Positions 1 through 64,000 of a stretch of DNA of 64,000 bases are shown here, piece after piece. The stretch is taken from positions 1 through 64,000 of the forward strand of contig CAWEYL010000002.1 in NCBI GenBank assembly GCA_963813335.1, in the 5' to 3' direction. Each line of letters begins with the position of its first letter. Position 1 is the stretch's first letter. This stretch comes from an uncultured Chloroflexia bacterium (GTDB lineage: Bacteria; Chloroflexota; Limnocylindria; Limnocylindrales; CSP1-4). Position numbers and translations under genes: made by a program. The notes beneath the pieces are model-generated. The model was not told the DNA's origin. It saw only the letters and a list, made by a program, of their open reading frames with translations, and did not search any database.

Positions 1-29
1 TGACCGGTTAGGTGCGGCGTCCCTATAGT
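1..29 (+). promoter_or_regulatory. sigma70-type promoter upstream of the riboswitch
   Basis: TATAGT at 24-29. TGACC at 1-5 would be a -35 box truncated by the window edge, 18 nt upstream. Confidence 0.55.
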
Positions 30-56
30 CCGGCCACTTCGTAGTACTCCGGTACT

Positions 57-146
57 AGGAAGCAATGTAAAGACGCTCGGACGCGCCGAAGCACCACCTG
101 AAATGGGCACTTAGGGTGGAGCGGAGCGAGTAGTGCAACCGACCGA
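57..146 (+). promoter_or_regulatory. c-di-GMP-II riboswitch
   Basis: GGAAGCAATG ... AAATGGGCACTT ... GAGCGAGTAGTGCAACCGACC matches the class II hallmark elements, including the GCAC/GTGC pseudoknot. It lies upstream of an HD-GYP gene. Confidence 0.9.
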
Positions 147-167
147 CCACGAGTCTGGTCGGTTTTC
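137..167 (+). terminator. intrinsic terminator (riboswitch expression platform)
   Basis: Stem ACCGACCA (142-149) / TGGTCGGT (156-163) followed by TTTC. It overlaps the 3' end of the aptamer (AACCGACC 137-144). Confidence 0.7.
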
Positions 168-206
168 GTGTTCCCAGAGCACGAGGGCCGCAAAGGAGGT
201 ACGAGC

Positions 207-260
207 GTGACTGCAGAGTCCGCCAAGGGCTGGACCCCCGTGTCCGCCAAGGGCTGGTAG
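207..260 (+). CDS. micro-ORF 1, 17 aa MTAESAKGWTPVSAKGW (two SAKGW units)
   Basis: Strong Shine-Dalgarno AAAGGAGGT (192-200) 6 nt before GTG 207; TAG at 258-260. Too short for the ORF track. Confidence 0.65.
   Translation: MTAESAKGWTPVSAKGW
218..257 (+). repeat. 16-nt direct repeat GTCCGCCAAGGGCTGG x2 (period 24 nt)
   Basis: Exact copies at 218-233 and 242-257, in frame within micro-ORF 1. Confidence 0.95.
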
Positions 261-271
261 GTAGCCCGGCC

Positions 272-361
272 GTGAAGGCCAAAGTTCTCCGGGTCATCGT
301 TACGCTCTCGAGCGTGGCGATGATCGCAGCCGCAGGTGGAGCTTCTCTGAGAGGCTTCTAG
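272..361 (+). CDS. micro-ORF 2, 29 aa MKAKVLRVIVTLSSVAMIAAAGGASLRGF, signal-peptide-like precursor
   Basis: GTG 272 to TAG 359-361, with AGGT upstream at 259-262. Basic N-region, hydrophobic core, AGGA, then a short tail SLRGF. Confidence 0.7.
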   Translation: MKAKVLRVIVTLSSVAMIAAAGGASLRGF

Positions 362-371
362 TACGTTGGTC

Positions 372-417
372 CCATTACCCCAGGGAACTCGGAGGGGATA
401 GAGTTCCGGGGTAGTGG
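372..417 (+). other. long intergenic stem-loop
   Basis: CCATTACCCC/GGGGTAGTGG plus GGAACTC/GAGTTCC, with loop GGAGGGGATA. No U-tract. Confidence 0.75.
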
Positions 418-437
418 ATCAGCGAACAAGGCAGTCG

Positions 438-1837
438 ATGCCGAAGTCCCTGAAGCTTTACATCGCTGGAGTCGTGGCTCTGAGCGCGATTGCGCTCGTG
501 GCTGCGACTCTTGTGATTCCAGTCGACCCGAAGATCGCCATCGCTATTCGACCGTCGGGAGCCCAACTGGAAACCAAGTGTCCTCGGGGTCGCGTTCTGG
601 ACCCTGCTGACCCTCCTTGGCTCAGCATTGCCCGTTCACCTGCCGCGCGGGACACAGCACGCGGTGGCAATTGCCCCGATCCTCGGGGTCGTGTTTCTTG
701 GCGGTCCAACGGTTGGGCTGTGGGTGGCTGCGATTGGCACGACTGAGGTGCGGGAGCTTCGGGGCCGAATCCCTTGGTACGGCACCCTCGCGAATCACGC
801 GGGTCTCGTCATTCCGGCCGTCGTCGCAGGTCTCGTTCGCCACGGCTCCTGTCCGTCGCGAATGACCCGCAGGCGACTTCATGGCGGCGATGGTCTCGGC
901 GGGCGTCTTCCTCGTGTTGAACCTGATGCTCGCTTCGATTCTGCTTGGCCTACGAACGGGGCAACGAGTCTCCGAGGTGACGATTGGCGACTTGAGGGGG
1001 ATCGCTGGAAGCTGGGTGGCGCTCGCGCCTCTCGCATGGTTGATGTCCACCATCTACTTGGTTCAGTGGTGGGCCACCGTCCTGTTCGCTATCCCCTTGT
1101 ACTCGACTCGATTCGCGTTCCAGGGGTTCGTCGAGATGCGCGAGATGTTCGAGCAGACCATCGGCGCGCTCGCCGAGGCCGTCGACAAGCGCGACCCTTA
1201 TACGTCGCTGCACAGCCATCGCGTCAAGGAGATCGCCGTCGACATCGGCCGGGTCATGCGCGTCAACGACGCCGAGCTGGAGGCCCTCAACTGGGGCGGC
1301 CTGCTCCATGACGTCGGCAAGATCGGCGTCCCTGACAACGTCCTGCTGAAGCAGGAGCGGCTCAACAGGGAAGAGCGGATGATCATGAATGCGCACCCCG
1401 TCCTGGGCGCACAGATCATCGCCCCGGTCACGAAGCTGGCCCCCGAGCTGCCGATCATCCGGCACCACCACGAGTGGTACAACGGCTCCGGCTACCCGGA
1501 TCGGCTCATCGGCGACGAGATCCCCAAGCTCGCGCGGGTCCTCCATGTCGCCGACGCCTTCGAGGCCATGACCGCCGCGCGCCCGTACCGCATGACGCCG
1601 CTGACGACCGAGCAGGCGCTCGCCGAGCTCCGCAAGTTCGCCGGCGTGCAGTTCGACCCGGTCGTGGTCGATGCGTTCGTCCGCACCCGCCACGTCGACG
1701 GCGTCCCCGATGCGGGACGGCGACCGGAGCCGCGGCAGATCCCGCTGATCGGTCAGGCCGCGGACACGATGACCGCGAGCGCCCGGACCGACGAACCGAC
1801 CACGGCCGCGGCGAAGGCCGCCCCAGAGCGGGTCTGA
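438..1837 (+). CDS. HD-GYP c-di-GMP phosphodiesterase with N-terminal multi-TM sensor domain (two apparent frameshifts, ~590 and ~860)
   Basis: LLHDVGKIG and HHHEWYNGSGYP motifs. The hydrophobic N-terminus is distributed over ORFs 414-746, 628-1311 and 881-1837 in three frames. Confidence 0.88.
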
Positions 1838-1946
1838 CTCCCCGGACCAGCCACACCGCCGCGCGACCGTGCCTGCGCGCGTCCATCCGGCGGCCGCATG
1901 ATTTGCCGGTGCAGCCACTCGACCGCCGTGCCCTGACGAGCCGCCC

Positions 1947-3941
1947 GTGCTGAGCATCGGGATCATCCTCGGCCTCGTCCTCGGCCTGCTCGCCGGCGGC
2001 AGCCTGCTCAACCTCGCGTCCGTTCGACTGCGCTGGGTCTCGCTGATCGCGGCAGCCGTCCTCATCCGCTTCGGGACGGAGGCGGCCCTCATCGCGGGGC
2101 TCCCGTTGGCCGAGACGCTCCGGGTGCCATTGCTCGCCGCCTCGTTCGGGATCCTGCTCGTCGGCTTGTGGGCCAACCGCTCCTACCCGGGCTTGACGCT
2201 CGCCTTCGTCGGCATCCTGTCCAATGGGCTGGTCATCGTCGTCAACGGCGGGTACATGCCGATCTGGGAGCCGAGCCTTGTCGCCGCCGGCCTGAGCCCA
2301 GCCGATGTCTCGCCGCAGATCCATACCCTGTACGGGCCGGAGCTGGGGCCGTTCCTCCTCCATCTCGGGCCGCTCGCCGACATCATCCCGATCCCGTTCC
2401 CACTGATCCAGAACGTGGCATCGATGGGCGACGTCTTCCTGACGGCCGGCCTTGCCCTGTTCCTGTTCGCGAGCGTCGTTCGCGTGCCGAGCGACCTCGA
2501 CGACGAGGAGGCGGCGCGCATCCGCTCGCGGCTCGGGGCGATCAATACGGGGGAGACGGGCCTGTCGCCCGCATTCGCCGAGGCGGCGGCGCTCGAGCGC
2601 CAGATCGTCGTGGGCAGTCGTCGCGGCGGTCTTGCCTCTCCTGCCCGCTCCACGATCCCGCTCGAACGGCCCGAGGTCGCGGCGCGCATCCGGCGGCACC
2701 CCTATGTCCGGCTGGCCCTCAACGGGTCGTTCTCGGCGCTGTGGGTCGGGCAGCTCATCTCGCTGTTCGGTGACCGGATCCACCAGTTCGCGCTCGCCGC
2801 GCTGGTCCTGGCAACGACCGGCTCGACCGTCGCGGCCGGGCTCTCGTTCTTCTTCGCCGCCCTGCCGAACCTGTTCCTGTCGCCGGTCGCCGGCACGTTC
2901 GTCGACCGCTGGGACCGCAAGGAAGTCCTGATCGTCAGCGACATCCTGCGCGCTGCCGTCGTCCTGCTGATCCCGATCGCGGCGATCACCAACGTCTTGC
3001 TGGTCTACCCGATGATCTTCGTGGTGACCTCGATCTCGATCTTCTTCCGGCCTGCGCGGGTCGCGATCCTGCCGCAGCTCGTGGAAGACGACGAGCTCGT
3101 GACGGCCAACTCGGCCCTGTGGGTCGGCGAGACCATCGCCGATGTCCTGAGCTTCCCGGTGGCCGGCCTGTTCGTCGCGTTCCTCGCCAATGCCCTGCCG
3201 CTCGCGTTCTGGCTCGACGCCGTGACCTACCTGGCCTCCGCGGTGCTGCTCGGGACGATCGTGGTCCGACCCGCAGCGGCCCGCGGCGTCGACGCCGAGG
3301 CGACGGCCACCGACCCCGCGCAGCTGACGACCGGGTTCGTGGCGGAGCTCAAGGCGGGCTGGCGGTTCCTGCGCGGCGACACGACGCTGCTGGCCAACAC
3401 GATCCAGGCCGCGATCGCCCAGGTCGCGGTCGGCGTGCTGCTGGCGATCACCTCTGTCTGGGCCCTCCAGGTCTTCAGCGGCGCGAGCATCGGCTGGGAA
3501 GGTGCCTGGGGCATGGTCGAGGCGGGCTCGGCGGCGGGGAACATCCTCGGCGGTCTCGCGATCGGGCTCGTCGGGGCGCGCGTGCTGAAGGGCCGGCTGA
3601 TCATCGCCGGCTATGCGGTCTGGGGCTTCCTCACGATCCTGCTGGCGATGTCCAACGACCTCCCGCTCGCCGTGGGGATCTCGTTCGGAGCCGGGATCGC
3701 GAACATGGCCTTCATCATCCCGAGCCAGGCGCTCTTCCAGCAGCGCACGCCGGCCAACCTGATGGGCCGGGTGGTGAGCTTCCGGTTCGCGCTGGTCTTC
3801 GGGTCCATGACGCTGGCGATGGGGGTCGGGTCGATCATGACCGCGTTCGTGCCGGCGGCGACGGTGATCGCGCTGGGCGGGTTCGTCGCGATGGTCGCCG
3901 GCCTGTCCGGGCTGTTCGTGCCGGCCCTCCGCGACGCGTGA
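1947..3941 (+). CDS. DUF5317-like membrane domain fused to an MFS transporter
   Basis: N-terminal motifs NGLVIVVNGGYMP and LADIIP...SMGD. C-terminal multi-TM MFS with GQLISLFGD and motif A GTFVDRWDRK. Confidence 0.8.
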   Translation: MLSIGIILGLVLGLLAGGSLLNLASVRLRWVSLIAAAVLIRFGTEAALIAGLPLAETLRVPLLAASFGILLVGLWANRSYPGLTLAFVGILSNGLVIVVNGGYMPIWEPSLVAAGLSPADVSPQIHTLYGPELGPFLLHLGPLADIIPIPFPLIQNVASMGDVFLTAGLALFLFASVVRVPSDLDDEEAARIRSRLGAINTGETGLSPAFAEAAALERQIVVGSRRGGLASPARSTIPLERPEVAARIRRHPYVRLALNGSFSALWVGQLISLFGDRIHQFALAALVLATTGSTVAAGLSFFFAALPNLFLSPVAGTFVDRWDRKEVLIVSDILRAAVVLLIPIAAITNVLLVYPMIFVVTSISIFFRPARVAILPQLVEDDELVTANSALWVGETIADVLSFPVAGLFVAFLANALPLAFWLDAVTYLASAVLLGTIVVRPAAARGVDAEATATDPAQLTTGFVAELKAGWRFLRGDTTLLANTIQAAIAQVAVGVLLAITSVWALQVFSGASIGWEGAWGMVEAGSAAGNILGGLAIGLVGARVLKGRLIIAGYAVWGFLTILLAMSNDLPLAVGISFGAGIANMAFIIPSQALFQQRTPANLMGRVVSFRFALVFGSMTLAMGVGSIMTAFVPAATVIALGGFVAMVAGLSGLFVPALRDA

Positions 3942-4033
3942 CGGACGCCGCGCCGGGCGCGTTGGGTACACTGGCGCCCGCGTGCCCGGCAGCCGAGACG
4001 GCCGCTCGCCCGCGCGAGGAGTGAACGGAACGG

Positions 4034-4655
4034 ATGACTGACCGACCAGAGGGCTCGACGGACGACGAGCTCGAGCCGGCGACCGACGTCGCGGCGGACG
4101 ACGCGGCGCCCGAGCCCGCGCCGGAGCCGGAAGCCGAGCCGGAACCGGAACCGGAAGCCGAGCCGGAGCCGGAGCGAGCCCCTGGACGAGGGCGATGCAG
4201 ACGACGCGGCCGAAGCCGACGACCTCGAGGACCAGGACGAGGAAGAGTCGCTCTATCCCGACGATGTCGTCGCGCCCGTCGCGGCCGCCAGGGGCAAGGC
4301 AGGGGCCGCGGCAGCTCCCCGCGGACCGACGCCGTCGGAGCTCGCCGTCCGCGTCACCGACAACGCATCGAGGTTCTTCGTCATCGCGACGGTGGTCGTC
4401 TTCGTCGGCATCCTGCTGAACGGCGTCCTGCTCGGGAACGGTGGCCTGTTGACGGGCACCCCGACCCCGAAGCCCACACCCGTCGTGACCGCGACGCCGA
4501 TCCCGTCGGCCTCGCCGAGCGCATCGGGGTCCGCCGGCACCTCGGCCTCCCCGTCCGCCTCCGCGTCATCGAGCCCCTCGGCGGCCCCGAGCCCGGCAGC
4601 ATCGCCGTCGGCCTCGCCCTCGGCCGGACCGAGCGCCTCGCCCAGCCCGTCCTGA
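4034..4655 (+). CDS. single-TM protein with acidic N-terminus and Ser/Pro/Ala/Thr-rich tail (one frameshift ~4180)
   Basis: The EPEPEA N-terminus of ORF 4034 continues in the frame of ORF 4392-4655 (TM FFVIATVVVFVGILL, SASPS tail). TACACT -10 at 3967-3972. Confidence 0.6.
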
Positions 4656-4684
4656 CCGCGCCAGCGCGGGCGTATGCTCGCGCC

Positions 4685-5362
4685 ATGGACGGCCCGACGG
4701 CCGAGACGACCACCGACGACCGCGCCCGGCGGGCGCGCGAGCGGATGGTGGCCGACCAGCTCCGTGGCCGCGGCGTCCGCGATGAGCGCGTGCTGCGCGC
4801 GATGGGCGAGATCCCGCGCGAGCGGTTCGTCGAAGTCGGGGACCCTCGACGGGCTTATGCCGACGAGGCGCTCCCGATCGAGCTCGGCCAGACCATCAGC
4901 CAGCCCTTCATGGTCGGCAGGATGACCGAGCTGCTGGCCCTCCGACCGGGGGACCGCGTCCTCGAGATCGGGACCGGCTCCGGCTACCAGGCCGCGATCC
5001 TCGCGGCCCTCGGTTGCCTGGTGACGACGATCGAGCGCCACGCCGACCTGGCCGAAGCGGCTCGGTCCAGGCTGGCGGCCCTTGGCTACGGCGACACGAT
5101 CGAGGTCATCGTGGCGGACGGCAGCCTTGGCTGGCCGAGCGGCGCGCCTTGGGACGGCATCCTGGTCGCGGCCGCCGCCCCGTTCGTCCCGAACGCGCTG
5201 CGTGACCAGCTCGCGGACGGGGCCCGGCTGGTCATCCCTGTCGGCCCGCGCGACCGCCAGATGCTGACCGTGGTGACCCGGCACGGGAACGACTGGACCG
5301 AAGTCCCGGACGGCGCCTGCGTGTTCGTCCCGCTCGTCGGCGCCGGCGGCTACGGGGGGTGA
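4685..5362 (+). CDS. pcm: protein-L-isoaspartate O-methyltransferase
   Basis: GQTISQP, VLEIGTGSGYQAA and CVFVPL motifs. ATG 4685 lies 6 nt after TATGCT. Confidence 0.93.
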   Translation: MDGPTAETTTDDRARRARERMVADQLRGRGVRDERVLRAMGEIPRERFVEVGDPRRAYADEALPIELGQTISQPFMVGRMTELLALRPGDRVLEIGTGSGYQAAILAALGCLVTTIERHADLAEAARSRLAALGYGDTIEVIVADGSLGWPSGAPWDGILVAAAAPFVPNALRDQLADGARLVIPVGPRDRQMLTVVTRHGNDWTEVPDGACVFVPLVGAGGYGG

Positions 5363-5417
5363 GCCGGGCTCGCGAGGGCCACGACCGCCCGGTCGCCCTC
5401 GGTATACTCGGCCGGCC

Positions 5418-6491
5418 ATGACCCATGTCTTCGTCGCGCCCCACCCGGACGACGTCGCGCTCTCGTGCGGCGGTCTGATCGCCAGCCTCCGCGAGCTCGG
5501 GCAGAACGTGACCATCATCACGGTCTTCTCCGGCGACGGCGCCAGCGACGGCCTGTCGCCGTACCAGCGCGAGGCGCTCGGGTTCGGGTCGAAGGCGATG
5601 TGGCCGGTGACCGAGGCCTTCAACCGAAGCGACATCCGGGCGGACTGGCCGACCGCCGCGCTCGTCCCGTCGTGGGCCGCCACCGAGGACCGCCTCGAGG
5701 CGACCCAGGCCGACGCCGACGCCGCCGCCAAGCGGTTCTGGCAGCGCTCCTCCTGGTATCGCCGGGCCAGCGTCCGGAACGAGTCGCTCGCCGAGCAGCC
5801 GGTCATCGACGACGTGCCGACGCAGGGCGCGGTCTACACCGACGAGGTCATGGACGCCGCCGCGGCCGGCGACCTGATGGCCCGCCGCCGGATCGAGGAC
5901 GAGCGCTTCGCCTACTTCGCCGAGGCATCGATCGTCTTCCTCGACCTGCCCGACGCGGTGTTCCGCGGCTACGACGGCGACGACCAGCTCCTCGGCGCGC
6001 CGCGGGCCGACGACACGGCGCCGTACGACCTGCTCCGCACCGAGATCGCGCGGCTGGAGCCGCAGAAGGTCTACTTCCCGTTGGGTGTCGGCGGGCACGT
6101 CGACCACCAGCTCTGCCGCGACGTGGGGCTGCGCCTGCTGCAGGAGGGCCGCCGCTGGGTGATGCCGGGGCCGGACTACGCCGGGAGCGTCGCCTTCTAC
6201 GAAGACTTCCCGTACGCCTTCTGGTCCGACTTCAAGCGACCGGAGGACCTGGGGGAGGACATCCTCGGGGCGTTCCCGCCCGATGTCTCGATGTCCCCGA
6301 CCTACGCGGACATCACCGACCAGATCGAGCGCAAGATCATGGGCATCGACCTGTACGCGAGCCAGATGGAGCGGCTCTTCGACGGCACGCGCGCCATGGC
6401 CGATGCCGTGCGCGTGTACGGACGGACGATCGCCGAGTCCGGCGACGTCGACGGGTCCGCGGAGCGGTACTGGGTCTCCGGCCGCGTCTGA
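5418..6491 (+). CDS. PIG-L/LmbE family de-N-acetylase
   Basis: APHPDD, RxxED, GGHVDH and YEDFPY motifs. Confidence 0.85.
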   Translation: MTHVFVAPHPDDVALSCGGLIASLRELGQNVTIITVFSGDGASDGLSPYQREALGFGSKAMWPVTEAFNRSDIRADWPTAALVPSWAATEDRLEATQADADAAAKRFWQRSSWYRRASVRNESLAEQPVIDDVPTQGAVYTDEVMDAAAAGDLMARRRIEDERFAYFAEASIVFLDLPDAVFRGYDGDDQLLGAPRADDTAPYDLLRTEIARLEPQKVYFPLGVGGHVDHQLCRDVGLRLLQEGRRWVMPGPDYAGSVAFYEDFPYAFWSDFKRPEDLGEDILGAFPPDVSMSPTYADITDQIERKIMGIDLYASQMERLFDGTRAMADAVRVYGRTIAESGDVDGSAERYWVSGRV

Positions 6492-6492
6492 C

Positions 6493-7273
6493 GTGAGCGC
6501 CGCCCGGATGCAGGCGGCCATCGGCCGGCACTGGCCGCGGCCCTGGATGCGGTCCGACATCCTCGCGACGCCGGCCGGCCGGGTCATCGTCTTCGGGGTC
6601 GCCGGCGGCCTCGCCGCCGTGGCCATCGGCTGGACGATCACGCTCGTCGGGATCGTCGCCGGTCACGGCGGCTTCGGGATCGACTTCCGCCAGTACATGG
6701 CCCACGCCGAGCGCTGGCTGGACACCGGCCAGTTCTACCTGCCCCGCCAGCTCGCCGGCCCGACGACCGTGATGGCCGGCGACCCACTCTACCCGCCGGT
6801 CATCCTCTGGCTGCTGGTCCCGTTCGCGGTCGTCGACGCGCGTCGCCCCGCTGTGGTGGGCCATCCCCGTCGGCCTCACGCTGGCCGTGATGATCCGCTA
6901 CCGGCCGGCGCCGTGGACGTGGCCGATGTTCGGGTTCATCGTCCTGTGGCCACGGACCGAGGCCCTCATCCTCTACGGCAATCCCGGCATGTGGGTCGTC
7001 GCGATCGTCGCCGCCGCGACCCGCTGGCACTGGCCGGGGCCGTGGGCCCTGATCAAGCCGTCGCTCGCGCCGTTCGCCCTGATCGGCGCCCGACATCGCG
7101 GCTGGTGGATCGCCCTGGGCCTGTTCGTGCTGGCCTGCCTGCCCTTCGGCGCGCTCTGGGCCGACTACCGGACGGTCCTGGCGAACTCGGGCGTGCCGCT
7201 CAGCTACTCGCTGCTCGACCTGCCGATCACCCTCGCCCCGGTCGTCGCGTACGCGGGACGGACCAGGACGTGA
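6493..7273 (+). CDS. GT87-like (GT-C) membrane glycosyltransferase (frameshift ~6835)
   Basis: IDFRQY...LYPP, continued by ORF 6887-7273 (GNPGMW, IKP). Paralog of 8519-9343. Confidence 0.7.
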
Positions 7274-8565
7274 CGGCGCCGCAGGCATCCGAGGCGCGCG
7301 GTCCGGCAGCGTGGCCGATCGCGGCGATCGGCCTGGGTGTCGTGGCCCTCGTCGTGGGCGTGGCCATCCGAGCCTGGCTCCTGCCGGCCGAGGGCCTCAA
7401 GGGCGACATCGACGTCTTCGTCCTGTGGACCCACGGCATCGCCGTCAACGGCCTGCCGCACGCCTACGACCAGAACCTGTCGTTCCCGCCGGTCATGGCC
7501 TACATCTGGGGGATCCTGGCCGCGATCCAGCCCGCCTTCCAGACGGTGACGGATTCGTCCGACCCGGCGATCCGGGCACTGATGAAGGTGCCGGCCTCAC
7601 TGGCCGACCTGGGTCTCGCCATCGTCGTCGTCTACGCGCTCAGGCGGACGCCGTGGATCGCGGTCGCCGCGGGGGCAGCCATCTTCCTGCATCCAGCGGT
7701 CATCGATGTGAGTGCCTGGTGGGGCCAGTACGAGTCGATCTACCTCCTGACGGCGATGCTGGCCATCGTCCTCGCCATCGAGGGTCGCAACGGGACCGCC
7801 GCGGCGCTGCTCGCCATCTCGATCATGACCAAGCCCCAGGCGCTCCCCTTCCTGGTGCCGTTCGCGGCGTGGTTCTGGGCGACCGGCGGGCTGCGAGGGT
7901 TCGTCCGTGCCGCGCTCATCGGGGCCGCGGTGATCGTCGTCCTGTGGCTGCCGTTCATCCCGGCCGGCGGCCCGGCCGACTATCTCCGGAACCTCGCCGA
8001 GTACCAGGGCGACATCTTCAACATCCTCTCGCTCCGCGCCTGGAACCTCTGGTGGATCGTGCAGTCGCTCTTCGCGGGCGGGCACTACGTCGCGGACGAC
8101 CTGGCCTTCATCGGACCGTTCACGTTCCGCGCGGTCGGGCTGATCATCACCGGCCTGCTCGAGGCCGTGGTGTTCATCAGCGTGCTGCGCGATCCCCGGC
8201 CGCGCTCGCTGATCCTCGGTTGTGCGGCGGCGACCCTCGTGGCCTTCAGCTTCCTGACGACCATGCACGAGCGCTACGCGTTCGCGGCGCTCGGCTTCCT
8301 GATGTTCGCGGTGCCCGAGCGCCGGGTGCGCTGGCTCGGCGTCGCGTTCGGCGTCGTGTACACGCTGAACCTGTTCTCCGCGGTGCCGCCGACGCCGTGG
8401 ATCAACTCGATCCTTCCCTATACCGGGCCGATCACCGTCGTCGGGTCGATCGCGATGCTCGCGATCACGCTGGTCACGCTCTGGCTCCTCGCCTCGCCGC
8501 CGGTCGAGGACGCTGCGGTCAGGCTTCCTGGGCCGGCGCCACGGCCGGAGCCCGATCCGGCCTGA
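7270..8565 (+). CDS. GT-C mannosyltransferase-like membrane protein
   Basis: Multi-TM with DIDVF..W, FPP, WWGQYES, KPQ and MHERY. GTG overlaps the upstream TGA. Confidence 0.75.
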   Translation: MTAPQASEARGPAAWPIAAIGLGVVALVVGVAIRAWLLPAEGLKGDIDVFVLWTHGIAVNGLPHAYDQNLSFPPVMAYIWGILAAIQPAFQTVTDSSDPAIRALMKVPASLADLGLAIVVVYALRRTPWIAVAAGAAIFLHPAVIDVSAWWGQYESIYLLTAMLAIVLAIEGRNGTAAALLAISIMTKPQALPFLVPFAAWFWATGGLRGFVRAALIGAAVIVVLWLPFIPAGGPADYLRNLAEYQGDIFNILSLRAWNLWWIVQSLFAGGHYVADDLAFIGPFTFRAVGLIITGLLEAVVFISVLRDPRPRSLILGCAAATLVAFSFLTTMHERYAFAALGFLMFAVPERRVRWLGVAFGVVYTLNLFSAVPPTPWINSILPYTGPITVVGSIAMLAITLVTLWLLASPPVEDAAVRLPGPAPRPEPDPA

Positions 8566-9343
8566 GGTTCGAGGCCAGCCCATCGATCCAGGCAGGGCGA
8601 TGGCGACCCGCGGCCCAGGCGACCAGCGGGATGAGCATCAGCGGCAGGGTCGGCAGGTTGTAGAGCACCGAGACGTCCGAGTTCGTCACGACCTTGAGCC
8701 AGTCGAACCAGACGGGCAGGAACGGCAGCGACGCGACCGCGAGGATCCCGAGCGCGACCCACCAGCTGCGGTGGCGGATGCCGAGGAACGCGATCGGGGC
8801 GAAGGTCGGCTTCGCGAACACGAAGACGAAGGGCCAGGCCAGGACCGTCCCGGCGCCGATGGCCGCGACGACCCACATCGACGGGTTCCCGAACACGTAG
8901 ACGTTGAGCGATCGGTCGAAGGCGAACAGCAGCGCGATGACGGCCCACGCCCACAGCGGGGGGCGGTGCCACCACAGCGCCCAGGCCGTGATGGCGACGG
9001 GGACGGCCCACCACAGGACCGCCGGAAGCCAGATGAACGGGATGAACAGGAGGAACGCCGTCGGTGGGTAGAGGATCGCCCCGTTGCCGATCACGTACGG
9101 CCCGGTCAACTGCCACGGCAGGTACGGCGTCCCGGTGTCGAGCAGCCGCTGCGCCGCGGCCACATGCCAGCGATAGTCGAGCCCGACCGAGGGGTTCGTC
9201 CGCGAGGTCCAGATGACGGCACCGATCCAGACGACCGTGAGGCCGAGGATCGTGAGTGCGACGATCCGGCCCACCCGCTGGGCGGGCGAGCGGGGCGAAG
9301 CGTCGCCGACGACGGGTGGACCCGCCAGGTCAGTCGGCGACAC
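8519..9343 (-). CDS. GT87-like (GT-C) glycosyltransferase
   Basis: LDYRWH...ILYPP, GNPSMW and AKP; multi-TM. Confidence 0.75.
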   Translation of the reverse strand: MSPTDLAGPPVVGDASPRSPAQRVGRIVALTILGLTVVWIGAVIWTSRTNPSVGLDYRWHVAAAQRLLDTGTPYLPWQLTGPYVIGNGAILYPPTAFLLFIPFIWLPAVLWWAVPVAITAWALWWHRPPLWAWAVIALLFAFDRSLNVYVFGNPSMWVVAAIGAGTVLAWPFVFVFAKPTFAPIAFLGIRHRSWWVALGILAVASLPFLPVWFDWLKVVTNSDVSVLYNLPTLPLMLIPLVAWAAGRHRPAWIDGLASNLRPDRAPAVAPAQEA

Positions 9344-10077
9344 CCCGACGCCTTCGATGCGCGATCGACGCGACGCGCCCGCGAAGCGCGACGGTGTACC
9401 AGTGCAGGTAGTGCGGGAGCCACTTGCGCAGCTTGAAGTTGCTCTGGCCGGCGGTCCGGTCGCGCCATGTCGTCGGGACCTCGGCGACCTTGCGCCGATC
9501 GAGCGTCGCCTTCACGGTCAGCTCGAGCGCCAGCTCGAAGCCCGCGGTGCTCTCGATCGTGACCGCGTCGAGGAATCGGCGCGAGTAGAGCTTGAAGTTG
9601 TTGGTCGGGTCGTGCGTCGGGACGCCCCCGAACCAGTGCAGCGTCAGCCCGGCCGTCCGGCTCAGCAGCCGCTTCAGCGGCGGCCCGCCGACCTGCTGTC
9701 CGCCGGCCATGTAGCGCGAGGCCGAGACGACGTCCGCGCCCGGAACGGGCGAGCGCCAGCATGGGCGCGACATCGGCTGGGTCGTCCGACCCGTCCGACA
9801 TCGAGATGAGGATGTAGGGGCCGCGTGCCGCCGCGATCCCCGCCTTCATGGCGTTGAGGACGCCGCGTCCCAGGTCGTTGCGCAGGCCGCGGATCGTCGG
9901 GAGCTCGTCGGCCAGCCGCTCGATGACCGGGACCGTCGGGTCCTCGTCGAAGTCGTAGACGACCAGGATCTCGTGCGACGCGCCGATCGCGGCGGTCAGG
10001 CCGCGGAGCACCGGCTCGACGGCCTCGCCCTCCTTGAAGACGGGCATGACCACCGAGAGCTCGGGAGCGACGCTCAC
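9330..10077 (-). CDS. GT2 polyprenol-phosphate-sugar synthase, DPM1-like (frameshift ~9745)
   Basis: SVVMPVFKE, VVYDFDEDPT and MSDGSDDP, then ADVVSASRY...DPTNNFKLY in the adjacent frame. Confidence 0.8.
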
Positions 10078-11096
10078 AGGCGGCCGGCCTCGAGCTCGGT
10101 ACGGATCCACGGCACGACCTCGTCGAGCATGGCGTCGAGCGTGGTCGTCGCCTCGAAGCCGAGGACCTCGCGGGCCTTGCGGACATCGGGTACGCGGAGC
10201 TGCACGTCGTGCTCGAAGGGCGGGTCGGACACGTAGGCGAACGGCCGGCCGTCGGTGTGGATCCGGCGCCAGATCGCCTCGGCCAGCGCGAGCACCGTCG
10301 TCGACGCCGCGGTCGAGAGGTTGAAGTCCTCGCCGAGTGCCGCCGGCGACTCCATCGCGAGCCGGATCCCGTGGGCGAGGTCGCCGCCGTACGTGTAGTG
10401 GCGGACCTGCGACCCGTCGCCGAGGATGTGCAGCGGGTCCTGGCCCTTGAGCACCTTGAGCACCAGGTCCGGCACGACATGCGACAGCGCGAGCTTGACG
10501 TTGCCGGACATGACGTCGGTGTCGCGCAGCGCCCGGCGCTCGCCGATCCCCACGCAGTTGAACGGCCGGACGATCGTGTACGGAAGCCGGTACTGCTCCC
10601 AGGCGCCCTTCGCGAAGTACTCCGAGGCGAGCTTCTGGAAGCCGTACGTGGAGACGGGCGGCGGCGAGGTCTCCTCCGCGCCCTCCGGCGTCGGGAACAC
10701 GGTCGCGGACTCGTAGACCATCGAGGAGGAGACCACGACGATCCGCTCGAGATGGCCGTCCCGATGCGCCGCGATGGCCGCGTCGAAGGTGGCGGCCAGG
10801 ATCCGCTCGTTCTCGGCCAGCAGGTCGTAGGCGAACTCGTGGAAGTAGCTGATCCCGCCGATCATCGCGGCGGCCGCCACGACCTGGTCGCAGTCGGCGG
10901 CGAGCTCGCGCATCAGCGCCGCGTCCTTCGCGTCGCCCTCGACGAAGCGGTAGCGCGGGTGGTCGTCGTACGACTTGGCCAGCCGGCCGTACTTGCTGAA
11001 GTCGTCGAGGCCGATGACCTCGTGGCCGGCCTCCAGCAGCTCGGGCACGAGATAGCCGTTGATGAACCCGGCGGCGCCGGTGACGAGGATGCGCAC
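10074..11096 (-). CDS. NAD-dependent nucleotide-sugar epimerase/dehydratase
   Basis: ILVTGAAGFI, SSSMVY and YGFQK (YxxxK). Confidence 0.9.
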   Translation of the reverse strand: MRILVTGAAGFINGYLVPELLEAGHEVIGLDDFSKYGRLAKSYDDHPRYRFVEGDAKDAALMRELAADCDQVVAAAAMIGGISYFHEFAYDLLAENERILAATFDAAIAAHRDGHLERIVVVSSSMVYESATVFPTPEGAEETSPPPVSTYGFQKLASEYFAKGAWEQYRLPYTIVRPFNCVGIGERRALRDTDVMSGNVKLALSHVVPDLVLKVLKGQDPLHILGDGSQVRHYTYGGDLAHGIRLAMESPAALGEDFNLSTAASTTVLALAEAIWRRIHTDGRPFAYVSDPPFEHDVQLRVPDVRKAREVLGFEATTTLDAMLDEVVPWIRTELEAGRL

Positions 11097-12301
11097 TACA
11101 GGCGGATCCCCTCGCCCATGGCGCCCCAGACGTCGACGACGTCCTTGCCTCCGACGGCGAGGCTGCGGTACGCCTTGTGGGGCGCACCGAGGATCAGGAC
11201 ATCGCTCTCCTTGAGGACGCGATCGAGCGTCACGAGGCGGTCGTCCTGGACATACGGGTCCGTGGCGAGGACGCGGGCACCCGACCACGAGAGGAGCTTG
11301 CGCAGCTTGTAGCTGAGCGACGCACGGGTGTCGTCCGACTCGCTCTTGAAGGCCATCCCGAGGATCCCGACGGTCTTGCCGTGGAGGCCGCCGTAGCGAC
11401 GGTCGAGCGCCGAGACGATGTAGGCGGGCAGGCCCTCGTTGACCTGCATGGCGGCCTGGCCGAGCGGGAAGTGGTCGGCGGTGAACGCCGCCAGCTGCAT
11501 CGTGTCCTTGAACAGGCACGGACCGGCGGCGAAGCCCGGGCCGGGCAGGTCGGCAGCCCGCGGGTAGTCCTCGCGGATGGCGTGCAGGACATTGGTGTAG
11601 TCGATGCCGGCCTGGTCCGCGATCATGAGGAACTGGTTGGCCACCGCGAACTTCATGTACCGCCAGGTGTTGGTGAAGAGCTTGGCCAGCTCCGCCTCCT
11701 TGGTCGACGTGCGGATCGTCTTGGCGGCCAGCCGGCCGAAGAGCGCCGTCGCCCGGGTCGCGGCCGCGTTCGAGTCCGCCCCGACGATCTGGGGCAGCGA
11801 GCTGAGCTCCTCGAGCGCGTGGCCCTCGGCGATCCGCTCCGGGCAGAACGCGACGTCGACCTTGCAGCCGCGATCGGCCAGGTTCTGGGTCACGTAGCCG
11901 GTCGTGCCCGGGTAGACGGTGCTGCGCAGCACGACCAGCGCCCCCTCGCGCAGGTGCGGCGCGATCTGGTCGACCGCCTTCTCGAAGATCGTCATCGACG
12001 GTCCGAGGAACTCGTCGACCGGCGTGCCGATGACCACGACCAACTGCAGCGTGCGCTCGATCATCGAGCCGTCCGAGCCGAAGTGCAGGCGGCCGCTGGC
12101 GAGGACCTCGCGGAGCAGGTCGTCCGCGCCGGTCTCCATGAACGGCATCTCGCCCGCCGCGATGCGGTCGAGCGTGGCCTGGTTGGTGTCGTAGATCCCC
12201 ACGGTCAGGCCGACGTTCGCGAGCGCAAGGCTCAGCGGCAAACCGACGTGGCCGCCGCCACCGAGCACGACGACATCGAGGTCGGCGGGTCGTTCGCTCA
12301 T
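11096..12301 (-). CDS. nucleotide-sugar (UDP-glucose/UDP-HexNAc) dehydrogenase
   Basis: GGGHVGLP, LRSTVYPG, FCPER, AELAKLFTN and GPCLFKD. Confidence 0.9.
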   Translation of the reverse strand: MSERPADLDVVVLGGGGHVGLPLSLALANVGLTVGIYDTNQATLDRIAAGEMPFMETGADDLLREVLASGRLHFGSDGSMIERTLQLVVVIGTPVDEFLGPSMTIFEKAVDQIAPHLREGALVVLRSTVYPGTTGYVTQNLADRGCKVDVAFCPERIAEGHALEELSSLPQIVGADSNAAATRATALFGRLAAKTIRTSTKEAELAKLFTNTWRYMKFAVANQFLMIADQAGIDYTNVLHAIREDYPRAADLPGPGFAAGPCLFKDTMQLAAFTADHFPLGQAAMQVNEGLPAYIVSALDRRYGGLHGKTVGILGMAFKSESDDTRASLSYKLRKLLSWSGARVLATDPYVQDDRLVTLDRVLKESDVLILGAPHKAYRSLAVGGKDVVDVWGAMGEGIRL

Positions 12302-12351
12302 GCCGGCGATGCTAGCAGTCCGGTGCGGCGTGGCACCGGCACCCAAAAGTC

Positions 12352-13248
12352 CTAGACGCGGCGCTCCGAGAGGCGGCGACGTGCCTCCCAGATGACGTAG
12401 ACGAGCACCGAGAAGGCCGGGACCCACGGCACCAGGAAGGCGAACGTGAAGCCCACCGCGAGGATGGTGCTCCCCTTGGCGACAGGCAACGCCAGTGCGC
12501 CGTAGTGCGGTTGGGTCGACGGCCACAGGACGGGGACCGCGAGATAGCCGGCCCGGCTCGCACCGAGCGACGCCAGGCCGACGGCGAACCCGAGCCACAG
12601 CACCGGGTTCCCCCAGACCGATGTCGTCATCGACTGTTGGGCCAGCGTCGCGCTGACGACCGGGAGGTCGGCGATGAACGTCGACCAGGGCACGATCGGG
12701 ATGGTCGCGATCAGCAGCAGTCCGGCGCCGCCGAGCTGTCGAAACCGTCGGGTGCCGAGCATCGGCAGGACCGCGTAGATCTTCATCAGCGGCGCGATCG
12801 ATGACGCTCGTCCCGCCGCAAGGACGAGCAGGGCCATCGTCGCGACATCGAGGCTCCCGACCAGGACCCCGTCGAGGATCGGCGCCCACAGGATCCACCA
12901 CCCGGGCAGCCCCAGCGACCGGATGGCAGCCAGGGCGAGCACGGCCGACACGACCACCACCACGAGGCCGGCCGCCACCGAGGGCAGGAGCGTGAGTGGA
13001 GCCGTCACCAGCAGCGATGGCGGCGGTGCCCCGTAGTGGAGTCCGAACTCGTAGCTCGCCCTCCATGGATCCCCACCCGCGAGCCACACGCGGCTGGCGT
13101 CGGTGTACAGGCGCCCGTCGAGGCCGATGTGATGCGGGTACAGCACGTCGCGGAGCAGTCGCAGGCTGCCGGTCGCCCCGAATGCGACCAGCACCAGCAT
13201 CCGCTGGACCCGCGCTGACCGCGTTGAGGCGTCCGCCGACGAGGTCAA
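12352..13248 (-). CDS. GT87-like (GT-C) membrane protein
   Basis: LDGRLY...GGDPW...APPP and KIYA. Paralog of 17205-18089. Confidence 0.7.
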   Translation of the reverse strand: MTSSADASTRSARVQRMLVLVAFGATGSLRLLRDVLYPHHIGLDGRLYTDASRVWLAGGDPWRASYEFGLHYGAPPPSLLVTAPLTLLPSVAAGLVVVVVSAVLALAAIRSLGLPGWWILWAPILDGVLVGSLDVATMALLVLAAGRASSIAPLMKIYAVLPMLGTRRFRQLGGAGLLLIATIPIVPWSTFIADLPVVSATLAQQSMTTSVWGNPVLWLGFAVGLASLGASRAGYLAVPVLWPSTQPHYGALALPVAKGSTILAVGFTFAFLVPWVPAFSVLVYVIWEARRRLSERRV

Positions 13249-14678
13249 CGGACGGCGGCGAGCGGGGCGGTACGGAGGAGGATCGTGCCGTCGTCATCGG
13301 TATACGCCGACGTCCAGCCGGCCCCCTCGAGCCGGGCCACGAACGCGTCCTCGTCCTTCCCCGCGGCGACCACGACCGTCACCTTCCAGGCGTCGAGCTG
13401 CTCCGCCCAGCCGTCGCCGCCGGCGATGATGCGCTCGTAGTCGTCCCAGACCTCGACCGGGAAGAGCTCGATCCGCGAATCGATCGCGACCGGCGCCGCC
13501 GGCAGCTCGAAGATGAACCACGAGCCCCATGGCTGCGGGTTGAAGAGGTGGTCGCCCGGCTGGAGCATCTTGCGCAGCGCGCCGGTGATCCCCGACGGCG
13601 CGTTGCCGACCACGCCGACCGGGGCCCCGAGCCCGGCGTCGACGGGCCGCCACAGCGGCAGCACGACCAGCCCGACGGCGACGATGGCGCCGGCGACCAC
13701 CAGGTTCAGGCGCCGGATCAGCGGCGGGTCGACGCGCTCCGGCCCGGTCGCCGCGGTCACGAGCGTCCCGGCGATCGCGGTGACGGCCCCGAGCGGCCAC
13801 CAGGCCACCCCCCGGATCGCGAACGCCCCGATGAGGAAGAAGACGCCGAGCCAGGCCAGCGTGGGCCACTCGGTGGCCCGCCCGCGCCGCGCGATCAGCA
13901 CGACGACCGCCCCGGCGCTCGCGAAGAAGAGCATGCCCGGCACGGTCCGCAGCGTGGTGGCCTGCCATTCAGTGATCCGCTGGGTCACCTGCGGGTTGGT
14001 CGACAGCCCGATGGCGTACGCCCAGACGGCCGGGCCGAAGGGGGTCAGGCAGGCCGCGGCCGCGCTCACCACGCCGGCCAGCAGGGTCCGCCGCGCCCCG
14101 GGGTCGCGGTCGTGGAGGTCCTCCAGCCAGGCCAGCCCGAGGACGAGCGGCCCGAGGAAGAAGCTGCCGTGGAGGTTGGCCCAGACCGCGACGATGACCG
14201 GCACCGCCCACAGGGCGCGGGGGTGGGTCCGCCGCTCGACGACCAGCAGCAGGACGACCGCGAACAGCGCCATCCCCAGGAGCTGCGGCCGGAGCGCCAG
14301 GGCGACCGCCGAGACGAGGAACGCGGCGAGGGTCAGCAGGGCGGCGCGGCGCGCGTCCAGCCCGCGCCGTCGGCCGATGGCGAAGAGGCAGCCGAACAGG
14401 ACCCCGACCAGCGCCGCCCGCAGGATCGCCAGGCCGGTCCAGCCCGCCAGCCGGTACGCGAGCTCGAGGACGACCTGCGCCCCCCACTGCTGGTCGGTCC
14501 ACGGCGCACCGGCCGCCGTGAACGTCCACTCGTCGACACGCGGGATCGCGCCGGTCGTGAGGATCCCCTCGCCGGCGCGGAGCTGGTATGTCAGGTCGAC
14601 GGACGAGAGGTTGGCGATCAACGCGGCCAGGACCGGGAGCGCGACGGCCAGGAACGCCCAGAGTCGGTTGAGGCTCAC
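13245..14678 (-). CDS. GT-C-like multi-pass membrane protein
   Basis: DLTYQLRAG, W.DQQWG, RPQ, WANLHGSF, ITEW and IDSRIELF. Confidence 0.7.
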   Translation of the reverse strand: MSLNRLWAFLAVALPVLAALIANLSSVDLTYQLRAGEGILTTGAIPRVDEWTFTAAGAPWTDQQWGAQVVLELAYRLAGWTGLAILRAALVGVLFGCLFAIGRRRGLDARRAALLTLAAFLVSAVALALRPQLLGMALFAVVLLLVVERRTHPRALWAVPVIVAVWANLHGSFFLGPLVLGLAWLEDLHDRDPGARRTLLAGVVSAAAACLTPFGPAVWAYAIGLSTNPQVTQRITEWQATTLRTVPGMLFFASAGAVVVLIARRGRATEWPTLAWLGVFFLIGAFAIRGVAWWPLGAVTAIAGTLVTAATGPERVDPPLIRRLNLVVAGAIVAVGLVVLPLWRPVDAGLGAPVGVVGNAPSGITGALRKMLQPGDHLFNPQPWGSWFIFELPAAPVAIDSRIELFPVEVWDDYERIIAGGDGWAEQLDAWKVTVVVAAGKDEDAFVARLEGAGWTSAYTDDDGTILLRTAPLAAVR

Positions 14679-14727
14679 CGGTGGATGCTACGTGCCCCCG
14701 GTGCGCCCTTGCACCGGCACGAAGGTC

Positions 14728-15930
14728 CTAGCCGGCCGCGGCCACCTCGGACGGGCGCACCACACCGGCGCCCTCGTCGTAGATCGCCTCGACCGCGCGG
14801 ACCATCAGCTCGATGCAGAAGCGGTCGTGGACGAGGTCGTGCCCGGCCCGGCCGAGGGTGTCGGCGAGCGGGTGATCGGTGAGCAGGCGGATGATCGCCG
14901 CGGCCAGCGCCTCGGGGTCGTGCGGCGGGACGAGCAGCCCGGTCGTGCCGTCCTGGATCATCTCGGGGATCCCGCCGACGTCCGACGCCACGACCGGGCG
15001 CGACAGCGCCATCGCCTCCAGGATCGTCAGGCCCTGGGCTTCGCGGTACGACGGGAGCACCGCCACATCGAGGGCGGCGGTCACGGCCGGGACATCGTCG
15101 CGCCGCCCGGTGAACACGACGCGATGGGCGATGCGCAGCTCGCGGGCCTGCGCCTCGAGCGCATCCCGCCGGCTCCCCTCGCCGACGACGAGGAGGTACG
15201 AATCGGGCACGGCCCGCAGGACGAGCGGCCATGCGTCGAAGAGGGTGGGGTGGCCCTTCTCGGGCTCGAGCCGGGCCACGACGCCGACGATCTGCGAACC
15301 GGGCTCCATCCCGTACTCGTCCGGCAGCGTGCAGCACGGTTCCTGGTGGTCGTAGCGCTGGAGGTCGACGCCGTTATAGATCAGCTCGATCGGGATGACG
15401 TCGCGGCCCTCGTGCTGCAGCTTCCGCTCGATCGAGCGGGAGACCGCGATGAGCCGGTCCATGTGCGGGGTCAGGTCCCCGAGCAGCGCCTGGTCGTCGC
15501 CGGAGCGCACCCGGCTCGAGTGGACCGTCGACACGATGTACGGCCGCCGATGGCCGATCTCGCCGAGCGCCATGACGGCGCGGGTCCCGACCGTGTCCGC
15601 CCGGTACATGTGGGTGTGGAGGACGTCGGCACGCACCTCGGCGAGGTGGGCGGCGAGGGCCCCGACCGCGATCGCGTCGTCGGGCTCGTCGATGACCAGG
15701 ACCGGGACGCCGGCGCGCTGCAGCTTGCGGACGGCGCTCCCCGCCGACAGCGCCACGACCGAGACGTCGTAACGGGCGGGGTCGATCCGGGTCACGAGCG
15801 AGAACAGGTGCTCCTGGGCGCCGCCGTTGGTGCCGGTCGCCAGCAGCTCGACGACGCGGACGCGGCCGCCGGGGACCGACGGCCGGATGACCGGCTCGAA
15901 GCAGGGCTCGAACGGCAGCGGCGCGCCCAT
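14728..15930 (-). CDS. GT4 glycosyltransferase
   Basis: GGAQ, VARLEPEKG and EAQGLTILEAMA...SDVGG. Confidence 0.9.
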   Translation of the reverse strand: MGAPLPFEPCFEPVIRPSVPGGRVRVVELLATGTNGGAQEHLFSLVTRIDPARYDVSVVALSAGSAVRKLQRAGVPVLVIDEPDDAIAVGALAAHLAEVRADVLHTHMYRADTVGTRAVMALGEIGHRRPYIVSTVHSSRVRSGDDQALLGDLTPHMDRLIAVSRSIERKLQHEGRDVIPIELIYNGVDLQRYDHQEPCCTLPDEYGMEPGSQIVGVVARLEPEKGHPTLFDAWPLVLRAVPDSYLLVVGEGSRRDALEAQARELRIAHRVVFTGRRDDVPAVTAALDVAVLPSYREAQGLTILEAMALSRPVVASDVGGIPEMIQDGTTGLLVPPHDPEALAAAIIRLLTDHPLADTLGRAGHDLVHDRFCIELMVRAVEAIYDEGAGVVRPSEVAAAG

Positions 15931-17134
15931 CAGGCCGCCCGCCGGCGGACGAGCAGGCGCTGGACAGGCTCGTCGACGGCGCCCCACTCGTACTTGTACG
16001 GCTCGTCGCCGCGCAGGAAGTCCAGCCGCCGCTTGCCGTCCGCGATCGCGCGCTGCACGTAGGCGTGGACCATCACGACCCCGGGCGACAGCTCGCGGGC
16101 GTCGGGGTCGACGCCGGCGTTGTAGTAGAGGTAGCCGTCGCGGCGTCTCGAGATGGATCCCCGCCGCGATGCGCCGTCCGCCGACGCTGAGGAAGGTCAG
16201 GCGGACCGGGCCGTCGCGGCCGGCAAGCTCGAACAGCCGGCGGATGAAGACCCGGCTCTGGTCACCGCCGGCGGTCGGCGGGAAGAGGCCGGCGGCGCCC
16301 CAGCGGCGCTGGTGGAGGTCGATGAACGGCCTCGAGGTCGTCGAGCGGATCGGTCGAGTCGTCGAGGCGGATCTCGCCGACCGCCTCGGCCCGGCGGACC
16401 TTGCGTCGGATCTCGTGGCGCGCCTTCTTGCCCAGCGTCTCGAGATACCCGTCGAGGTCCACGCCCTCGGGCAGGGTCACGACCGGGCAGACGTCCTCGC
16501 GCTCGACGTTGAGGGTCCAGCCCTGCTGGATCTCCATCGCGCCGAAGGCCGCCGCGAGCGCATCGGCCGTCGGGTCGCCGCAGCGCAGGCGACGCAGGTC
16601 GACGACGTCCCAGGCCGCGGCCTCCGCCTCGGCCAGGTGGTCGGCCAACGCCCCGGCCACATCGACCAGGTCGTCCGGGGCGGCCAGGATCGTCGCGTAG
16701 TCGGCGTGGTACGACGCGCCGAAGAAGATCGCCGTCGCGTCGGGGGCGACGCTGGTGAGGTCGGCGTCCGTGTCGCCTCGGAGTCGCGTCCGGGTCAGCG
16801 CATCGCCCGACTCGACCTCGTGGCGGTGCATGAGCGGGACGATGGCGACCGGCGCCGCGGTGCCGTCGCTCGGCGCGTCGGCGGCGACGACCGCCACGGT
16901 CTCGTCATAGGCGTTCGCGCCGTAGCCGTCCCACCAGGCTCGCTGGAACGCCCAGCCGGAGAACGGGGTCGCCCACGGATTCCGGGCGACGAGGGCATCC
17001 CATGCCTCGGGCGTGAACGTCTCGAACGGCCGTCGCTCCGCGCGGAATCGGGGCCCGACCGACGGGACGGGCGCTCGGTCGAGGTCGTCGCCGGCCGGAC
17101 AGGCAGGCTCCGCGGCGAGGGTGGTGGGGGTCAC
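15930..17134 (-). CDS. CelD/BcsL-like GNAT acyltransferase (frameshifts ~16330 and ~16150)
   Basis: TPF...WW, ADY and C-terminal YYNAG...LSPG...LDFLRGDEPYKYEWGA read across frames. Confidence 0.75.
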
Positions 17135-17204
17135 GCTCGAACGATAGCACCGGATGCGCCGGGATGGTTGCGACCGCAACGGCGTCGCGGCCGGCGCGAG
17201 ACCG

Positions 17205-18089
17205 TCAAGCCGTGGCGACCGCCTCCGGCTCGGCCGCGGGCGGTCCGCGACGGGCGCGCCAGACGACCTCGGCCGCGACCACGACGGCACCGAGCGTCGT
17301 GGCGAACGGGACCGGCACGGCCACCACGAATGCCGCCAGCAGGGTCGTCGCGGGCATCACCAGCGACGTGTAGTACCACTGCGTGCTGGGCCACAGCACG
17401 GGCACGACCCACCAGGCGGCGCGGCGCCGGCCCATCAGGACCAGGGCGACGACCGCGATCGGGACGAGCACCGGGATCGCCAGCGCGCTCATGCCGCCAT
17501 CGGACTGCTCGGCGAGGTTCGCAGCGATCGATGGGAACTGCGCGATGTAGGCGTCCCACGGCAGGAACGGGACCGTCACGAGCAGGACGATCCCCGTCGC
17601 GATGGCGGCCTTCCACTCGCCGAGCAGCAGCGGGACCGGGACGGCGTAGATCTTGACCAGGGCCGCGACCGGGGCGAGGCCGGCGACCAGCAGCGGGATC
17701 AGCAGGACGTGCGGGTTGGCGTTGTAGAGGCCGTCGACGAGTGGCGGGAAGGCCAGCCACCACAGCGGGATCCGCAGCCGCCGGAGCGCCCATGCCGTGC
17801 CGAAGAAGCCGATCCCGACGATCGCGGCGACCGCGACCGGCTCAGGCACGAGGGCGAAGGGCAGCATCGCCAGCAGCGACGGCGGTGGGGCGGCGAAGCG
17901 GATCGCCCCGTCATAGACGGCCCACGGGTCCCCGCCATGGAGCCAGGCGAGCGTCGCGGTCCGGTAGAGCCTCGCGTCGAACCCGGGGACCGCGGCGCTC
18001 ATCACCGAGAGGCGCATCGCGCTGATGACCACGAACCAGCTCGCGACGAGGAGCTCGAGCGTCCGCGGCGGGAAGGTCAGCCGGCGCAT
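17205..18089 (-). CDS. GT87-like (GT-C) membrane protein
   Basis: FDARLY...GGDPW...AAPPP, KIYA and WPSTQ. Confidence 0.7.
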   Translation of the reverse strand: MRRLTFPPRTLELLVASWFVVISAMRLSVMSAAVPGFDARLYRTATLAWLHGGDPWAVYDGAIRFAAPPPSLLAMLPFALVPEPVAVAAIVGIGFFGTAWALRRLRIPLWWLAFPPLVDGLYNANPHVLLIPLLVAGLAPVAALVKIYAVPVPLLLGEWKAAIATGIVLLVTVPFLPWDAYIAQFPSIAANLAEQSDGGMSALAIPVLVPIAVVALVLMGRRRAAWWVVPVLWPSTQWYYTSLVMPATTLLAAFVVAVPVPFATTLGAVVVAAEVVWRARRGPPAAEPEAVATA

Positions 18090-18108
18090 CGTCCGGACAT
18101 CGTGGGCG

Positions 18109-20433
18109 TCACTCGTTGGCCGTGCCGTTGGCCAGCCGGCGCAGCAGGAAGTATTCGGGCCGCGGGTGGTCGTCGGTGATGAGCGGGCCGTCGCCGACGT
18201 AGGCGGTCACCTCGGCGTCGTCCAGCCAGTGCTGGCGGTCGATGACCGCGATCCAGGCGTCGACGGAGGAGGCCGGCGAGTCGTAGGCGGACGAGATGTC
18301 CTCGAGGATCCCCGGTCGCGACAGCACCTCGCGGATGGCATCCGGCTCGAACGACATCGGCTCGTCCGACCCGAGCATGTACGCGCCGTAGCCGCCGGCG
18401 CCCTTGATCACGGTGACGTGCGGATACACGGCGGCGAACGTCCGGATGTGCTCCTTGAACTCCGGCTCGGGGGCACCGTATGGGACCCACTGCATCATGA
18501 TCCCGCCCGGCGTCAGGTGGGCCTTGCCGGCCTGGTAGTACTCGAAGGACGAGATGACCGACGCGCCGGAGCTCTCGATCGGCGGCGGCGGGTCGGTGAC
18601 GATGATGTCGAAGTGCTCGGTCGCGAGCTCGAGGTGGTTGCGCCCGTCGGTGATGATCACCCGCCCGTCCGGGTCCGCCAGGACCTGCGCGGCGTCGGGG
18701 TAGTAGTAGCCGAACATCTCGGGCACGGACGGGACCAGCTCGACGGCGTCGGTCCGCAGCCCCGCGATCAGCGCCGCCCGGAACGCGGTCCCCATCCCGA
18801 ACGCGACGACCAGCGCCCGCGACGAATCCGGGCGGGCGATCAGCGGCAGGACCGGCATGAGCTTGGCGTCGACGGTGAGCAGCGTCATGGACGTGCCCGC
18901 CACCCACAGCTCAGGGGTCGGCCGGACCTGGCCCGCCTGGACCGACGCGATCTCGTCCTCGGTCGAGGCGAAGATCGTCCCTCCGAGGGAGCGGATGTAG
19001 GCCTCGTTCGGCTGGGCCACGAGCTCGGGCCGGACGACGAGCGTCCCGACCAGCACGAGCACCATCGAACCCACGGCGACGGCGGGCAGCGCCGTCGGGC
19101 GGGACATGACCGCCAGCACGAGACCGAGGGCGAGGTTGCTCACCGCCAGCACCACGATGATCGCCGGCGAGCCGATGGTCGGCATCAGCACGAACGGCAC
19201 GACCAGGCTGCCGACGATCGCGCCGGTCGTGTTCACGGCCAGCAGCGATCCCAATTCGCCGCCGGCTGAGCCGGCCTCGTCGCGCAGCAGGATGGACGCC
19301 GTCGGGAACGCGATCCCCAGCACGATCGTGACCGGCAGGACCACGAGCACCGCCGACCCGAAGAGCGCCTTCAGGGTGGCGATGGGCTTGCCGGGGTCGA
19401 GCGCCTCCGGCCGGCCGAGCACCAGGACCAGGCCCAGCAGGACGAGCCCCGCGACCACGACCTGGCTCAGCGCCAGCAGCCGCAGCGGATCGCCGAGCCG
19501 CGAGCGGATCAGCCCGAAGATCAGGGCGCCGATGGCGATGCCGGTCAGGAAGGTCGCCAGGATGACCGTGAAGACGTAGGTGGTGTTGCCGGTCCCCGAC
19601 GCGAGCAGCCGGGTCCAGGTGACCTGGTAGGCCAGGGAGGTGAGCCCGGAGATGAAGGCGATGACGAGCGCCAGCCGGGGTCGCGGCACGAGTCCCGCGC
19701 GGACGAGCCGGGCGCGGTGCTCGGACTGGCGGGTGTCGGCCGGGTGCCGCGGATCGGTCCCTGCGTCGGGGGCCGGGTCCGCGCCGCGAGCGCCCCGCGA
19801 GAGCCACAGGGCGGTCGCCCCGGCGATCGCGGAACAGGCGGCGCCGACCGCCAGCGCCCCGGACAACCCGAGGAGCTCGATCATGACGAGGCCCGCCGCC
19901 AGCGTCCCGATGATGGCGCCGATGGTGTTGGCGGCATAGAGCCGGCCGAACGCGCGGCTGAGGGCGCTGGTCCGGGCGAGATAGCGGGTCAGGCTCGGGA
20001 ACGTCGCCCCCATCAGCACCGTCGCGGGGGCCAGCGCCGCGACCGCGAGCACCAGGCGTACCAGCGCCAGCAGCGTCGGCGAGTCCTCCAGCGCCGGATA
20101 GATCCCGCGATAGACCTCGCGGATCAGCCCGAAGGAGATCGGCGTGACCAGGACGACCACGACCAGGACCAGCTCGAGGGCGCCGTACAGGCGCAGCGGC
20201 GAGCGGACCCGGTCGGCGATCCGGCCGCCGACCGCCGCGCCGATGGCCATGCCGCCGAAGAAGCCGGTCAGGATCGCGGAGACGGCCTGGGTCGTGTTGC
20301 CGAACACCAGCACGAGCTGCCGGGACCAGACGATCTCGTAGATGAGCCCGGCCGCCCCCGACAGGACGAAGACGGCCAGGATCGCGGCGACGGGCGGCGC
20401 GGGGCGGGCCGGGGCGGCGGTCCGCTCGCTCAC
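18109..20433 (-). CDS. fused membrane domain / spermidine-synthase-like SAM-binding protein
   Basis: SGAAGLIYEIVW, LYAANTIG, then VELVP, DGRNHL and FDIIVTDPPPP. Confidence 0.8.
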   Translation of the reverse strand: MSERTAAPARPAPPVAAILAVFVLSGAAGLIYEIVWSRQLVLVFGNTTQAVSAILTGFFGGMAIGAAVGGRIADRVRSPLRLYGALELVLVVVVLVTPISFGLIREVYRGIYPALEDSPTLLALVRLVLAVAALAPATVLMGATFPSLTRYLARTSALSRAFGRLYAANTIGAIIGTLAAGLVMIELLGLSGALAVGAACSAIAGATALWLSRGARGADPAPDAGTDPRHPADTRQSEHRARLVRAGLVPRPRLALVIAFISGLTSLAYQVTWTRLLASGTGNTTYVFTVILATFLTGIAIGALIFGLIRSRLGDPLRLLALSQVVVAGLVLLGLVLVLGRPEALDPGKPIATLKALFGSAVLVVLPVTIVLGIAFPTASILLRDEAGSAGGELGSLLAVNTTGAIVGSLVVPFVLMPTIGSPAIIVVLAVSNLALGLVLAVMSRPTALPAVAVGSMVLVLVGTLVVRPELVAQPNEAYIRSLGGTIFASTEDEIASVQAGQVRPTPELWVAGTSMTLLTVDAKLMPVLPLIARPDSSRALVVAFGMGTAFRAALIAGLRTDAVELVPSVPEMFGYYYPDAAQVLADPDGRVIITDGRNHLELATEHFDIIVTDPPPPIESSGASVISSFEYYQAGKAHLTPGGIMMQWVPYGAPEPEFKEHIRTFAAVYPHVTVIKGAGGYGAYMLGSDEPMSFEPDAIREVLSRPGILEDISSAYDSPASSVDAWIAVIDRQHWLDDAEVTAYVGDGPLITDDHPRPEYFLLRRLANGTANE

Positions 20434-21629
20434 AGGTTGTTGTACGCCCAGTAGACGCCGACCAGCTCGACGAGCACGCCGAAGGCGATCAAGACCCGCC
20501 AGCCCGGTCCGATCCGCCGCAGCCTGGCGGCCGCCAGCCCGCACAGCGCGATGACGAACGGCGTCGAGTCAAGGAAGTAGCGGTAGCCGAACTGGAGCCA
20601 TCCACCGCCGTAGTAGAGCAGAGTCGGGACCAGCACTGCCACGGCGGCGCCGAGCAGCAGCCAGGCGCGCTGTGACCGCCAGTCCGCGCGGACCGCCAGC
20701 AGGAGGCCGGGCGTGGTCACGAACACCGACATCCCCAGCCCGTCCGGGTGGAAGAACGGGAACCCGAGGATCGGCTTCGGCAGGTCGAGCAGGAAGTACT
20801 GCAGGTTCATCCCGACGTGGGACAGCGAGAAGAGGCCCTGCTGACGGAGCGTATCGAGGAACGGCGGGAGCGTCGCCAGCGCGTAGCCCGATTCGAGCGG
20901 GTCGCCGAACCGGATGGCGTTGTAGGCGAAGAACCCCACGATCGACGGCAGGACGCCGAGGGCCAGCCCGGCCCACGCGCGCCATGGGATCGTGCGGCGC
21001 GACCCGTCGCTCGCGTCGAGCCACGGCAGCAGCAGCAGCGCGTAGAACGGGATCGCGAACGCGACCGGGGCCCGGGTCAGGAAGGCCGCCCCGGCGAGGA
21101 GGCCGATCAGGACCGCCCGCCGCCGTCCCCACAGCTCGATGAGGCACCCGAGCGTCAGCACGGTCGCGATGAGATGGCCGGTGTGCCACACGCCGCCGCG
21201 GGTCGTCACCCACAGGATCTGGGTGGAGAACCCGAACAGCAGGATCAGCCAGCCGCGGTCGACGAGCCGCCGGACCCCGAGCCGGCCGACGAGCCACCAG
21301 CACAGGCCGACGCTCGTGGCCGCCAGCGCCGCGTTGATGCCCGGCTCCCAGGCGTCCGCGCTCTGCGGACCGATGAGGGCGACCAGGGGCATCAGGGCGA
21401 CGGCCGGGAACGGCGCGAACGGGACGAAGTAGCGCGCGCCGTCGACGATCACGTCGTACGGGCCGGGAACGAAGTCGAGCCAGGTCCGGCCGTGGAGGAA
21501 GGCGTCCGCGAGGTAGAAGAAGTCGCCCCGTCCGGCATCGAAGCCGCGGTCGGCCAGCCAGTAGGCGATGAAGGAGACCGCGACGACCAGCCACCCGACC
21601 CGGGTGGCGCGACCCGGTCGTCGGGTCAT
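20430..21629 (-). CDS. GT-C-like membrane protein
   Basis: YLADAFLHGR, YFVPFAP, YNAIRFGDP and GWLQFGYRY. Confidence 0.7.
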   Translation of the reverse strand: MTRRPGRATRVGWLVVAVSFIAYWLADRGFDAGRGDFFYLADAFLHGRTWLDFVPGPYDVIVDGARYFVPFAPFPAVALMPLVALIGPQSADAWEPGINAALAATSVGLCWWLVGRLGVRRLVDRGWLILLFGFSTQILWVTTRGGVWHTGHLIATVLTLGCLIELWGRRRAVLIGLLAGAAFLTRAPVAFAIPFYALLLLPWLDASDGSRRTIPWRAWAGLALGVLPSIVGFFAYNAIRFGDPLESGYALATLPPFLDTLRQQGLFSLSHVGMNLQYFLLDLPKPILGFPFFHPDGLGMSVFVTTPGLLLAVRADWRSQRAWLLLGAAVAVLVPTLLYYGGGWLQFGYRYFLDSTPFVIALCGLAAARLRRIGPGWRVLIAFGVLVELVGVYWAYNNL

Positions 21630-22720
21630 GCGCCCGCCTCGCTCACGCGGGCACGGACACCGACCAGCAGGACGGCGAGCAGCGTCACCCAGAAGACAGC
21701 CGGATAGGCGACGAGCGGCGTCAGCGCGATGAGCGGCGTCGCCGTGACGAGCGGGATGGCGATGGCCCACCAGCGGCCCGCGGCGAGCAGGTAGGCGACC
21801 GGCAGCAGCAGCACCATCGCGTAGTGGTTCCACAGGACCGGGGAGATGAGCTGGCTCGCGACGACCGTCACGAGGTAGCTCGCCTCGGCGGTCGCGCGCC
21901 GCGCGGCGACGACCACCGCCACGATCGCGAGGACATCGCTCGCGAGCTGGATGGCGGTCGCGGCGGATGTCGAGAGCCCGGACTGGTACGCCACCGCCCC
22001 GGGCGTCACGTTGTTCGGGGTGGTGATCGATCCCGAGATCGTCCGGACGACCGACAGGAAGTCGGACCAGGAGGACGGCCCGGCCAGCAGCGTGGCGACG
22101 ACCGCCAGCCCGGCGAGGACGACGACGCCGATCACGATGGCCCGCCACCGCCCGGTGAGCGCGGCCCACACGAAGACGAGCCCCGGCTGCAGCTTGACCG
22201 CGGTCCCGATGGCCGCGCTGGTACCGAGACGCCGCGGGTCGTCCAGCCAGCGCCAGCCGATGGCGAACGTGAGGAAGAGCAGCGGACCGACCTGGCCCAG
22301 CTTGATCGCGTAGGCGAACGGCCACGACAGCCCGGCCAGCAGCACGATCCACCAGCGCACGGTCCGCGACACGGGGAGGATCACGACGCCGAGGGCGAAC
22401 GCGGCCAGCATCAGCGCGGTCCACGCGAGGACCGCGGTGGTCTCGGTGACGAGCGCCAGGGGCAGGACCAGGAGGATGGCGGTCGGCGGGTAGAGGTAGA
22501 GCCCGAACGGCCCGATCGCCGCGAAGTCCGTGACGTACAGCGGCCCGCCGTCGAGGAGCCGCCGGACGGCCTGGTAGTAGGCGCGGAAGTCGAAGCCGAG
22601 CGTGTCGCCGGCGACCGCGATGGTCGCGCCGATGACGACCACGACGACGGTGATCGCGACGATGGGGAGGGCCGTCCGGCCGAGACGGCCGGGAGACGCG
22701 GAGCCGAGCGCCGCGGTCAT
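21626..22720 (-). CDS. GT87 (DUF2029) glycosyltransferase
   Basis: FDFRAYY...YLYPP, GQV, VKLQP and SPVLWNHY. Confidence 0.8.
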   Translation of the reverse strand: MTAALGSASPGRLGRTALPIVAITVVVVVIGATIAVAGDTLGFDFRAYYQAVRRLLDGGPLYVTDFAAIGPFGLYLYPPTAILLVLPLALVTETTAVLAWTALMLAAFALGVVILPVSRTVRWWIVLLAGLSWPFAYAIKLGQVGPLLFLTFAIGWRWLDDPRRLGTSAAIGTAVKLQPGLVFVWAALTGRWRAIVIGVVVLAGLAVVATLLAGPSSWSDFLSVVRTISGSITTPNNVTPGAVAYQSGLSTSAATAIQLASDVLAIVAVVVAARRATAEASYLVTVVASQLISPVLWNHYAMVLLLPVAYLLAAGRWWAIAIPLVTATPLIALTPLVAYPAVFWVTLLAVLLVGVRARVSEAGA

Positions 22721-23523
22721 GCGGGCCGGCCGGCGCCCCGTCCGCTCCGCCGGTGGATGAGCGGGATCCGGAAGAGGTCCCAGGCCACCCGCATGGCCAG
22801 GCCCGGTCGCGCGCGCATCCGGGAACCGCGCCGATCGTCCCAGCGGATCGGGACGACGGCCATCGAGTACCCGCGGTGGCGGACGAGGTAGATCAGCTCG
22901 ACGTCGAACACGATGCTGGTGATCCGCTGCCGCTTGAAGAGGTCGTGCGCGCTCGCGCGGGTGAAGCCCTTGAACCCGCACTGCGTGTCCTGGACCGGGC
23001 CGACCACCCAGATCGAGGCGAGGAGATGGAAGGCCTTGCCGAGCAGCCGCCGGTAGGCGGGCTGGGTCGCCCGCATGTCGCGGCCGTCGGGCTGGATGCG
23101 CGACCCGAGGGCGACGTCGTGGTCGCGCAGCGCGTCGACCATCAGCGGCAGCTGGTCGGGCGGCGTCGCCATATCGGCGTCGGCGAAGATGATCAGGTCC
23201 GACGTCGCCGCGAGCATGCCGCTGCGGACCGCCGCCCCCTTGCCGCCATGCGGCACCGACAGGAGCCGCAGCCGGGGCGTTGCGTCGTCCGGGACCTGCG
23301 CCTCCGGCCGGGCCGACACGAGCGCCGCCGTGGCGTCCGTGCTGCCGTCGTCGACGACCAGGACCTCGATGCGTTCCGGCAGACCCGCTGCCCCTGGCGC
23401 CCCGTCGCGCGCGCGATCGCCGCCGCGTCGCAGATACCCGAACAGCTCGTCGAGCGCCGAGCCGATGCGGGCCTCCTCGTCGAAGGCGGGCAGGACGATG
23501 GTCAGGCTGGCGGGCAGGGACAT
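22717..23523 (-). CDS. GT2 polyprenol-phosphate glucosyltransferase-like
   Basis: VLPAFDE, VDDGSTD, GKGAAV, FADAD and DTQCGFK. Confidence 0.88.
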   Translation of the reverse strand: MSLPASLTIVLPAFDEEARIGSALDELFGYLRRGGDRARDGAPGAAGLPERIEVLVVDDGSTDATAALVSARPEAQVPDDATPRLRLLSVPHGGKGAAVRSGMLAATSDLIIFADADMATPPDQLPLMVDALRDHDVALGSRIQPDGRDMRATQPAYRRLLGKAFHLLASIWVVGPVQDTQCGFKGFTRASAHDLFKRQRITSIVFDVELIYLVRHRGYSMAVVPIRWDDRRGSRMRARPGLAMRVAWDLFRIPLIHRRSGRGAGRPA

Positions 23524-23605
23524 CGGCGGAAGTCTACGGGACGAGTCGTGGTCCGATGGTCCTGCTAGGCTGCCGCTCCGAGACGGGTACCACGGAGGCG
23601 GGCGG

Positions 23606-24895
23606 ATGGAGGCATCGCCGGACGGCTCGACGCGCCGCCGCATCGCGCTGACGCTGACGGCACTCGGGCTCGGCGTGTTCGCGATCTACATCGGGCTGTG
23701 GCTCGCGCTGATCGTCGGCGGCGACACCGACCAGGCCGACTACACCGCCTTCTACACCGGCTGGACGATCGTCGCGGACGGGCACGGCGCCGACCTCTAC
23801 GACCTCGGGACCCAGACGGCGACGCAGCAGGCGATCCTCGGCGGGCGCAGCTTCGAGGCCGGACTCAATCCGTTCAACAACCCGCCGCACCTCGTCGTGC
23901 CGTTCGTTCCCCTCGCGGCGCTCCCGCTCGCCACGAGCTACCTGGCCTGGGGCGCGATCCAGGTCGGGCTGCTGGCCTGGCTGGCCTGGCGGCTCTGGTC
24001 GGCGGTCGCGGCCGACTGGACGCGCCAGGAGCGCCTGGTCCTGGTCGCCGTCTCGCTGGCGGCCTCGCCCCTGCTGATCACGTTCCTGCAGGGCGCCTTC
24101 TCGCTGCTCGCCTGCGTCGCGGTCCTGGAGGCCTACCTCGCGTTGCGCTCCTCCCGCGACGGCCGCGCGGGAGCATGGCTCGTCCTCGCGACGATCAAGC
24201 CCCAGGCCGTGGCGGGCTTCGGCGTCATGCTGCTCGTCGGCCGGCGCTGGCGGGCGATCGGCGTCGGCCTGGCCGTCGCCGCTGGCCTGGCGATCGTCGC
24301 GACCGTCATCCTCGGGCCGGCGATCTGGGGCGACTACCTCCGCTTCCTGTCGCGCTATGTCTCGACGTTCGACGAGCTGAGCGTCCGGCCGTCGGTGATG
24401 TGGAACATCCGGGGCACCCTGACGCTCCTGATCGGACCGGACCGCGCGGCGGAGCAGGCGGGCCTCATCAACGGCATCGGGTTCGTCGGCCAGGTCGTCG
24501 GACTCGCGGCGGTCGCCTGGCTGTGGCGCGGCCGCTGGTCGCCGACGACCCCGGCCTTCGACCTCCGCTTCGCCTTGACCATCGTGATCGGGCTGCTCAC
24601 CAGCCCGCACCTCAACCCGCATGACGACCTGCTGCTCGTGCCGGCGGCCGCCATCGCCTACCGGGCGCTGCGGGAGATGCCGAACGCCGGGCGGGCCGGC
24701 GTCGTCCTCGCCGTCGCCCCGTTCGTGATCCTGGTCGCCAATGGCGTCAGCGCCAACGCCGTGGAGGGCCCGCCGATCCGGGTCCCGGTCATCCTGATGA
24801 CGCTGTTCGCGGTCTGGCTCGCGGTCGCGCTCGCCCGTCAGTCGTCGGGCGTCGCCGCGGGCAGCCCGTCGGGCTCGGAGCCCGCGCGGGCATAG
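23606..24895 (+). CDS. GT87 glycosyltransferase
   Basis: ADYTAFY...FNNPP, IKPQ and SPHLNPHD. GGAGG SD at 23594. Confidence 0.8.
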   Translation: MEASPDGSTRRRIALTLTALGLGVFAIYIGLWLALIVGGDTDQADYTAFYTGWTIVADGHGADLYDLGTQTATQQAILGGRSFEAGLNPFNNPPHLVVPFVPLAALPLATSYLAWGAIQVGLLAWLAWRLWSAVAADWTRQERLVLVAVSLAASPLLITFLQGAFSLLACVAVLEAYLALRSSRDGRAGAWLVLATIKPQAVAGFGVMLLVGRRWRAIGVGLAVAAGLAIVATVILGPAIWGDYLRFLSRYVSTFDELSVRPSVMWNIRGTLTLLIGPDRAAEQAGLINGIGFVGQVVGLAAVAWLWRGRWSPTTPAFDLRFALTIVIGLLTSPHLNPHDDLLLVPAAAIAYRALREMPNAGRAGVVLAVAPFVILVANGVSANAVEGPPIRVPVILMTLFAVWLAVALARQSSGVAAGSPSGSEPARA

Positions 24896-24911
24896 GCGGT
24901 CGAAGGCGTCG

Positions 24912-25763
24912 TCATGCGGCGCTGGGGTCGGCGGGGATGGCCGAGATCGACATCGGCACCGACCCGTCGGTCCACGATCGGCGGGCCAGTGGGAGGCACG
25001 CGGCGCAGATGGCGAAGCCGCTGATCCACATCACCGGCAGCGCGAGCGCCGCCGCCAGCGGCACCGCCCAGCGCCGGTCGGTCAACGCGCCCCAGACCAC
25101 GACCGCGAGCGCGACCGGCAGCCGGATCCACAGTGGCGCGGCCAGCTGGAACTGCTGCACGGAGCCGCCTTCCGGCGTGGTCCGCAGGAAGGCGATCCAG
25201 TCCTGCCAGAGGTGCCAGTCGACCAGGACCGAGACGGCGACGATGGCGCCGGTCACCCCGAGCGCGATCCCGAGGGAGCGCCACTCACGGCGGACGGCGA
25301 ACCACACGAGGCCGATCCCCGGCGTGACCTTGGTCAGGATCACGAAGGCCCAGGTCCAGGGGTAGCGGAAGCCGAGGACGATCGCGGCGGCGATCCAGAG
25401 GTGGACGTTGCCGTGGTACAGCTCGAGCGCGACCGGCGGGAGCGCGAGGAGCCACAGGACCCGCACGCCGCGGCCGCCGAGCCAGATGAGGTTGCCGACC
25501 AGCAGCGCCGACCAGATCCACAGGAAGGTCGGCCATTCGAGCGCCCCGAAGGGGTCGAAGAGCCGCGCGATCGGCGGCGAGTAGTTGAAGGCCCCGAGCC
25601 CGCCCACGCCCGCCTTGTACGGGTCGGCGATGTCGACGTTCCAGTAGGCGAATGCGTCGAACCCGAAGGTCCCCGCCGTGGGTGCCACGATGACGAACAG
25701 GTAGACCAGGAAGAGCAGACCGGCGATCACCGCCCCGTCGCGGAGGGCGCGGGCCGCGGTCAT
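24912..25763 (-). CDS. GT87-like glycosyltransferase
   Basis: FDAFAYW...FNYSPP, GNVH and KVTPG. Start could also be 25787. Confidence 0.75.
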   Translation of the reverse strand: MTAARALRDGAVIAGLLFLVYLFVIVAPTAGTFGFDAFAYWNVDIADPYKAGVGGLGAFNYSPPIARLFDPFGALEWPTFLWIWSALLVGNLIWLGGRGVRVLWLLALPPVALELYHGNVHLWIAAAIVLGFRYPWTWAFVILTKVTPGIGLVWFAVRREWRSLGIALGVTGAIVAVSVLVDWHLWQDWIAFLRTTPEGGSVQQFQLAAPLWIRLPVALAVVVWGALTDRRWAVPLAAALALPVMWISGFAICAACLPLARRSWTDGSVPMSISAIPADPSAA

Positions 25764-25869
25764 CCGTCGATGTCGGGGGGCATCCATCGATCCTGTCAGG
25801 CCCGGCGCGTCATCGACACACGACCATCGTACCGTCGCGACCCCCCTCGCGGCGTCGATACTTCCCGAC

Positions 25870-26949
25870 GTGACTTCGACCGCCGTCGCGCTCGGACCGG
25901 GGACCCGGGCGACGACCCTCCTCCGGCTCGCCCTCGCCGCCATGGCGGTCATCGTCGCGCTCGTCACCGACCTGAAGGTCGTCACCTCGTTCCCGATCGC
26001 CATCGACGCGACCATCCCGCTGGCCGCCGCCCAGCGCTGGCTCGATGGCGGCACGGTCTACGTCGCGGACGGGTTCACCAACCCGGACGTGCTCCCGCCG
26101 TTCCTCTATCCGCCGTTCGTGCTGCCGTTCGTGGCCCCGCTGACCGCCCTGCCCGAGATGCTCGTCCGGCTCGTCTGGGCCGGGCTCGCCGTCGCGGTGG
26201 CGCTGCTCGTCTGCCGCCGCCTGGCGGTGCCCTGGCGCTTCGTCGCGATCGTCCTGGTGTGGGAGCCCATGCTCGGCAGCCTCTGGGGCGCCAACGTCCA
26301 GCTCCTGCTGTTCGCCGCGTTCGTCGCGGCGTTCTGGCGCGCGCCGGCGGTCCACGACCTCCATCCCGAGCCGCGCGAGCTCGAGCGGCCGGGGGCGGTG
26401 ACGCCGCGGATCGGCTGGTACGCCGCGACCGTCGCGAGCGTGAAGGCGACCCAGGTCCACGCCTGGCTGGCGATCGCCGGACGGTCGCCGCGGGCGGCCA
26501 TCCTGGGCGCCGCGCCGTGGGTCGTCGTCGTGGTCGCGACCCTGCCGCTCGTCGGGATCGCGCTCTGGTCGGACTGGCTCGCCCAGCTCGCGCGCGCCTC
26601 GGACCCGACCTGGGATGCGATGGGCCCGTCGCTGCTGCGCTATCTCCCGGCCGCGGTCGTGGCCGTCCTCACCGCCGCCTCGCTGGTGGTCGCGATCCGC
26701 CTGCGCGGCCCCGACACGGGCGTCTGGCTCGGGCTGCTGATGCTCCTCGTCACGCCGAACATGCACGACTTCAGCGGGTTGTTCCTGCTCCCGGCGATGC
26801 TCCGGATCCGCCTCGAGTTCGCGCTGCTGGCGGCCATGCTGACCTCGACGGCCACGGCCGAGGGCTGGTGGCTGGGGATCGCCATCGTGGTCGGCGGGAT
26901 GCTCGCCGGCCGGCGCTGGCCGGCGGCCTACGAGCCGGTGCCTGCATGA
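25870..26949 (+). CDS. GT87-like glycosyltransferase
   Basis: IDATIP...FLYPP, ANVQ and PNMHDF. Confidence 0.75.
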   Translation: MTSTAVALGPGTRATTLLRLALAAMAVIVALVTDLKVVTSFPIAIDATIPLAAAQRWLDGGTVYVADGFTNPDVLPPFLYPPFVLPFVAPLTALPEMLVRLVWAGLAVAVALLVCRRLAVPWRFVAIVLVWEPMLGSLWGANVQLLLFAAFVAAFWRAPAVHDLHPEPRELERPGAVTPRIGWYAATVASVKATQVHAWLAIAGRSPRAAILGAAPWVVVVVATLPLVGIALWSDWLAQLARASDPTWDAMGPSLLRYLPAAVVAVLTAASLVVAIRLRGPDTGVWLGLLMLLVTPNMHDFSGLFLLPAMLRIRLEFALLAAMLTSTATAEGWWLGIAIVVGGMLAGRRWPAAYEPVPA

Positions 26950-27857
26950 TCGGCGAGCGCTCGTTCTTCACCGACGCCGGCCGCGGGCCGGTGCCACGGC
27001 GCGTCTGGTACGTGCTCATCGCGGCCGCCTGGCTGGGGGCCCTGATCGGCTTCGACACGCTGCGCGTCCACCTCCAGCTCGACCCGCTCGCCGACGTCCA
27101 TGCCTATTACGACGCCGGCGCCCGGCTCAACGCCGGGCTCCCGCTCTACGACCAGGCGGTCGGCACCAACGACGCGTCGTTCTACCGCTATCCACCGCTC
27201 CTGGCGATCGCGTTCCGGCCGCTCGCGCTGCTCCCGTTCTCGACGGCGGCCAGGATCTGGGAGGCGCTCCTCATCGGCCTCTTCATCCTCACGGTGATCC
27301 GGCTCGGCGTCCGCGACCGCTGGACCTGGCTCGTCCTCGGCTGGCTCGCCGCGCCGATCGCGTGGAGCCTGGCGGTCGGGCAGGCCCAGGTGGCGGTCAC
27401 GTTCCTGCTCGCGCTCGGCGCGCCGTGGGCCGTCGCGCTGGCGACCAACCTCAAGGTGCTCCCGGCCCTCGTGGCGGTCTTCTGGATCGGCCGGCGCGAC
27501 TGGGGCGCGCTGCGCCGGTTCGCCGTCGCCATGGGCGCGCTCGCGCTCGTATCGCTCGTGCTCGAGCCCAGCGGCACGCTCGACTACCTGTCGTTCCTGC
27601 GCCTGGAACAGGTCGGCGCGGTGCGCAACCTCTCGCCCTACCAGCTCTCCCCGTTCATCTGGCTGGTGATCGTGGTCGCCCTGGCCGTGCTGGCGCTGCG
27701 CACGGCGCCCGGGCGGTTCGGGTGGCTCGTCGCCGTCACGCTGTCGGTCCTCGCCAGCCCGCGCCTGCTCATGTACATGCTGTCCACGCTGGCCGCCGGG
27801 AAGGCCGGACCGGCCCCTGCCGCAAGCGCTCCAGCGACGCCGCCGGATAGCTCCTAA
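26946..27857 (+). CDS. GT87-like glycosyltransferase
   Basis: ADVHAYY...YRYPP, GQ and LKVLP. ATGA overlap with the upstream gene. Confidence 0.78.
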   Translation: MIGERSFFTDAGRGPVPRRVWYVLIAAAWLGALIGFDTLRVHLQLDPLADVHAYYDAGARLNAGLPLYDQAVGTNDASFYRYPPLLAIAFRPLALLPFSTAARIWEALLIGLFILTVIRLGVRDRWTWLVLGWLAAPIAWSLAVGQAQVAVTFLLALGAPWAVALATNLKVLPALVAVFWIGRRDWGALRRFAVAMGALALVSLVLEPSGTLDYLSFLRLEQVGAVRNLSPYQLSPFIWLVIVVALAVLALRTAPGRFGWLVAVTLSVLASPRLLMYMLSTLAAGKAGPAPAASAPATPPDSS

Positions 27858-27902
27858 GTACCGGTCGGAAGGCGACAGGACCGGTGCTACGCTGCACCGG
27901 CC

Positions 27903-29498
27903 GTGCGTACACCCCTACTGCTGTACGGGCTCGCCCTCGCCGTCCGGGCCGTGCTCATCTGGCACTTCCCGGCACCGGCGTATCCCGATTCGTCCTACTA
28001 CGTGGACGTGGCCCGGTCGCTCCAGTCGGGCAGCGGGTTCAACGTCGACTTCATCTGGATCTTCGCCGAGGTCGGCGGCAAGATCCCGGCCTACCCGACC
28101 CTGCCGATCCCATCGAACGCCCACTGGATGCCGCTGGCGTCGATGGTCCAGGTGCCGTTCCTGGCGGTCTTCGGCAACGTCGCCTGGGCCTCGGCGGCGC
28201 CGTTCGCGCTGCTCGGCTCGCTGGCTGCCCCGCTGACCTGGGCGATCGCGCGCGACGCGGGCTCGCGGGCCATCGTCGCCGTCGGCGCGGGGATCCTCGT
28301 GGCCGTCCCGCTGCTGTCGGCCGTCTACCTCGTCCAGCCGGACAACTTCTCCCTCTACCAGCCGCTGGTCGCGGGCGCGCTCTGGATGGGGGCGCGCGGC
28401 CTGCGGGGCTCGCCGCGATCGTTCGCGCTGGCGGGGCTGCTGGCCGGCCTCGCGACCCTGTCGCGCAACGACGGCCTCCTCGTCCTGGCCGCCCTCGGCC
28501 TGGCGGTCGCCTGGGACCGCTGGCGCGCGTGGCGGTCCGCGGGCTCGCGGATCCCGGCGATCCCGCTCTGGTCCGCGCTGGCCTGCGTCGGGCTGTTCGC
28601 GCTGGTGATGGCGCCCTGGTGGGCCCGCCAGCTGGCGGTGTTCGGGTCGCTCTCGCCGTCGACGGCCTCGGGCAAGGTCCTGTTCATCCGCGACATCGGC
28701 GAGTGGAACAGCATCACGACGCCGGCCGACCTCGGGCACCTCCTCGGGATGGGCATCGGGCCGCTGATCGTCAGCCGTGTCGGTGGGCTCATCGCGGCGG
28801 TCATGATCTTCACGACCCTCGTCGCCGGATTCGTCCTGGCGCCGTTCATGGTCGTCGGCGGCTGGCTGCGCCGGCGCTCGGTGGACTTCGGGCCGTTCTT
28901 CGCCTACGCGGCCATCCTGTTCGCGTTCTCCGCCATCGTCTCGGCCGTCCATGTCCCCGGCGGGACCTTCATCCATTCGGCCATCGCGCTCGCGCCGCAC
29001 GCCTACATCCTGGCGCTCGAGGGGATCGTGGCGGCCGTCGCCTGGATCGCCCGGCGCCGGCCGGCCTGGGACGCGGACCAGGCGTCGCGCATCTTCGTCG
29101 GGGCGGCAGTCGGGTTCGCCCTGGTCCTGACGGTCACCGGGACGCTGGTCGTACACGCCAACTGGGCGGGCCGCCAGGCGCGCTTCGAGACCGTGGCCGG
29201 GGCGCTCCAGCAGGCCGGCGCCGCGGCGACCGATCGCGTGATGTCCATCGACGCGTCGGGCACCAAGTACTGGACCGGCCTCGGCGGCGTGGTGCTGGTC
29301 AACGACCCGCTCGACACCATCGAGGAGGTCGCCCGAGCCTACGACATCCGCTGGCTCGTGCTCGATCGCAGCGATTCGGTGGCGGCCGTGCAGCCCATCC
29401 TGGACGGCCAGCGGCCGGCCTGGGTCGGGCCGCCGGTCATGACCGAGGGCGATCCGGTCCGGCTGGCGGTCTACCCGCTCGACCTGGCCGCCTCATGA
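27903..29498 (+). CDS. ArnT/PMT-like (GT39/GT83-type) GT-C glycosyltransferase
   Basis: PDSSYYVDVARSL, HWMPL, LSRNDG and PWWARQ; multi-TM. Confidence 0.75.
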   Translation: MRTPLLLYGLALAVRAVLIWHFPAPAYPDSSYYVDVARSLQSGSGFNVDFIWIFAEVGGKIPAYPTLPIPSNAHWMPLASMVQVPFLAVFGNVAWASAAPFALLGSLAAPLTWAIARDAGSRAIVAVGAGILVAVPLLSAVYLVQPDNFSLYQPLVAGALWMGARGLRGSPRSFALAGLLAGLATLSRNDGLLVLAALGLAVAWDRWRAWRSAGSRIPAIPLWSALACVGLFALVMAPWWARQLAVFGSLSPSTASGKVLFIRDIGEWNSITTPADLGHLLGMGIGPLIVSRVGGLIAAVMIFTTLVAGFVLAPFMVVGGWLRRRSVDFGPFFAYAAILFAFSAIVSAVHVPGGTFIHSAIALAPHAYILALEGIVAAVAWIARRRPAWDADQASRIFVGAAVGFALVLTVTGTLVVHANWAGRQARFETVAGALQQAGAAATDRVMSIDASGTKYWTGLGGVVLVNDPLDTIEEVARAYDIRWLVLDRSDSVAAVQPILDGQRPAWVGPPVMTEGDPVRLAVYPLDLAAS

Positions 29499-31129
29499 CC
29501 CGTCGCGAAGCGGTCCTGTCCGCGCTGCTGGTCTTCGCGGTGGCGTTCGTCGTACGCGCGGTCTTCGCGTCGCAGATCGTCTTCCCGAAGCCAGAGGACA
29601 CGGCCTATTACGTCGGCGTCGCACGCAACCTGATCGAGGGCCACGGCCTCGTCTCCGACGCGCTGTGGAGCTACGGGACGCCGCCGCTGGTCTTCCCCCG
29701 CCCGGCCTTCGAGGTCTGGCTCCCGCTCCCGACGTTCCTGGCGGCGATCGCGATGGCGATCGGCGGGGCTACCTTCGCCGCCGCCCAGTGGTCGTCGGTC
29801 GTCGTCGGCTCGCTCGTCGCGGTCCTCGCCTGGCGCCTCGCCGCGGACGTGGCCGTCGAGCGCGGCCTGCCCGCCGGCCGGGCCCGCACCCTCGCCCTCG
29901 GCAGCGGCCTCACGGCCGCGGTCTACCTCCCGCTCCTGCTCCATTCGGCGCTGCCCGATTCGACCATGCCGTTCGCCGCGCTGGCGCTCGGGGCGTGCCT
30001 GCTGATGACCCGCATCGCCCGCGACCCGCGCGGCGCCCGGTTGACGGACCCGCGGCTCATCGGCCTCGGCGTCCTCATCGGCATCGCCGCGCTGACGCGC
30101 AATGAGGCGCTCTGGATCGGGCTGGCGTGGGCCATCGTCGCCGCCGGGATCGGCGGCCTCGAGCGGGCCGCCCGGGTCCGCCTCATCGCCGCGGCCGGCG
30201 TCGTGGCGCTGCTGGTGTTCGCGCCATGGGCCTGGCGCGACTGGCTGGTCTTCGGGAGCCCACTCCCGGGCCAGGCGGCGACCAACGCGCTGTCCGTGAC
30301 CGGCTTCGACATCTTCGCCTGGAACGACCCGCCGACGCTCGCCCGCTACCTGGCGGTCGGCCCAGCCAGACTCGTCGAGATGCGGGTGGAGGGGATCGCC
30401 CACAACCTGTTCGACGTCCTGCTCCTGCCGGGCCTGCCGCTCTCGATCGTCGGATTCCTCGCGCTGCCGTGGCAGGGACGCGGCGCCGCGCTGCGACCGG
30501 TGCTGCTGCTGACGGTCATCACCTTCCTGTTCACGAGCCTGGTCTTCCCCGTCGCAACCACCTGGGGGACCTTCCTCCACGCCGCGGGCCCCGCACACGT
30601 CCTCCTGATCGTCTCGGCGCTGCTCGCGCTCGACGCGGGGATCGCCCGGCTGGGGGTCCGGCTGGGATGGACGCGGCCGGTCGCCTGGCTCGGCGCGCTG
30701 CTGGGGATCTTCGGGTCCGCCCTGTTCTCGATCGTGCTGCTCCCGTCGTTCGGCGACGGGTCGCGCACGACGGCGGCCCTCTACGACGAGCTCGGCACGC
30801 GGATGGCCGCGGTCGGGCACCCGCTGGACGCGACCGCCGGCCCGGTCATCACGAACTTCCCGATCTGGCTGGCCGAGAGCCAGGGCATCCCGGCCCTCGC
30901 CCTGCCCGACGAGCCGCCGGTCGACGTGCTCGACCTGGCCCACGATCCGGCATTCCCGGGGACGCATCTCCTCGTGGTCGTCGGCGCCAGCCACGGCCAG
31001 TGGCCGGCGGTCCTGGACACCGCCACCGAGGGCGCCGACTGCTTCCGCGAGATCGACCTGGGTCCCGGGCCGGCCGACCGGACGGACCCACTCAAGGACG
31101 TCCGGGCCTTCGAGGTCGTCTGTCCATGA
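29495..31129 (+). CDS. ArnT/PMT-like GT-C glycosyltransferase (tandem paralog)
   Basis: EDTAYYVGVARNL, VWLPL, LTRNEA and PWAWRD. Confidence 0.75.
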   Translation: MTRREAVLSALLVFAVAFVVRAVFASQIVFPKPEDTAYYVGVARNLIEGHGLVSDALWSYGTPPLVFPRPAFEVWLPLPTFLAAIAMAIGGATFAAAQWSSVVVGSLVAVLAWRLAADVAVERGLPAGRARTLALGSGLTAAVYLPLLLHSALPDSTMPFAALALGACLLMTRIARDPRGARLTDPRLIGLGVLIGIAALTRNEALWIGLAWAIVAAGIGGLERAARVRLIAAAGVVALLVFAPWAWRDWLVFGSPLPGQAATNALSVTGFDIFAWNDPPTLARYLAVGPARLVEMRVEGIAHNLFDVLLLPGLPLSIVGFLALPWQGRGAALRPVLLLTVITFLFTSLVFPVATTWGTFLHAAGPAHVLLIVSALLALDAGIARLGVRLGWTRPVAWLGALLGIFGSALFSIVLLPSFGDGSRTTAALYDELGTRMAAVGHPLDATAGPVITNFPIWLAESQGIPALALPDEPPVDVLDLAHDPAFPGTHLLVVVGASHGQWPAVLDTATEGADCFREIDLGPGPADRTDPLKDVRAFEVVCP

Positions 31130-31155
31130 GAGACGACCCCTATACTCAGAAGTCC

Positions 31156-32283
31156 ATGGAGGCAGCACGCTCCGAGGCGCATGCCGGCGGTGACCGCTTC
31201 GACGGTCTCCACGAGGAGGCGACCGCCGCGGTCGACGGGGGCGCGACCTCGCTGCGGCGCATCCGGGAGCGCTACCGGGAGGCGTACGACGAGAAGCTCG
31301 CGCGCTGGCAGACCCTTCGCGACGACCTGGAGCGGCTCGAGGGCGAGTCGGACGCCGGCGGGTCCGTCGTCGGCCCCGTCGCGGGCGCGGACGACATGAG
31401 CGCCGGGACCGCCGAGGCGCCGGTCGGGATCGACCAGGCCCGCACCCGCGCCATGCACCGCGACGTCGACCAGCTGGTCGTGGAGCTGGCCGAGCACCAG
31501 GCCGAGCTCGGGCGCCTCGAGCTCGCGCAGCGCACCCTCGAGCGGACCTGGCTCTTCCTCGAGCACCGGGACGCCACGCTCGTGGCCGAGGCGGGCGAGC
31601 CCGCGACGACGGACGACATCGCGATGCGCATCGTCGAGTCGGAGGAGGCTGAGCGTTCGCGGCTCGCCCAGGAGATCCACGACGGGCCGGCCCAGAGCCT
31701 GTCGAACGCCATCTTCCAGGTGGAGTACATCGAGCGGGTCCTCGCGACCGACCCGCTCCTCGCCGGCACGGAGCTCCGCCACCTGCGCGTGCTGCTCCGG
31801 CGCGAGCTCGGCGACATGCGCGCGTTCATCAGCCAGCTGCGCCCGCCGCTCCTCGACGAGGTCGGCCTCGACGCCGCCATCGTCGACGCGGTGGAGCACG
31901 CGCGGACCATCACCGGGCTGACCATCACCACCTGGCTGGACGGCTCGGCCGACGGGCTGAGCGCATCGGCGAGGACGGTCGTGCTGCGCGTCGTCCAGGA
32001 AGCACTCCAGAATGTCCGCAAGCACGCCTCGGCGGCGAATGTGACGGTCTCCACCTCGGTGGGCGCCGACGGGTTCGTCCTCGAGGTCCGCGACGACGGT
32101 CGCGGGTTCGACAGCGAGGCGGCGGCCGCCCAGGGCCGCCGTCACTTCGGTCTTCAGTTCATGCACGAGCGAGCCGAGCTGATCGGCGCTCGATTGGACG
32201 TACGATCGCGACCGGACGGCGGCACCGTCGTCCGGCTCACGATCCCCATCGATGGCGCGACGGGAGCAGAGGAGAGCAGATGA
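31156..32283 (+). CDS. DegS-like cytoplasmic histidine kinase (HisKA_3 + HATPase)
   Basis: ERSRLAQEIHDGPAQ, QEALQNVRKH, DDGRGF and FGLQFMHER; coiled-coil N-terminus. Alternative start at 31126. Confidence 0.88.
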   Translation: MEAARSEAHAGGDRFDGLHEEATAAVDGGATSLRRIRERYREAYDEKLARWQTLRDDLERLEGESDAGGSVVGPVAGADDMSAGTAEAPVGIDQARTRAMHRDVDQLVVELAEHQAELGRLELAQRTLERTWLFLEHRDATLVAEAGEPATTDDIAMRIVESEEAERSRLAQEIHDGPAQSLSNAIFQVEYIERVLATDPLLAGTELRHLRVLLRRELGDMRAFISQLRPPLLDEVGLDAAIVDAVEHARTITGLTITTWLDGSADGLSASARTVVLRVVQEALQNVRKHASAANVTVSTSVGADGFVLEVRDDGRGFDSEAAAAQGRRHFGLQFMHERAELIGARLDVRSRPDGGTVVRLTIPIDGATGAEESR

Positions 32284-33026
32284 GCGGTAACGACTACGGC
32301 GGGCCCGAACGGCGACGTGGGGGTCCGGATCGCCGGAACATCGGTGAGCGGACACGGATCCTCATCGTCGACGACCACGCCCTCTTCCGGGTGGGGATCG
32401 CCAACATCCTGGGCCGGGAACCGGACCTCGAGATCGTCGGCGAGGCCGACGATTCCCGGAGCGCCGTCGATCGCGCACTGGAGACGTCGCCCGACGTCGT
32501 GCTGATGGACCTCTCGCTGCCCGCCCCGGGCGGCATCGAGACCACCCAGCGGATCAAGCGCGAGCTCCCCTCGACGGCCATCATCGTGCTCGCCGTCAGC
32601 GAGGACGAGGACGCGCTCTTCGACGCCATCAAGGCCGGGGCCGCCGCGTTCATCCTCAAGGACGTCGGACCGGACGACCTGGTCACCATCATCCGGCGCG
32701 TCGTGGCCGGCGAGTACCTCATCAACGACAAGGTCTTCGCGAAGCCGGCCGTGGCGTCGCGCGTGCTCAAGGAGTTCCGCGAGCTGGCCGTCTACGGCCA
32801 GGACGCGGCGCCGATCTTCGCGCCCCTCTCCCCGCGGGAGGTGGAGATCCTCGACAACATCGCCCAGGGCATGACCAACAAGCAGGTCGCCTACGCCCTG
32901 TCGATCAGCGAGCAGACCGTGAAGAACCACATGAGCTCGATCCTGCGCAAACTGTCCGTGAACGACCGGACCCAGGCCGTGGTCTACGCCATGCGCCAGG
33001 GCTGGATCCGGATGCCGGAGGACTGA
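32280..33026 (+). CDS. NarL/DegU-family response regulator with N-terminal Arg-rich extension
   Basis: VDDH, LMDL and LuxR HTH LSPREVEIL...TVKNHMSSILRKL. Confidence 0.92.
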   Translation: MSGNDYGGPERRRGGPDRRNIGERTRILIVDDHALFRVGIANILGREPDLEIVGEADDSRSAVDRALETSPDVVLMDLSLPAPGGIETTQRIKRELPSTAIIVLAVSEDEDALFDAIKAGAAAFILKDVGPDDLVTIIRRVVAGEYLINDKVFAKPAVASRVLKEFRELAVYGQDAAPIFAPLSPREVEILDNIAQGMTNKQVAYALSISEQTVKNHMSSILRKLSVNDRTQAVVYAMRQGWIRMPED

Positions 33027-33064
33027 TCCATCGCGACCCCAGCGACGCCCGCGCGCCAGCATCG

Positions 33065-34252
33065 ATGACCGACGCACCCGCCACCACGCCGTCCACCGCC
33101 CCGGCGAGCCTCGCGGAGCTGACCGCCCGGCTCGCGGAGGAGGTGGCGCGCCTTGAGCGCGAGCTCGAGGAGGTGGACCTGCTGGTGACCCAGGCGAAGG
33201 CGGAGGCCGCCCGGCATGAGTCCCGGCGCAGCGCCGCGTCGGACAAGCTCACCGCGCTGACCAAGGACGCCCAGACCGACGAGGTGACCGAGCTGAGCGT
33301 CCAGCTCGTCACGCTGACCAAACGGGCGGCGCTGATGGAGTCGCAGGTCGAGGTCCTCGAGGGCAAGCGCGGAGCGATGGCGCGCCACCGCGACACCATG
33401 GCGGCCTACGCCGAGATGGCCGCCGGGGTCGACCCGGCCGGTCAGACGTCACCCGCGGTGCCGCGGGGCACCGCATCCGGGCCCTCGCCGGAGGGCGAAG
33501 CGGTGCCGAAGATGCTGCTGTCGGCCCAGGAGGACCTGCGTCGGGAGCTGGCCAGGGCGATGCACGACGGCCCCGCCCAGAGCCTCACCAACATCGTCCT
33601 GCAGGCCCAGATCGCCGAGCGGCTGGTGGGCAAGGATCCGGCCCTGGCCCAGGTCGAGATCCGGCAGCTGGTCAACATGGTGCAGCAGACGCTGGAGGCC
33701 ACCAAGACCTTCATCTTCGACGTCCGGCCGATGGTGCTCGACGATCTCGGGCTCGTGCCGACCCTCCGCCGCGCGACCCGCGAGCGGGGCAAGCGGGCCG
33801 GCCTGACGGTCGACTTCGAGACCCTCGGGCAGGACCGGCGCCTGCCGATGGAGATGGAGAGCGGGCTGTTCCGCATCCTCGACGAAGCCCTGGTCGCCTA
33901 TCTCGAGCGGGCGCCCGACCAGGTGTCCATGCAGCTCGACTGGAGTGAGGTCCTGGTGGCCAGGGTGCACGCCACACGCACGCCGAAGGCCGGACCGGCG
34001 GTCGAAGCCGAGGCCGCGGTGCCGAGCAGCGCCGACCTGCCGCCGGCCCTGGCGGCGATGGTCGAGGACCGCCGAGCGGCCGCCCGCGACGCCGTCGAGA
34101 CCGCCCGGCGCGAATCGATCGTCAGCCTCCCGCCGACGGCGTGGCGCGAGATCCAGAGTCGAGCGGCGACGATCGGCGTCACGGCCGAGCTGCTGTCCGA
34201 GGGGTCGGAGCTGCAGATCGTCGCGCAGCTGCCGGCGGCCGCGGACGGTTGA
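33065..34252 (+). CDS. DegS-like protein with intact H-box and degenerate ATPase domain
   Basis: ELARAMHDGPAQSL is present; N, G1 and G2 boxes are not recognisable. Confidence 0.75.
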   Translation: MTDAPATTPSTAPASLAELTARLAEEVARLERELEEVDLLVTQAKAEAARHESRRSAASDKLTALTKDAQTDEVTELSVQLVTLTKRAALMESQVEVLEGKRGAMARHRDTMAAYAEMAAGVDPAGQTSPAVPRGTASGPSPEGEAVPKMLLSAQEDLRRELARAMHDGPAQSLTNIVLQAQIAERLVGKDPALAQVEIRQLVNMVQQTLEATKTFIFDVRPMVLDDLGLVPTLRRATRERGKRAGLTVDFETLGQDRRLPMEMESGLFRILDEALVAYLERAPDQVSMQLDWSEVLVARVHATRTPKAGPAVEAEAAVPSSADLPPALAAMVEDRRAAARDAVETARRESIVSLPPTAWREIQSRAATIGVTAELLSEGSELQIVAQLPAAADG

Positions 34253-34253
34253 C

Positions 34254-34415
34254 GTGCGCGACCGCGCACGAGCCGGCCAGGGACTCGTCGAATACGGGCT
34301 GATCCTCGCCCTGACGACCGCCTTCACGGTCATCATCCTGGGCCTGTTCGGCGGGACCGTCGCCGATGTGCTGGCGGCGATCGGCGCCGCCATCGACGCG
34401 GCGGGCGGCAGCTGA
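34254..34415 (+). CDS. divergent Flp-like pilin 1
   Basis: MRDRARAG|QGLVEYGLILAL...; GTG 34254. Confidence 0.7.
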   Translation: MRDRARAGQGLVEYGLILALTTAFTVIILGLFGGTVADVLAAIGAAIDAAGGS

Positions 34416-34545
34416 CCCCTCGTCGGGGTATGACTGGAGTCATGGCCACGCCCGTACCATCGTGCTAATGCGTTCCTGGGGCGCCATCCATATATTGGCG
34501 CAGCCCTCGACTGCGGGGGTGAGTACTCATCCAGGAGGCAGCCAC

Positions 34546-34716
34546 ATGGCGCTCTTCACTTCGTTCCTCGCCTCGCTTCGTCGGGACGAGGAGGGCCAGG
34601 GTCTCGCGGAGTACGCGCTGATCCTCGCGCTCATCGCGATCGTCGCGATCGTCGCCCTCATCTTCCTGGGCGGCCAGGTCAGCACCATCCTGAGCACGGT
34701 CGGCGACTCGATCTAG
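34546..34716 (+). CDS. flp: Flp/Fap pilin 2
   Basis: EEG|QGLAEYALILALIAIV; AGGAGG SD. Confidence 0.9.
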   Translation: MALFTSFLASLRRDEEGQGLAEYALILALIAIVAIVALIFLGGQVSTILSTVGDSI

Positions 34717-34739
34717 TCGCCGTTCCGAACGGACAGATC

Positions 34740-34775
34740 AAGGGCCGCTGGACCTCTCGAGGCCCGGCGGCCCTT
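34740..34775 (+). terminator. stem-loop after pilin 2
   Basis: AAGGGCCGCTGG / CCGGCGGCCCTT; weak U-tract. Confidence 0.55.
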
Positions 34776-34813
34776 CGCTCGTTCGGGCCCGCGGCGACCG
34801 GATCCCGGCACGC

Positions 34814-34842
34814 TTGACAGCGTTCGGACCGGCCCGTACCGT
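34814..34842 (+). promoter_or_regulatory. sigma70 promoter for pilin 3
   Basis: TTGACA-N17-TACCGT. Confidence 0.7.
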
Positions 34843-34899
34843 GGCCCGTCCCGTGGCCGAAGTCCACGGAGATTTGTCGGAAAGGAGGTACCAAAACTC

Positions 34900-35067
34900 A
34901 TGTCCCAGCTGATTGCTCTCATCTCGTCCTTCCGACGCGACGAAGGCCAGGGTCTCGCGGAGTACGCGCTGATCCTCGCCCTCATCGCGATCGTCGCCAT
35001 CGTCGCCCTGATCTTCCTCGGCGGCCAGGTCAGCACCATCCTGAGCACGGTCGGCGACTCGATCTAG
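34900..35067 (+). CDS. flp: Flp/Fap pilin 3 (55 aa, not in ORF track)
   Basis: AAAGGAGGT SD; MSQLIALISSFRRDEG|QGLAEY...STVGDSI. Mature part identical to pilin 2. Confidence 0.9.
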   Translation: MSQLIALISSFRRDEGQGLAEYALILALIAIVAIVALIFLGGQVSTILSTVGDSI

Positions 35068-35100
35068 TCGACGTCCCGCGTTCGGAACCTAGCGTTTCGA

Positions 35101-35135
35101 CAGGCCGCCGGTGCCCTCCAAGGCCCGGCGGCCTG
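35101..35135 (+). terminator. stem-loop after pilin 3
   Basis: CAGGCCGCCGG / CCGGCGGCCTG. Confidence 0.55.
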
Positions 35136-35188
35136 TGCACTTCCGGCAAGGATGGTGCCCACACGCACGCACCATCACCAACGGGCTA

Positions 35189-35216
35189 TTGACACTCCGA
35201 GGGCCCGACCTAGCGT
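35189..35216 (+). promoter_or_regulatory. sigma70 promoter for pilin 4
   Basis: TTGACA-N16-TAGCGT. Confidence 0.65.
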
Positions 35217-35282
35217 TGGGCTCACCGGTCAGACACCGGCGCCTGTACATGTACGAGCCTCGAGGAAAGGAGGTGAACCACG

Positions 35283-35477
35283 ATGACCGCGCTCACGCGC
35301 CTGGTCGCTCGCGTCCGACATGCATTCGATCACGCCGACGGCCAGGGACTCGCTGAATACGCTCTTATCCTTGCTCTTATCGCCATCGTCGCCATCGCGG
35401 CATTGCTCTTCATGGGCAGCCAGGTCAGCGACAAGCTCAGCGTCATCGGGAGCACGCTGGATTCGGTCACGCCGTAG
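35283..35477 (+). CDS. flp: Flp/Fap pilin 4
   Basis: ADG|QGLAEYALILALIAIV; AAAGGAGGTG SD. Confidence 0.9.
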   Translation: MTALTRLVARVRHAFDHADGQGLAEYALILALIAIVAIAALLFMGSQVSDKLSVIGSTLDSVTP

Positions 35478-35502
35478 TCCGGCTCCTCCACCAAGCTGAT
35501 CC

Positions 35503-35537
35503 GAGCCCGCCGGACCCCCGGGTCCGACGGGCTCTTT
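35503..35537 (+). terminator. terminator after pilin 4
   Basis: GAGCCCGCCGGACCC / GGGTCCGACGGGCTC followed by TTT. Confidence 0.6.
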
Positions 35538-35734
35538 CGCTGCCCGGCGGGACGCCGACCGTCCGGCCGTCGGCCCGCCGACACATCCGGAGCGAACCTT
35601 GCAGGCAACCTTGCGTCGTGCGTGGAATCCTGCCGTTTCCTCCTAATGGTCCTAGCCCTTTGGTATAGTCGCGCCGCCTTCAGCCACTGCTACAGTGTTG
35701 CCACCTGTCACACCGCCTTCGGGGAGAATCGACT

Positions 35735-36625
35735 TTGAAGCGCTCTAATCGGCTGGTCCTGCTCGTGGGGGTCTTCCTCGCGATCGTGGCGTTCGTCGGC
35801 ATCCTGTTGCTCGTCCGTAACAACGGCGACACGACGGTCAAGCCACCGACGGAGGGCTCCGTCGTCGTCGCGATCGCGGACATCCCCCTGTCCGGGAAGA
35901 TCAAGGCCACGGACGTCGAGAACCGCACCATGGAACTGACCAAGATCCTGCCCGGGGCGTTCACGGACGTCTCGCAGGTCATCGGCCAGACCGCGCGACA
36001 GCCCGTCGCCATCGGCGCCCAGGTCACCGCGGATACCCTCAGCGGTGGGGCCCAGGGCTCGGTGCTCAACGTGGTGACGCCGCCCGGGATGCGCTCCATC
36101 TCGGTCCAGGTCGACCAGGTCACCGGCGTCGGCACGGTCATCAAGACCGGCGACTACGTCGACATGGTCGTGGGCCTGAGCGGCGACAAGTTCCCGGTCA
36201 TCAAGGTCAATCCGGCCGATAACTCCCTCACCGTCGTCAGCGGCATCAACAGCACCAGCGTCAAGGTCCTGATCCAGGGGATGCAGGTCCTGGGCACGCT
36301 GCTGCCGACACCGGATACGACCGCCCCGGCCGACAACAGCGGCGGCAACAGCGGCAACCCGTCCGAGCCCGGCACGACCCTCAATGGCCAGCAGGAGATC
36401 GTCATCCTCGCGGTGACCGTCCAGCAGGCCGAGCTCATCAAGTTCGCCCAGGTGGATGGCTCCATCTCCCTGGCCCTCCGCTCCCCCGACGACTTCATCG
36501 ACCCGACGACCGGCGAGCCGATCACACCGATCCCCACCGAGACCTCGGGCGTCATCCTCAAGACCCTCGTCGACACGTACAACGTGCTGCCGCCGGAGGT
36601 CGTGGAGACCGTCACGCCGAAGTGA
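35735..36625 (+). CDS. cpaB: Flp pilus assembly protein CpaB/RcpC
   Basis: N-terminal TM, SAF domain, GMRSISV and GDYVD. Extended -10 TGGTATAGT at 35661-35669. Confidence 0.85.
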   Translation: MKRSNRLVLLVGVFLAIVAFVGILLLVRNNGDTTVKPPTEGSVVVAIADIPLSGKIKATDVENRTMELTKILPGAFTDVSQVIGQTARQPVAIGAQVTADTLSGGAQGSVLNVVTPPGMRSISVQVDQVTGVGTVIKTGDYVDMVVGLSGDKFPVIKVNPADNSLTVVSGINSTSVKVLIQGMQVLGTLLPTPDTTAPADNSGGNSGNPSEPGTTLNGQQEIVILAVTVQQAELIKFAQVDGSISLALRSPDDFIDPTTGEPITPIPTETSGVILKTLVDTYNVLPPEVVETVTPK

Positions 36626-36771
36626 CCCCGTAGCTCGACCGCGGCCACCACGGCCGCGGTCGGACAGGCCCTGGCGCGACGGGCGCGACGACCCAACGGT
36701 CCCGCGCTCGTCGTAGTCCCGGCCTCGAACCAGACCCACCCATCCAGGCTGACCCTTCAGACCAGAGCGAG

Positions 36772-38040
36772 ATGGCCGATCAGATCCGCGTCCTCGTCGT
36801 CGACGATATCCCGGAGACCCGCGATCACCTGACGAAGCTCCTGAGCTTCGAGAGTGACATCGACGTGGTCGGAGCCGCCGCGTCCGGTCGAGAAGCCCTC
36901 GACATGGCGCTCAAGCTCCACCCGGACGTCGTCCTGATGGACATCAACATGCCGGACATGGACGGCATCGCCGCCACGGAGCAGCTCACGGCCACGGTGC
37001 CGTCGGCGGCGGTGGTGATGATGTCCGTCCAGGGTGAGGCCGATTACCTCCGCCGCTCGATGCTGGCGGGGGCTCGCGAGTTCCTCGTCAAGCCCTTCAG
37101 CAGCGACGAGCTGACCGCCTCGATCCGCCAGGTCCACGCCCGCGAGCGCGACAAGGCCAGCCGCATCGCCGCGACCACGCCGCTGGTCCGCCCGGCGGCC
37201 GGGGGCGGCACGGGCGGCGGCGACGCCGACGGCGAGCCGGGCCAGGTCGTCGCCGTCTTCAGCCCCAAGGGCGGGGTCGGCCGCACCACCGTCGCGGTCA
37301 ACCTCGCGGTCGCGGCCGCCACCGAGCTGGGCAAGAAGGTCGTCATCGTCGACGGTTCGTTCCAGTTCGGCGACGTCGGCGTCCTGCTCAACCTGAACCC
37401 GCGCAGCAAGTCGATCGCCGACCTCGTCCCCGAGCTGGAGGCGGGCGACCTGGACTCGCTCGACACGTTCGTCATCACGCACTCATCCGGCGTGCGAGCC
37501 CTGCTCGCCCCGCCCAGCCCCGAGATGGCCGAGCTGGTCACCCCGGCCGGGATCAAGCGCATCATCGAGGCGCTGCGCATCGACTACGACCTCGTCGTCG
37601 TGGACTGCACGGCGTTCTTCAACGACACCACCCTGGCCATCCTCGACGTGGCCGACGTCATCCTGACCATGCTCAGCCTCGAGATCACGAGCATCAAGAA
37701 CATGCGGCTCTTCCTGGAGGTCGCGGAACAGCTCGGATACGAGGCGGGCAAGGTCCGGCTCGTCCTCAACCGCGCCGACTCGGCACTCGGCATCCGCGTG
37801 ACGGATGTGGAGAATTCGATCGGCCGGAAGGTCGATGAGACGATCGTGAGCGACGGTCGGAGCGTGGTCTACGCGCTCAACCGTGGCGTCCCGTTCTTCC
37901 TGTCCAACAAGGAGGCGCAAGTCTCCCAGGACATCCTCCGGCTCGCTCGTACGGTCACGTCCGGTGACCGCCCGAGCGCGCCAGCCGGCGACGACAGCCG
38001 GAAGTCAACCCAGAAGAAATCCTTGTTCGCCTGGCGATGA
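36772..38040 (+). CDS. cpaE: CpaE/TadZ: receiver domain + MinD/ParA-like ATPase
   Basis: VVDD and LMDINMP receiver; FSPKGGVGRTT. Confidence 0.88.
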   Translation: MADQIRVLVVDDIPETRDHLTKLLSFESDIDVVGAAASGREALDMALKLHPDVVLMDINMPDMDGIAATEQLTATVPSAAVVMMSVQGEADYLRRSMLAGAREFLVKPFSSDELTASIRQVHARERDKASRIAATTPLVRPAAGGGTGGGDADGEPGQVVAVFSPKGGVGRTTVAVNLAVAAATELGKKVVIVDGSFQFGDVGVLLNLNPRSKSIADLVPELEAGDLDSLDTFVITHSSGVRALLAPPSPEMAELVTPAGIKRIIEALRIDYDLVVVDCTAFFNDTTLAILDVADVILTMLSLEITSIKNMRLFLEVAEQLGYEAGKVRLVLNRADSALGIRVTDVENSIGRKVDETIVSDGRSVVYALNRGVPFFLSNKEAQVSQDILRLARTVTSGDRPSAPAGDDSRKSTQKKSLFAWR

Positions 38041-38084
38041 CCATGGCCGTAGTGAGCCCCTCGGGGCGAGAAGGGGTGTAGGCG

Positions 38085-39497
38085 ATGTCCCTCCTGAAGC
38101 GGATCGAAAGCGCACGACCGGGCTCGCCCGGCGGCCCGGAGGGCGCTCCGGGCGCACCGGGGTCCAACCTGCCGGTCGCACCGGGCGGCGCGCCGCCCAG
38201 CGCGCCGTCGCCGCGGCTGACCAGCCAGGCACCGGTCCGGGAGTCGTTCCGGGACGTCAAGTTCCGGATCCAGAACCGGGTCATCCAGGACCTGGACCCG
38301 AAGCTCGACCTGTCCAACCAGGTCGAGGTCCGGCGCCAGATCGAGGAGATCTTCGGCAAGGTCATCGACGAGGAAGGCCTCGCGCTGACCCGTGCCGAGC
38401 GCGTCCGGATGCTGGAGCAGATCACCGACGAGATCATCGGCCTTGGGCCGCTGGAGCCGCTCCTGCGCGACGACAGCATCACCGAGGTCATGGTCAACGG
38501 GCCGCGCCAGGTCTACATCGAGCGCTCCGGCAAGCTGGAGCTGACCAACGTCGTCTTCCAGAACGACGACCACGTCATGCGCATCATCGACCGGATCATC
38601 GCCCCGATCGGCCGACGCGTCGACGAGTCGTCGCCGATGGTCGATGCCCGCCTCACCGACGGCTCGCGCGTCAATGCCATCATCCCGCCGCTGTCCCTGG
38701 TCGGCCCCGTCATCACGATCCGGAAGTTCTCGGCCTCGCCCTTCACGGTCGACGACCTCATCCGGTTCGGCACGGCGACGGCCGACATGTTCGACTTCCT
38801 CCGCGCCTGCGTGGAGGCCCGCCTCAACATCTTCGTGTCCGGCGGCACGGGCTCGGGCAAGACCACGACCCTCAACGTGCTCTCCTCGTTCATCCCGAAC
38901 GACGAGCGCATCGTGACGATCGAGGACGCGGCCGAGCTGCAGCTCCGCCAGGAGCACGTCGTCACCCTCGAGTCCCGGCCCCCGAACATCGAGGGCAAGG
39001 GCGCGATCCCGATCCGCGAGCTCGTGCGCAACGCCCTGCGCATGCGGCCCGACCGGATCATCGTCGGAGAGTGTCGTTCCGGTGAGGCCCTGGACATGCT
39101 CCAGGCCATGAACACCGGCCACGACGGCTCGATGTCGACCGGCCACGCCAACAGCCCGCGCGACATGCTGTCGCGCCTCGAGACGATGGTCCTGATGGCC
39201 GGCGTCGACCTGCCCCTGCGGGCCATCCGCGAGCAGGTCGCCTCGGCGGTCGACCTCATCGTCCAGCAGAGTCGCCTCAAGGACGGGACCCGGAAGATCG
39301 TCAATATCACCGAGGTCCAGGGCATGGAAGGCGACGTCATCGTCATGCAGGACGTCTTCGTCTTCGAGCAGACCGGTGTCGTCGAGGGCAAGATCCAGGG
39401 TCGCCTCAAGCCGACCGGGATCCGGCCGAAGTTCGTCGAGAAGTTCGAGGTCATGGGCATCAACCTGCCGCCTGGCCTGTTCGGCTTCTCGTACTAG
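38085..39497 (+). CDS. cpaF: Tad pilus assembly ATPase CpaF/TadA
   Basis: GGTGSGKTT, TIEDAAEL, LRMRPDR and AMNTGH. Confidence 0.95.
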   Translation: MSLLKRIESARPGSPGGPEGAPGAPGSNLPVAPGGAPPSAPSPRLTSQAPVRESFRDVKFRIQNRVIQDLDPKLDLSNQVEVRRQIEEIFGKVIDEEGLALTRAERVRMLEQITDEIIGLGPLEPLLRDDSITEVMVNGPRQVYIERSGKLELTNVVFQNDDHVMRIIDRIIAPIGRRVDESSPMVDARLTDGSRVNAIIPPLSLVGPVITIRKFSASPFTVDDLIRFGTATADMFDFLRACVEARLNIFVSGGTGSGKTTTLNVLSSFIPNDERIVTIEDAAELQLRQEHVVTLESRPPNIEGKGAIPIRELVRNALRMRPDRIIVGECRSGEALDMLQAMNTGHDGSMSTGHANSPRDMLSRLETMVLMAGVDLPLRAIREQVASAVDLIVQQSRLKDGTRKIVNITEVQGMEGDVIVMQDVFVFEQTGVVEGKIQGRLKPTGIRPKFVEKFEVMGINLPPGLFGFSY

Positions 39498-39518
39498 GCG
39501 ACGGAAGGAGACCTGACC

Positions 39519-40541
39519 GTGGAGCCCATCGCGCTCGCGATCGCCGGCGTCGCCGCACTGGCGATCCTGCTCATCGCAGTCGGCATCGCGACGTCCGGTG
39601 GATCGGGGATCTCGGACCGCCTCGAGCGGTATGCCTCCTCGCGCCCTGCCGAGAAGAAGAAGAAGGCTGCGGCTTCGACCGGCCAGGGGCCGGTCACGGA
39701 CTTCATCGCCCAGAGCCAGGCGCTCGAGAACCTCAACCGGGTCGTCGAGCAGCGTGACTTCGGCGCCAACCTCGCCCGCGAGATCGCCCGGGCCGACCTC
39801 AAGCTCAAGGTGTCGGAGTACCTGCTCATCTGGGCCGGCTGCATCGTCGGCGTGCCCGTCGGGATGTTCCTGGCGTCCTTCCTCTTCCCGGCCCTCGGCA
39901 ACCCGATCTTCCTGCTCCTGGGCGCCCTCATCGGCTTCTTCATCCCGCGCTTCTGGCTGAACCGCCGCAAGGGCGGACGGCTGGGTGCCTTCAACAAGCA
40001 GCTGCCGGACACCATCACCCTGATCGCCAACGCCCTGCGGGCCGGCTCGTCCTTCCTGCAGGCCATCGAGCTGGTCGTCCGCGAGTCGCGGCCGCCGGTC
40101 TCGACCGAGTTCGGCCGGGTCATCCGGGAGGTCAACCTCGGCCTGCCGTTCGACCAGGCGCTCGAGAACATGGTCCGCCGGGTCCGCTCGGACGACCTCG
40201 AGCTGATGGCTACGGCCATCTCCATCCAGCACCAGGTCGGCGGCAACCTCGCCGAGATCCTCGACTCGATCGCGTTCACGATCCGCGAGCGAGTCCGGAT
40301 CAAGGGTGAGATCCGCACCCTGACCGCGCAGCAGCGCCTGTCGGGCTACGTCGTCGGCTTCCTGCCGATCGCGCTGGCCGGGTTCCTGTTCGTGGCCGCT
40401 CCCGGCTTCATGGAGCCGATGTTCGCATCACCACCCGAGGTCCTCGGCCTGCCGGCCGGCGTGATCATCCTCATCGTGGGCGGGTTCATGATGTTCGTCG
40501 GGTTCATGCTCATCCGCAAGATCGTCGACATCGAGGTCTAG
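39519..40541 (+). CDS. tadB: TadB (T2SS F family)
   Basis: QLPDTI..ANALRAG and GGNLAEIL. Confidence 0.9.
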   Translation: MEPIALAIAGVAALAILLIAVGIATSGGSGISDRLERYASSRPAEKKKKAAASTGQGPVTDFIAQSQALENLNRVVEQRDFGANLAREIARADLKLKVSEYLLIWAGCIVGVPVGMFLASFLFPALGNPIFLLLGALIGFFIPRFWLNRRKGGRLGAFNKQLPDTITLIANALRAGSSFLQAIELVVRESRPPVSTEFGRVIREVNLGLPFDQALENMVRRVRSDDLELMATAISIQHQVGGNLAEILDSIAFTIRERVRIKGEIRTLTAQQRLSGYVVGFLPIALAGFLFVAAPGFMEPMFASPPEVLGLPAGVIILIVGGFMMFVGFMLIRKIVDIEV

Positions 40542-40545
40542 CCCG

Positions 40546-41475
40546 ATGCTACTTCCCATCGTCATCGCGGCCGTCGCGGCCGGGGCGATCCTCCTGATCT
40601 TCATCGGGCTCGCCGGCGGTTCGTCGGTCGATCCGGTCCAGGCCCGCCTGACCCAGCTCGGGTCGATGCAGGCCAAGAACCTCGAGGAGCTCGAGCTCCA
40701 GCAGCCGTTCATCGAGCGGACGCTGCGGCCCCTGGCGACCCGCCTGTCCGGTGGCGTCGCCCGGGTCACGAGCTCGTCGTTCAGCGAGCGGACCGAGAAG
40801 CGCCTCGCGCTGGCCGGCAACCCTGGCGACCTGCGGGTCAACGACTGGCTGGGCATCAAGGCCATCGGCGCCATCGTCGGCGGTGTCCTGTTCTTCCTGC
40901 TGTTCGTCGTCGTCGGCGTGATGAAGCTGCCGCTCGTCATGGCGATCCTGATGACCGTCGTCGGCGTCCTCGTCGGCTACACGGTCCCCGAGTTCTGGCT
41001 GGGCGGCCGGGTGCGCAAGCGCCAGAAGCTCATCCTCCTGATGATCCCGGACGCGCTCGACCTGCTGACGATCTCCGTGCGCGCCGGCCTCGGCTTCGAT
41101 GCCGCGCTCGGCCGGGTGGTCGACAAGCTCCAGGGCCCGCTGACCGACGAGTTCCGCCGCGCGCTGGCCGAAGTCCGCGTCGGCAAGGCGCGCCGCGAGG
41201 CGCTCCGCGACATCGTCCCGCGCACGGAAGTGGCCCCGCTGACCAACTTCATCGGCGCGATCATCCAGGCCGAGCAACTCGGTGTGTCGATCTCGAAGGT
41301 GCTCCAGGTCCAGTCCGAGCAGCTGCGCATCGAGCGCCGCCAGCGGGCTGAGGAGCAGGCGGCGAAGGCACCGATCAAGATGCTGTTCCCGCTCGTCGGC
41401 TGCATCTTCCCGTCGCTGTTCATCGTCATCCTCGGACCGGCCATCATCCTGATCGTCCAGAACCTCGGGACCTAG
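40546..41475 (+). CDS. tadC: TadC (T2SS F family)
   Basis: PDALDLL..SVRAGLGF and KMLFPL..CIFP. Confidence 0.9.
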   Translation: MLLPIVIAAVAAGAILLIFIGLAGGSSVDPVQARLTQLGSMQAKNLEELELQQPFIERTLRPLATRLSGGVARVTSSSFSERTEKRLALAGNPGDLRVNDWLGIKAIGAIVGGVLFFLLFVVVGVMKLPLVMAILMTVVGVLVGYTVPEFWLGGRVRKRQKLILLMIPDALDLLTISVRAGLGFDAALGRVVDKLQGPLTDEFRRALAEVRVGKARREALRDIVPRTEVAPLTNFIGAIIQAEQLGVSISKVLQVQSEQLRIERRQRAEEQAAKAPIKMLFPLVGCIFPSLFIVILGPAIILIVQNLGT

Positions 41476-41511
41476 GCGATCCTCACCGCGCGGAATACCA
41501 CGCGGGCCACG

Positions 41512-41847
41512 ATGGTGGCCGCCCGCGTGGAGGTGGCGGCCAGCCTGTGGGGGAAGTTCAAGGGCCTGATGGGTCGAGCCTCGCTCGACTCCGACGCCGC
41601 CCTGTGGCTGCCCGACAGCAACGGCATCCACATGATGTTCATGCGCTTCCCGATCGACGCGATCTTCGTCGGCCACCCCGACGCGGAGCGCGGCGGCGGC
41701 CGGCCCGTGATCGCCGTCCACCGCTCCCTTGGGCGCTGGACCGGGATGGTCCCGCTGGTCCGCGGCGCCCATGGCGTCCTCGAGCTGCCGATCGGCACCG
41801 TCGACCGCACGGGCACCCAGGTCGGGGACATCATCACGCTCCTGTAG
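41512..41847 (+). CDS. DUF192 family protein (true start probably further upstream)
   Basis: KGLMGR, IHMMFMRFPIDAIF and VLELP.G. Confidence 0.8.
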   Translation: MVAARVEVAASLWGKFKGLMGRASLDSDAALWLPDSNGIHMMFMRFPIDAIFVGHPDAERGGGRPVIAVHRSLGRWTGMVPLVRGAHGVLELPIGTVDRTGTQVGDIITLL

Positions 41848-41916
41848 ACGCACGCGAGACGCCCGCGCCGGGCGCCCGCTAAGCCGCAGCGAAGCGGTGG
41901 TCGCCAGGATCGCGGC

Positions 41917-42588
41917 GTGCTCGGTCGTCTCGTGTCGCGCAGCCTCGATCTCGCCTTTCCGGCGACCTGCGCCGGCTGCGGCCGTGAGGGCGACCCCATC
42001 TGCCCGCGCTGCCGTCCGGCCGTGGACGCCCGGCTGGCCCTGCCGCCCGGCGTCCCGCTCGGGCTGCCGGCCGACCTCCCGCCCGGGCTCCTCCAGGCCG
42101 AGTGGTGCGCGCCGTTCGGCGGGGTCGTCAGGAGCGCCCTGCACCAGCTGAAGTACGCCGGCGAGCGCCGGCTCGCCATGCCGCTCGGCGAGGCGCTCGC
42201 CCGCCGTTGGGCGGTGGCCGGCGGGGGCGGCGAGCTCCTGGTCCCCGTCCCGGTGCATCGCGAGCGGGCCGCCCAGCGTGGCTACGACCAGGCCGTCCTC
42301 CTCGCGGGGGCCGCCGCAGGACCGCTCGGCCTGCCGCTGGCGTGCGCGCTCGTCCGTCGGCGGGCGACGACGGCGCAGTACCACCTCGACCGCCTGGACC
42401 GCGCCGCCAACGTGGCCGGCGCCTTCGCGCCGGGCTCGGCGCAGGACGCCGCCGCGGTCCGCGGCCGATGGGTCGTCCTGGTCGACGACGTCATGACCAC
42501 GGGAGCGACCCTGTCGGCCTGTGCCGCGGCCCTCGCGGAGGCCGGCGCCAGTGGCGTCTCGGCGATCACGGTGGCCCGCGAGCGCTGA
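41917..42588 (+). CDS. comF: ComF family (double zinc ribbon + PRTase)
   Basis: CAGC...CPRC, LKY, RGYDQA and LVDDVMTTGATL. Confidence 0.9.
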   Translation: MLGRLVSRSLDLAFPATCAGCGREGDPICPRCRPAVDARLALPPGVPLGLPADLPPGLLQAEWCAPFGGVVRSALHQLKYAGERRLAMPLGEALARRWAVAGGGGELLVPVPVHRERAAQRGYDQAVLLAGAAAGPLGLPLACALVRRRATTAQYHLDRLDRAANVAGAFAPGSAQDAAAVRGRWVVLVDDVMTTGATLSACAAALAEAGASGVSAITVARER

Positions 42589-42667
42589 TCCGGGCCGTCC
42601 GGCAGCGGCCCCGGGGCGGCACCAGGTCTATACTCGAAGCTCCGAGACCGGCCCCTGGAGGTGACGA

Positions 42668-43267
42668 GTGAGGATGATCGTCAAGGGCAAGAACGTCGAG
42701 GTCCCGGACCATGTCCGCGCCTATGCCGAGCGGAAGCTCGGCCACATCGCCCGGCTGGTGGATGACCGGACCGACGCCCTCGTCGAGCTATCGAACGAGC
42801 ACCACCGCAGCGTCGACCACGCCCACATCGCCGAGGTCACCCTCGTCATCAACGGGCGGACCCTGCACAGCCACGCCGACGGGGCGAGCTACCAGGCGGC
42901 CATCGACGCCGTGGTCGACAAGGTGGAGCGGCAGACCGTCGACCACAAGGAGAAGCCCCGCGTGCGGCAGCGGCCGGTGCAGGAGAAGCAGATCCTGTCG
43001 CGCATCGCGGACGGGACCTCCGAGCCGGGTCACGAGCCGCGGATCGTCAAGACCAAGCGCTTCGCGATCGAGCCGATGTTCGAGGAGGACGCGATCGCGG
43101 CGATGCTGGACCTCGGCCACATGTTCTACGTGTTCGTCAACGCGGAGAACGAGCAGATCGCCATCCTGTACACCCGGGACGACGGGGACTTCGGGCTGAT
43201 CGAGCCGTCGGTCGGCGGCGCGTACACGCCCGCCCACATCGACGCCGGGCGGCGCCGCGCCGGCTGA
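42668..43267 (+). CDS. hpf: ribosome hibernation promoting factor (long HPF)
   Basis: KGKNVEV..YAERKL and C-terminal KRF...PM..EDA...LGH.FYVF. TATACT at 42629 and GGAGGTGA SD. Confidence 0.92.
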   Translation: MRMIVKGKNVEVPDHVRAYAERKLGHIARLVDDRTDALVELSNEHHRSVDHAHIAEVTLVINGRTLHSHADGASYQAAIDAVVDKVERQTVDHKEKPRVRQRPVQEKQILSRIADGTSEPGHEPRIVKTKRFAIEPMFEEDAIAAMLDLGHMFYVFVNAENEQIAILYTRDDGDFGLIEPSVGGAYTPAHIDAGRRRAG

Positions 43268-43345
43268 CGTTCGACCACGGCCGACCCCGGCCGGCAGTAC
43301 GGGTCGGCGTCGTGGGGCAGGTTGCCGGCATCGTACGATGCGTCG

Positions 43346-44317
43346 GTGCTGCCAGACGGTCGACGACTCGGTGCCCACCTGTCCGTGGCGTCCGGCCTGG
43401 CGACGGCCGTGGAACGCGCCCACACCATCGGCGCGACGGCCATCCAGGTCTTCGCGGACAACCCGACCGCGTGGCGCCGCCGGCCGGAGCCGCCGGTCGA
43501 TGCCCCGGCCTTCCGGGAGCGGCTGGCGGCCAGGGACATCGGCCCCGTGGCGATCCACGCCCCGTACCTCGTCAATCTCGCCGGACCGGACGAGGTGTTC
43601 GCCGAGCGGTCCATCGCGGTCCTCATCCACGACCTGCGGGTCGCGCCGGCGTTCGGCGCCGCCTTCCTGAACGTCCATATCGGCTCGCACGGCGACACCG
43701 CCCCGGCGGACGGCATCGTCCGCCTGACGGACGGCATCGCGCGCGTGCTCGGCGAGGTCGATGACGGACCGGGATCGGCCCGCCTGGTGCTCGAGAACTC
43801 GGCTGGGGGCGGGTTCACGCTCGGGGTCGACCTCGATGAGCTGGCGGCCATCGCCGACGCCCTCGCCGCGCGCGGCGTCGACCCGGCCCGGGTCGGGTTC
43901 TGCCTGGACACGGCCCACGCATGGGGCGCCGGGATCGACCTGTCCGAGCCGGAGGCGATCGATGCCTTCCTGCGCGGATTCGACGCCCGGGTCGGCCTCG
44001 AGCGGCTGGTCATGGTCCATCTCAACGACTCGAAGGTCGAGCGTGGCTCGCGGATGGACCGGCACGAGCATCTCGGGGCCGGGCGGATCGGCGAGCGCGG
44101 CCTGGCCGCCATCCTGACCCACCCCGGCCTCGCCCGCGCCGCCTACTACCTCGAGACACCGGGGATGGACGAGGGCTACGACGCGGTCAACGTGGGGCGC
44201 GCCTACGACCTGGCCGCGGGCCGCCCGCTGGCGGCGCTCCCGCCGGAGGCCATGGAGGTTCGCGGCAGCCGGGCCCGGTCCGCCCCGGCCGAGCCCGAGC
44301 CCACGGGCGCCCGTTGA
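43346..44317 (+). CDS. nfo: endonuclease IV
   Basis: GAHLS, HAPYLVNL, LENSAG, CLDTAH, HLNDSK, DRH and LETP. Confidence 0.92.
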   Translation: MLPDGRRLGAHLSVASGLATAVERAHTIGATAIQVFADNPTAWRRRPEPPVDAPAFRERLAARDIGPVAIHAPYLVNLAGPDEVFAERSIAVLIHDLRVAPAFGAAFLNVHIGSHGDTAPADGIVRLTDGIARVLGEVDDGPGSARLVLENSAGGGFTLGVDLDELAAIADALAARGVDPARVGFCLDTAHAWGAGIDLSEPEAIDAFLRGFDARVGLERLVMVHLNDSKVERGSRMDRHEHLGAGRIGERGLAAILTHPGLARAAYYLETPGMDEGYDAVNVGRAYDLAAGRPLAALPPEAMEVRGSRARSAPAEPEPTGAR

Positions 44318-45912
44318 CCACCCAGCCGCCGGCTCGACCGTCCAGGGTGTCCCAGCGCTCGATCGACCTCGCGGTCCTGCTCGGCCTGCTGGCACTCGCC
44401 GCGCTGATGCGCCTGCCGGACCTCGCGACCCGCGGCACCTGGGACGCCGACCAGGGCCATGACATGCTGGTGCTCCGCGCGTTCGTGCGCGACGGCGTCT
44501 TCCCGCTGCTCGGACCGCCGACGTCGATCGGCGACTTCCACCACGGGGCGGTCTACTACCTGCTGCTCGCCCCGGCCGCGGCGCTGACCGGCGGCGATTC
44601 GCCACTCGCCGTGGTCTTCGAGATCGCGCTCTTCGGGATCGCCGCGGTCGGCGTCACGTGGTGGCTCGCGCGCGTGGTCGGCGGACCGGTCGCCGGGTTG
44701 GCGGCGGGCCTGGTGATGGCGCTGTCCGCATCGGCCATCGAGGAATCGACGTTCATCTGGAACCCGAACCTGATCGCCCTGACCAGCGCCGTCGCCCTGG
44801 CGGCGGCATGGCGGGCCTGGACGACCGGCCGCGTCCGCTGGTGGGTGCTGGCCGCGGTCGGGACGGCGGCGACGATGCAATGCCACGTCCTCGGCGTGAC
44901 GCTGCTGCCGATCGTCGGGGCCTTGCTCCTTGCGGACGCCCGGCGTCGCGGGCCGGGGCCGGCGCGGCGGGCCGTGCTGCTGGCCGGGCTGGCGGGTCTG
45001 GCCATCGTGGCCGCCAGCTACATCCCGCTGGCGATCCACGAGCTGACCAACGACTTCAGCGAGGTGCGCGCGGCGCTCGACTACATCGCGGGCGGCGGGG
45101 AGCCGCCGACGACGGGACCGGTCGGGCGGCTGGTCGTCGTGGGCATCCGGGTCGTCGCCTGGCCCCTGGTCGGACTCATCACGGACGCGCCGATCGCGGC
45201 CGCGCTCTCGCTGCTGCTGGTCGGCTCGATCGTGGCCTGGCGATGGCGGGCGACCGGTCGGTCCGGCGAGCGGACGGCGGTCCGCTGGCTGGGGCTCGGC
45301 CTGCTCTGGAGCGCGCTCGCGCTGACGGCCGCCGCACCGGGGCTCGCGGTCGTCATCCCGGGCCTGCCCAACGACCACTACCACGCCTTCGCCGATCCGA
45401 TGGTCTTCGTGCTCGTGGGGCTGGGCGCCGGCGCGGCGGCCGGCCTTCGGGCGTCGGCCGGGCCGACGGCGTCGCCGATCGTCCGCTCGGCGCCCGCGGT
45501 GGTGGCCGCGGCCGTGGTCGTGGCCCTCATCGGCTGGAACATCGTCCGCGTGCCGCCGGCGGTCTCGGCGGACGGTGGCTTCCCGGCGGCGGCGGCGGCC
45601 GCGACCCGCATCGAGGCCGTGCTGGCCGGCCGACCCGCGGCGCTCCGCTCGCTGCCCGTCTTCAAGACGGCCGAGGCGTACGCCTACCCGCTCACGCGCG
45701 ACGGCGCCGACCTGCGCGCGGAGGCCTCAGCCGCTGCGCTGGTGATCGTGTGCGACTCGCTGTTCGAGGGCGCGATCGGCGCACCCTGCGGCGGCCCGGC
45801 CGAGGACGCGTCACTGGCCGCGCGTCCGTTCGCAGGCGCCGCGGGCGCAGCCACGCTGGCCGATCGCTTCGAGGCCGCCCCGGGCCGGACGATCTCGGTC
45901 TACCTGCCCTGA
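44314..45912 (+). CDS. ArnT/PMT-like GT-C glycosyltransferase
   Basis: DADQGHD, PLLGP and WNPN; multi-TM; TTGA overlap with nfo. Confidence 0.72.
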   Translation: MTTQPPARPSRVSQRSIDLAVLLGLLALAALMRLPDLATRGTWDADQGHDMLVLRAFVRDGVFPLLGPPTSIGDFHHGAVYYLLLAPAAALTGGDSPLAVVFEIALFGIAAVGVTWWLARVVGGPVAGLAAGLVMALSASAIEESTFIWNPNLIALTSAVALAAAWRAWTTGRVRWWVLAAVGTAATMQCHVLGVTLLPIVGALLLADARRRGPGPARRAVLLAGLAGLAIVAASYIPLAIHELTNDFSEVRAALDYIAGGGEPPTTGPVGRLVVVGIRVVAWPLVGLITDAPIAAALSLLLVGSIVAWRWRATGRSGERTAVRWLGLGLLWSALALTAAAPGLAVVIPGLPNDHYHAFADPMVFVLVGLGAGAAAGLRASAGPTASPIVRSAPAVVAAAVVVALIGWNIVRVPPAVSADGGFPAAAAAATRIEAVLAGRPAALRSLPVFKTAEAYAYPLTRDGADLRAEASAAALVIVCDSLFEGAIGAPCGGPAEDASLAARPFAGAAGAATLADRFEAAPGRTISVYLP

Positions 45913-46033
45913 AGAGAGCCGATGGCCCGCCCGACGGCTGGGCCGAGCGGGACCGGCGAGGAGGCGGCGCCTCGCGCACGGCGCGCCGCCGGATCGCCGG
46001 GTCCGATCGGCCGGGCGAAACCCGGTGCGGGAC

Positions 46034-46071
46034 AAAAGTGAACGCCGGCGCCCCAGACGCCGGCGTTCACT
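46034..46071 (-). terminator. terminator between convergent genes
   Basis: 14-bp stem AGTGAACGCCGGCG / CGCCGGCGTTCACT with a T-run on the minus strand. Confidence 0.7.
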
Positions 46072-46124
46072 GTCCCCGAAGACCCGGATAGTGGAGGGCG
46101 ATCCGGGTCGTGCCCAGAAATATG

Positions 46125-46661
46125 CTAATAACGCCCCGGTTCCCGGCCCCCTGACCGGGAGACCTGGCGGATGGATCCGAACCCGACGCCGACCGGGGTG
46201 ACGCTGGCGGCCGCGCCCATCGAACGGACGGGAGCCGCTGGTCGAGCCAGGCGGTGGTCGGTCGGCCGCTCCGGCGCGGTCGATGCTTCCTGGGCCTGGA
46301 GGCTGCGGCCGTAGCGGCGCATCCTGACGGCCAGGTAGTACTCCATGATCTGGCGGACCTGCGGCTCGCTCAGCAGGTCGTCGGCGCGGAGCGCGTATTC
46401 GACCCGAGCGGTCGGGTTCATCGACCCGGACGCGACGAGACCCAGGTATTGCGGCGTGTCCGCGTCGTCCCGGAGCTCGCGCAGGCCACGGGCGAGCTTG
46501 GTCGCGGTCCCGAGGGACGGCATCCGATCGCCGCGGATCAGGCGGGAGATGGTCGAGTGGTCCACGCCAGACTGCTGCGCCAGCTGGCGCTGCGACATCT
46601 TCTTGGCTTTGAGCTGGGCCCGCAGCCACTCGTTGAAGGCTCGGCCGTTCTGTGTCGTCAT
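46125..46661 (-). CDS. XRE-family HTH transcriptional regulator
   Basis: MSQRQLAQQSGVDHSTISRLIRGDRMPS. Confidence 0.85.
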   Translation of the reverse strand: MTTQNGRAFNEWLRAQLKAKKMSQRQLAQQSGVDHSTISRLIRGDRMPSLGTATKLARGLRELRDDADTPQYLGLVASGSMNPTARVEYALRADDLLSEPQVRQIMEYYLAVRMRRYGRSLQAQEASTAPERPTDHRLARPAAPVRSMGAAASVTPVGVGFGSIRQVSRSGGREPGRY

Positions 46662-46901
46662 GTCGAGGTGGGCGCTCCGTCGGGATCGGCCATCGGTCGC
46701 GGTTCGTGCCGCGAGTGACTCCAACTATCGGATGGGGCCTCGGACCCCTGTATCCCCCGTTGGTACCGACGCTTGCGCTGGCCGCGGCGCGCGGCGGCCC
46801 GACGGTGCGGTGGGGTCGGGCGGGGTCAGGGGCGGCGAGGGTCGGAGCCCTGCCTGGTACTTTCGTCCGGGGTCCGATCGCAGCCCGATCCGGCCCTGCC
46901 G

Positions 46902-48116
46902 TCACGCTCGGGCGGTGATCACCGCGGAGACGGTCTCGCCAGGCTGGAGGATGGGATCCAGGCCCTGCGGCTTCTTGGAGATCACGTAGGCGATCGAGCC
47001 GAGCACGATGACCGAGAACACGCTGATCACGCGGTCCAGCAAGGCGATCGCGGTGGCCTCCGGGAGCGGCACCTTGTAGGCGACGACCAGCACGCCGACC
47101 ACGCCCGCCTCGACGATGCCGAGGCCGGCCGGGCTGAGCGGCACGGCCGTCAGCAGCGACCCGATGAGGGCCACGAAGACGGCGCCCGACAGGCCGAGCT
47201 CGACATCGGGGAAGCCGAGCGCCTGCACCACGAAGTAGAGCCGCAGCGACTCGGTCATCCAGATCAGGACGGTGATGGTCCCGAGGAACGGCATCTGGCG
47301 CAGCTTGAGGGCGCCGAAGACGCCCACCTCGAACTTGTCGTACAGCTCGATGACGCGGTGCGGCAGCGGGAGGATGGTGAGGATCTGCCGACCGAAGTTG
47401 CGCATCGTGAAGAGGCCGACGGTGAGGAGGACGACGACGCCGAGGCCGATCGCGAACACGACCTGGATCGCCGGCGGCAGGCCGTCGCGGAAGCTCCAGT
47501 AGCCGGCCAGGATGCCGAGCAGGGCGATCGCGATGACGTCGAGGACGCGCTCGATGAAGACGGTCCCGAAGGTCTTGCTCAGCGAAGCCGTGCTGTTGAT
47601 CTTGAGGAGGTAGGCGCGGTAGAGGTCGCCGAGCTTGGCGGGGACCACGCAGTTGACCAGCCACGAGAGGAAGATGATCACCGTCGAGTCCTTGGTCCCG
47701 ATGATGAAGTCGGTCCCGCGGAGCAGGGCCTTCCAGCGCGCGCCGCGCAGGGGGAAGCCGAGATAGAAGATGGCGAAGGCCACGGCGACGAGGGCCGGGT
47801 TGGCGCCGGCGATCAGGCCGGGCACCTTCGCGAGGTTCGCCCCGTTGAGGCCGATGAACGCGGCGATGATGGCCAGCGGGACGAGGATGGAGATGATCGT
47901 CCGCGGCTGGCGCAGCCGCTTCGACAGCGAGATCTGCTCGGCCGTGACCTCCTCGTCTGCAGCCGGACCGTCCGCTGGCGTGGCCGGCACGGGCTCGCCG
48001 TCGGGGCGTGCCGGGATCGCGTCCAGGCCGGGGCTGATCTCCATCGCCCCGGACCCTATCGAACCGTCCGGTCCGCCCGCCATCGGCCGATGGTCCTCCC
48101 CGCCCGGATCGCTCAC
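46902..48116 (-). CDS. lysylphosphatidylglycerol-synthase-TM / AglD-type flippase-like membrane protein
   Basis: RGARW, NCVVPAKLGDLYR, ERVLD and PAGLGIVE. Confidence 0.82.
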   Translation of the reverse strand: MSDPGGEDHRPMAGGPDGSIGSGAMEISPGLDAIPARPDGEPVPATPADGPAADEEVTAEQISLSKRLRQPRTIISILVPLAIIAAFIGLNGANLAKVPGLIAGANPALVAVAFAIFYLGFPLRGARWKALLRGTDFIIGTKDSTVIIFLSWLVNCVVPAKLGDLYRAYLLKINSTASLSKTFGTVFIERVLDVIAIALLGILAGYWSFRDGLPPAIQVVFAIGLGVVVLLTVGLFTMRNFGRQILTILPLPHRVIELYDKFEVGVFGALKLRQMPFLGTITVLIWMTESLRLYFVVQALGFPDVELGLSGAVFVALIGSLLTAVPLSPAGLGIVEAGVVGVLVVAYKVPLPEATAIALLDRVISVFSVIVLGSIAYVISKKPQGLDPILQPGETVSAVITARA

Positions 48117-48835
48117 GTCGGACCCCCGGCCGGCGATCCCGCCGATCCCGCATCCGGCTTGACCCGGCCGTTGCCACGGGCCCGCTGGACGAGCTTGGCG
48201 ACCGGCGTCCAGAGCCGGACGAGATAGGTCGCGCGCCCCGGGACCAGCTCCACGCCGTTCGCCAGGGCGGCGAGCAGGCCGGCCGCCGTCGAGGGATCGC
48301 CCTCCATCGCGGAATAGGCCACCCCGACCTCGGTCACGGAGTGCGCGTCGGACACCGCGACGATGGGCCGCCCGTGCTCGGCCGCGAAGGCGATCGCCTG
48401 CTCGTTGCCGTTGCCGACCAGCCGGGCGTTGTGGCCCTCGACCCAGTCGACCATCCCGACGAGCGACGCCATCCGGGCGTCCCGCAGGAGCGAGCCGCGC
48501 ATCCGGTCGAATGGATGGGGGATCCCGACCAGGCCGCCCTGCGCCCGCGCCTCGGCCACGGTCTCCGCCGCCGAGAGGCCGGGCGGGATGGCCCGCTCGA
48601 GGAAGACGCAGACGAGGTCGCCATCGGCGGTCTTCACCTCCTCGCCGACGATGACCGTCAGCCCGGCGGGTGCCGCCGCGCGCGCTTCGAGCGCGCCGTC
48701 GATCCGGTCATGGTCCGTGATCGCCAGGTGCGTCAGCCCCCGGCTCGACGCCGCCCGGACCACGTCCGCCGGCTTCGAGAGGCAATCAAAACTCGCCCGG
48801 GTGTGGCAGTGCAGGTCGACGAACGCCCTACCCAT
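48113..48835 (-). CDS. PHP domain metal-dependent phosphoesterase
   Basis: DLHCHT, AITDHD, GEE, PHP and SDAH. Confidence 0.85.
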   Translation of the reverse strand: MGRAFVDLHCHTRASFDCLSKPADVVRAASSRGLTHLAITDHDRIDGALEARAAAPAGLTVIVGEEVKTADGDLVCVFLERAIPPGLSAAETVAEARAQGGLVGIPHPFDRMRGSLLRDARMASLVGMVDWVEGHNARLVGNGNEQAIAFAAEHGRPIVAVSDAHSVTEVGVAYSAMEGDPSTAAGLLAALANGVELVPGRATYLVRLWTPVAKLVQRARGNGRVKPDAGSAGSPAGGPT

Positions 48836-48940
48836 CGGAGCGAGTGACGGTGGAGCGAGCCGTCGGCGGGCGTCCGCCGCGCGGAGCCGGCGCCTCGCGC
48901 ACGGCGCGCCGGCGCAGTGCGGTGGACGGTCGGCGCATCC

Positions 48941-49939
48941 TCAGATCTGCTGGACGAGTGACTTCTTGAAGAAGTCGAAGTGCTCGAGTGCCAGGCCCGT
49001 GCCCAGCGCCACGCAGTTCAGCGGGTTCTCGGCGACGTGGCACGGGACGCCGGTGACCTGGGTCAGCAGCTTGTCGATGTTGCGCAGGAGGGCGCCCCCA
49101 CCGGACATGACCATGCCCTTGTCGATGATGTCGCTCGACAGCTCCGGCGGGGTCTGCTCGAGGACGCTGCGGACCGCGGCGACCAGCTGCTGGAGCGGCG
49201 CCTCGATGGCCTCCATCACCTCGGAGCTGGTGATCGGGATCGTCCGCGGAAGCCCGGCGATGAGGTCGCGGCCGCGGACCTCCATCGTCAGCTCGCGCTC
49301 GAGCGGGAGCGCGGTCCCGATCTGGATCTTGACCTCCTCGGCCGTCCGCTCGCCGATCATCAGGTTGTACTTCTTGCGGACGTAGGTCGCGATCGAATCG
49401 TCGAACTTGTTGCCGCCGACGCGGAGGCTGTGCGAGACGACGATGCCGCCGAGGGCGATGACCGCGATCTCGCTGGTCCCGCCGCCGATGTCGATGATCA
49501 TGTTCCCGGACGGCCCGCTGATCGGCACGTTGGCCCCGATCGCCGCGGCGAGCGGCTCCTCGATGAGGTAGGCATCCTTGGCCCCGGCCTTGAGCGCGGC
49601 GTCGCGGACGGCGCGCTTCTCGACGCTGGTGACCCCGGCCGGCACGCTGATCATCACCTCGGGGCGCGACAGCCCGATGCGGCCCTTGGTCGCCTTCGCG
49701 ATGAAGAAGCGCAGCATCGCCTCGGTGATGACGTAGTCGGCGATGACGCCGTCCTTCATCGGGCGGATGGCCTGGATGTTGCCGGGCGTGCGGCCGATCA
49801 TCTCGCGGGCTTCCTCGCCCACGGCCACGATCCGGTTGTCGTCCGAGACGGCGACGACGCTGGGCTCGGTGATGACGATGCCCTTGCCTTTCACGTAGAC
49901 GAGGACGTTGGCGGTGCCGAGGTCGATGCCGATCTTCAT
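48941..49939 (-). CDS. mreB: rod shape-determining protein MreB
   Basis: [19 protein letters not shown] and DIGGGT. Confidence 0.95.
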
Positions 49940-51282
49940 GAGGTGGTGGCCGTGGTCCCTTCCGAGACGCGCTCGATCCTGGCCCCCAGGTCGAGGAACT
50001 TGCGCTCGATGTTCTCATAGCCCCGCTGAACGTGGTGCGCACCGTGGATCGTCGAGGTGCCGTCGGCCGCGAGCGCGGCCAGGATGAGCGAGGCGCCGGC
50101 GCGCAGGTCGCCGATCTCGACCTCGGCGCCGTGGAGCGCGGCGCGGCCCGTGATCGTCGCGTGCTGGGCGTCGGTCGTGTCGGCCACGACGCCCATCCGG
50201 CGGACCTCGAGGAGCCACTCGAGACGGTCCTCGAAGATGGCCTCATGGACGCGGGAGACGCCCTGCGCCTGGGTCAGCAGCACGCAGGTCGGCGGCTGGA
50301 GGTCGGTGGCCAGGCCCGGATACGGCGCGGTCTCGATGTCGACGGCGCGATAGCCCGAGCCGTCCAGCGCGGAGCCGTCGACCTCGATGGTGTCCGCGCC
50401 GCAGGCGACGCCCACGCCGACCTGCTCGACGGTCTCGAGGAACGCGCCGAGGTGGTCGCACGGCGCACCCTCGAGCGTGACCTTGCCGCCCGTCACCGCG
50501 GCGGCGACGACGAACGTCCCCGCCTCGATGCGGTCCGGGACGACGCGGTGCTCGGCCCCGCGGAGCCGCTTGCGGCCCTCGATCTCGATCGTGTCCGGCG
50601 CGGTCCGCTCGACGGCGGCGCCCATCGCCACGAGGAACGCGATGAGGTCGTCGACCTCGGGCTCCTGCGCGGCCGGGCGGATCGTCGTGTGGCCGTCGGC
50701 CAGGGTGGCGGCGAGCATCGCGTTCTCGGTGCCCATCACCGACACGAAGGGGAACGTGACCTCGCCGCCGCGCAGGCGGCCCGGCGCGGTCGCGAAGTAG
50801 TAGCCGTTGCGGTAGTCGATCGACGCGCCGAGGGCGCGCATCGCGTCGACATGCAGGTCGACCGGCCGCCGGCCGATCCGGTCGCCGCCAGGGTTGCTCA
50901 TGATCACCCGGCCGAAGCGCGCCAGGAGCGGGCCGAGCAGGATGAAGCTGGCGCGCATCTTGGCCGCGGCCTCCAGCGGGACGAACAGCCACTCGACGTC
51001 GCCCGACGCGATCTCCATGGTGTTGGGATCCGGTCGGTCGACCACGACCCCGAGGTCGCGGAGGGTGTCGGCGAGGACGCGGACGTCCTCGATGTCCGGG
51101 ACGTTCGTGAAGCGGCAGCGCTCGCCGGTCAGGGTGGCCGCGGCCATGAGCTTCAGGGCGGCGTTCTTGGCCCCGCTGATCGGGACGGTGCCGTGCAGGG
51201 GCTGACCACCCTGGACCCGGAAGAGCTCTCGGGCGACCGGTTCGGGGCGGTACTCCCAGTGGAACGGCCTCGCGTCGGCCAC
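49936..51282 (-). CDS. murA: UDP-N-acetylglucosamine 1-carboxyvinyltransferase
   Basis: [35 protein letters not shown] and RGYE. Confidence 0.95.
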
Positions 51283-51284
51283 GC

Positions 51285-51714
51285 TCAGCCCCGGTGCCTC
51301 GGACCCTCGCGGTGACGCCGCTCCGCGACGCGGATCCGGAGGAGGGCCGCCTGGAGCTGGGCGCGGGCTGCGGCCAGGTCGGCCGGCTCGCCGGTCGAGG
51401 ACTTCGACGGCCCGCTCCGCCTCGCGGCGGGCCTGCTGCGCCTTCTCGAGGTCGATCTCGCTGGCCATGTCGGCGGTCTCCGCCATCACCACGACCCGGT
51501 CGGGGCGGACCTGCAGGAAGCCGCCGACGATGGCGAACGACTCCTCGGTGCCGCCCTTGCGGATGCGCAGCTCGCCGACGCCGAGCATCGACACGAGCGG
51601 GGCGTGGTGCGGCAGCACCCCGAGCTCGCCCTCGGCACCGGGCAGGACGACCGCGTCGACCATGTCCGAGTAGGCGAGCCGCTCCGGCGTGACGATCTCG
51701 AGCAGGAGGGACAT
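51285..51714 (-). CDS. atpC: ATP synthase epsilon (one extra base ~51405)
   Basis: LEIVTPE and [11 protein letters not shown]. The C-terminal helix ([14 protein letters not shown]) is in the shifted frame, stop at 51285-51287. Confidence 0.9.
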
Positions 51715-51715
51715 G

Positions 51716-53129
<1,414 letters not shown>

Positions 53130-53157
53130 GGGGTTCAGCCTCCTGCGTCCTTGGGCG

Positions 53158-54009
53158 TCAGCGGGCGTTCGCGCCGGACGCGATCTCGATCATCTCGCGG
53201 GTGATGTTGGATTGACGGACCTTGTTGTACGAGAGGGTCAGGTCCTCGATGAGGTCCTCGGCGTTCTCGGTCGCGTTCTTCATCGCGACCATCCGGCTCG
53301 ATTCCTCGCTCGCCTTGGCCTCGAGCACGGCCTGGTAGAGGCGCGTGGCGACGAAGCGCGGCAGGAGCCGCTCCAGCACGTCCGAGGCGCTCGGCTCGAA
53401 GATGAACTGGTTGCCGGGGATCCCCTCCGTGTCGGCGGTCGGCTGGATCGGGAGGATCGTCAGCTTCTCGGGGCGCTGGACCAGGGTCGACACGAAGCGG
53501 CTGTAGACGACGTCCACCGAGCCGTACGTGCCGGCCAGGAAGTCGTCGGTCACGAGGCGCGCCAGCGGCAGCACGTCCGAGAAGGACGGCCGGTCGCCGA
53601 AGGTCGCGAAGTGGGCCTCCAGCGGGACGCCGGTGCGGCGCATCGCGTCGCGGCCCTTGCGCCCGACGGTGACGACCGCGAGGTCGCCGGGGTTGTCGAT
53701 GATGTCGCGCGCGACGAAGCGCACGATGTTGGTGTTGAGCGGCCCCGACAGCGGCCGGTCGGTCGTGATCAGCACGATCAGGCGCTTGCCCACCGGGTTG
53801 GCCGCCAGCAGCGGATGGTCCTCGCCGCCGAGCACGGCCGCGAGGTCGGCCAGGACCTCGTCGAGCTTCTCGCTGTACGGCCGCGACGCGAGCGTCGCGT
53901 CCTGCGCTCGCTTGAGCTTGCTCGCCGCGACGAACTGCATCGCCCGCGTGATCTGCTTGATGTTCTTCACGACGCCGATGCGGCGGCGGATGTCGCGCTG
54001 GCTAGCCAT
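53158..54009 (-). CDS. atpG: ATP synthase gamma
   Basis: [21 protein letters not shown] and RQSNITREM. Confidence 0.95.
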
Positions 54010-54029
54010 GGTGCCGGTCCGTCCTCGAC

Positions 54030-55565
<1,536 letters not shown>

Positions 55566-55577
55566 GGATCAGATCTC

Positions 55578-56123
55578 CTAGAGGGCGCCCGACACGAGCT
55601 GGTTCCGCAGTCGCTCGAGGCGGCCTCGGACGCTTCCGTCGATCAGGCGGTCGCCGATGCGCACGACCAGGCCGCCCAGCAGGCTGGGATCGACCTGGAC
55701 CGCGAGCTCGACGGGGCCGCCGGTGGACTGTTGGAGGCGCTCGGTCAGGGCCCGGACCTCGTCCGGGGTGAGCGGCGCGGCGGTGATGGCGGTGGCGACG
55801 GTGATGCCCTGGCGGGCGTTGTCGAGACGGCGGAACTCGGCCGCGATGGTGGCCAGCTGGTCGAAGCGACCGCGCCGGATCATCAGGCCGATGAGGTTGA
55901 GGACCGGGCGCGAGACCGACGACCCGAAGGTCGACTCGGCCATCTCCAGGCGTCGCTCGAGCGGGATGGCCGGGTTGGCCAGCTCCCGACCGATGCGAGC
56001 GTCGGACGCGACGTCCGCCGCCAGGTCGAGCTCGGAGCGCCATGCCTCGACGGTCCCGTCGCGCATGCCGACCGAGAACGCGGCCTCGGCGTAGCGTCGC
56101 GCGGCCGTCTCGCGGGTCGCCAT
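55578..56123 (-). CDS. atpH: ATP synthase delta
   Basis: ARRYAEA and LLGGLVVRIGD..IDGS. Confidence 0.93.
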   Translation of the reverse strand: MATRETAARRYAEAAFSVGMRDGTVEAWRSELDLAADVASDARIGRELANPAIPLERRLEMAESTFGSSVSRPVLNLIGLMIRRGRFDQLATIAAEFRRLDNARQGITVATAITAAPLTPDEVRALTERLQQSTGGPVELAVQVDPSLLGGLVVRIGDRLIDGSVRGRLERLRNQLVSGAL

Positions 56124-56695
56124 CAGTTCTTCGACCCGCCGGTCATGCTGCCGCTGAGGAACTCCTCGACGAGGCGCCGCTGGCGCTCGTCGGACATCGT
56201 CTCCCCGACGACCCGGCCGGCGGCCAGGAGCGCCAGGTCGGCGACCTCCGCACGGACCTCCGAGATCGCCCGGACCTTCTCCGACTCGATGTCGGCGGCG
56301 GCCCGGACGCGCAGCCGTTCCAGCTCCTCGCGGGTGCTGGCGATGTCGGCGTCGCGGGTCTCCTGGGCCACCTTCTGGGCGCGGTTGATGATCTCGTTGG
56401 CCTCGCGGCGCGCCTCGGTGAGCGTCGACACGCGCTCGGACTCGGCGTTCTCGCGGTCGCGGCGCGCCTGCTCGGCGTCCTTCAGGCCTTCCTCGATCCG
56501 CGTCCGGCGCTCGGCGAGCATCCTCCGGATCGTCCCGCCGAACAGCAGGTTGAGGACGACCAGGAAGACCAGGAAGTTGAGCGCCGAGACGATGATCCAG
56601 AAGCCGTTGATGGCGAGCCCGGACGACTCCTCGGCGGCCGGCGCGATGGCACCGACGCCGCCATGGAACGTCCCGACGATCGCGAGCGGGTCCAC
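56123..56695 (-). CDS. atpF: ATP synthase b
   Basis: TM NFLVFL followed by a long coiled coil; operon position. Confidence 0.9.
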   Translation of the reverse strand: MDPLAIVGTFHGGVGAIAPAAEESSGLAINGFWIIVSALNFLVFLVVLNLLFGGTIRRMLAERRTRIEEGLKDAEQARRDRENAESERVSTLTEARREANEIINRAQKVAQETRDADIASTREELERLRVRAAADIESEKVRAISEVRAEVADLALLAAGRVVGETMSDERQRRLVEEFLSGSMTGGSKN

Positions 56696-56719
56696 GATCG
56701 GTACTCCAGTCGCCTACGG

Positions 56720-56932
56720 CTACTTGAGGACGATCGCGAGGATCGCGACGACGATCGCGAGCACGCCGAGGCCTTCGGCAAACGCCGCGCCGAGGATGAA
56801 CTGCGCCCGGATGCTCGGGGTCGCGTCGGGGTTGCGCCCGATCGCGGTGGCCGCGAGGCCGGTCAGGATCCCGATGCCGATGCCCGGGCCGATGACGCCG
56901 AGAGCGGCAAGACCTGCGCCGATGTGCTCCAT
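56720..56932 (-). CDS. atpE: ATP synthase c
   Basis: GPGIGIG, RNP and AFAE. Confidence 0.95.
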   Translation of the reverse strand: MEHIGAGLAALGVIGPGIGIGILTGLAATAIGRNPDATPSIRAQFILGAAFAEGLGVLAIVVAILAIVLK

Positions 56933-57017
56933 GTGTTCCTTCCTCCTTGGCCCGGTCTCCGCCGGGCTTCCTGTGCCGATGGTTGGTGGGGTGGTCGACG
57001 CGCGCGCGTCGCGGATG

Positions 57018-58052
57018 TCAGTGGGCAGCCTCCGCTGCCGGGAAGCTCCGATGCTCCAGGGCCTCTTCCATCTCCGTCCCCACCGCTTCGCCGTCGTGAT
57101 GCCCCTCGATCGCGATCAGCGTGTACATCAGGGCGAGGGTCGAGAAGATGAGGGCCTGGATCAGGTTGAGCAGGACTTCCAGCGAGATCATCGCCACCGG
57201 CACCAGCACGAGCGTGAGCGCCGTGATGACTCCGAGGGCCACTTCGCCGCCGTAGATGTTGCCGAAGAGGCGCATCGCCAGCGTGATGGGCTTGATGAAC
57301 TCGAGCATGAACTCGATGAGGCCGACGAACATGTCGATGACCCCGTTGGCGATCCCATGGCGGAAGCCGCTGAGGACGAAGAACTTGCCGAGGTAGCCGC
57401 GGAAGCCCAGCGCCTGGAACCCGCGGAAGTGGAAGTAGAAGAAGGCGACCAGCGCGAGCCCGAGCGTGATGTTCAGGTCGCTGGTCGGGGCGCGGAAGGC
57501 CTCGATGCGGCCGAAGAACGGGAGCAGCCCGCTCCAGTTCGAGAACAGGATGAACAGGAAGAACGCCACGAACAGCGGGATGTGCTTGGCGGCCGCCGAG
57601 CCGCCCAGCGAGGTCGCCCAGTTCTCGAGCGATTCCCACGTGAACTCGATGAGGTTCTGGAACCGGCCCGGGATCATCTTGAGACCGCGCGTCCCGAGGA
57701 AGGCCACCAGGAGGACGACCGCCATCACGCACCAGGTGGTGAAGATCGTGTTGGTGATGCTCGGGTGGAACGACACGATCGCGCCGGGCGGGACCGGGTC
57801 GTCGGGCGCGAGGTCGACCAGCACGTGCGGGGCCGGCAGCTCCAGGTTGGCGGTGATCAGGTCGGAGATGCCGCTGACCGCCTGGCCAGGCTCGCCGACC
57901 GGGAACGGCGGCACGAGGATGAACGCGACGACGTTGAGGGCCACGACGATCGCCAGGAACGCGATCAGCCGGTTGCGGATGCTCTTCTTCGGCACGGGGG
58001 CGGCGTCGACCGGCTCACCGGGCGGGGACGCTGCGACCTGCTCGCTCGTCAC
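57018..58052 (-). CDS. atpB: ATP synthase a
   Basis: PGRFQ, PTSDLN, MRLFGN and IQALIFSTL. Confidence 0.95.
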   Translation of the reverse strand: MTSEQVAASPPGEPVDAAPVPKKSIRNRLIAFLAIVVALNVVAFILVPPFPVGEPGQAVSGISDLITANLELPAPHVLVDLAPDDPVPPGAIVSFHPSITNTIFTTWCVMAVVLLVAFLGTRGLKMIPGRFQNLIEFTWESLENWATSLGGSAAAKHIPLFVAFFLFILFSNWSGLLPFFGRIEAFRAPTSDLNITLGLALVAFFYFHFRGFQALGFRGYLGKFFVLSGFRHGIANGVIDMFVGLIEFMLEFIKPITLAMRLFGNIYGGEVALGVITALTLVLVPVAMISLEVLLNLIQALIFSTLALMYTLIAIEGHHDGEAVGTEMEEALEHRSFPAAEAAH

Positions 58053-58123
58053 GCTTGCTCCACACACAGGAGCGCGGCGTCATGCCGCGCTCGATCCTCC
58101 ACCGTCGGTCGGGGCAGACCGAC

Positions 58124-58345
58124 TCACTCGATCGTTTCCAGGAACCGGCTCACCAGCCTCATGATCGCGACGGTCCCGGCTCCAGCACCGAGGAAGAACC
58201 CGACGATCACGAAGAGTGGGAGGGTCCCCAACTGCCCGTCGACCCAGCGGCCCACCAGCACGCCGAGCAGGGTCGTGACCAGGAGAGAGATGCCGATCTG
58301 GGAGAAGAGGGCGACATAGGCCCAACCCCGGCCGGGCTCGATCAT
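58124..58345 (-). CDS. AtpZ/AtpI-family small membrane protein
   Basis: Two TMs with GRWVD..LGT.P; first gene of the atp operon. TATACT on the minus strand at 58369-58374. Confidence 0.8.
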   Translation of the reverse strand: MIEPGRGWAYVALFSQIGISLLVTTLLGVLVGRWVDGQLGTLPLFVIVGFFLGAGAGTVAIMRLVSRFLETIE

Positions 58346-58424
58346 GGGCGACCTGACAAGGCCGCGGCAGTATAGCAGGTGGGCTGCGGGCCCGATCCGC
58401 GACCGAACCGCAACCTTCGAGACG

Positions 58425-61400
58425 TCAGCGGAGGACCGCGAACGCGTCCAGCTCGACCCGGCCGTCACCGACGGCGCGCACCTCGAACGTGTGGGCCCCG
58501 AGGGTCGCGAAGTGGCGGGCGAAGATCAGCTGCCGGTAGGCGACGGACGATCGGGCGAGGTTGACGGTGGCGGCCAGGATCCCGTCGACATAGACCTGGG
58601 CGTGACCGCTGCCTTTCGAGCGCGACACGACCAGTGCGATGTCGGTCGCGGTGGTGTGCAGGACCGCGACCCGGTCGCCCGAGCTCGTGTAGCGCACGGC
58701 ACCGCCGAGGGCGTCCGGGCGCCTGGCCGACGTCCACGTGCCGCCGTAGCCGATGGCCGCGTGGGTCTCCTCGTAGCGCCCGAGCCGGAACGTCGGCCCG
58801 TACGCGTAGGCGCCGGCGTTGCCCTCCCGGTCGTACGCCTTGACCCGGAACCGGTAGGTCTTGCCGTAGGCGAGCGTCTGGTCGATCGACGTGGTGGTCG
58901 CCTTGGGGAGCTTCACGGTCTTGAACGTCCCGCCGTTGGTGCTCACCTGGAGCAGGTAGCGGACCACCCCGGAACCGTGATCCGACGCGGACCAGCGCAG
59001 GTGCGTCCGGGTCGAGGTCGCGCTGAGGGTCTGGGCGGGCAGGCTCTGGATCGGCGCGACCGAGATCGGCCCGGCGGCATCCCGGTCGACGGTGACCAGC
59101 ACCACCGCACTGTCGGTGTCGCCGTGGCCGTCGTCGACGGTGTAGGTGAACCGGTCGGTGCCGTGGAACAACGTGGCGGGGCGGTAGGTGAGGCCGGTCC
59201 CGTTGCCGGTGATCGCGACCGTGCCGTGCGTCGCGCCCGCCGCGGACGCGATCGTGAGCTCATTGCCATCGAGGTCGATGTCGTTCCCGAGCACATCGAG
59301 CGCGGTCGCCCCGGCACCTTCAGCCACGTGGAAGCCGATGTCGTTGACGGCACTCGGCGGATCGTTCTCGCCGCCGATGGTCCATCGTCACCGTCGCGGT
59401 CGCGGTCCCGCCGTGCCCGTCCGAGATCGTGTAGGTGAACGAGTCGGCGCCGGAGAAGTTCATGAACGGCCGATAGGTCAGCCCCGTGCCGCCGCCGGTG
59501 ATGACGACCGCGCCCTTCGAGCCCTGGGTGACCGACGTGATCGAGAGCGGGTCGCCGTCGATGTCCTGATCGCCCGCCAGGACCGCGAAGGCGGTCGCGG
59601 GCGCATCCTCGTCGATGCCGAAGGTGTCGTCATCGGCGGTCGGCGAGTCGTTGACCGGCGTGATCGTGACCGTCACCGACGCCGTGCGCGTCGCGATCCC
59701 GTCAGAGACCGTGTACGTGAAGGCGTCCGTGCCGTTCACGTTGTCGTTCGGGCGGTAGGTCAGCCCGGAGCCGCCGCCGGTGATCGCGACGACGCCCTTC
59801 GCGCCGTCGGTGGTCGAGACGATCGACAGGGAGTCGCCGTCGATGTCCGAATCGTTGCCCCGCACGTCGATCGGCGTCGCGCCGGCGTCCTCGAGCATGG
59901 TCGCCGTGTCGTCGAGGGCGATCGGGGGATCGTTCGTCGGGTCGACGGTGACCGAGACCGTCGCCGTGTCGGTCATGCCATGCCCGTCCGAGATGGTGTA
60001 GGTGAAGCTGTCGGAGCCGTTGTAGTCGGGGCTCGGGTCGTAGGTCAGACCGGTGCCGCCGCCGGCGATGGCGACCGACCCGTGCGCCCCGTTCGTGACC
60101 CCGACGATGGTCAGGCTGTTCCCGTCGATGTCGTCGTCGTTGCCGAGCACGTCGATCGCGGTGGCGCCGCCGTCCTCGTCGACGGTCGCGTCGTCCGCGA
60201 CCGCGTCGGGCTTGTCGTTGACCGCGCGTGATCGTTACGTGGACGAGGCCCGTGTCCGTCCCGCCGTTCCCGTCGCTGATCGTGTAGGTGAAGGTGTCGG
60301 CGCCATTGGCGTTCGCGTCCGGCTCGTACGTCAGCCTGGAGCCGTCGTCGACGATCGCGACGGTGCCCTTGGCACCCTGCGTGACGGCGGTGATGGTCAG
60401 ATCGTCGCCCTCCGGGTCGCTGTCGTCGGCGAGGACGTCGGTCAACCACGGCGCCGCCGTCCTCGTTGATCGAGATCGAGTCGTCGCCAGCGGTCGGTGC
60501 GTCGTTCTGCGTGTCGATCGTGATCGTGAAGGTCTGCGGGTTCCCCGTGGGATCGCCGTACGTCACTCCTTGATCGACGATGGATCCGCCATCGTCGACC
60601 GGGGTCACGGTCACATGGGCCACCCCGTGCGCGTTCGCGGCAGGAGTGAAGGTCAGCCGGCCCTGGTTCGCGGTGCGTTGCGCGGCGATCGCAGGTTGGG
60701 TGGTGAACAGGCTCGACTCGCCGGCCCCGAGCCCGATCGTGAAGTGGATCGTGTCGAAGGCCTGCTCGTCCGGGGCGCCGTCGTCGAACGTGTTGACCCA
60801 GCCCGGGAAGCTCGCCGGTCCGCTGTCCTCGTCGACGCTGACGTCGCCATCGGACGTGAACGACGGCGGGTCGTTGACCAGGAGCACGTAGATCGAGCCA
60901 GTGACCGTGTTGGACACGTCCTCGCCGTCGGTGACGCGGTACTGGAACGTGTCCAGGGTCGCGGGGTTGCCGACGTTCCAGTCGTGGTCCGGCGTGTAGG
61001 TCCAGTGGTTCCCGGTCGGGGTCAGCGTCCCGTGGTCGGGCTGGCTGATCACGTCCATCCGGAGGTTGCCGAGCGGGTCGTCGACGTCCGTATCGTTCTG
61101 CAGGAAGTAGACGTCGATCTGCGGGGTCGCTGTGTCCTCCATGTTCGCCACGGTCTCCGGATGGGCGACCGGCGGGTCGTTCACGGCGGTCACCGTCACG
61201 TCGACCGTCGCCGTGCTCGGCCCGTCGTCGTTCGTGGCCGTGTAGGTGAACGTGTCGGGACCGCTGTAGTTCGCGGCCGGCGTGTAGGTGACGCTGGAGT
61301 CGTCGAAGGTGACGGACCCGTGGGCACCGTTGGTCTTGCCGGTGATCACGATCGGCCCCGCGTCGGTGCGAGTCGTTGCCCAGGACGTCGAGGACGTTCG

Positions 61401-61534
61401 CGCCGCTGTCCTCGTCGACGGAGACGGTAGTCGTCCACGGCGTCGGGGACCGCCGCGGCGGCGGAGATCGGGAGCAGGAGGACCGTGAGCAGCGAGGCCA
61501 GAAGGACGACGGGCAGGCGCGTCGACCGCGTCAA
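58425..61534 (-). CDS. secreted cadherin-like/Ig-repeat adhesin with C-terminal FN3-like and beta-sandwich domains (~5 frameshifts)
   Basis: Signal peptide [16 protein letters not shown]...AAAA and about 8 repeats with [V/T]NDxP and DxDGD...FTYT. Spread over ORFs 60111-61349, 59702-60445, 59320-60150 and 58425-59327. Confidence 0.75.
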
Positions 61535-62884
61535 GGCGTCATCACGACCGACTTGGAGTCCGAGTCGATCTGACCGGTCGCGTTCGTCGACGGTCAGCGT
61601 GATCGTGTAGAGCCCGGGGTCAGCATACTTGTGCGCGGCGGTCTTGCCGCTTCCGGTGTACGTGTCACCGAACTTCCACTCCCAGGACACTGCGTTGGGT
61701 GACGCAGAGCCGTCGACGGACACCGTGAGTCCGTTCCGCGTGTAGACGAAGCTGGCCGTCGGCGGCGGCGCGGGCGTCGGCTTCGGGGTCGGCCTGGGCG
61801 TCGGCGTCGGCTTCGGCGTCGGGGTCGGGGTCGGACTTGGCGTGGGCGTCGGACTTGGCGTGGGCGAGGGGGTCGGCGTCGGACTCGGCGTCGGCGAGGG
61901 GGTCGGCGTCGGGCTCGGTGTCGGGGTCGGCGTGGGCGTCGGCGAGGGGGTCGGCGTCGGACTCGGCGTCACGGTGGCCACGGCGATCGCAGGGTCGGAC
62001 GCCGGCGGGGCCGTGAGGTCGAGGACGGACCCCTGGGCTGACGGCATCAGGTTGACGCCCACGACGAGCACCATCGACAGCGCGACCATCAGGGCCGCGG
62101 CGTCGCGGACGAGGCGCTGCCGCAGGATCGATGGCTCGCTGGCCACGCGCGGGGCCTTGGGTGCCTTGGGCGTCTTGACGACGGGAGCCTTCGCCACGGG
62201 CGTTTGCGCGACAGCGGCCGCGGCCACGCCGGCGGCGGCCGCCGGTGAAGCGGAACCTGATGCTGACCCGGCCACGACGATCCGTGCCGGCCGGTGCGGG
62301 ACGGGCGCCCCGGTCGCGTCGACGGCGACCGCGGCGGCGGCGGCGGCGGACACGGGCATGCTCGATGGACGCATGTCGGCGGCGATCCCGGCCGATCCGG
62401 ACAGGCGGGCCAAGATCTCGGCCTCGCTCAGGGCGCGCACCGGTTCGACCGGCGGCTCGGGCCGCTTGCGCCCCGTCAGCCGTCGGAACAGGTACATGCC
62501 GACGGACCCTTCGACGATCCGTGCGAGTCGGCCCGGCTGGTGGGGCACCTTCGGTTCGGGGGTCGCCACTGGCTTCGAGGTCGCGCGCGCCGTGGGTGCG
62601 GCGGCGGCCATCGGCATCGCCGCGGACGTGTGGGCTGGCGCGGGCGGCGTCGCAGGCGCCCCGATGATGATCGGCGCGGGCGGTGTCGCGGGCGCCCCGA
62701 TGATGATCGGCGCCGCAGCCGCCTTCGCCGGCGCAGCAGCCTTCGCGGGCGCCGCCTTCGCCTTCGTGGACGCGCCCGTCCGCGAACCGGCCGGGCCCTT
62801 CGCGGAGGTCCGCAGCAGCGAGGCGCCGAGCACGACGCCGACCGTCGCGACGGCCGCGATGATGATGAGCAGATCGAGACTCAT
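61531..62884 (-). CDS. two-TM protein with Thr/Pro/Ser stalk and C-terminal PKD domain (frameshift ~61585)
   Basis: PTASF...DGSAS...WKFGD...[15 protein letters not shown]. Confidence 0.78.
61765..61972 (-). repeat. [12 protein letters not shown] low-complexity coding repeat
   Basis: Repeated GGCGTCGG/GGGGTCGG units on the plus strand. Confidence 0.9.
62637..62713 (-). repeat. 36-nt tandem duplication ([12 protein letters not shown] x2)
   Basis: Units 62640-62675 and 62676-62711 differ at two positions. Confidence 0.9.
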
Positions 62885-63033
62885 GGATCCCCGAGTAGTA
62901 CTTCGGTACCCCGTCCGTAGTACGGACAGCGGATGCTAGCAGCAAGAGCCGAAGCGGCCTATCGGACCCTTCCCCACCGGACCGCACCGGACCGCGCAGG
63001 CCGTCCGGATATCGGTGCCAGGAGACCACGCCC

Positions 63034-64000
63034 CTATTTGGCGGGTGCGTCGGTCCCCAGGTCGCTTGCGTCCGGATCGGGATCGTAGGCGTTCGCTTCG
63101 AGCTCGGAGGGCCGTCGCAGCGCCCCGCGCGTCGGCACGAAGAGGATCAGGCCGAAGGCGAGGAACACGCCCAGGAACGCGTACAGCTGGGTCACCCCGG
63201 AGAGCAGCATCGCCAGGAGCGCGAGCAGCAGGCAGATGCCGTAGATGGCGAGCACGGTCTGGCGGTGCGACAGCCCGAGGTCGAGCATCCGGTGGTGGAT
63301 GTGCCCGCGGTCCGGGCTGAACGGCGAGCGACCCTCGAGGAGCCGCCGCACGATGATCCAGAACGTGTCGATGATCGGCACGCCGAGCACGAGCAGCGCC
63401 ACGGCCACCTTCGCGGTCCCGAGGATCGAGAGCAGGGCCAGGCTGTAGCCGACGAACTGGACGCCGCTGGTCCCCGCGAAGATCGAGGCCGGGTGAAGGT
63501 TCCAGCGCAGGAACCCCAGCAACGAGCCGGCAAGGATGAAGCACAGCGCCGCGATGATCGGCTGATACACCGACGTCGAGAGGTTGATCAGCCCCAGCGT
63601 CACGGCCGCGATGAACGCGATCCCCGATGACAGGCCGTCGAGACCGTCGATGAAGTTGATGCTGTTGATCATCCCCACGATCCAGAAGATCGTGAAGCCG
63701 GCGGCGAACCAGTCGGGGAAGGTGATGACGTCGCCGCCGACCGGGTTGGCGATGAATGTGATGGTGATGCCGAGGGCGACCGCGAACACGCCGAGGCCGA
63801 TCTGGCCCGCGAGCTGCCAGCGGGCCCGGAGGTCGAGGAAGTCGTCGATGGCGCCGAGCGCCGCCGCCGCGGCGCCGCCGACCAGCAGGGCGACCAGCTG
63901 GCTCGTGACCGTCGAGCCGAGCGGCTCCTCGAGCCGGAACGGCAGGAGCCAGCCCAGGTCGTGCGTCGCGATGAAGATCAGGGCGACCGCGATGAACGCC
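63034..64000 (-). CDS. MraY-family WecA/TagO polyprenyl-phosphate GlcNAc-1-phosphate transferase (5' end outside window)
   Basis: GAIDDF, NSINFIDGLDGL, NLHPASIF and DRGHIHH. Confidence 0.88.
   Translation of the reverse strand, partial: AFIAVALIFIATHDLGWLLPFRLEEPLGSTVTSQLVALLVGGAAAAALGAIDDFLDLRARWQLAGQIGLGVFAVALGITITFIANPVGGDVITFPDWFAAGFTIFWIVGMINSINFIDGLDGLSSGIAFIAAVTLGLINLSTSVYQPIIAALCFILAGSLLGFLRWNLHPASIFAGTSGVQFVGYSLALLSILGTAKVAVALLVLGVPIIDTFWIIVRRLLEGRSPFSPDRGHIHHRMLDLGLSHRQTVLAIYGICLLLALLAMLLSGVTQLYAFLGVFLAFGLILFVPTRGALRRPSELEANAYDPDPDASDLGTDAPAK

Follow-up and report, generated by a model that had tools for sequence, protein, structure and literature searches.

A conserved micro-ORF behind a c-di-GMP-II riboswitch in Limnocylindria, candidate first cistron of a c-di-GMP-gated operon

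Results

The window analysed here is the whole stretch of 64,000 nt, and all features described below lie on its forward strand. It opens with a unit in the order promoter, 5′ hairpin, aptamer, terminator, Shine-Dalgarno sequence, micro-ORF 1 (ORF 1), micro-ORF 2 (ORF 2), MASE9-HD-GYP gene and DUF5317-MFS gene. The riboswitch and terminator directly upstream of ORF 1 are the context that defines the unit; they were absent from an earlier sequence-only reading of this DNA, which had singled out ORF 1.

A promoter is predicted at positions 1–29, with a −35 box (T)TGACC (1–5) that is cut by the contig start and a −10 box TATAGT (24–29). A consensus promoter scan of the window found none because the −35 box is cut. 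In ~47 related loci aligned upstream by eye, a conserved CGTATTGACC is followed after ~17 nt by TA(T/G/A/C)AGT. The palindrome TAGTAC-N4-GTACTA at 42–57, kept in nearly all aligned related loci, would be an operator or else form a stem-loop at the 5′ end of the transcript. At 70–153 lies a c-di-GMP-II riboswitch aptamer (RF01786; 62.1 bits with a Rfam gathering score of 53.5 bits, E 9.3e-13, model positions 1–84 of 84), which occurs once in this genome. At E values up to 1, Rfam yielded no other RNA family in positions 1–3000 except for a chance match to an lncRNA, and no tRNA or tmRNA genes were found.

The aptamer overlaps an intrinsic-terminator-like hairpin with a T-run (141–170; hairpin at 141–164, nine pairs of which five are G-C, tail TTCGTGTT), the stem of which was kept in 46/46 aligned sequences. 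Bases 143–148 form the 5′ arm of this terminator and also the 3′ strand of aptamer helix P1, so the terminator competes with P1, as expected of the expression platform of a c-di-GMP-II leader. From the shared arm we infer an ON switch: high c-di-GMP would stabilise P1, the 5′ arm of the terminator would be sequestered, and transcription would read through. A second hairpin, GGUUUUCGUG...CACGAGGGCC (161–189), overlaps the 3′ arm of the terminator and ends just 5′ of the Shine-Dalgarno sequence; RNAalifold on 46 sequences showed changes on both sides in 6 of 17 predicted pairs. The same analysis predicted no consensus structure over or just after ORF 1, and no attenuator spans the ORF.

ORF 1 (GTG...TAG, 207–260; MTAESAKGWTPVSAKGW) has 17 sense codons and a TAG stop at 258–260. 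Direct reading places its Shine-Dalgarno sequence AAAGGAGGT at 192–200, with GGAGG (195–199) 7 nt ahead of the GTG start codon (207–209), the good spacing that the sequence-only reading had claimed. The ORF listing has the same frame beginning farther upstream, with a GTG at 168. A longer in-frame version that would begin at a GTG inside the aptamer (MQPTD...) was rejected; it has no ribosome-binding site and is open in many loci, not all.

The length of ORF 1 in the window reflects an in-frame tandem duplication of 24 nt (209–232 and 233–256, 83% identity in a repeat search), which doubles its last 8 codons. The exact 16-mer GTCCGCCAAGGGCTGG is common to both repeat units (218–233 and 242–257), confirming the duplicated core reported earlier; in 64 kb, chance would not be expected to produce a perfect 16-nt repeat at fixed spacing. 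With at most one mismatch, the 12-mer AAGGGCTGGTAG matched the window once (249–260), compared with 0.05 matches expected from shuffles. ORF 1 of the window is a duplicated allele of an ORF that normally has one copy of 8–10 codons: two-copy forms were found in only three loci (the window, L003 and L018) and one RNA contig (X2 record 13), all with the same 8-codon duplication. The multicore form, proposed earlier as a possible signal, is thus an exception. The duplication is in frame in three species, which differ synonymously from one another (Ala codon GCA, GCC or GCT), and the tree is compatible with a single event or with several. A pattern search, which is blind to the duplicated allele, found no further single-length copy of ORF 1 in this genome.

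ORF 2 (272–361; 29 aa, MKAKVLRVIVTLSSVAMIAAAGGASLRGF) is basic at its N-terminus, contains a single hydrophobic helix and ends in the tail AGGASLRGF, in agreement with the earlier description of the next peptide. Its start lies 11 nt past the ORF 1 stop, and in this genome no separate Shine-Dalgarno sequence precedes it. The pN/pS of ORF 2 was 0.30 in frame vs 1.33 and 2.08 out of frame, and 9 of 12 variable ORF 2 sites in RNA contigs were third codon positions. For four of six relatives the exact ORF 2 sequence is already on record, either as 'hypothetical protein' or unnamed.

A long hairpin reaches from the last base of the ORF 2 stop (UAG followed by UACG...) to just before the ribosome-binding site of the HD-GYP gene (361–427; MFE −44.6 kcal/mol, z −4.96), and outer pairs of 353–359 with 429–436 would cover that site. 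It contains promoter-like boxes (TTACCC at 375–380, TAGAGT at 399–404). This architecture appeared in 5/5 single folds and conserved sequence blocks are visible in the alignment; no consensus structure emerged when RNAalifold was applied to a MAFFT alignment of the spacer between ORF 2 and the HD-GYP gene.

The gene that follows encodes a MASE9-HD-GYP c-di-GMP phosphodiesterase (438–1837; HD_5 at 2.4e-38), and MASE9 was matched in 44 of 61 orthologous N-termini. As far as the account in bioRxiv 10.1101/2021.11.05.467447 goes, MASE9 has no known ligand, and its ligand is proposed to bind within the membrane. When an intact orthologue was used as tblastn query, the gene was found in three frames here (393–542, 559–846 and 944–1804). 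The upstream flank of the locus is on contig C7, where it runs into other sequence. Together with the contig start inside the −35 box, these observations point to possible damage to, or misassembly of, the locus in this genome.

The unit ends with DUF5317 fused to an MFS_3/DHA3-type efflux transporter (1947–3941; Pfam DUF5317 1.4e-22, MFS_1 and MFS_3). The transporter is related to Mef(A), Tet(V) and Tap at scores below the family cut-offs, and its orthologue in family f4 (see below) matched NCBIfam TIGR00900 at 203.7 bits, also below the family cut-off. Leader ORFs of 8–10 codons are typical of erm/cat/mef systems. ORF 1, a short ORF of this length led by a Shine-Dalgarno sequence at the head of an operon that ends in such an MFS gene, might therefore be a leader peptide that senses a drug or metabolite and induces the pump. 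We consider this very improbable: the MFS gene lies 1.7 kb downstream, beyond ORF 2 and the HD-GYP gene, there is no attenuator structure over the ORF, the unit already contains a c-di-GMP switch, and the tail of ORF 1 co-varies with that of ORF 2. The neighbours examined encode a Trans_reg_C/BTAD regulator, HD-GYP, DUF5317-MFS, PIG-L, GT87 and DnaB. A literature search returned no paper on DUF5317, none on Limnocylindria and c-di-GMP, and none joining c-di-GMP riboswitch, HD-GYP and Chloroflexi.

Metatranscriptome contigs of four studies covered the riboswitch through ORF 1 and ORF 2, and these included contigs that bridged the terminator (X7 record 27, 143–292; X2 record 10, 120–233). No insertions or deletions occurred in metatranscriptome contigs at 180–512. 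The sequence-only reading had raised the concern that an indel hides a longer ORF; this is unlikely, as independent Illumina contigs ran through the region without a gap (X2 record 13, 186–259; X1 record 5, 202–376; X3 record 22, 180–345; X2 record 14, 193–292, with two substitutions). Summed contig depth was far higher over the riboswitch (bins 65–192) than in bins 193–448 in 4/4 runs, a contrast that would fit premature termination; contig depth cannot rank the parts of a stretch, however, and the aptamer is more conserved and draws contigs of relatives, so that the contrast is not taken as evidence. The word shares of the runs were small (0.05–0.06) and no habitat was therefore inferred.

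The Limnocylindria studied here are abundant, uncultured bacteria of soil and freshwater. RF01786 was present in 27 of 36 congeneric genomes and, by family across the class, in 39/44 (f1), 39/50 (f4), 0/6 (f2) and 0/49 (f3). A GTG led by a Shine-Dalgarno sequence and in frame with K[G/A][W/Y]-stop was found in 21 of the 25 readable congeneric loci, and the arrangement (A/G)AGGAGG, 5–7 nt, GTG/ATG recurs in related loci, including those of other genera. The ORF 1 consensus across Limnocylindria (Chloroflexota) is MxP[E/D]xxxKG[W/F], with 8–10 codons. When the ORF 2 tail alone was scanned over the genomes of 185,579 species, 79 of the 80 matches listed were in Chloroflexota; among the 80 listed, the riboswitch core motif lay upstream in 76 and ORF 1 was called in 62, so that a second, independent approach led to these loci as well.

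Family f4 has the same arrangement of the locus; the N-terminus of ORF 1 differs (MARKVIKGW and similar) and the tail is the same. ORF 2 ends in [K/R]GW there as well, and the stop lies in a GGGCUGG/CCAGCCC hairpin to which the KGW codons contribute. In f28, from a second order of Chloroflexota, micro-ORFs of 8–9 aa were found in 5/7 loci, upstream of MASE9-HD_5-MFS_3 fusion proteins. At three of these five loci a 24-aa membrane peptide comes next and its C-terminus matches that of the micro-ORF (NWSL/NWSL, WQF/LSF, FSW/VSW); at locus L198 the two ends share 15 identical bases. The link with the MFS transporter, suggested earlier, is reinforced by such MASE9-HD-GYP-MFS fusions in another order. 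In another order we also observed, ahead of MASE9 genes, a protease whose tail is of the form (SWNSx)n.

Conservation of the frame in relatives had been set beforehand as a refutation test for ORF 1, which ORF 1 withstood. We measured the distance from start to stop irrespective of frame in 113 of 123 loci taken (10 had no regex match). The distance was 24, 27, 30 or 51 nt, and hence in frame, in 101/113 loci and 29, 31 or 32 nt, out of frame, in the other 12. One of the 12 was a start mis-call and most came from few-contig long-read assemblies; L097 was not obviously from such an assembly.

Codons were counted in 67 unique ORF 1 sequences of 10 codons. Proline was found at codon 3 in 58/67 (CCG 27, CCC 24, CCT 5, CCA 2), the acidic codon 4 was GAA in 17, GAG in 15, GAT in 12 and GAC in 4, and lysine was present in 67/67. 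The last residue was W in 48, F in 16 and Y in 3 sequences; the changes from TGG to TTC or TAC are two-base changes and keep an aromatic residue. Using the Nei-Gojobori method with 40 phylogenetically independent pairs, pN/pS of the whole ORF 1 was 0.60 in frame vs 1.39 and 1.31 out of frame. After trimming of the ascertained codons (start codon, last three sense codons and stop), it was 0.68 [0.54–0.87] in frame vs 1.08 and 1.49 out of frame, and codons 3–4 alone gave 0.37. Values of 0.6–0.7 amount to only moderate constraint, codons 5–7 being free. These values point to purifying selection that is specific to the frame, at odds with the earlier idea that ORF 1 is the remnant of a former precursor.

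Two TGG codons in the window allele had suggested a tryptophan-sensing attenuator leader, and its repeated core next to an exporter, like the protease tails just mentioned, could bring to mind a multi-core RiPP precursor with modifying enzymes encoded elsewhere. This pair of explanations is the least probable of those considered. Most species have a single aromatic codon, W is replaced by F or Y in 19/67 unique sequences, the terminator lies upstream of the ORF and not behind it, and there are no tryptophan genes nearby. The replacement of W by F or Y rules out tryptophan sensing. As for a RiPP, the peptide has no leader region, its usual form has 8–10 residues in all, the duplication is confined to the three loci, and no radical-SAM, ATP-grasp, YcaO or lanthipeptide-type enzyme is encoded among the neighbours examined.

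Some of the conservation lies at the nucleotide level. AAG was used in 65/67 and GGC in 50/58 cases, codon 7 has a strong bias to C at its third base, and the stop was TAG in 57/67 compared with 15/43 long ORFs of the window. ORF 1 might on this basis be untranslated, with the CAAGGGCTGGTAG block and its duplicate being an RNA or DNA element (a protein or sRNA site, or an operator) in a frame that is open by chance. The highly conserved third positions of the last codons and the strong TAG preference fit such an element, as do a related block, AAGGGCTTCTAG, at the end of ORF 2, the f4 stop hairpin and the 15 shared bases of L198. We nevertheless regard an untranslated element as quite improbable. 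Lengths shifted by multiples of three in the 101 in-frame loci, the aromatic residue outlasted two-base changes, the Pro and Glu/Asp codons varied synonymously, and pN/pS was below 1 in the ORF frame only. Moreover, a strong Shine-Dalgarno sequence and a start codon are conserved at fixed spacing, with no consensus structure over the ORF. Given the AAG, GGC and TAG bias and the f4 hairpin, an RNA-level role could instead coexist with the peptide-level role of ORF 1, or partly replace it.

The likeness of ORF 1 to the tail of the next peptide, pointed out in the sequence-only reading, held up: K-G-W/F of ORF 1 resembles [K/R]-G-F/W of ORF 2, and this resemblance is conserved across two families. 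The commonest pairing was W in ORF 1 with F in ORF 2 (66 of 89 distinct pairs), so the tails are alike, not identical.

In 86 distinct loci, 2–33 nt separate the ORF 1 stop from the ORF 2 start. Where the gap was at most 13 nt, 23/38 loci had no SD-like word before ORF 2; where it was at least 14 nt, ORF 2 had its own Shine-Dalgarno sequence in 34/48. A stop close to the next start, combined with the lack of a strong ribosome-binding site before ORF 2, is the geometry of termination-reinitiation. A serious rival is a purely cis-acting uORF, which would be translated to a free peptide without a role: ribosome loading and reinitiation, or stalling at the stop on K-G-aromatic, would set the translation of ORF 2 and, via the hairpin, of the HD-GYP gene. 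The strong Shine-Dalgarno sequence and the short gaps fit this explanation. So do RF1-type stops (TAG plus TAA) in 64/67 ORF 1 sequences, compared with TAG in 15/43 and no TAA in the long ORFs of the window, and the hairpin at the ORF 2 stop, which can pair the last codons of ORF 2 with the HD-GYP ribosome-binding site. Duplicating the last 8 codons in frame keeps the last 8 residues and would be neutral for a nascent-chain mechanism, and riboswitch-controlled uORFs in M. tuberculosis offer a precedent (PMC11260477, in the part available to us). However, the selection on Pro3 and Glu/Asp4 calls for more than ribosome loading. Stalling in the conserved ribosome tunnel predicts a uniform motif, whereas the tails vary (KGW, KGF, NWSL, FSW) and track the tail of the membrane peptide, and many genera have a separate Shine-Dalgarno sequence before ORF 2, as the longer gaps show. 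We judge the purely cis-acting uORF unlikely, though far from negligible.

Discussion

Our findings describe an ORF of 8–10 codons that is kept in frame in relatives and present in RNA libraries. We put the chance at about even that ORF 1 is a true gene, translated into a micropeptide, and that it heads an operon gated by c-di-GMP and conserved across Limnocylindria. Once read-through has occurred, the strong Shine-Dalgarno sequence would recruit ribosomes, which would translate ORF 1 and stop 2–33 nt before the ORF 2 start. Termination on ORF 1 would then pass ribosomes to ORF 2; in this genus a Shine-Dalgarno sequence dedicated to ORF 2 is mostly absent.

What the micropeptide might do can be sketched more tentatively. 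By the positive-inside rule the ORF 2 tail should face outwards, and the ORF 1 product would be made in the cytoplasm; mimicry of the tail therefore needs export. We speculate that the ORF 1 product reproduces, in soluble form, the short exposed tail of the membrane peptide, and that both peptides, in the case of the ORF 1 product perhaps following export by the MFS transporter, act on the MASE9 sensor of the phosphodiesterase. Their action would tune c-di-GMP breakdown and so close a feedback loop. In its full form the proposal is that ORF 1 and the 29-aa peptide co-evolve as paired, cognate ligands of the orphan MASE9 domain. ORF 2 would be the tethered intramembrane partner and ORF 1 the free tail copy, exported by the MFS protein (to which the sensor is fused in another order) and sensed outside. 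The outcome would be a riboswitch-gated cell-cell or autocrine signal with c-di-GMP hydrolysis, not phosphorylation, as output. We think this full form rather improbable. A complex prediction of the MASE9 domain (residues 1–240) with a 32-aa f4 ORF 2 scored 0.29, compared with a mark of 0.32, which speaks neither for nor against the proposal. The copy number of the core could be expandable in some lineages, with two copies here and (SWNSx)n protease tails in another order.

Genes of 8–10 codons are invisible to annotation, and ORF 1 is conserved class-wide in uncultured Chloroflexota, under a second-messenger riboswitch and tied to a phosphodiesterase with an orphan MASE9 sensor. If the peptides act on MASE9 or the exporter, c-di-GMP riboswitches would control micropeptide effectors outside Firmicutes and the peptides would be the first candidate MASE9 ligands, which is directly testable with synthetic peptides and a heterologous enzyme. 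If ORF 1 is only a cis-acting uORF, the unit would be a clean natural case of a transcriptional riboswitch feeding a three-cistron translational relay.

Three published systems and one group of peptides invite comparison. The CD1980.2 family of C. difficile, as described in the available part of PMC13724677, comprises 58-aa four-helix proteins behind class I riboswitches, repressed by c-di-GMP, with no homologues outside C. difficile according to that source. Both there and here, unannotated small ORFs with a ribosome-binding site lie directly behind a c-di-GMP riboswitch with control by premature termination, and the CD1980.2 products are membrane-associated, as ORF 2 is predicted to be. Compared by size and riboswitch class only, our unit differs in its class II switch, probably ON, and in its two cistrons of 8–17 and 29 aa; it also belongs to another phylum and is linked to MASE9-HD-GYP and MFS genes.

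The metE and ppe2 leaders of M. tuberculosis carry uORFs controlled by B12 riboswitches, and downstream expression needs uORF translation via termination-reinitiation, in the part of PMC11260477 that was available. The short ORF in a riboswitch leader is a shared trait and the ORF 1–ORF 2 geometry matches, with its 11-nt gap in the window. In contrast, those switches are translational OFF switches for B12, the available part of that source describes no peptide motif shared with the next gene, and here the peptide sequence of ORF 1 is under selection. The 14-aa leader peptide peTrpL is active in trans and tied to the regulation of an efflux pump, as far as the part of PMC7298713 at hand goes. 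It resembles ORF 1 as a very short leader peptide with an efflux link, and action of ORF 1 as a free peptide is a proposal only. Unlike peTrpL, which is the product of a Trp attenuator, ORF 1 is not an amino-acid attenuator and has another motif and context.

The seven-residue microcin C peptide MccA, with its MFS exporter MccC, ComS/XIP and the Phr pentapeptides are signalling or antibiotic peptides, short or leaderless, that all come from tiny genes led by a Shine-Dalgarno sequence, with the active part at the C-terminus and an adjacent exporter. ORF 1 shares the tiny gene, in the range of 7–17 codons, and an exporter gene in the unit. No MccB-type adenylyltransferase, RRNPP or ComR receptor is encoded among the neighbours examined; unlike in those systems, the candidate receptor here would be the MASE9 membrane domain of a phosphodiesterase, a peptide receptor for which we know of no precedent. 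The Phr-type pro-peptides in turn resemble ORF 2, which likewise combines a signal-like helix with a short C-terminal tail that corresponds to their active part.

Results

Behind a Shine-Dalgarno sequence, AAAGGAGGT (192–200), direct reading of the forward strand gives ORF 1 as GTG (207–209), 17 sense codons (MTAESAKGWTPVSAKGW) and TAG (258–260); it is followed by ORF 2 (272–361), listed with the product MKAKVLRVIVTLSSVAMIAAAGGASLRGF. A repeat search found a tandem pair of 24 nt at 83% identity (209–232 and 233–256), with an exact 16-mer common to both copies (218–233 and 242–257). These features match the description in the sequence-only reading. Two copies, as in the multicore peptide that it proposed, are real in the window, but a single copy is normal among relatives, and among the loci the 17-residue form was found only in the window, L003 (MTAESAKAWTASSAKAW) and L018 (MTAESVKGWLPESAKGW). 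The two-copy form also occurs, gap-free, in an RNA contig from an unrelated study (record 13 of metatranscriptome run X2). In all three duplicated species S-[A/V]-K-[G/A]-W is kept in both copies, the Ala codon of copy 1 being GCA, GCC or GCT, and the three alleles have in common a derived T-A-E start. In a gene tree of the downstream HD-GYP gene (110 loci) the window's sister is the single-copy locus L074 (MNPESVKGW), and in the neighbouring clade L003 groups with L018 as its sister. Either one old duplication followed by a loss, or two to three independent events, could account for this pattern.

Upstream of ORF 1 we found a c-di-GMP-II riboswitch aptamer that the sequence-only reading had overlooked (70–153; full model, 62.1 bits vs a gathering score of 53.5, E=9.3e-13). 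It is the sole copy in the window's genome (2.54 Mb, 7 contigs, 81% complete). Downstream of the aptamer lies a terminator-like hairpin with a T-run (141–164), whose 5′ arm (143–148) the Rfam alignment also assigns to aptamer helix P1, as its 3′ strand. Because these bases are common to both structures, ligand-stabilised P1 should block termination, and we infer that the riboswitch would be an ON switch. A second hairpin (161–189) ends just 5′ of the Shine-Dalgarno sequence; across 46 sequences, 6 of its 17 predicted pairs have changes on both sides.

Contig C2 opens with the window, whose first bases fall within the −35 box of a promoter conserved in relatives (TTGACC, about 17 nt, TATAGT). 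The upstream flank up to GTATTGAC was found on another contig of the same genome (C7:75295–75317; L201 1495–1525), where at the −35 box it gives way to an unrelated gene for a winged-helix regulator. Either the assembly is broken or chimeric at this junction, or the rearrangement is real. In G025 and G068, two other genomes of the genus, contigs likewise begin 60–72 nt upstream of the riboswitch. At four loci of this genus (L027–L030), weaker c-di-GMP-II model matches with a distinct consensus (40–50 bits, below the cut-off) immediately precede genes whose small secreted products have signal peptides; there are several such matches per genome, at most 13 in one, and they may represent a variant riboswitch class or specificity.

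Relatives found by the tail pattern scan belong to Chloroflexota, class Limnocylindria, many of them few-contig soil MAGs. The riboswitch is present in 27 of 36 congeneric genomes and in none of 24 from the small-genome sister family. An even draw of the class by family, which includes two unpublished genomes used in this tally only (G175 and G150), gave 39/44 in f1, 39/50 in f4, 0/6 in f2, 0/49 in f3 and 0/1 in f5. At 21 of 25 congeneric loci (the N-masked L020 left out), (A/G)AGGAGG is followed after 5–7 nt by GTG or ATG in frame with K-[G/A]-[W/Y]-stop, giving products of 9–10 residues such as MAPESAKGW, MSPEMIAKGW and MNPETQNKGW. ORF 1 ends in KGF, KSW or KPW in other genera of the family, and reads MARKVIKGW, MSREIIKSW, MARQSVKGW, MSRENFKGW or M[R/K]EFTKGW in family f4. 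We also scanned the genomes of 185,579 species with ORF 2-tail DNA alone, a query that is therefore blind to the riboswitch and ORF 1, and at least 118 stretches matched. Among the 80 matches listed, 79 were from Chloroflexota, 76 had the aptamer core word no more than 330 nt upstream (a few of these inside ORF 1), and 62 had an automated call of a Shine-Dalgarno-led ORF 1; at least five of the other 18 have one by inspection (L064, L100, L108, L137 and L141).

Frame conservation in relatives, which the sequence-only reading had set as a test of ORF 1, was assessed at 123 loci by taking the distance from the Shine-Dalgarno-proximal start to the K/R-x-aromatic-stop word frame-blind. It held, with 101 loci in frame (24 nt in 3, 27 in 21, 30 in 74, 51 in 3) vs 12 out of frame (29 nt in 2, 31 in 6, 32 in 4); the 10 loci unmatched by the regular expression include some in-frame KSW alleles. 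One of the 12 is an erroneous start call (L118), and the remainder are mostly long-read, few-contig assemblies with ORF 2 broken too; L097 may be a genuine exception. Among 67 unique 10-codon sequences, Lys is invariant, Pro3 occurs in 58 (CCG 27, CCC 24, CCT 5, CCA 2) and Gly in 58 (GGC 50, GGT 7, GGA 1), codon 4 is commonly acidic (GAA 17, GAG 15, GAT 12, GAC 4), and the final residue is W in 48, F in 16 and Y in 3. TTC and TAC each differ from TGG at two bases, and the replacement preserves an aromatic residue.

Nei-Gojobori counts over 40 phylogenetically independent sister pairs gave a pN/pS of 0.60 in frame vs 1.39 and 1.31 in the two alternative frames. With the start, the stop and the three codons that served to detect ORF 1 excluded, the value was 0.68 (bootstrap 0.54–0.87) vs 1.08 and 1.49, which contradicts the earlier suggestion that ORF 1 is the remnant of a precursor; codons 3–4 alone gave 0.37. 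For ORF 2 the ratio was 0.30 vs 1.33 and 2.08 (41 pairs). A Trp-sensing leader peptide, once considered for the two TGG codons, is likewise contradicted: the last residue is F or Y in 19/67, and RNAalifold on 46 sequences predicted the terminator and the second hairpin only, with no structure over ORF 1. The final codons are conserved at the nucleotide level too (AAG 65/67, GGC 50/58, and a bias to C at the third position of codon 7), the stop is TAG in 57/67 sequences (TAG 15 and TGA 28 in the window's 43 long, high-GC3 ORFs), and in family f4 a CCAGCCC word immediately 3′ of the stop is base-paired with the KGW codons. These features indicate RNA-level constraint alongside the coding signal, so the conservation of ORF 1 is not peptide-level alone.

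Small shares of the stretch were found in seven metatranscriptome runs from four studies; contigs from the four runs aligned to the window cover 52–542. Two cross the terminator into ORF 1 (X2 record 10, 120–233; X7 record 27, 143–292), and three extend across ORF 1 and ORF 2 (X1 record 5, 202–376; X3 record 22, 180–345; X2 record 14, 193–292, with two substitutions). Being contigs from RNA libraries, they document presence, not transcript ends or levels. No indel is listed between 180 and 512, which makes unlikely the hidden indel that the sequence-only reading had advised checking for. Within ORF 2, 9 of 12 variable sites in these contigs are third codon positions.

ORF 2 is 29 aa long in 85 of 89 distinct ORF 1/ORF 2 pairs, with the alignment consensus MKxRLxRxxxxLSxVAAIALAGGASL[K/R]GF; four of six exact sequences were already recorded, three as 'hypothetical protein' and one without a name. 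It starts 2–33 nt after the ORF 1 stop. With gaps of up to 13 nt an SD-like word is absent before ORF 2 in 23 of 38 loci, and from 14 nt upwards it is present in 34 of 48. In the short-read assembly G004 (L010/L108), an in-frame TAG replaces the relatives' Ser codon (TCG/TCA) in ORF 2, and ORF 1 is intact; this is either a nonsense mutation or a sequencing error. A long hairpin (361–436; −44.6 kcal/mol, z −4.96) spans from the last base of the ORF 2 stop to the HD-GYP ribosome-binding site. Five single folds of the spacer had z-scores of −5.0, −4.5, −3.8, −1.3 and −2.8, and in two of the five the last ORF 2 codons pair with that ribosome-binding site. Relatives keep the spacer blocks TAGTACG, CCATTACC, TAGAGT and CGTACGAGGCA. 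Promoter-like boxes (TTACCC, 375–380; TAGAGT, 399–404; spacing 18) suggest that the HD-GYP gene is possibly also under its own promoter, and the hairpin may couple translation, serve as an internal promoter, or do both. The leader before the aptamer has a conserved perfect palindrome, TAGTAC-N4-GTACTA (42–57), of which TAGTAC recurs at the ORF 2 stop codon as TAGTACG (359–365); both sites are conserved across genera and may be a common operator or RNA motif.

The gene after ORF 2 encodes an HD-GYP phosphodiesterase (HD_5, 2.4e-38), and MASE9 was matched as the N-terminal membrane domain of 44 of 61 orthologues (29–32 bits in family f4). It is followed by a gene for DUF5317 fused to an MFS_3/DHA3-like efflux transporter, and a Trans_reg_C/BTAD regulator lies upstream in both families. 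Compared with an intact orthologue, the window's HD-GYP gene (393–1837) has two frame breaks, leaving frames at 393–542, 559–846 and 944–1804. Similar breaks in related few-contig assemblies make sequencing indels likely, with gene decay as the alternative; the breaks and the C7 flank together fit either assembly error or local decay. In a related genome the gene for DnaB helicase (L061 89–2626), located a few kb upstream, contains an intein with a LAGLIDADG domain.

MASE9 genes of other Chloroflexota families had no Rfam riboswitch, and a basic-hydrophobic peptide of 24–33 aa (e.g. MKWLVVRILAALSFVLGLLMAVGAGQKWF) lies upstream at four of seven such loci. In f28, a second Chloroflexota order/family, five of seven loci have an SD-led ORF of 8–9 codons (MLTWNWTW, MLSWNYSW, MLSLNWSL, MLTLNWQF, MTFSLSFSW), and three of these five precede a 24-aa membrane peptide with a matching C-terminus (NWSL/NWSL, WQF/LSF and FSW/VSW). 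At two of the three, L198 and L200, the scanned downstream protein is one MASE9-HD_5-MFS_3 fusion polypeptide of >726 aa, indicating that phosphodiesterase and exporter belong together; this fusion is absent among the MASE9 architectures named in the accessible part of an HD-GYP survey (bioRxiv 10.1101/2021.11.05.467447). At two further f28 loci, L196 (2190–3416, reverse strand) and L199, a subtilisin-like S8 protease directly upstream of the MASE9 gene ends in about 20 tandem SWNS[A/T] pentapeptide repeats, which resemble the 8-aa micro-ORFs (MLTWNWTW and similar) at the equivalent position in sister genomes. The scanned MASE9 gene beside the L196 protease encodes MASE9-HD-GYP-PAS-GGDEF.

In Limnocylindria the tails are alike as well: ORF 1 KGF is paired with ORF 2 [K/Q/N/R]G[F/L] in all 17 such pairs, and f4 KGW with [K/R]GW or RGL. 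The commonest pairing is W in ORF 1 with F in ORF 2 (66 of 89). The likeness between the tails of ORF 1 and the next peptide, first noticed in the window, thus recurs in Limnocylindria pairs and f28.

Discussion

Taken together, comparative sequence analysis makes it very probable that ORF 1 is a real, translated, riboswitch-gated micro-cistron. Its tails vary by lineage yet track the neighbouring membrane peptide, which favours a lineage-specific protein partner over the universal ribosome tunnel, and the ORF 1 peptide may act on such a partner. The MASE9 sensor would be the obvious candidate, and the linked MFS could provide an export route. The accessible text of the HD-GYP survey (bioRxiv 10.1101/2021.11.05.467447) describes MASE9 as a sensor without known ligand and proposes intramembrane binding. 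The geometry supports equally well a translational relay from ORF 1 through ORF 2 to the HD-GYP gene, for which riboswitch-controlled uORFs acting by termination-reinitiation are a precedent (accessible part of PMC11260477); such a relay is compatible with action of the peptide on a protein partner. A classical RiPP precursor is contradicted by the neighbouring genes examined.

A literature search (supplements excluded) found no publication on this Chloroflexota module, DUF5317 or MASE9-linked peptides. Small proteins under the control of c-di-GMP riboswitches are already known from C. difficile through a report of 2026 (PMC13724677). As far as the accessible text of that report goes, the C. 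difficile proteins differ in being 58 aa long, controlled by class I riboswitches, repressed by c-di-GMP and without homologues elsewhere.

Follow-up and report, generated by a model that had tools for sequence, protein, structure and literature searches.

ORF2, a reading frame of only 29 codons, is a genuine and strongly conserved gene that is selected at the protein level, and it lies behind a c-di-GMP-II riboswitch together with a second, even smaller gene. In the window, by which we mean the whole 64,000-nucleotide stretch of DNA that was analysed, the order is riboswitch, the 17-residue ORF1, ORF2, a MASE9-HD-GYP phosphodiesterase gene and a DUF5317-MFS gene (Table 1), with the riboswitch upstream and ORF2 starting 119 nt past its end. 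Our leading, though tentative, reading is that ORF2 may be an N-in/C-out micro-protein, made at high c-di-GMP, which would present its tail to the membrane proteins of the operon.

Table 1. Coordinates of the features of the unit in the window
Feature	Position	Strand	Evidence
Putative unit promoter: -35 TTGACC (first T cut off by the contig start; 1-5), -10 TATAGT (24-29), 18 nt apart	1..29	+	by-eye alignment
5' leader hairpin CTTC.GTAGTAC-loop-GTACTAG.GAAG	37..62	+	fold -14.3 kcal/mol, z -3.29, matched by 0 of 200 shuffles
c-di-GMP-II riboswitch aptamer (RF01786)	70..153	+	62.1 bits, gathering score 53.5, E 3.1e-13, model positions 1-84 of 84
Intrinsic terminator hairpin and U-run; 5' arm is the 3' strand of the aptamer P1 helix	141..170	+	terminator-like site, fold
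Shine-Dalgarno AAAGGAGG (192-199) and ORF1 VTAESAKGWTPVSAKGW, GTG 207 to TAG 260, in-frame doubled unit	192..260	+	translation, repeat search, relatives
ORF2, 29-aa micro-protein MKAKVLRVIVTLSSVAMIAAAGGASLRGF and TAG	272..361	+	translation, selection, distribution, database clusters, metatranscriptome contigs
Long imperfect hairpin in the ORF2/HD-GYP intergenic region; conserved UAGAGU close to the tip	364..424	+	fold -37.3 kcal/mol, z -5.30, matched by 0 of 200 shuffles
MASE9-like membrane domain and HD-GYP (HD_5) c-di-GMP phosphodiesterase gene	438..1837	+	HD_5 2.4e-38
DUF5317 domain fused to MFS transporter	1947..3941	+	PF17248 1.4e-22, MFS_1 7.5e-17, MFS_3 6.4e-12
RNA-library contigs	202-376; 193-292 and 268-379; 180-345		X15 record 4; X16 records 12 and 15; X17 record 22

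Coding evidence and distribution of ORF2

ORF2 is read from a GTG start through 28 further codons to a TAG stop, and its translation contains no cysteine at all, in keeping with the preliminary description of this DNA, which had noted the lack of a lipobox Cys. That description had also held ORF2 to be a real coding gene and not a chance frame, a view that comparison with relatives bears out. An intact 29-codon ORF2 was present in 18 of the 26 same-genus loci read, and in these 18 frames the column entropy summed to 16.3, 7.7 and 36.6 at codon positions 1, 2 and 3, respectively. The wider set comprised 108 rows, that is, 107 distinct loci and one reverse-strand artefact row; ORF2 was intact (26-36 aa) in 91 of them, and the rows without intact ORFs had frameshifts or an in-frame stop and were mostly assemblies of few contigs. 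Over 91 distinct 29-codon DNA versions the entropies were 21.8, 11.8 and 41.2, and within codons 21-29 (AGGASLRGF) departures from the consensus codon were synonymous in 394 cases versus non-synonymous in 21, the synonymous changes of the tail including AGR/CGN switches at arginine and TCN/AGY switches at serine. Since third-position variation dominates, we conclude that ORF2 is coding and selected as a protein.

Homologous small ORFs, which the preliminary description had suggested looking for upstream of homologous HD-GYP genes, were found in large numbers. Among 1.84 billion representative proteins, 138 clusters belonged to the ORF2 family at E <= 0.001; none was fused, 75 were exactly 29 aa long and the longest measured 89 aa. 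The pattern GG-xx-x-[KRQ]-x-[FWYLI] stood at the very C-terminus in 117 of the 138, and database members also have Q, T, S or N at the -3 position. Within a sample of the phylum, the family was confined to two families of one class, Limnocylindria, of uncultured soil Chloroflexota, mostly as a single copy per genome. Searches of NCBIfam returned no family for ORF2 at E <= 1, neither NCBIfam nor Pfam held a leader family matching it at E <= 1, and no Pfam family exceeded its cut-off, PSII_Ycf12 alone appearing with 14.6 bits versus 24. The nearest ESM Atlas clusters were unnamed hypothetical proteins of 29-32 aa, and our literature searches found no description of this type of ORF1/ORF2 locus. 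RNA-library contigs from three studies span ORF1 and ORF2, DNA carry-over being possible; the depth of these contigs cannot rank parts of the transcript, and the uncovered parts of 551-1100 carry no meaning.

Signal-peptide outline and invariant tail

By inspection, ORF2 shows the n-h-c outline of a signal peptide, as the preliminary description had recognized from its shape, with basic residues at the N-terminus (K2, K/R4 and R7), an uncharged core and small residues at -3/-1; it thereby agrees with the outline expected for Sec and signal peptidase I, which is a rule of thumb and not a predictor. Across the 91 versions the GG was invariant (91/91), as were G22 and A24 individually (91/91 each), A21 was kept in 89 (S and T once each) and A19 in 87. 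Between genera the hydrophobic core changes freely and ALAGGAS-L-[KR]-G-[FW] stays, a distribution that suits the fixed tail envisaged earlier. A variable core with a fixed tail fits a signal peptide with its cargo and, equally, a tethered micro-protein or an uncleaved signal-anchor with a working tail. A second AXA-type site before the GG, which would give GGASLRGF, fits as well as the putative cut after GGA. Because the small -3/-1 residues fit signal peptidase I and a gene for this enzyme exists in the same genome (155.7 bits), the tail may be released, not tethered, by a putative signal peptidase I cleavage.

Other origins of the sequence were considered and set aside. The idea that ORF2 duplicates the HD-GYP protein's first helix was rejected (hhalign probability 4%). 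Double-glycine leaders carry GG at -2/-1 of the cut and have a C39-ABC exporter encoded nearby; ORF2 has the GG, but the operon holds no ABC transporter with a C39 peptidase or of any other kind. In type IV prepilin leaders the [K/R]-G cut before F is followed by an N-methyl hydrophobic pilin domain, and this reading of [KR]-G-[FW] was rejected, as one residue only follows the G in ORF2; the genome (81% complete) contains an A24 peptidase gene (51.4 bits) and gave no match to the N_methyl pilin family (PF07963).

ORF1 and the shared terminal motif

ORF1 begins 7 nt downstream of its Shine-Dalgarno sequence and ends in KGW, and SAKGW occurs twice in its 17 residues in the window, the 15-nt word TCCGCCAAGGGCTGG being present at both 219-233 and 243-257 (matches expected by chance, 0.01). 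Relatives supplied 82 distinct versions, of which 22 encode 9 aa, 56 encode 10 aa and four encode 17 aa, with in-frame doubled units in four. In these versions, which were selected for a K-[GAPS]-[WFY]-stop end, K occupied -3 in all 82 and the last residue was W in 71, F in seven and Y in four; P at position 3 was found in 62, E at position 4 in 66, and a 7-nt spacing from Shine-Dalgarno to start in 62. Over the 108 rows, K-x-[W/F/Y]-stop ended ORF1 in 98. The preliminary description had argued that a second ORF with a common terminal motif speaks against chance, and the motif does recur across two families; of the SAKGW pattern it had named, K-[GAPS]-[WFY] is conserved in ORF1 and the serine is not. 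Both a hydrophobic part and an export signal are absent from ORF1. When the two tails were read together, their last residues (ORF1/ORF2) were W/F in 73, F/F in six, Y/F in four, W/W in three and W/I in one, too few independent changes to speak of co-variation.

The stop codons of the two frames are also unusual. ORF1 ends with TAG in 67 versions, TAA in 15 and TGA in none (n=82), and ORF2 with TAG in 86 and TGA in five (n=91), versus TGA in 23 and TAG in 12 of the 35 long ORFs in the window. Thus TGA is avoided in both micro-ORFs, which pure peptide function does not require, the related genomes not being independent. From the ORF1 stop to the ORF2 start there are 11 nt in the window and about 5-16 nt in its genus. 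As a separate observation, the two frames illustrate that comparative data on their own suffice for a confident call of genes as short as 9-29 codons.

The riboswitch and the promoter region

The aptamer scored above the gathering cut-off over the full RF01786 model and is the sole c-di-GMP-II match in its own genome; in a sample of the genus and its sister family, 25 of 61 genomes had a match above the cut-off. A strict pattern placed the riboswitch core some 105-130 nt ahead of ORF2 in 77 of 80 loci; of the three loci that it missed, two carry a variant differing in a single letter and the sequence of the other begins too late. The terminator-like site at 141-164 is followed by TTCGTGTT (fold -15.3 kcal/mol) and has 141-153 in common with the aptamer. 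Because the 5' arm of the terminator is the 3' strand of the P1 helix, the riboswitch is probably an ON switch, through which transcription would read at high c-di-GMP. The preliminary description had missed this riboswitch ahead of the whole unit.

Further upstream, GATAGGTAAGGTGCCGTA-TTGACC-N17/18-TA[TAGC]AGT is kept in about 85 relatives aligned by eye, the conserved box GATAGGTAAGGTGCCGTA abutting the -35. A consensus promoter scan of 1-600 found no promoter-like site; it missed the putative unit promoter because the first base of the window cuts the -35. The palindrome of the leader hairpin is retained in relatives. Weak secondary c-di-GMP-II-like matches in relatives (L028-L031) lead directly into genes for secreted proteins, without micro-ORFs, and the micro-ORFs thus belong to the HD-GYP locus only.

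The intergenic hairpin and the neighbouring genes

The hairpin between ORF2 and the HD-GYP gene starts 2 nt after the ORF2 stop in the window and 2-10 nt after it in the relatives folded, all 18 of which have one long hairpin with differing stem letters (z <= -2 in 11). RNAalifold on a MAFFT alignment of this intergenic region gave 0 consensus pairs, and single-sequence folds were used instead. The same letters could be a possible internal promoter (CCATTACC-N18-TAGAGT), resembling the upstream -35/-10; since they form the arms and tip of the hairpin, the stems vary between relatives and the scan was negative, we now favour the hairpin.

In the present assembly the HD-GYP gene is read in three frames (438-, 628-1311 and 881-1837); intact relatives encode 460-527 aa (42 rows, in which some genomes occur twice). 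MASE9 scored 25.3 and 23.4 bits in two intact relatives versus a cut-off of 24.3, and a third had no match at E <= 0.1. A complex prediction that paired a 32-aa ORF2 homologue of family f4 with its cognate HD-GYP protein (residues 1-235) scored 0.02 versus a mark of 0.32. The synteny of the DUF5317-MFS gene is retained in the 20-kb loci of 10 relatives and in the second family. For DUF5317, two invariant Asp residues (D145, and D162 in S-x-G-D) and an N-G-G-x-M-P motif had suggested an intramembrane protease, an unsupported lead: a Foldseek search of the PDB with an AlphaFold2 model (pLDDT 76.8) found no match at E <= 0.001 (best E 2.8, TM <= 0.27), and a profile search of PDB sequences returned nothing (best E 0.43).

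Just upstream of the riboswitch, relatives encode a large regulator of the STAND type that carries a BTAD domain at its C-terminus, the distance from the end of its gene to the riboswitch being about 100-250 nt. In the second family, too, the elements follow one another as regulator, riboswitch, ORF1, ORF2, HD-GYP and DUF5317-MFS. The regulator frame spans at least 729 aa with its 5' end still open (L049), and the conserved coding sequence extends over about 3.2 kb (L032). Its profile scores were 24.2 bits for BTAD (cut-off 22.1), 17.8 for TPR_12 (30.1) and 16.7 for TPR_2 (27).

Discussion

In the reading that we tentatively prefer, bound c-di-GMP would allow the riboswitch to read through the terminator, and the ORF2 protein would be made when c-di-GMP is high. 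As a chain of 29 aa is too short to emerge from the ribosome earlier, it would insert into the membrane after its release, its basic N-terminus staying inside, its uncharged stretch of about 17 residues spanning the membrane and its invariant A-G-G-A-S-L-[K/R]-G-[F/W]-COOH end lying, uncleaved, at the outer face. The tail would be the working part and the hydrophobic stretch its delivery and tether, because the core differs between genera where the tail stays, and because ORF1, which has no hydrophobic part, nonetheless keeps its K-[GAPS]-[WFY]-stop end. The ORF2 tail and the soluble sister peptide from ORF1 (9-10 residues with a K-G-aromatic end) would act on MASE9-HD-GYP and DUF5317-MFS as candidate partners and so tune a negative feedback loop, high c-di-GMP inducing the enzyme that hydrolyses it. 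Intramembrane binding of its ligand has been proposed for MASE9 (bioRxiv 10.1101/2021.11.05.467447). Should the two tails share an extracellular receptor, an exporter for ORF1, which has no export signal, would be needed, and such an exporter is assumed here.

That the two products form a secreted signal is possible but, in our judgement, rather unlikely. Signal peptidase I would cut ORF2 after ALA or GGA, freeing GGASLRGF or SLRGF, the ORF1 peptide would leave via DUF5317-MFS, and MASE9-HD-GYP in the producer and its neighbours would sense both, so that high c-di-GMP is broadcast. Such a route agrees with the n-h-c outline, with the small -3/-1 residues found at either candidate site, with an h-region that varies where c-region and tail are invariant between genera, and with the presence of a signal peptidase I gene and of an MFS_3-type exporter in the operon; the doubled ORF1 units (4/82) recall multi-core precursors, and the peptide genes adjoin a large regulator, as in peptide quorum systems. 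We know of no Sec precedent, however, for a chain of 29 residues that carries a cargo of 5-8, and a processing protease, an ABC exporter and an Opp importer are all absent from the operon. A bolder and still less probable version is riboswitch-driven peptide communication, in which two peptides with a common tail, made at high c-di-GMP, would be delivered differently, one exported by DUF5317-MFS and the other self-delivered and cut free; the intramembrane MASE9 of the HD-GYP protein would read both in producer and neighbours, and the c-di-GMP state would be broadcast and equalised. If true, it would add a type of quorum circuit that has no description from any phylum so far.

The avoidance of TGA, and the fact that the feature common to both ORFs sits exactly at the stop codon, raise the idea of regulatory leader or arrest peptides, to which we give only a slim chance. 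The [K/R]-G-aromatic-stop end would pause ribosomes at termination; a ribosome on the ORF1 stop would mask the nearby ORF2 start, and one on the ORF2 stop would melt the base of the 364-424 hairpin, which begins a few bases further on, and would change processing or translation of the HD-GYP message. Known short leader peptides include sizes of 9-10 codons like that of ORF1. Left unexplained are the conserved P3-E4 of ORF1 and, in every ORF2, the retention of a basic N-terminus and an uncharged core; moreover, in other genera a separate GGAGG serves ORF2, which follows ORF1 at a distance of up to about 45 nt, the HD-GYP ribosome-binding site falls outside the hairpin in the folds, and some database members have Q, T, S or N at -3.

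Marginally less probable again is that the tails are ligands of the upstream regulator, binding a helical-repeat sensor part of this STAND-type/BTAD protein, which would drive the unit promoter in an RRNPP-like positive loop, ORF1 acting from inside and the ORF2 tail after export and re-import. The regulator directly adjoins the peptide genes in both families, its BTAD score exceeds the cut-off and a conserved box abuts the -35, but its TPR scores are sub-threshold, a linked importer is absent, and its size is well above the 250-500 aa given for RRNPP receptors (PMC10075063). Finally, a chance ORF or purely RNA-level element without a protein product, to which the shortness of ORF2 and the word CTTCTAGTAC at its end (354-363), repeating the 5' arm of the leader hairpin as in relatives, might point, is dismissed as highly improbable, given the synonymous excess with its arginine and serine codon-class switches, the many synonymous differences that exclude a single recent clone, and the persistence of the peptide in other genera where the TAGTAC word is missing.

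The locus bears on a young subject: it was only in 2026, and in a single Firmicute, that small proteins behind c-di-GMP riboswitches were found to be important. The present locus is an unrelated second case, from an uncultured soil class, and its design is clearer: two micro-genes with one nearly invariant common tail stand upstream of the gene for an enzyme that degrades the very ligand of the riboswitch. It also offers a concrete candidate partner, which can be made as a synthetic peptide, for MASE9, a domain with no known ligand, and for DUF5317, which has no known function.

Comparison with known systems

C. difficile has c-di-GMP-II ON riboswitches, for example ahead of pilA1, that allow expression at high c-di-GMP. 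The present one resembles them in its class II aptamer and in a terminator competing with P1, and differs in its first cargo, two micro-ORFs followed by a hydrolase of the ligand itself. KdpF (29 aa), MgrB, AcrZ and MgtS are single-pass regulatory micro-proteins in which the helix carries the specificity. ORF2 is like them in size, in its one hydrophobic helix and in a gene placed in or beside the operon of a membrane-protein partner, here a candidate partner, whereas its helix varies between genera and its last nine residues are fixed.

The pro-peptides of RRNPP systems, such as Phr, PapR, NprX, AimP and SHP, likewise come from a small ORF beside a regulator and combine a signal-like N-terminus with a short conserved C-terminal peptide; arbitrium peptides end in -RGA, which resembles the -LRGF of ORF2. 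They are mostly about 40 aa or longer and have a pro-region, whereas ORF2 has 29 aa; in addition, a riboswitch separates the regulator from the peptide genes here, the second peptide has no signal, and the host belongs to the Chloroflexota, not the Firmicutes. With 29 aa and 9-17 aa, the two ORFs do agree with the description of pro-peptides of 10-100 aa directly adjoining a receptor gene, whereas the receptor described is a TPR protein of 250-500 aa (PMC10075063) and the regulator here has at least 729 aa, with TPR sub-threshold.

The closest counterpart is the CD1980.2 family of C. difficile, where c-di-GMP riboswitches control membrane small proteins of 58 aa with a C-terminal hydrophobic helix; there are several paralogues behind class I OFF riboswitches, they promote sporulation, and homologues outside C. 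difficile are not reported (PMC13724677). Both cases are tiny unannotated membrane-associated proteins (predicted for ORF2), lineage-restricted and without a known domain, encoded by the first genes behind c-di-GMP riboswitches that act by transcription termination. ORF2 is set apart by having 29 aa and not 58, a central hydrophobic stretch in place of the C-terminal helix, an invariant polar-aromatic tail and mostly a single copy, and by its place behind a class II riboswitch read as ON and not a class I OFF switch, paired with a second peptide and followed by the HD-GYP gene.

Two small genes downstream of a c-di-GMP-II riboswitch

The assembly comprises 2.54 Mb in 7 contigs and is 81% complete; the window covers the initial 64 kb of contig 2, and because this contig starts only 69 bases 5' of the riboswitch, the upstream context was taken from relatives. 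The riboswitch, a key neighbour overlooked in the preliminary description, belongs to RF01786 and is the sole c-di-GMP-II match in its own 81% complete assembly. The aptamer's outer helix and the terminator-like hairpin share one sequence, which is the 3' strand of the former and the 5' arm of the latter; a bound ligand should therefore block terminator formation, from which we infer an ON switch. Among 36 other genomes of the genus 27 carry the riboswitch, which was found in 0 of 24 genomes of a small-genome sister family. Downstream lie the small ORF1 and the 29-codon ORF2, both covered at a likeness of at least 85% by Logan contigs (X15 to X17) that stem from three studies' RNA libraries; loose ends of such contigs continue into relatives' ORF1 versions. 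The ORF1/ORF2 region is present in RNA libraries, with DNA carry-over a possible source, and contig depths give no basis for ranking transcript parts.

Features of the locus and matching RNA-library contigs, in window coordinates
Feature	Position	Strand	Remarks
c-di-GMP-II riboswitch aptamer	70-153	+	full-length; 62.1 bits, above gathering score 53.5; E 3.1e-13
Terminator-like hairpin, then U-run	141-164	+	fold -15.3 kcal/mol
Strong Shine-Dalgarno	192-199	+	
ORF1 VTAESAKGWTPVSAKGW	207-260	+	GTG to TAG; in-frame doubling
ORF2 MKAKVLRVIVTLSSVAMIAAAGGASLRGF	272-361	+	29 codons, GTG to TAG; starts 11 bases after ORF1
Long imperfect hairpin	364-424	+	-37.3 kcal/mol, z -5.3; no U-run after it
HD-GYP phosphodiesterase gene	438-1837	+	from ATG; HD_5, 2.4e-38
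DUF5317-MFS fusion	from 1947	+	PF17248 1.4e-22; MFS_1, MFS_3
X15 record 4	202-376		RNA-library contig
X16 record 12	193-292		RNA-library contig
X16 record 15	268-379		RNA-library contig
X17 record 22	180-345		RNA-library contig

Several further elements were seen around the riboswitch. In relatives (e.g. loci L003-L121) a nearly invariant box, GATAGGTAAGGTGCCGTA, lies about 20-40 nt upstream of the -35 and abuts the -35 TTGACC; it is known from relatives, as the window begins inside the -35, and is probably bound by the BTAD regulator, whose gene lies just upstream. The 5' leader hairpin (37-62) is built on a palindrome, (C/G)TAGTAC...GTACTAG, and the word CTTCTAGTAC recurs where ORF2 ends, over its last codon and stop (354-363), and could pair there with the leader's 3' arm; it is kept within the genus and not in other genera. 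Weaker, sub-threshold c-di-GMP-II-like matches (39.7-50.4 bits) at four relatives' loci (L028-L031, in genomes G014, G027, G005 and G016) stand directly ahead of genes for proteins of about 140-300 aa that bear signal peptides, with no micro-ORFs in between, and may represent a diverged riboswitch subclass. At one relative's locus, L082, an HD-GYP coding fragment directly before ORF2 replaces ORF1 and the riboswitch, the latter lying about 950 nt farther upstream; either the locus is rearranged or the assembly is chimeric.

ORF2 and ORF1 are conserved as coding sequences

In the 26 loci read downstream of the riboswitch, each of the two small ORFs is found again in the same position. ORF2 is an intact 29-codon frame in 18 of these, the rest showing single-base frame shifts and one in-frame stop, and most of the non-intact copies come from assemblies of few contigs. 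Its variation is concentrated on third codon positions, with summed entropies at positions 1, 2 and 3 of 16.3, 7.7 and 36.6 in 18 sequences and of 21.8, 11.8 and 41.2 in 91 distinct DNA versions. Relative to the consensus codon, departures among these versions in the final nine codons (AGGASLRGF) are synonymous in 394 cases and non-synonymous in 21, and include AGR/CGN arginine switches and changes among TCN serine codons; RNA-level constraint is ruled out as the source of this pattern. ORF2 is a real gene, as the preliminary description had held.

ORF1 contains a 15-nt core twice (219-233 and 243-257). Among 82 distinct versions, chosen for ending K-x-aromatic, it has 9 residues in 22, 10 in 56 and 17 in 4; 70 versions begin with GTG, and in 62 the start codon follows GGAGG at a distance of 7 nt. 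The third residue is P in 62 and the fourth is E in 66. At the C-terminus all 82 share K at -3, followed by G, A, P or S at -2, and they close with W (71), F (7) or Y (4). The 17-residue form is an in-frame doubling, seen in the window (207-260) and at relatives' loci L004, L019 and L080, in which the repeat unit is the whole 8-residue peptide. Over 108 rows (107 distinct loci and one reverse-strand artefact), ORF1 ended K-x-aromatic in 98 and ORF2 was intact in 91.

Distribution and gene order

A back-translated pattern scan using one genome per species found 92 relatives, and the best 80 kept were all Chloroflexota by record title, mostly 'Candidatus Limnocylindrales' or 'Limnocylindria'. 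When 401 genomes of the class were searched in six frames with a profile (E <= 0.01), 110 matched, a tally that takes in one weak match in a genome marked unpublished (G150): 79 of 137 in family f1, 29 of 153 in f4 (weak scores) and 1 of 92 in f3, with 0 of 16 in f2 and 0 of 2 in f5. With a broader profile at E <= 1e-4, 21 of 401 genomes phylum-wide matched, all in f1 (12/23) or f4 (8/16), and the other 80 families sampled gave no match. The order regulator, riboswitch, ORF1, ORF2, HD-GYP, DUF5317-MFS is whole in divergent members (other genera and f4). Homologous small ORFs do exist upstream of homologous HD-GYP genes, where the preliminary description had proposed to seek them. Against 1.84 billion representative proteins the ORF2 profile matched 138 clusters (E <= 0.001), 75 of them with a length of exactly 29 aa and none above 89 aa, the length of the longest; the tail motif is the very C-terminus in 117, the longer clusters are upstream-extended gene calls, and five fetched clusters in which the match is N-terminal look like cases of a lost stop codon or a frame shift. 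None of the 138 is a fusion of ORF2 to a larger protein. Neither Pfam nor NCBIfam has a fitting family for ORF2, whose nearest ESM Atlas clusters are unnamed hypothetical proteins of 29-32 aa.

The HD-GYP gene is split over three frames in the window's own assembly (438 onwards, 628-1311 and 881-1837) and forms one uninterrupted frame of 460-527 aa in relatives (42 rows, in which some genomes are present twice); the split probably reflects single-base assembly errors and not a pseudogene. The N-terminal membrane part scored 25.3 and 23.4 bits against MASE9 (cut-off 24.3) in two intact relatives, and a third gave no match at E <= 0.1. The DUF5317 domain (1947-2501) carries an invariant N-G-G-x-M-P common to two families, as well as D145 in [AG]-D-[IV]-[IF]-P-x-P and D162 in S-x-G-D, both invariant in both families; its AlphaFold2 model (pLDDT 76.8) had no fold match in the PDB. 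In the hairpin between ORF2 and the HD-GYP start (364-424; relatives' loci L046-L120) stem letters vary among relatives, and within the genus CCAUUACC, GGUAGUGG and an apical UAGAGU are kept; it could be a processing site, stabiliser or regulator, and its recurrent letters also look like the upstream -35/-10. Further on, the frame at 4034-5362 opens with an acidic (P-E/A)n repeat and is protein-L-isoaspartate O-methyltransferase-like in its C-terminal part; several long frames overlap in this GC-rich stretch.

The tail is the probable active determinant

Within the genus the whole hydrophobic part of ORF2 appears conserved because the genomes are closely related. Between genera the core varies freely (…TLSSVAMIALA…, …ALSAVAALALA…, …AAGAIAAIALA…, …SLATLATLAIA…), and what is kept is a basic N-terminus and the end A-L-A-G-G-A-S-[LIV]-[K/R]-G-[F/W]. 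Among database representatives the most constant letters are AGGAS-L-x-G-F, and the -3 residue is also Q, T, S or N. ORF1 has no hydrophobic part, yet it has the same kind of end, suggesting that the activity of both peptides resides in the tail itself. The ORF2 chain is shorter than the ribosomal tunnel and would therefore be inserted after release. Membrane proteins orient by the positive-inside rule; as the N-terminus has three to four positive charges and the tail is net-neutral, the predicted topology has the N-terminus inside and the tail outside.

Our best reading, offered tentatively, is that the two peptides act on the operon's membrane proteins. High c-di-GMP would open the riboswitch, giving the MASE9-HD-GYP hydrolase, DUF5317-MFS and two peptides that end alike, one a soluble 9-10-mer and the other a 29-mer inserted in the membrane; both peptides would then act on these two membrane proteins and so tune the negative feedback on c-di-GMP. 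This is plausible because C. difficile c-di-GMP riboswitches are reported to govern 58-aa small membrane proteins, a family with a role in development (PMC13724677), and because the authors who defined MASE9 argue for ligand binding by this domain inside the membrane (bioRxiv 10.1101/2021.11.05.467447).

It is unlikely, if conceivable, that the tail is instead cleaved off as a diffusible peptide signal. The preliminary description proposed a signal peptide with a short cargo, which is partly supported by the conserved putative cut site and tail, with small residues at -3/-1: G22 and A24 of a candidate signal peptidase I site after GGA are kept in 91/91, A21 and A19 of one after ALA in 89/91 and 87/91, and signal peptidase I itself is encoded in the genome (155.7 bits). 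The pattern fits a signal-anchor with a functional exposed tail equally well. We consider it quite improbable that ORF1 and ORF2 are arrest or leader peptides, for which speak that the feature common to both sits at the stop codon, that the conserved hairpin begins a few bases 3' of the ORF2 stop, and that TGA stops are avoided (ORF1 0/82, ORF2 5/91, against 23/35 long ORFs in the window, the related genomes not being independent). It is very doubtful that the upstream regulator, a STAND-type protein with a BTAD domain, has the peptides as its ligands. A chance ORF or pure RNA element is hardly credible.

Comparison with known systems

In the published literature searched we found no description of an ORF1-ORF2-HD-GYP locus, and searches on DUF5317 and on Limnocylindria together with c-di-GMP returned nothing. 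ORF2 does not belong to the C. difficile CD1980.2 family, from which it differs in length, helix position and riboswitch class; resemblance to double-glycine leaders (within the operon and the leader families of Pfam and NCBIfam) and to prepilin leaders (in the 81% complete genome) was checked as well and did not hold up. With RRNPP pro-peptides ORF2 is alike in outline. The criteria for RRNPP pairs include receptor length and receptor TPRs (PMC10075063), and by the length criterion given there the ORF2-regulator pair fails. TPR matches in the regulator scored below their cut-offs (TPR_12 17.8 bits, cut-off 30.1; TPR_2 16.7 bits, cut-off 27). The ORF2 micro-protein is a member of no described family, and the known kinds nearest to its locus are riboswitch-controlled micro-proteins and pro-peptide-like small ORFs.
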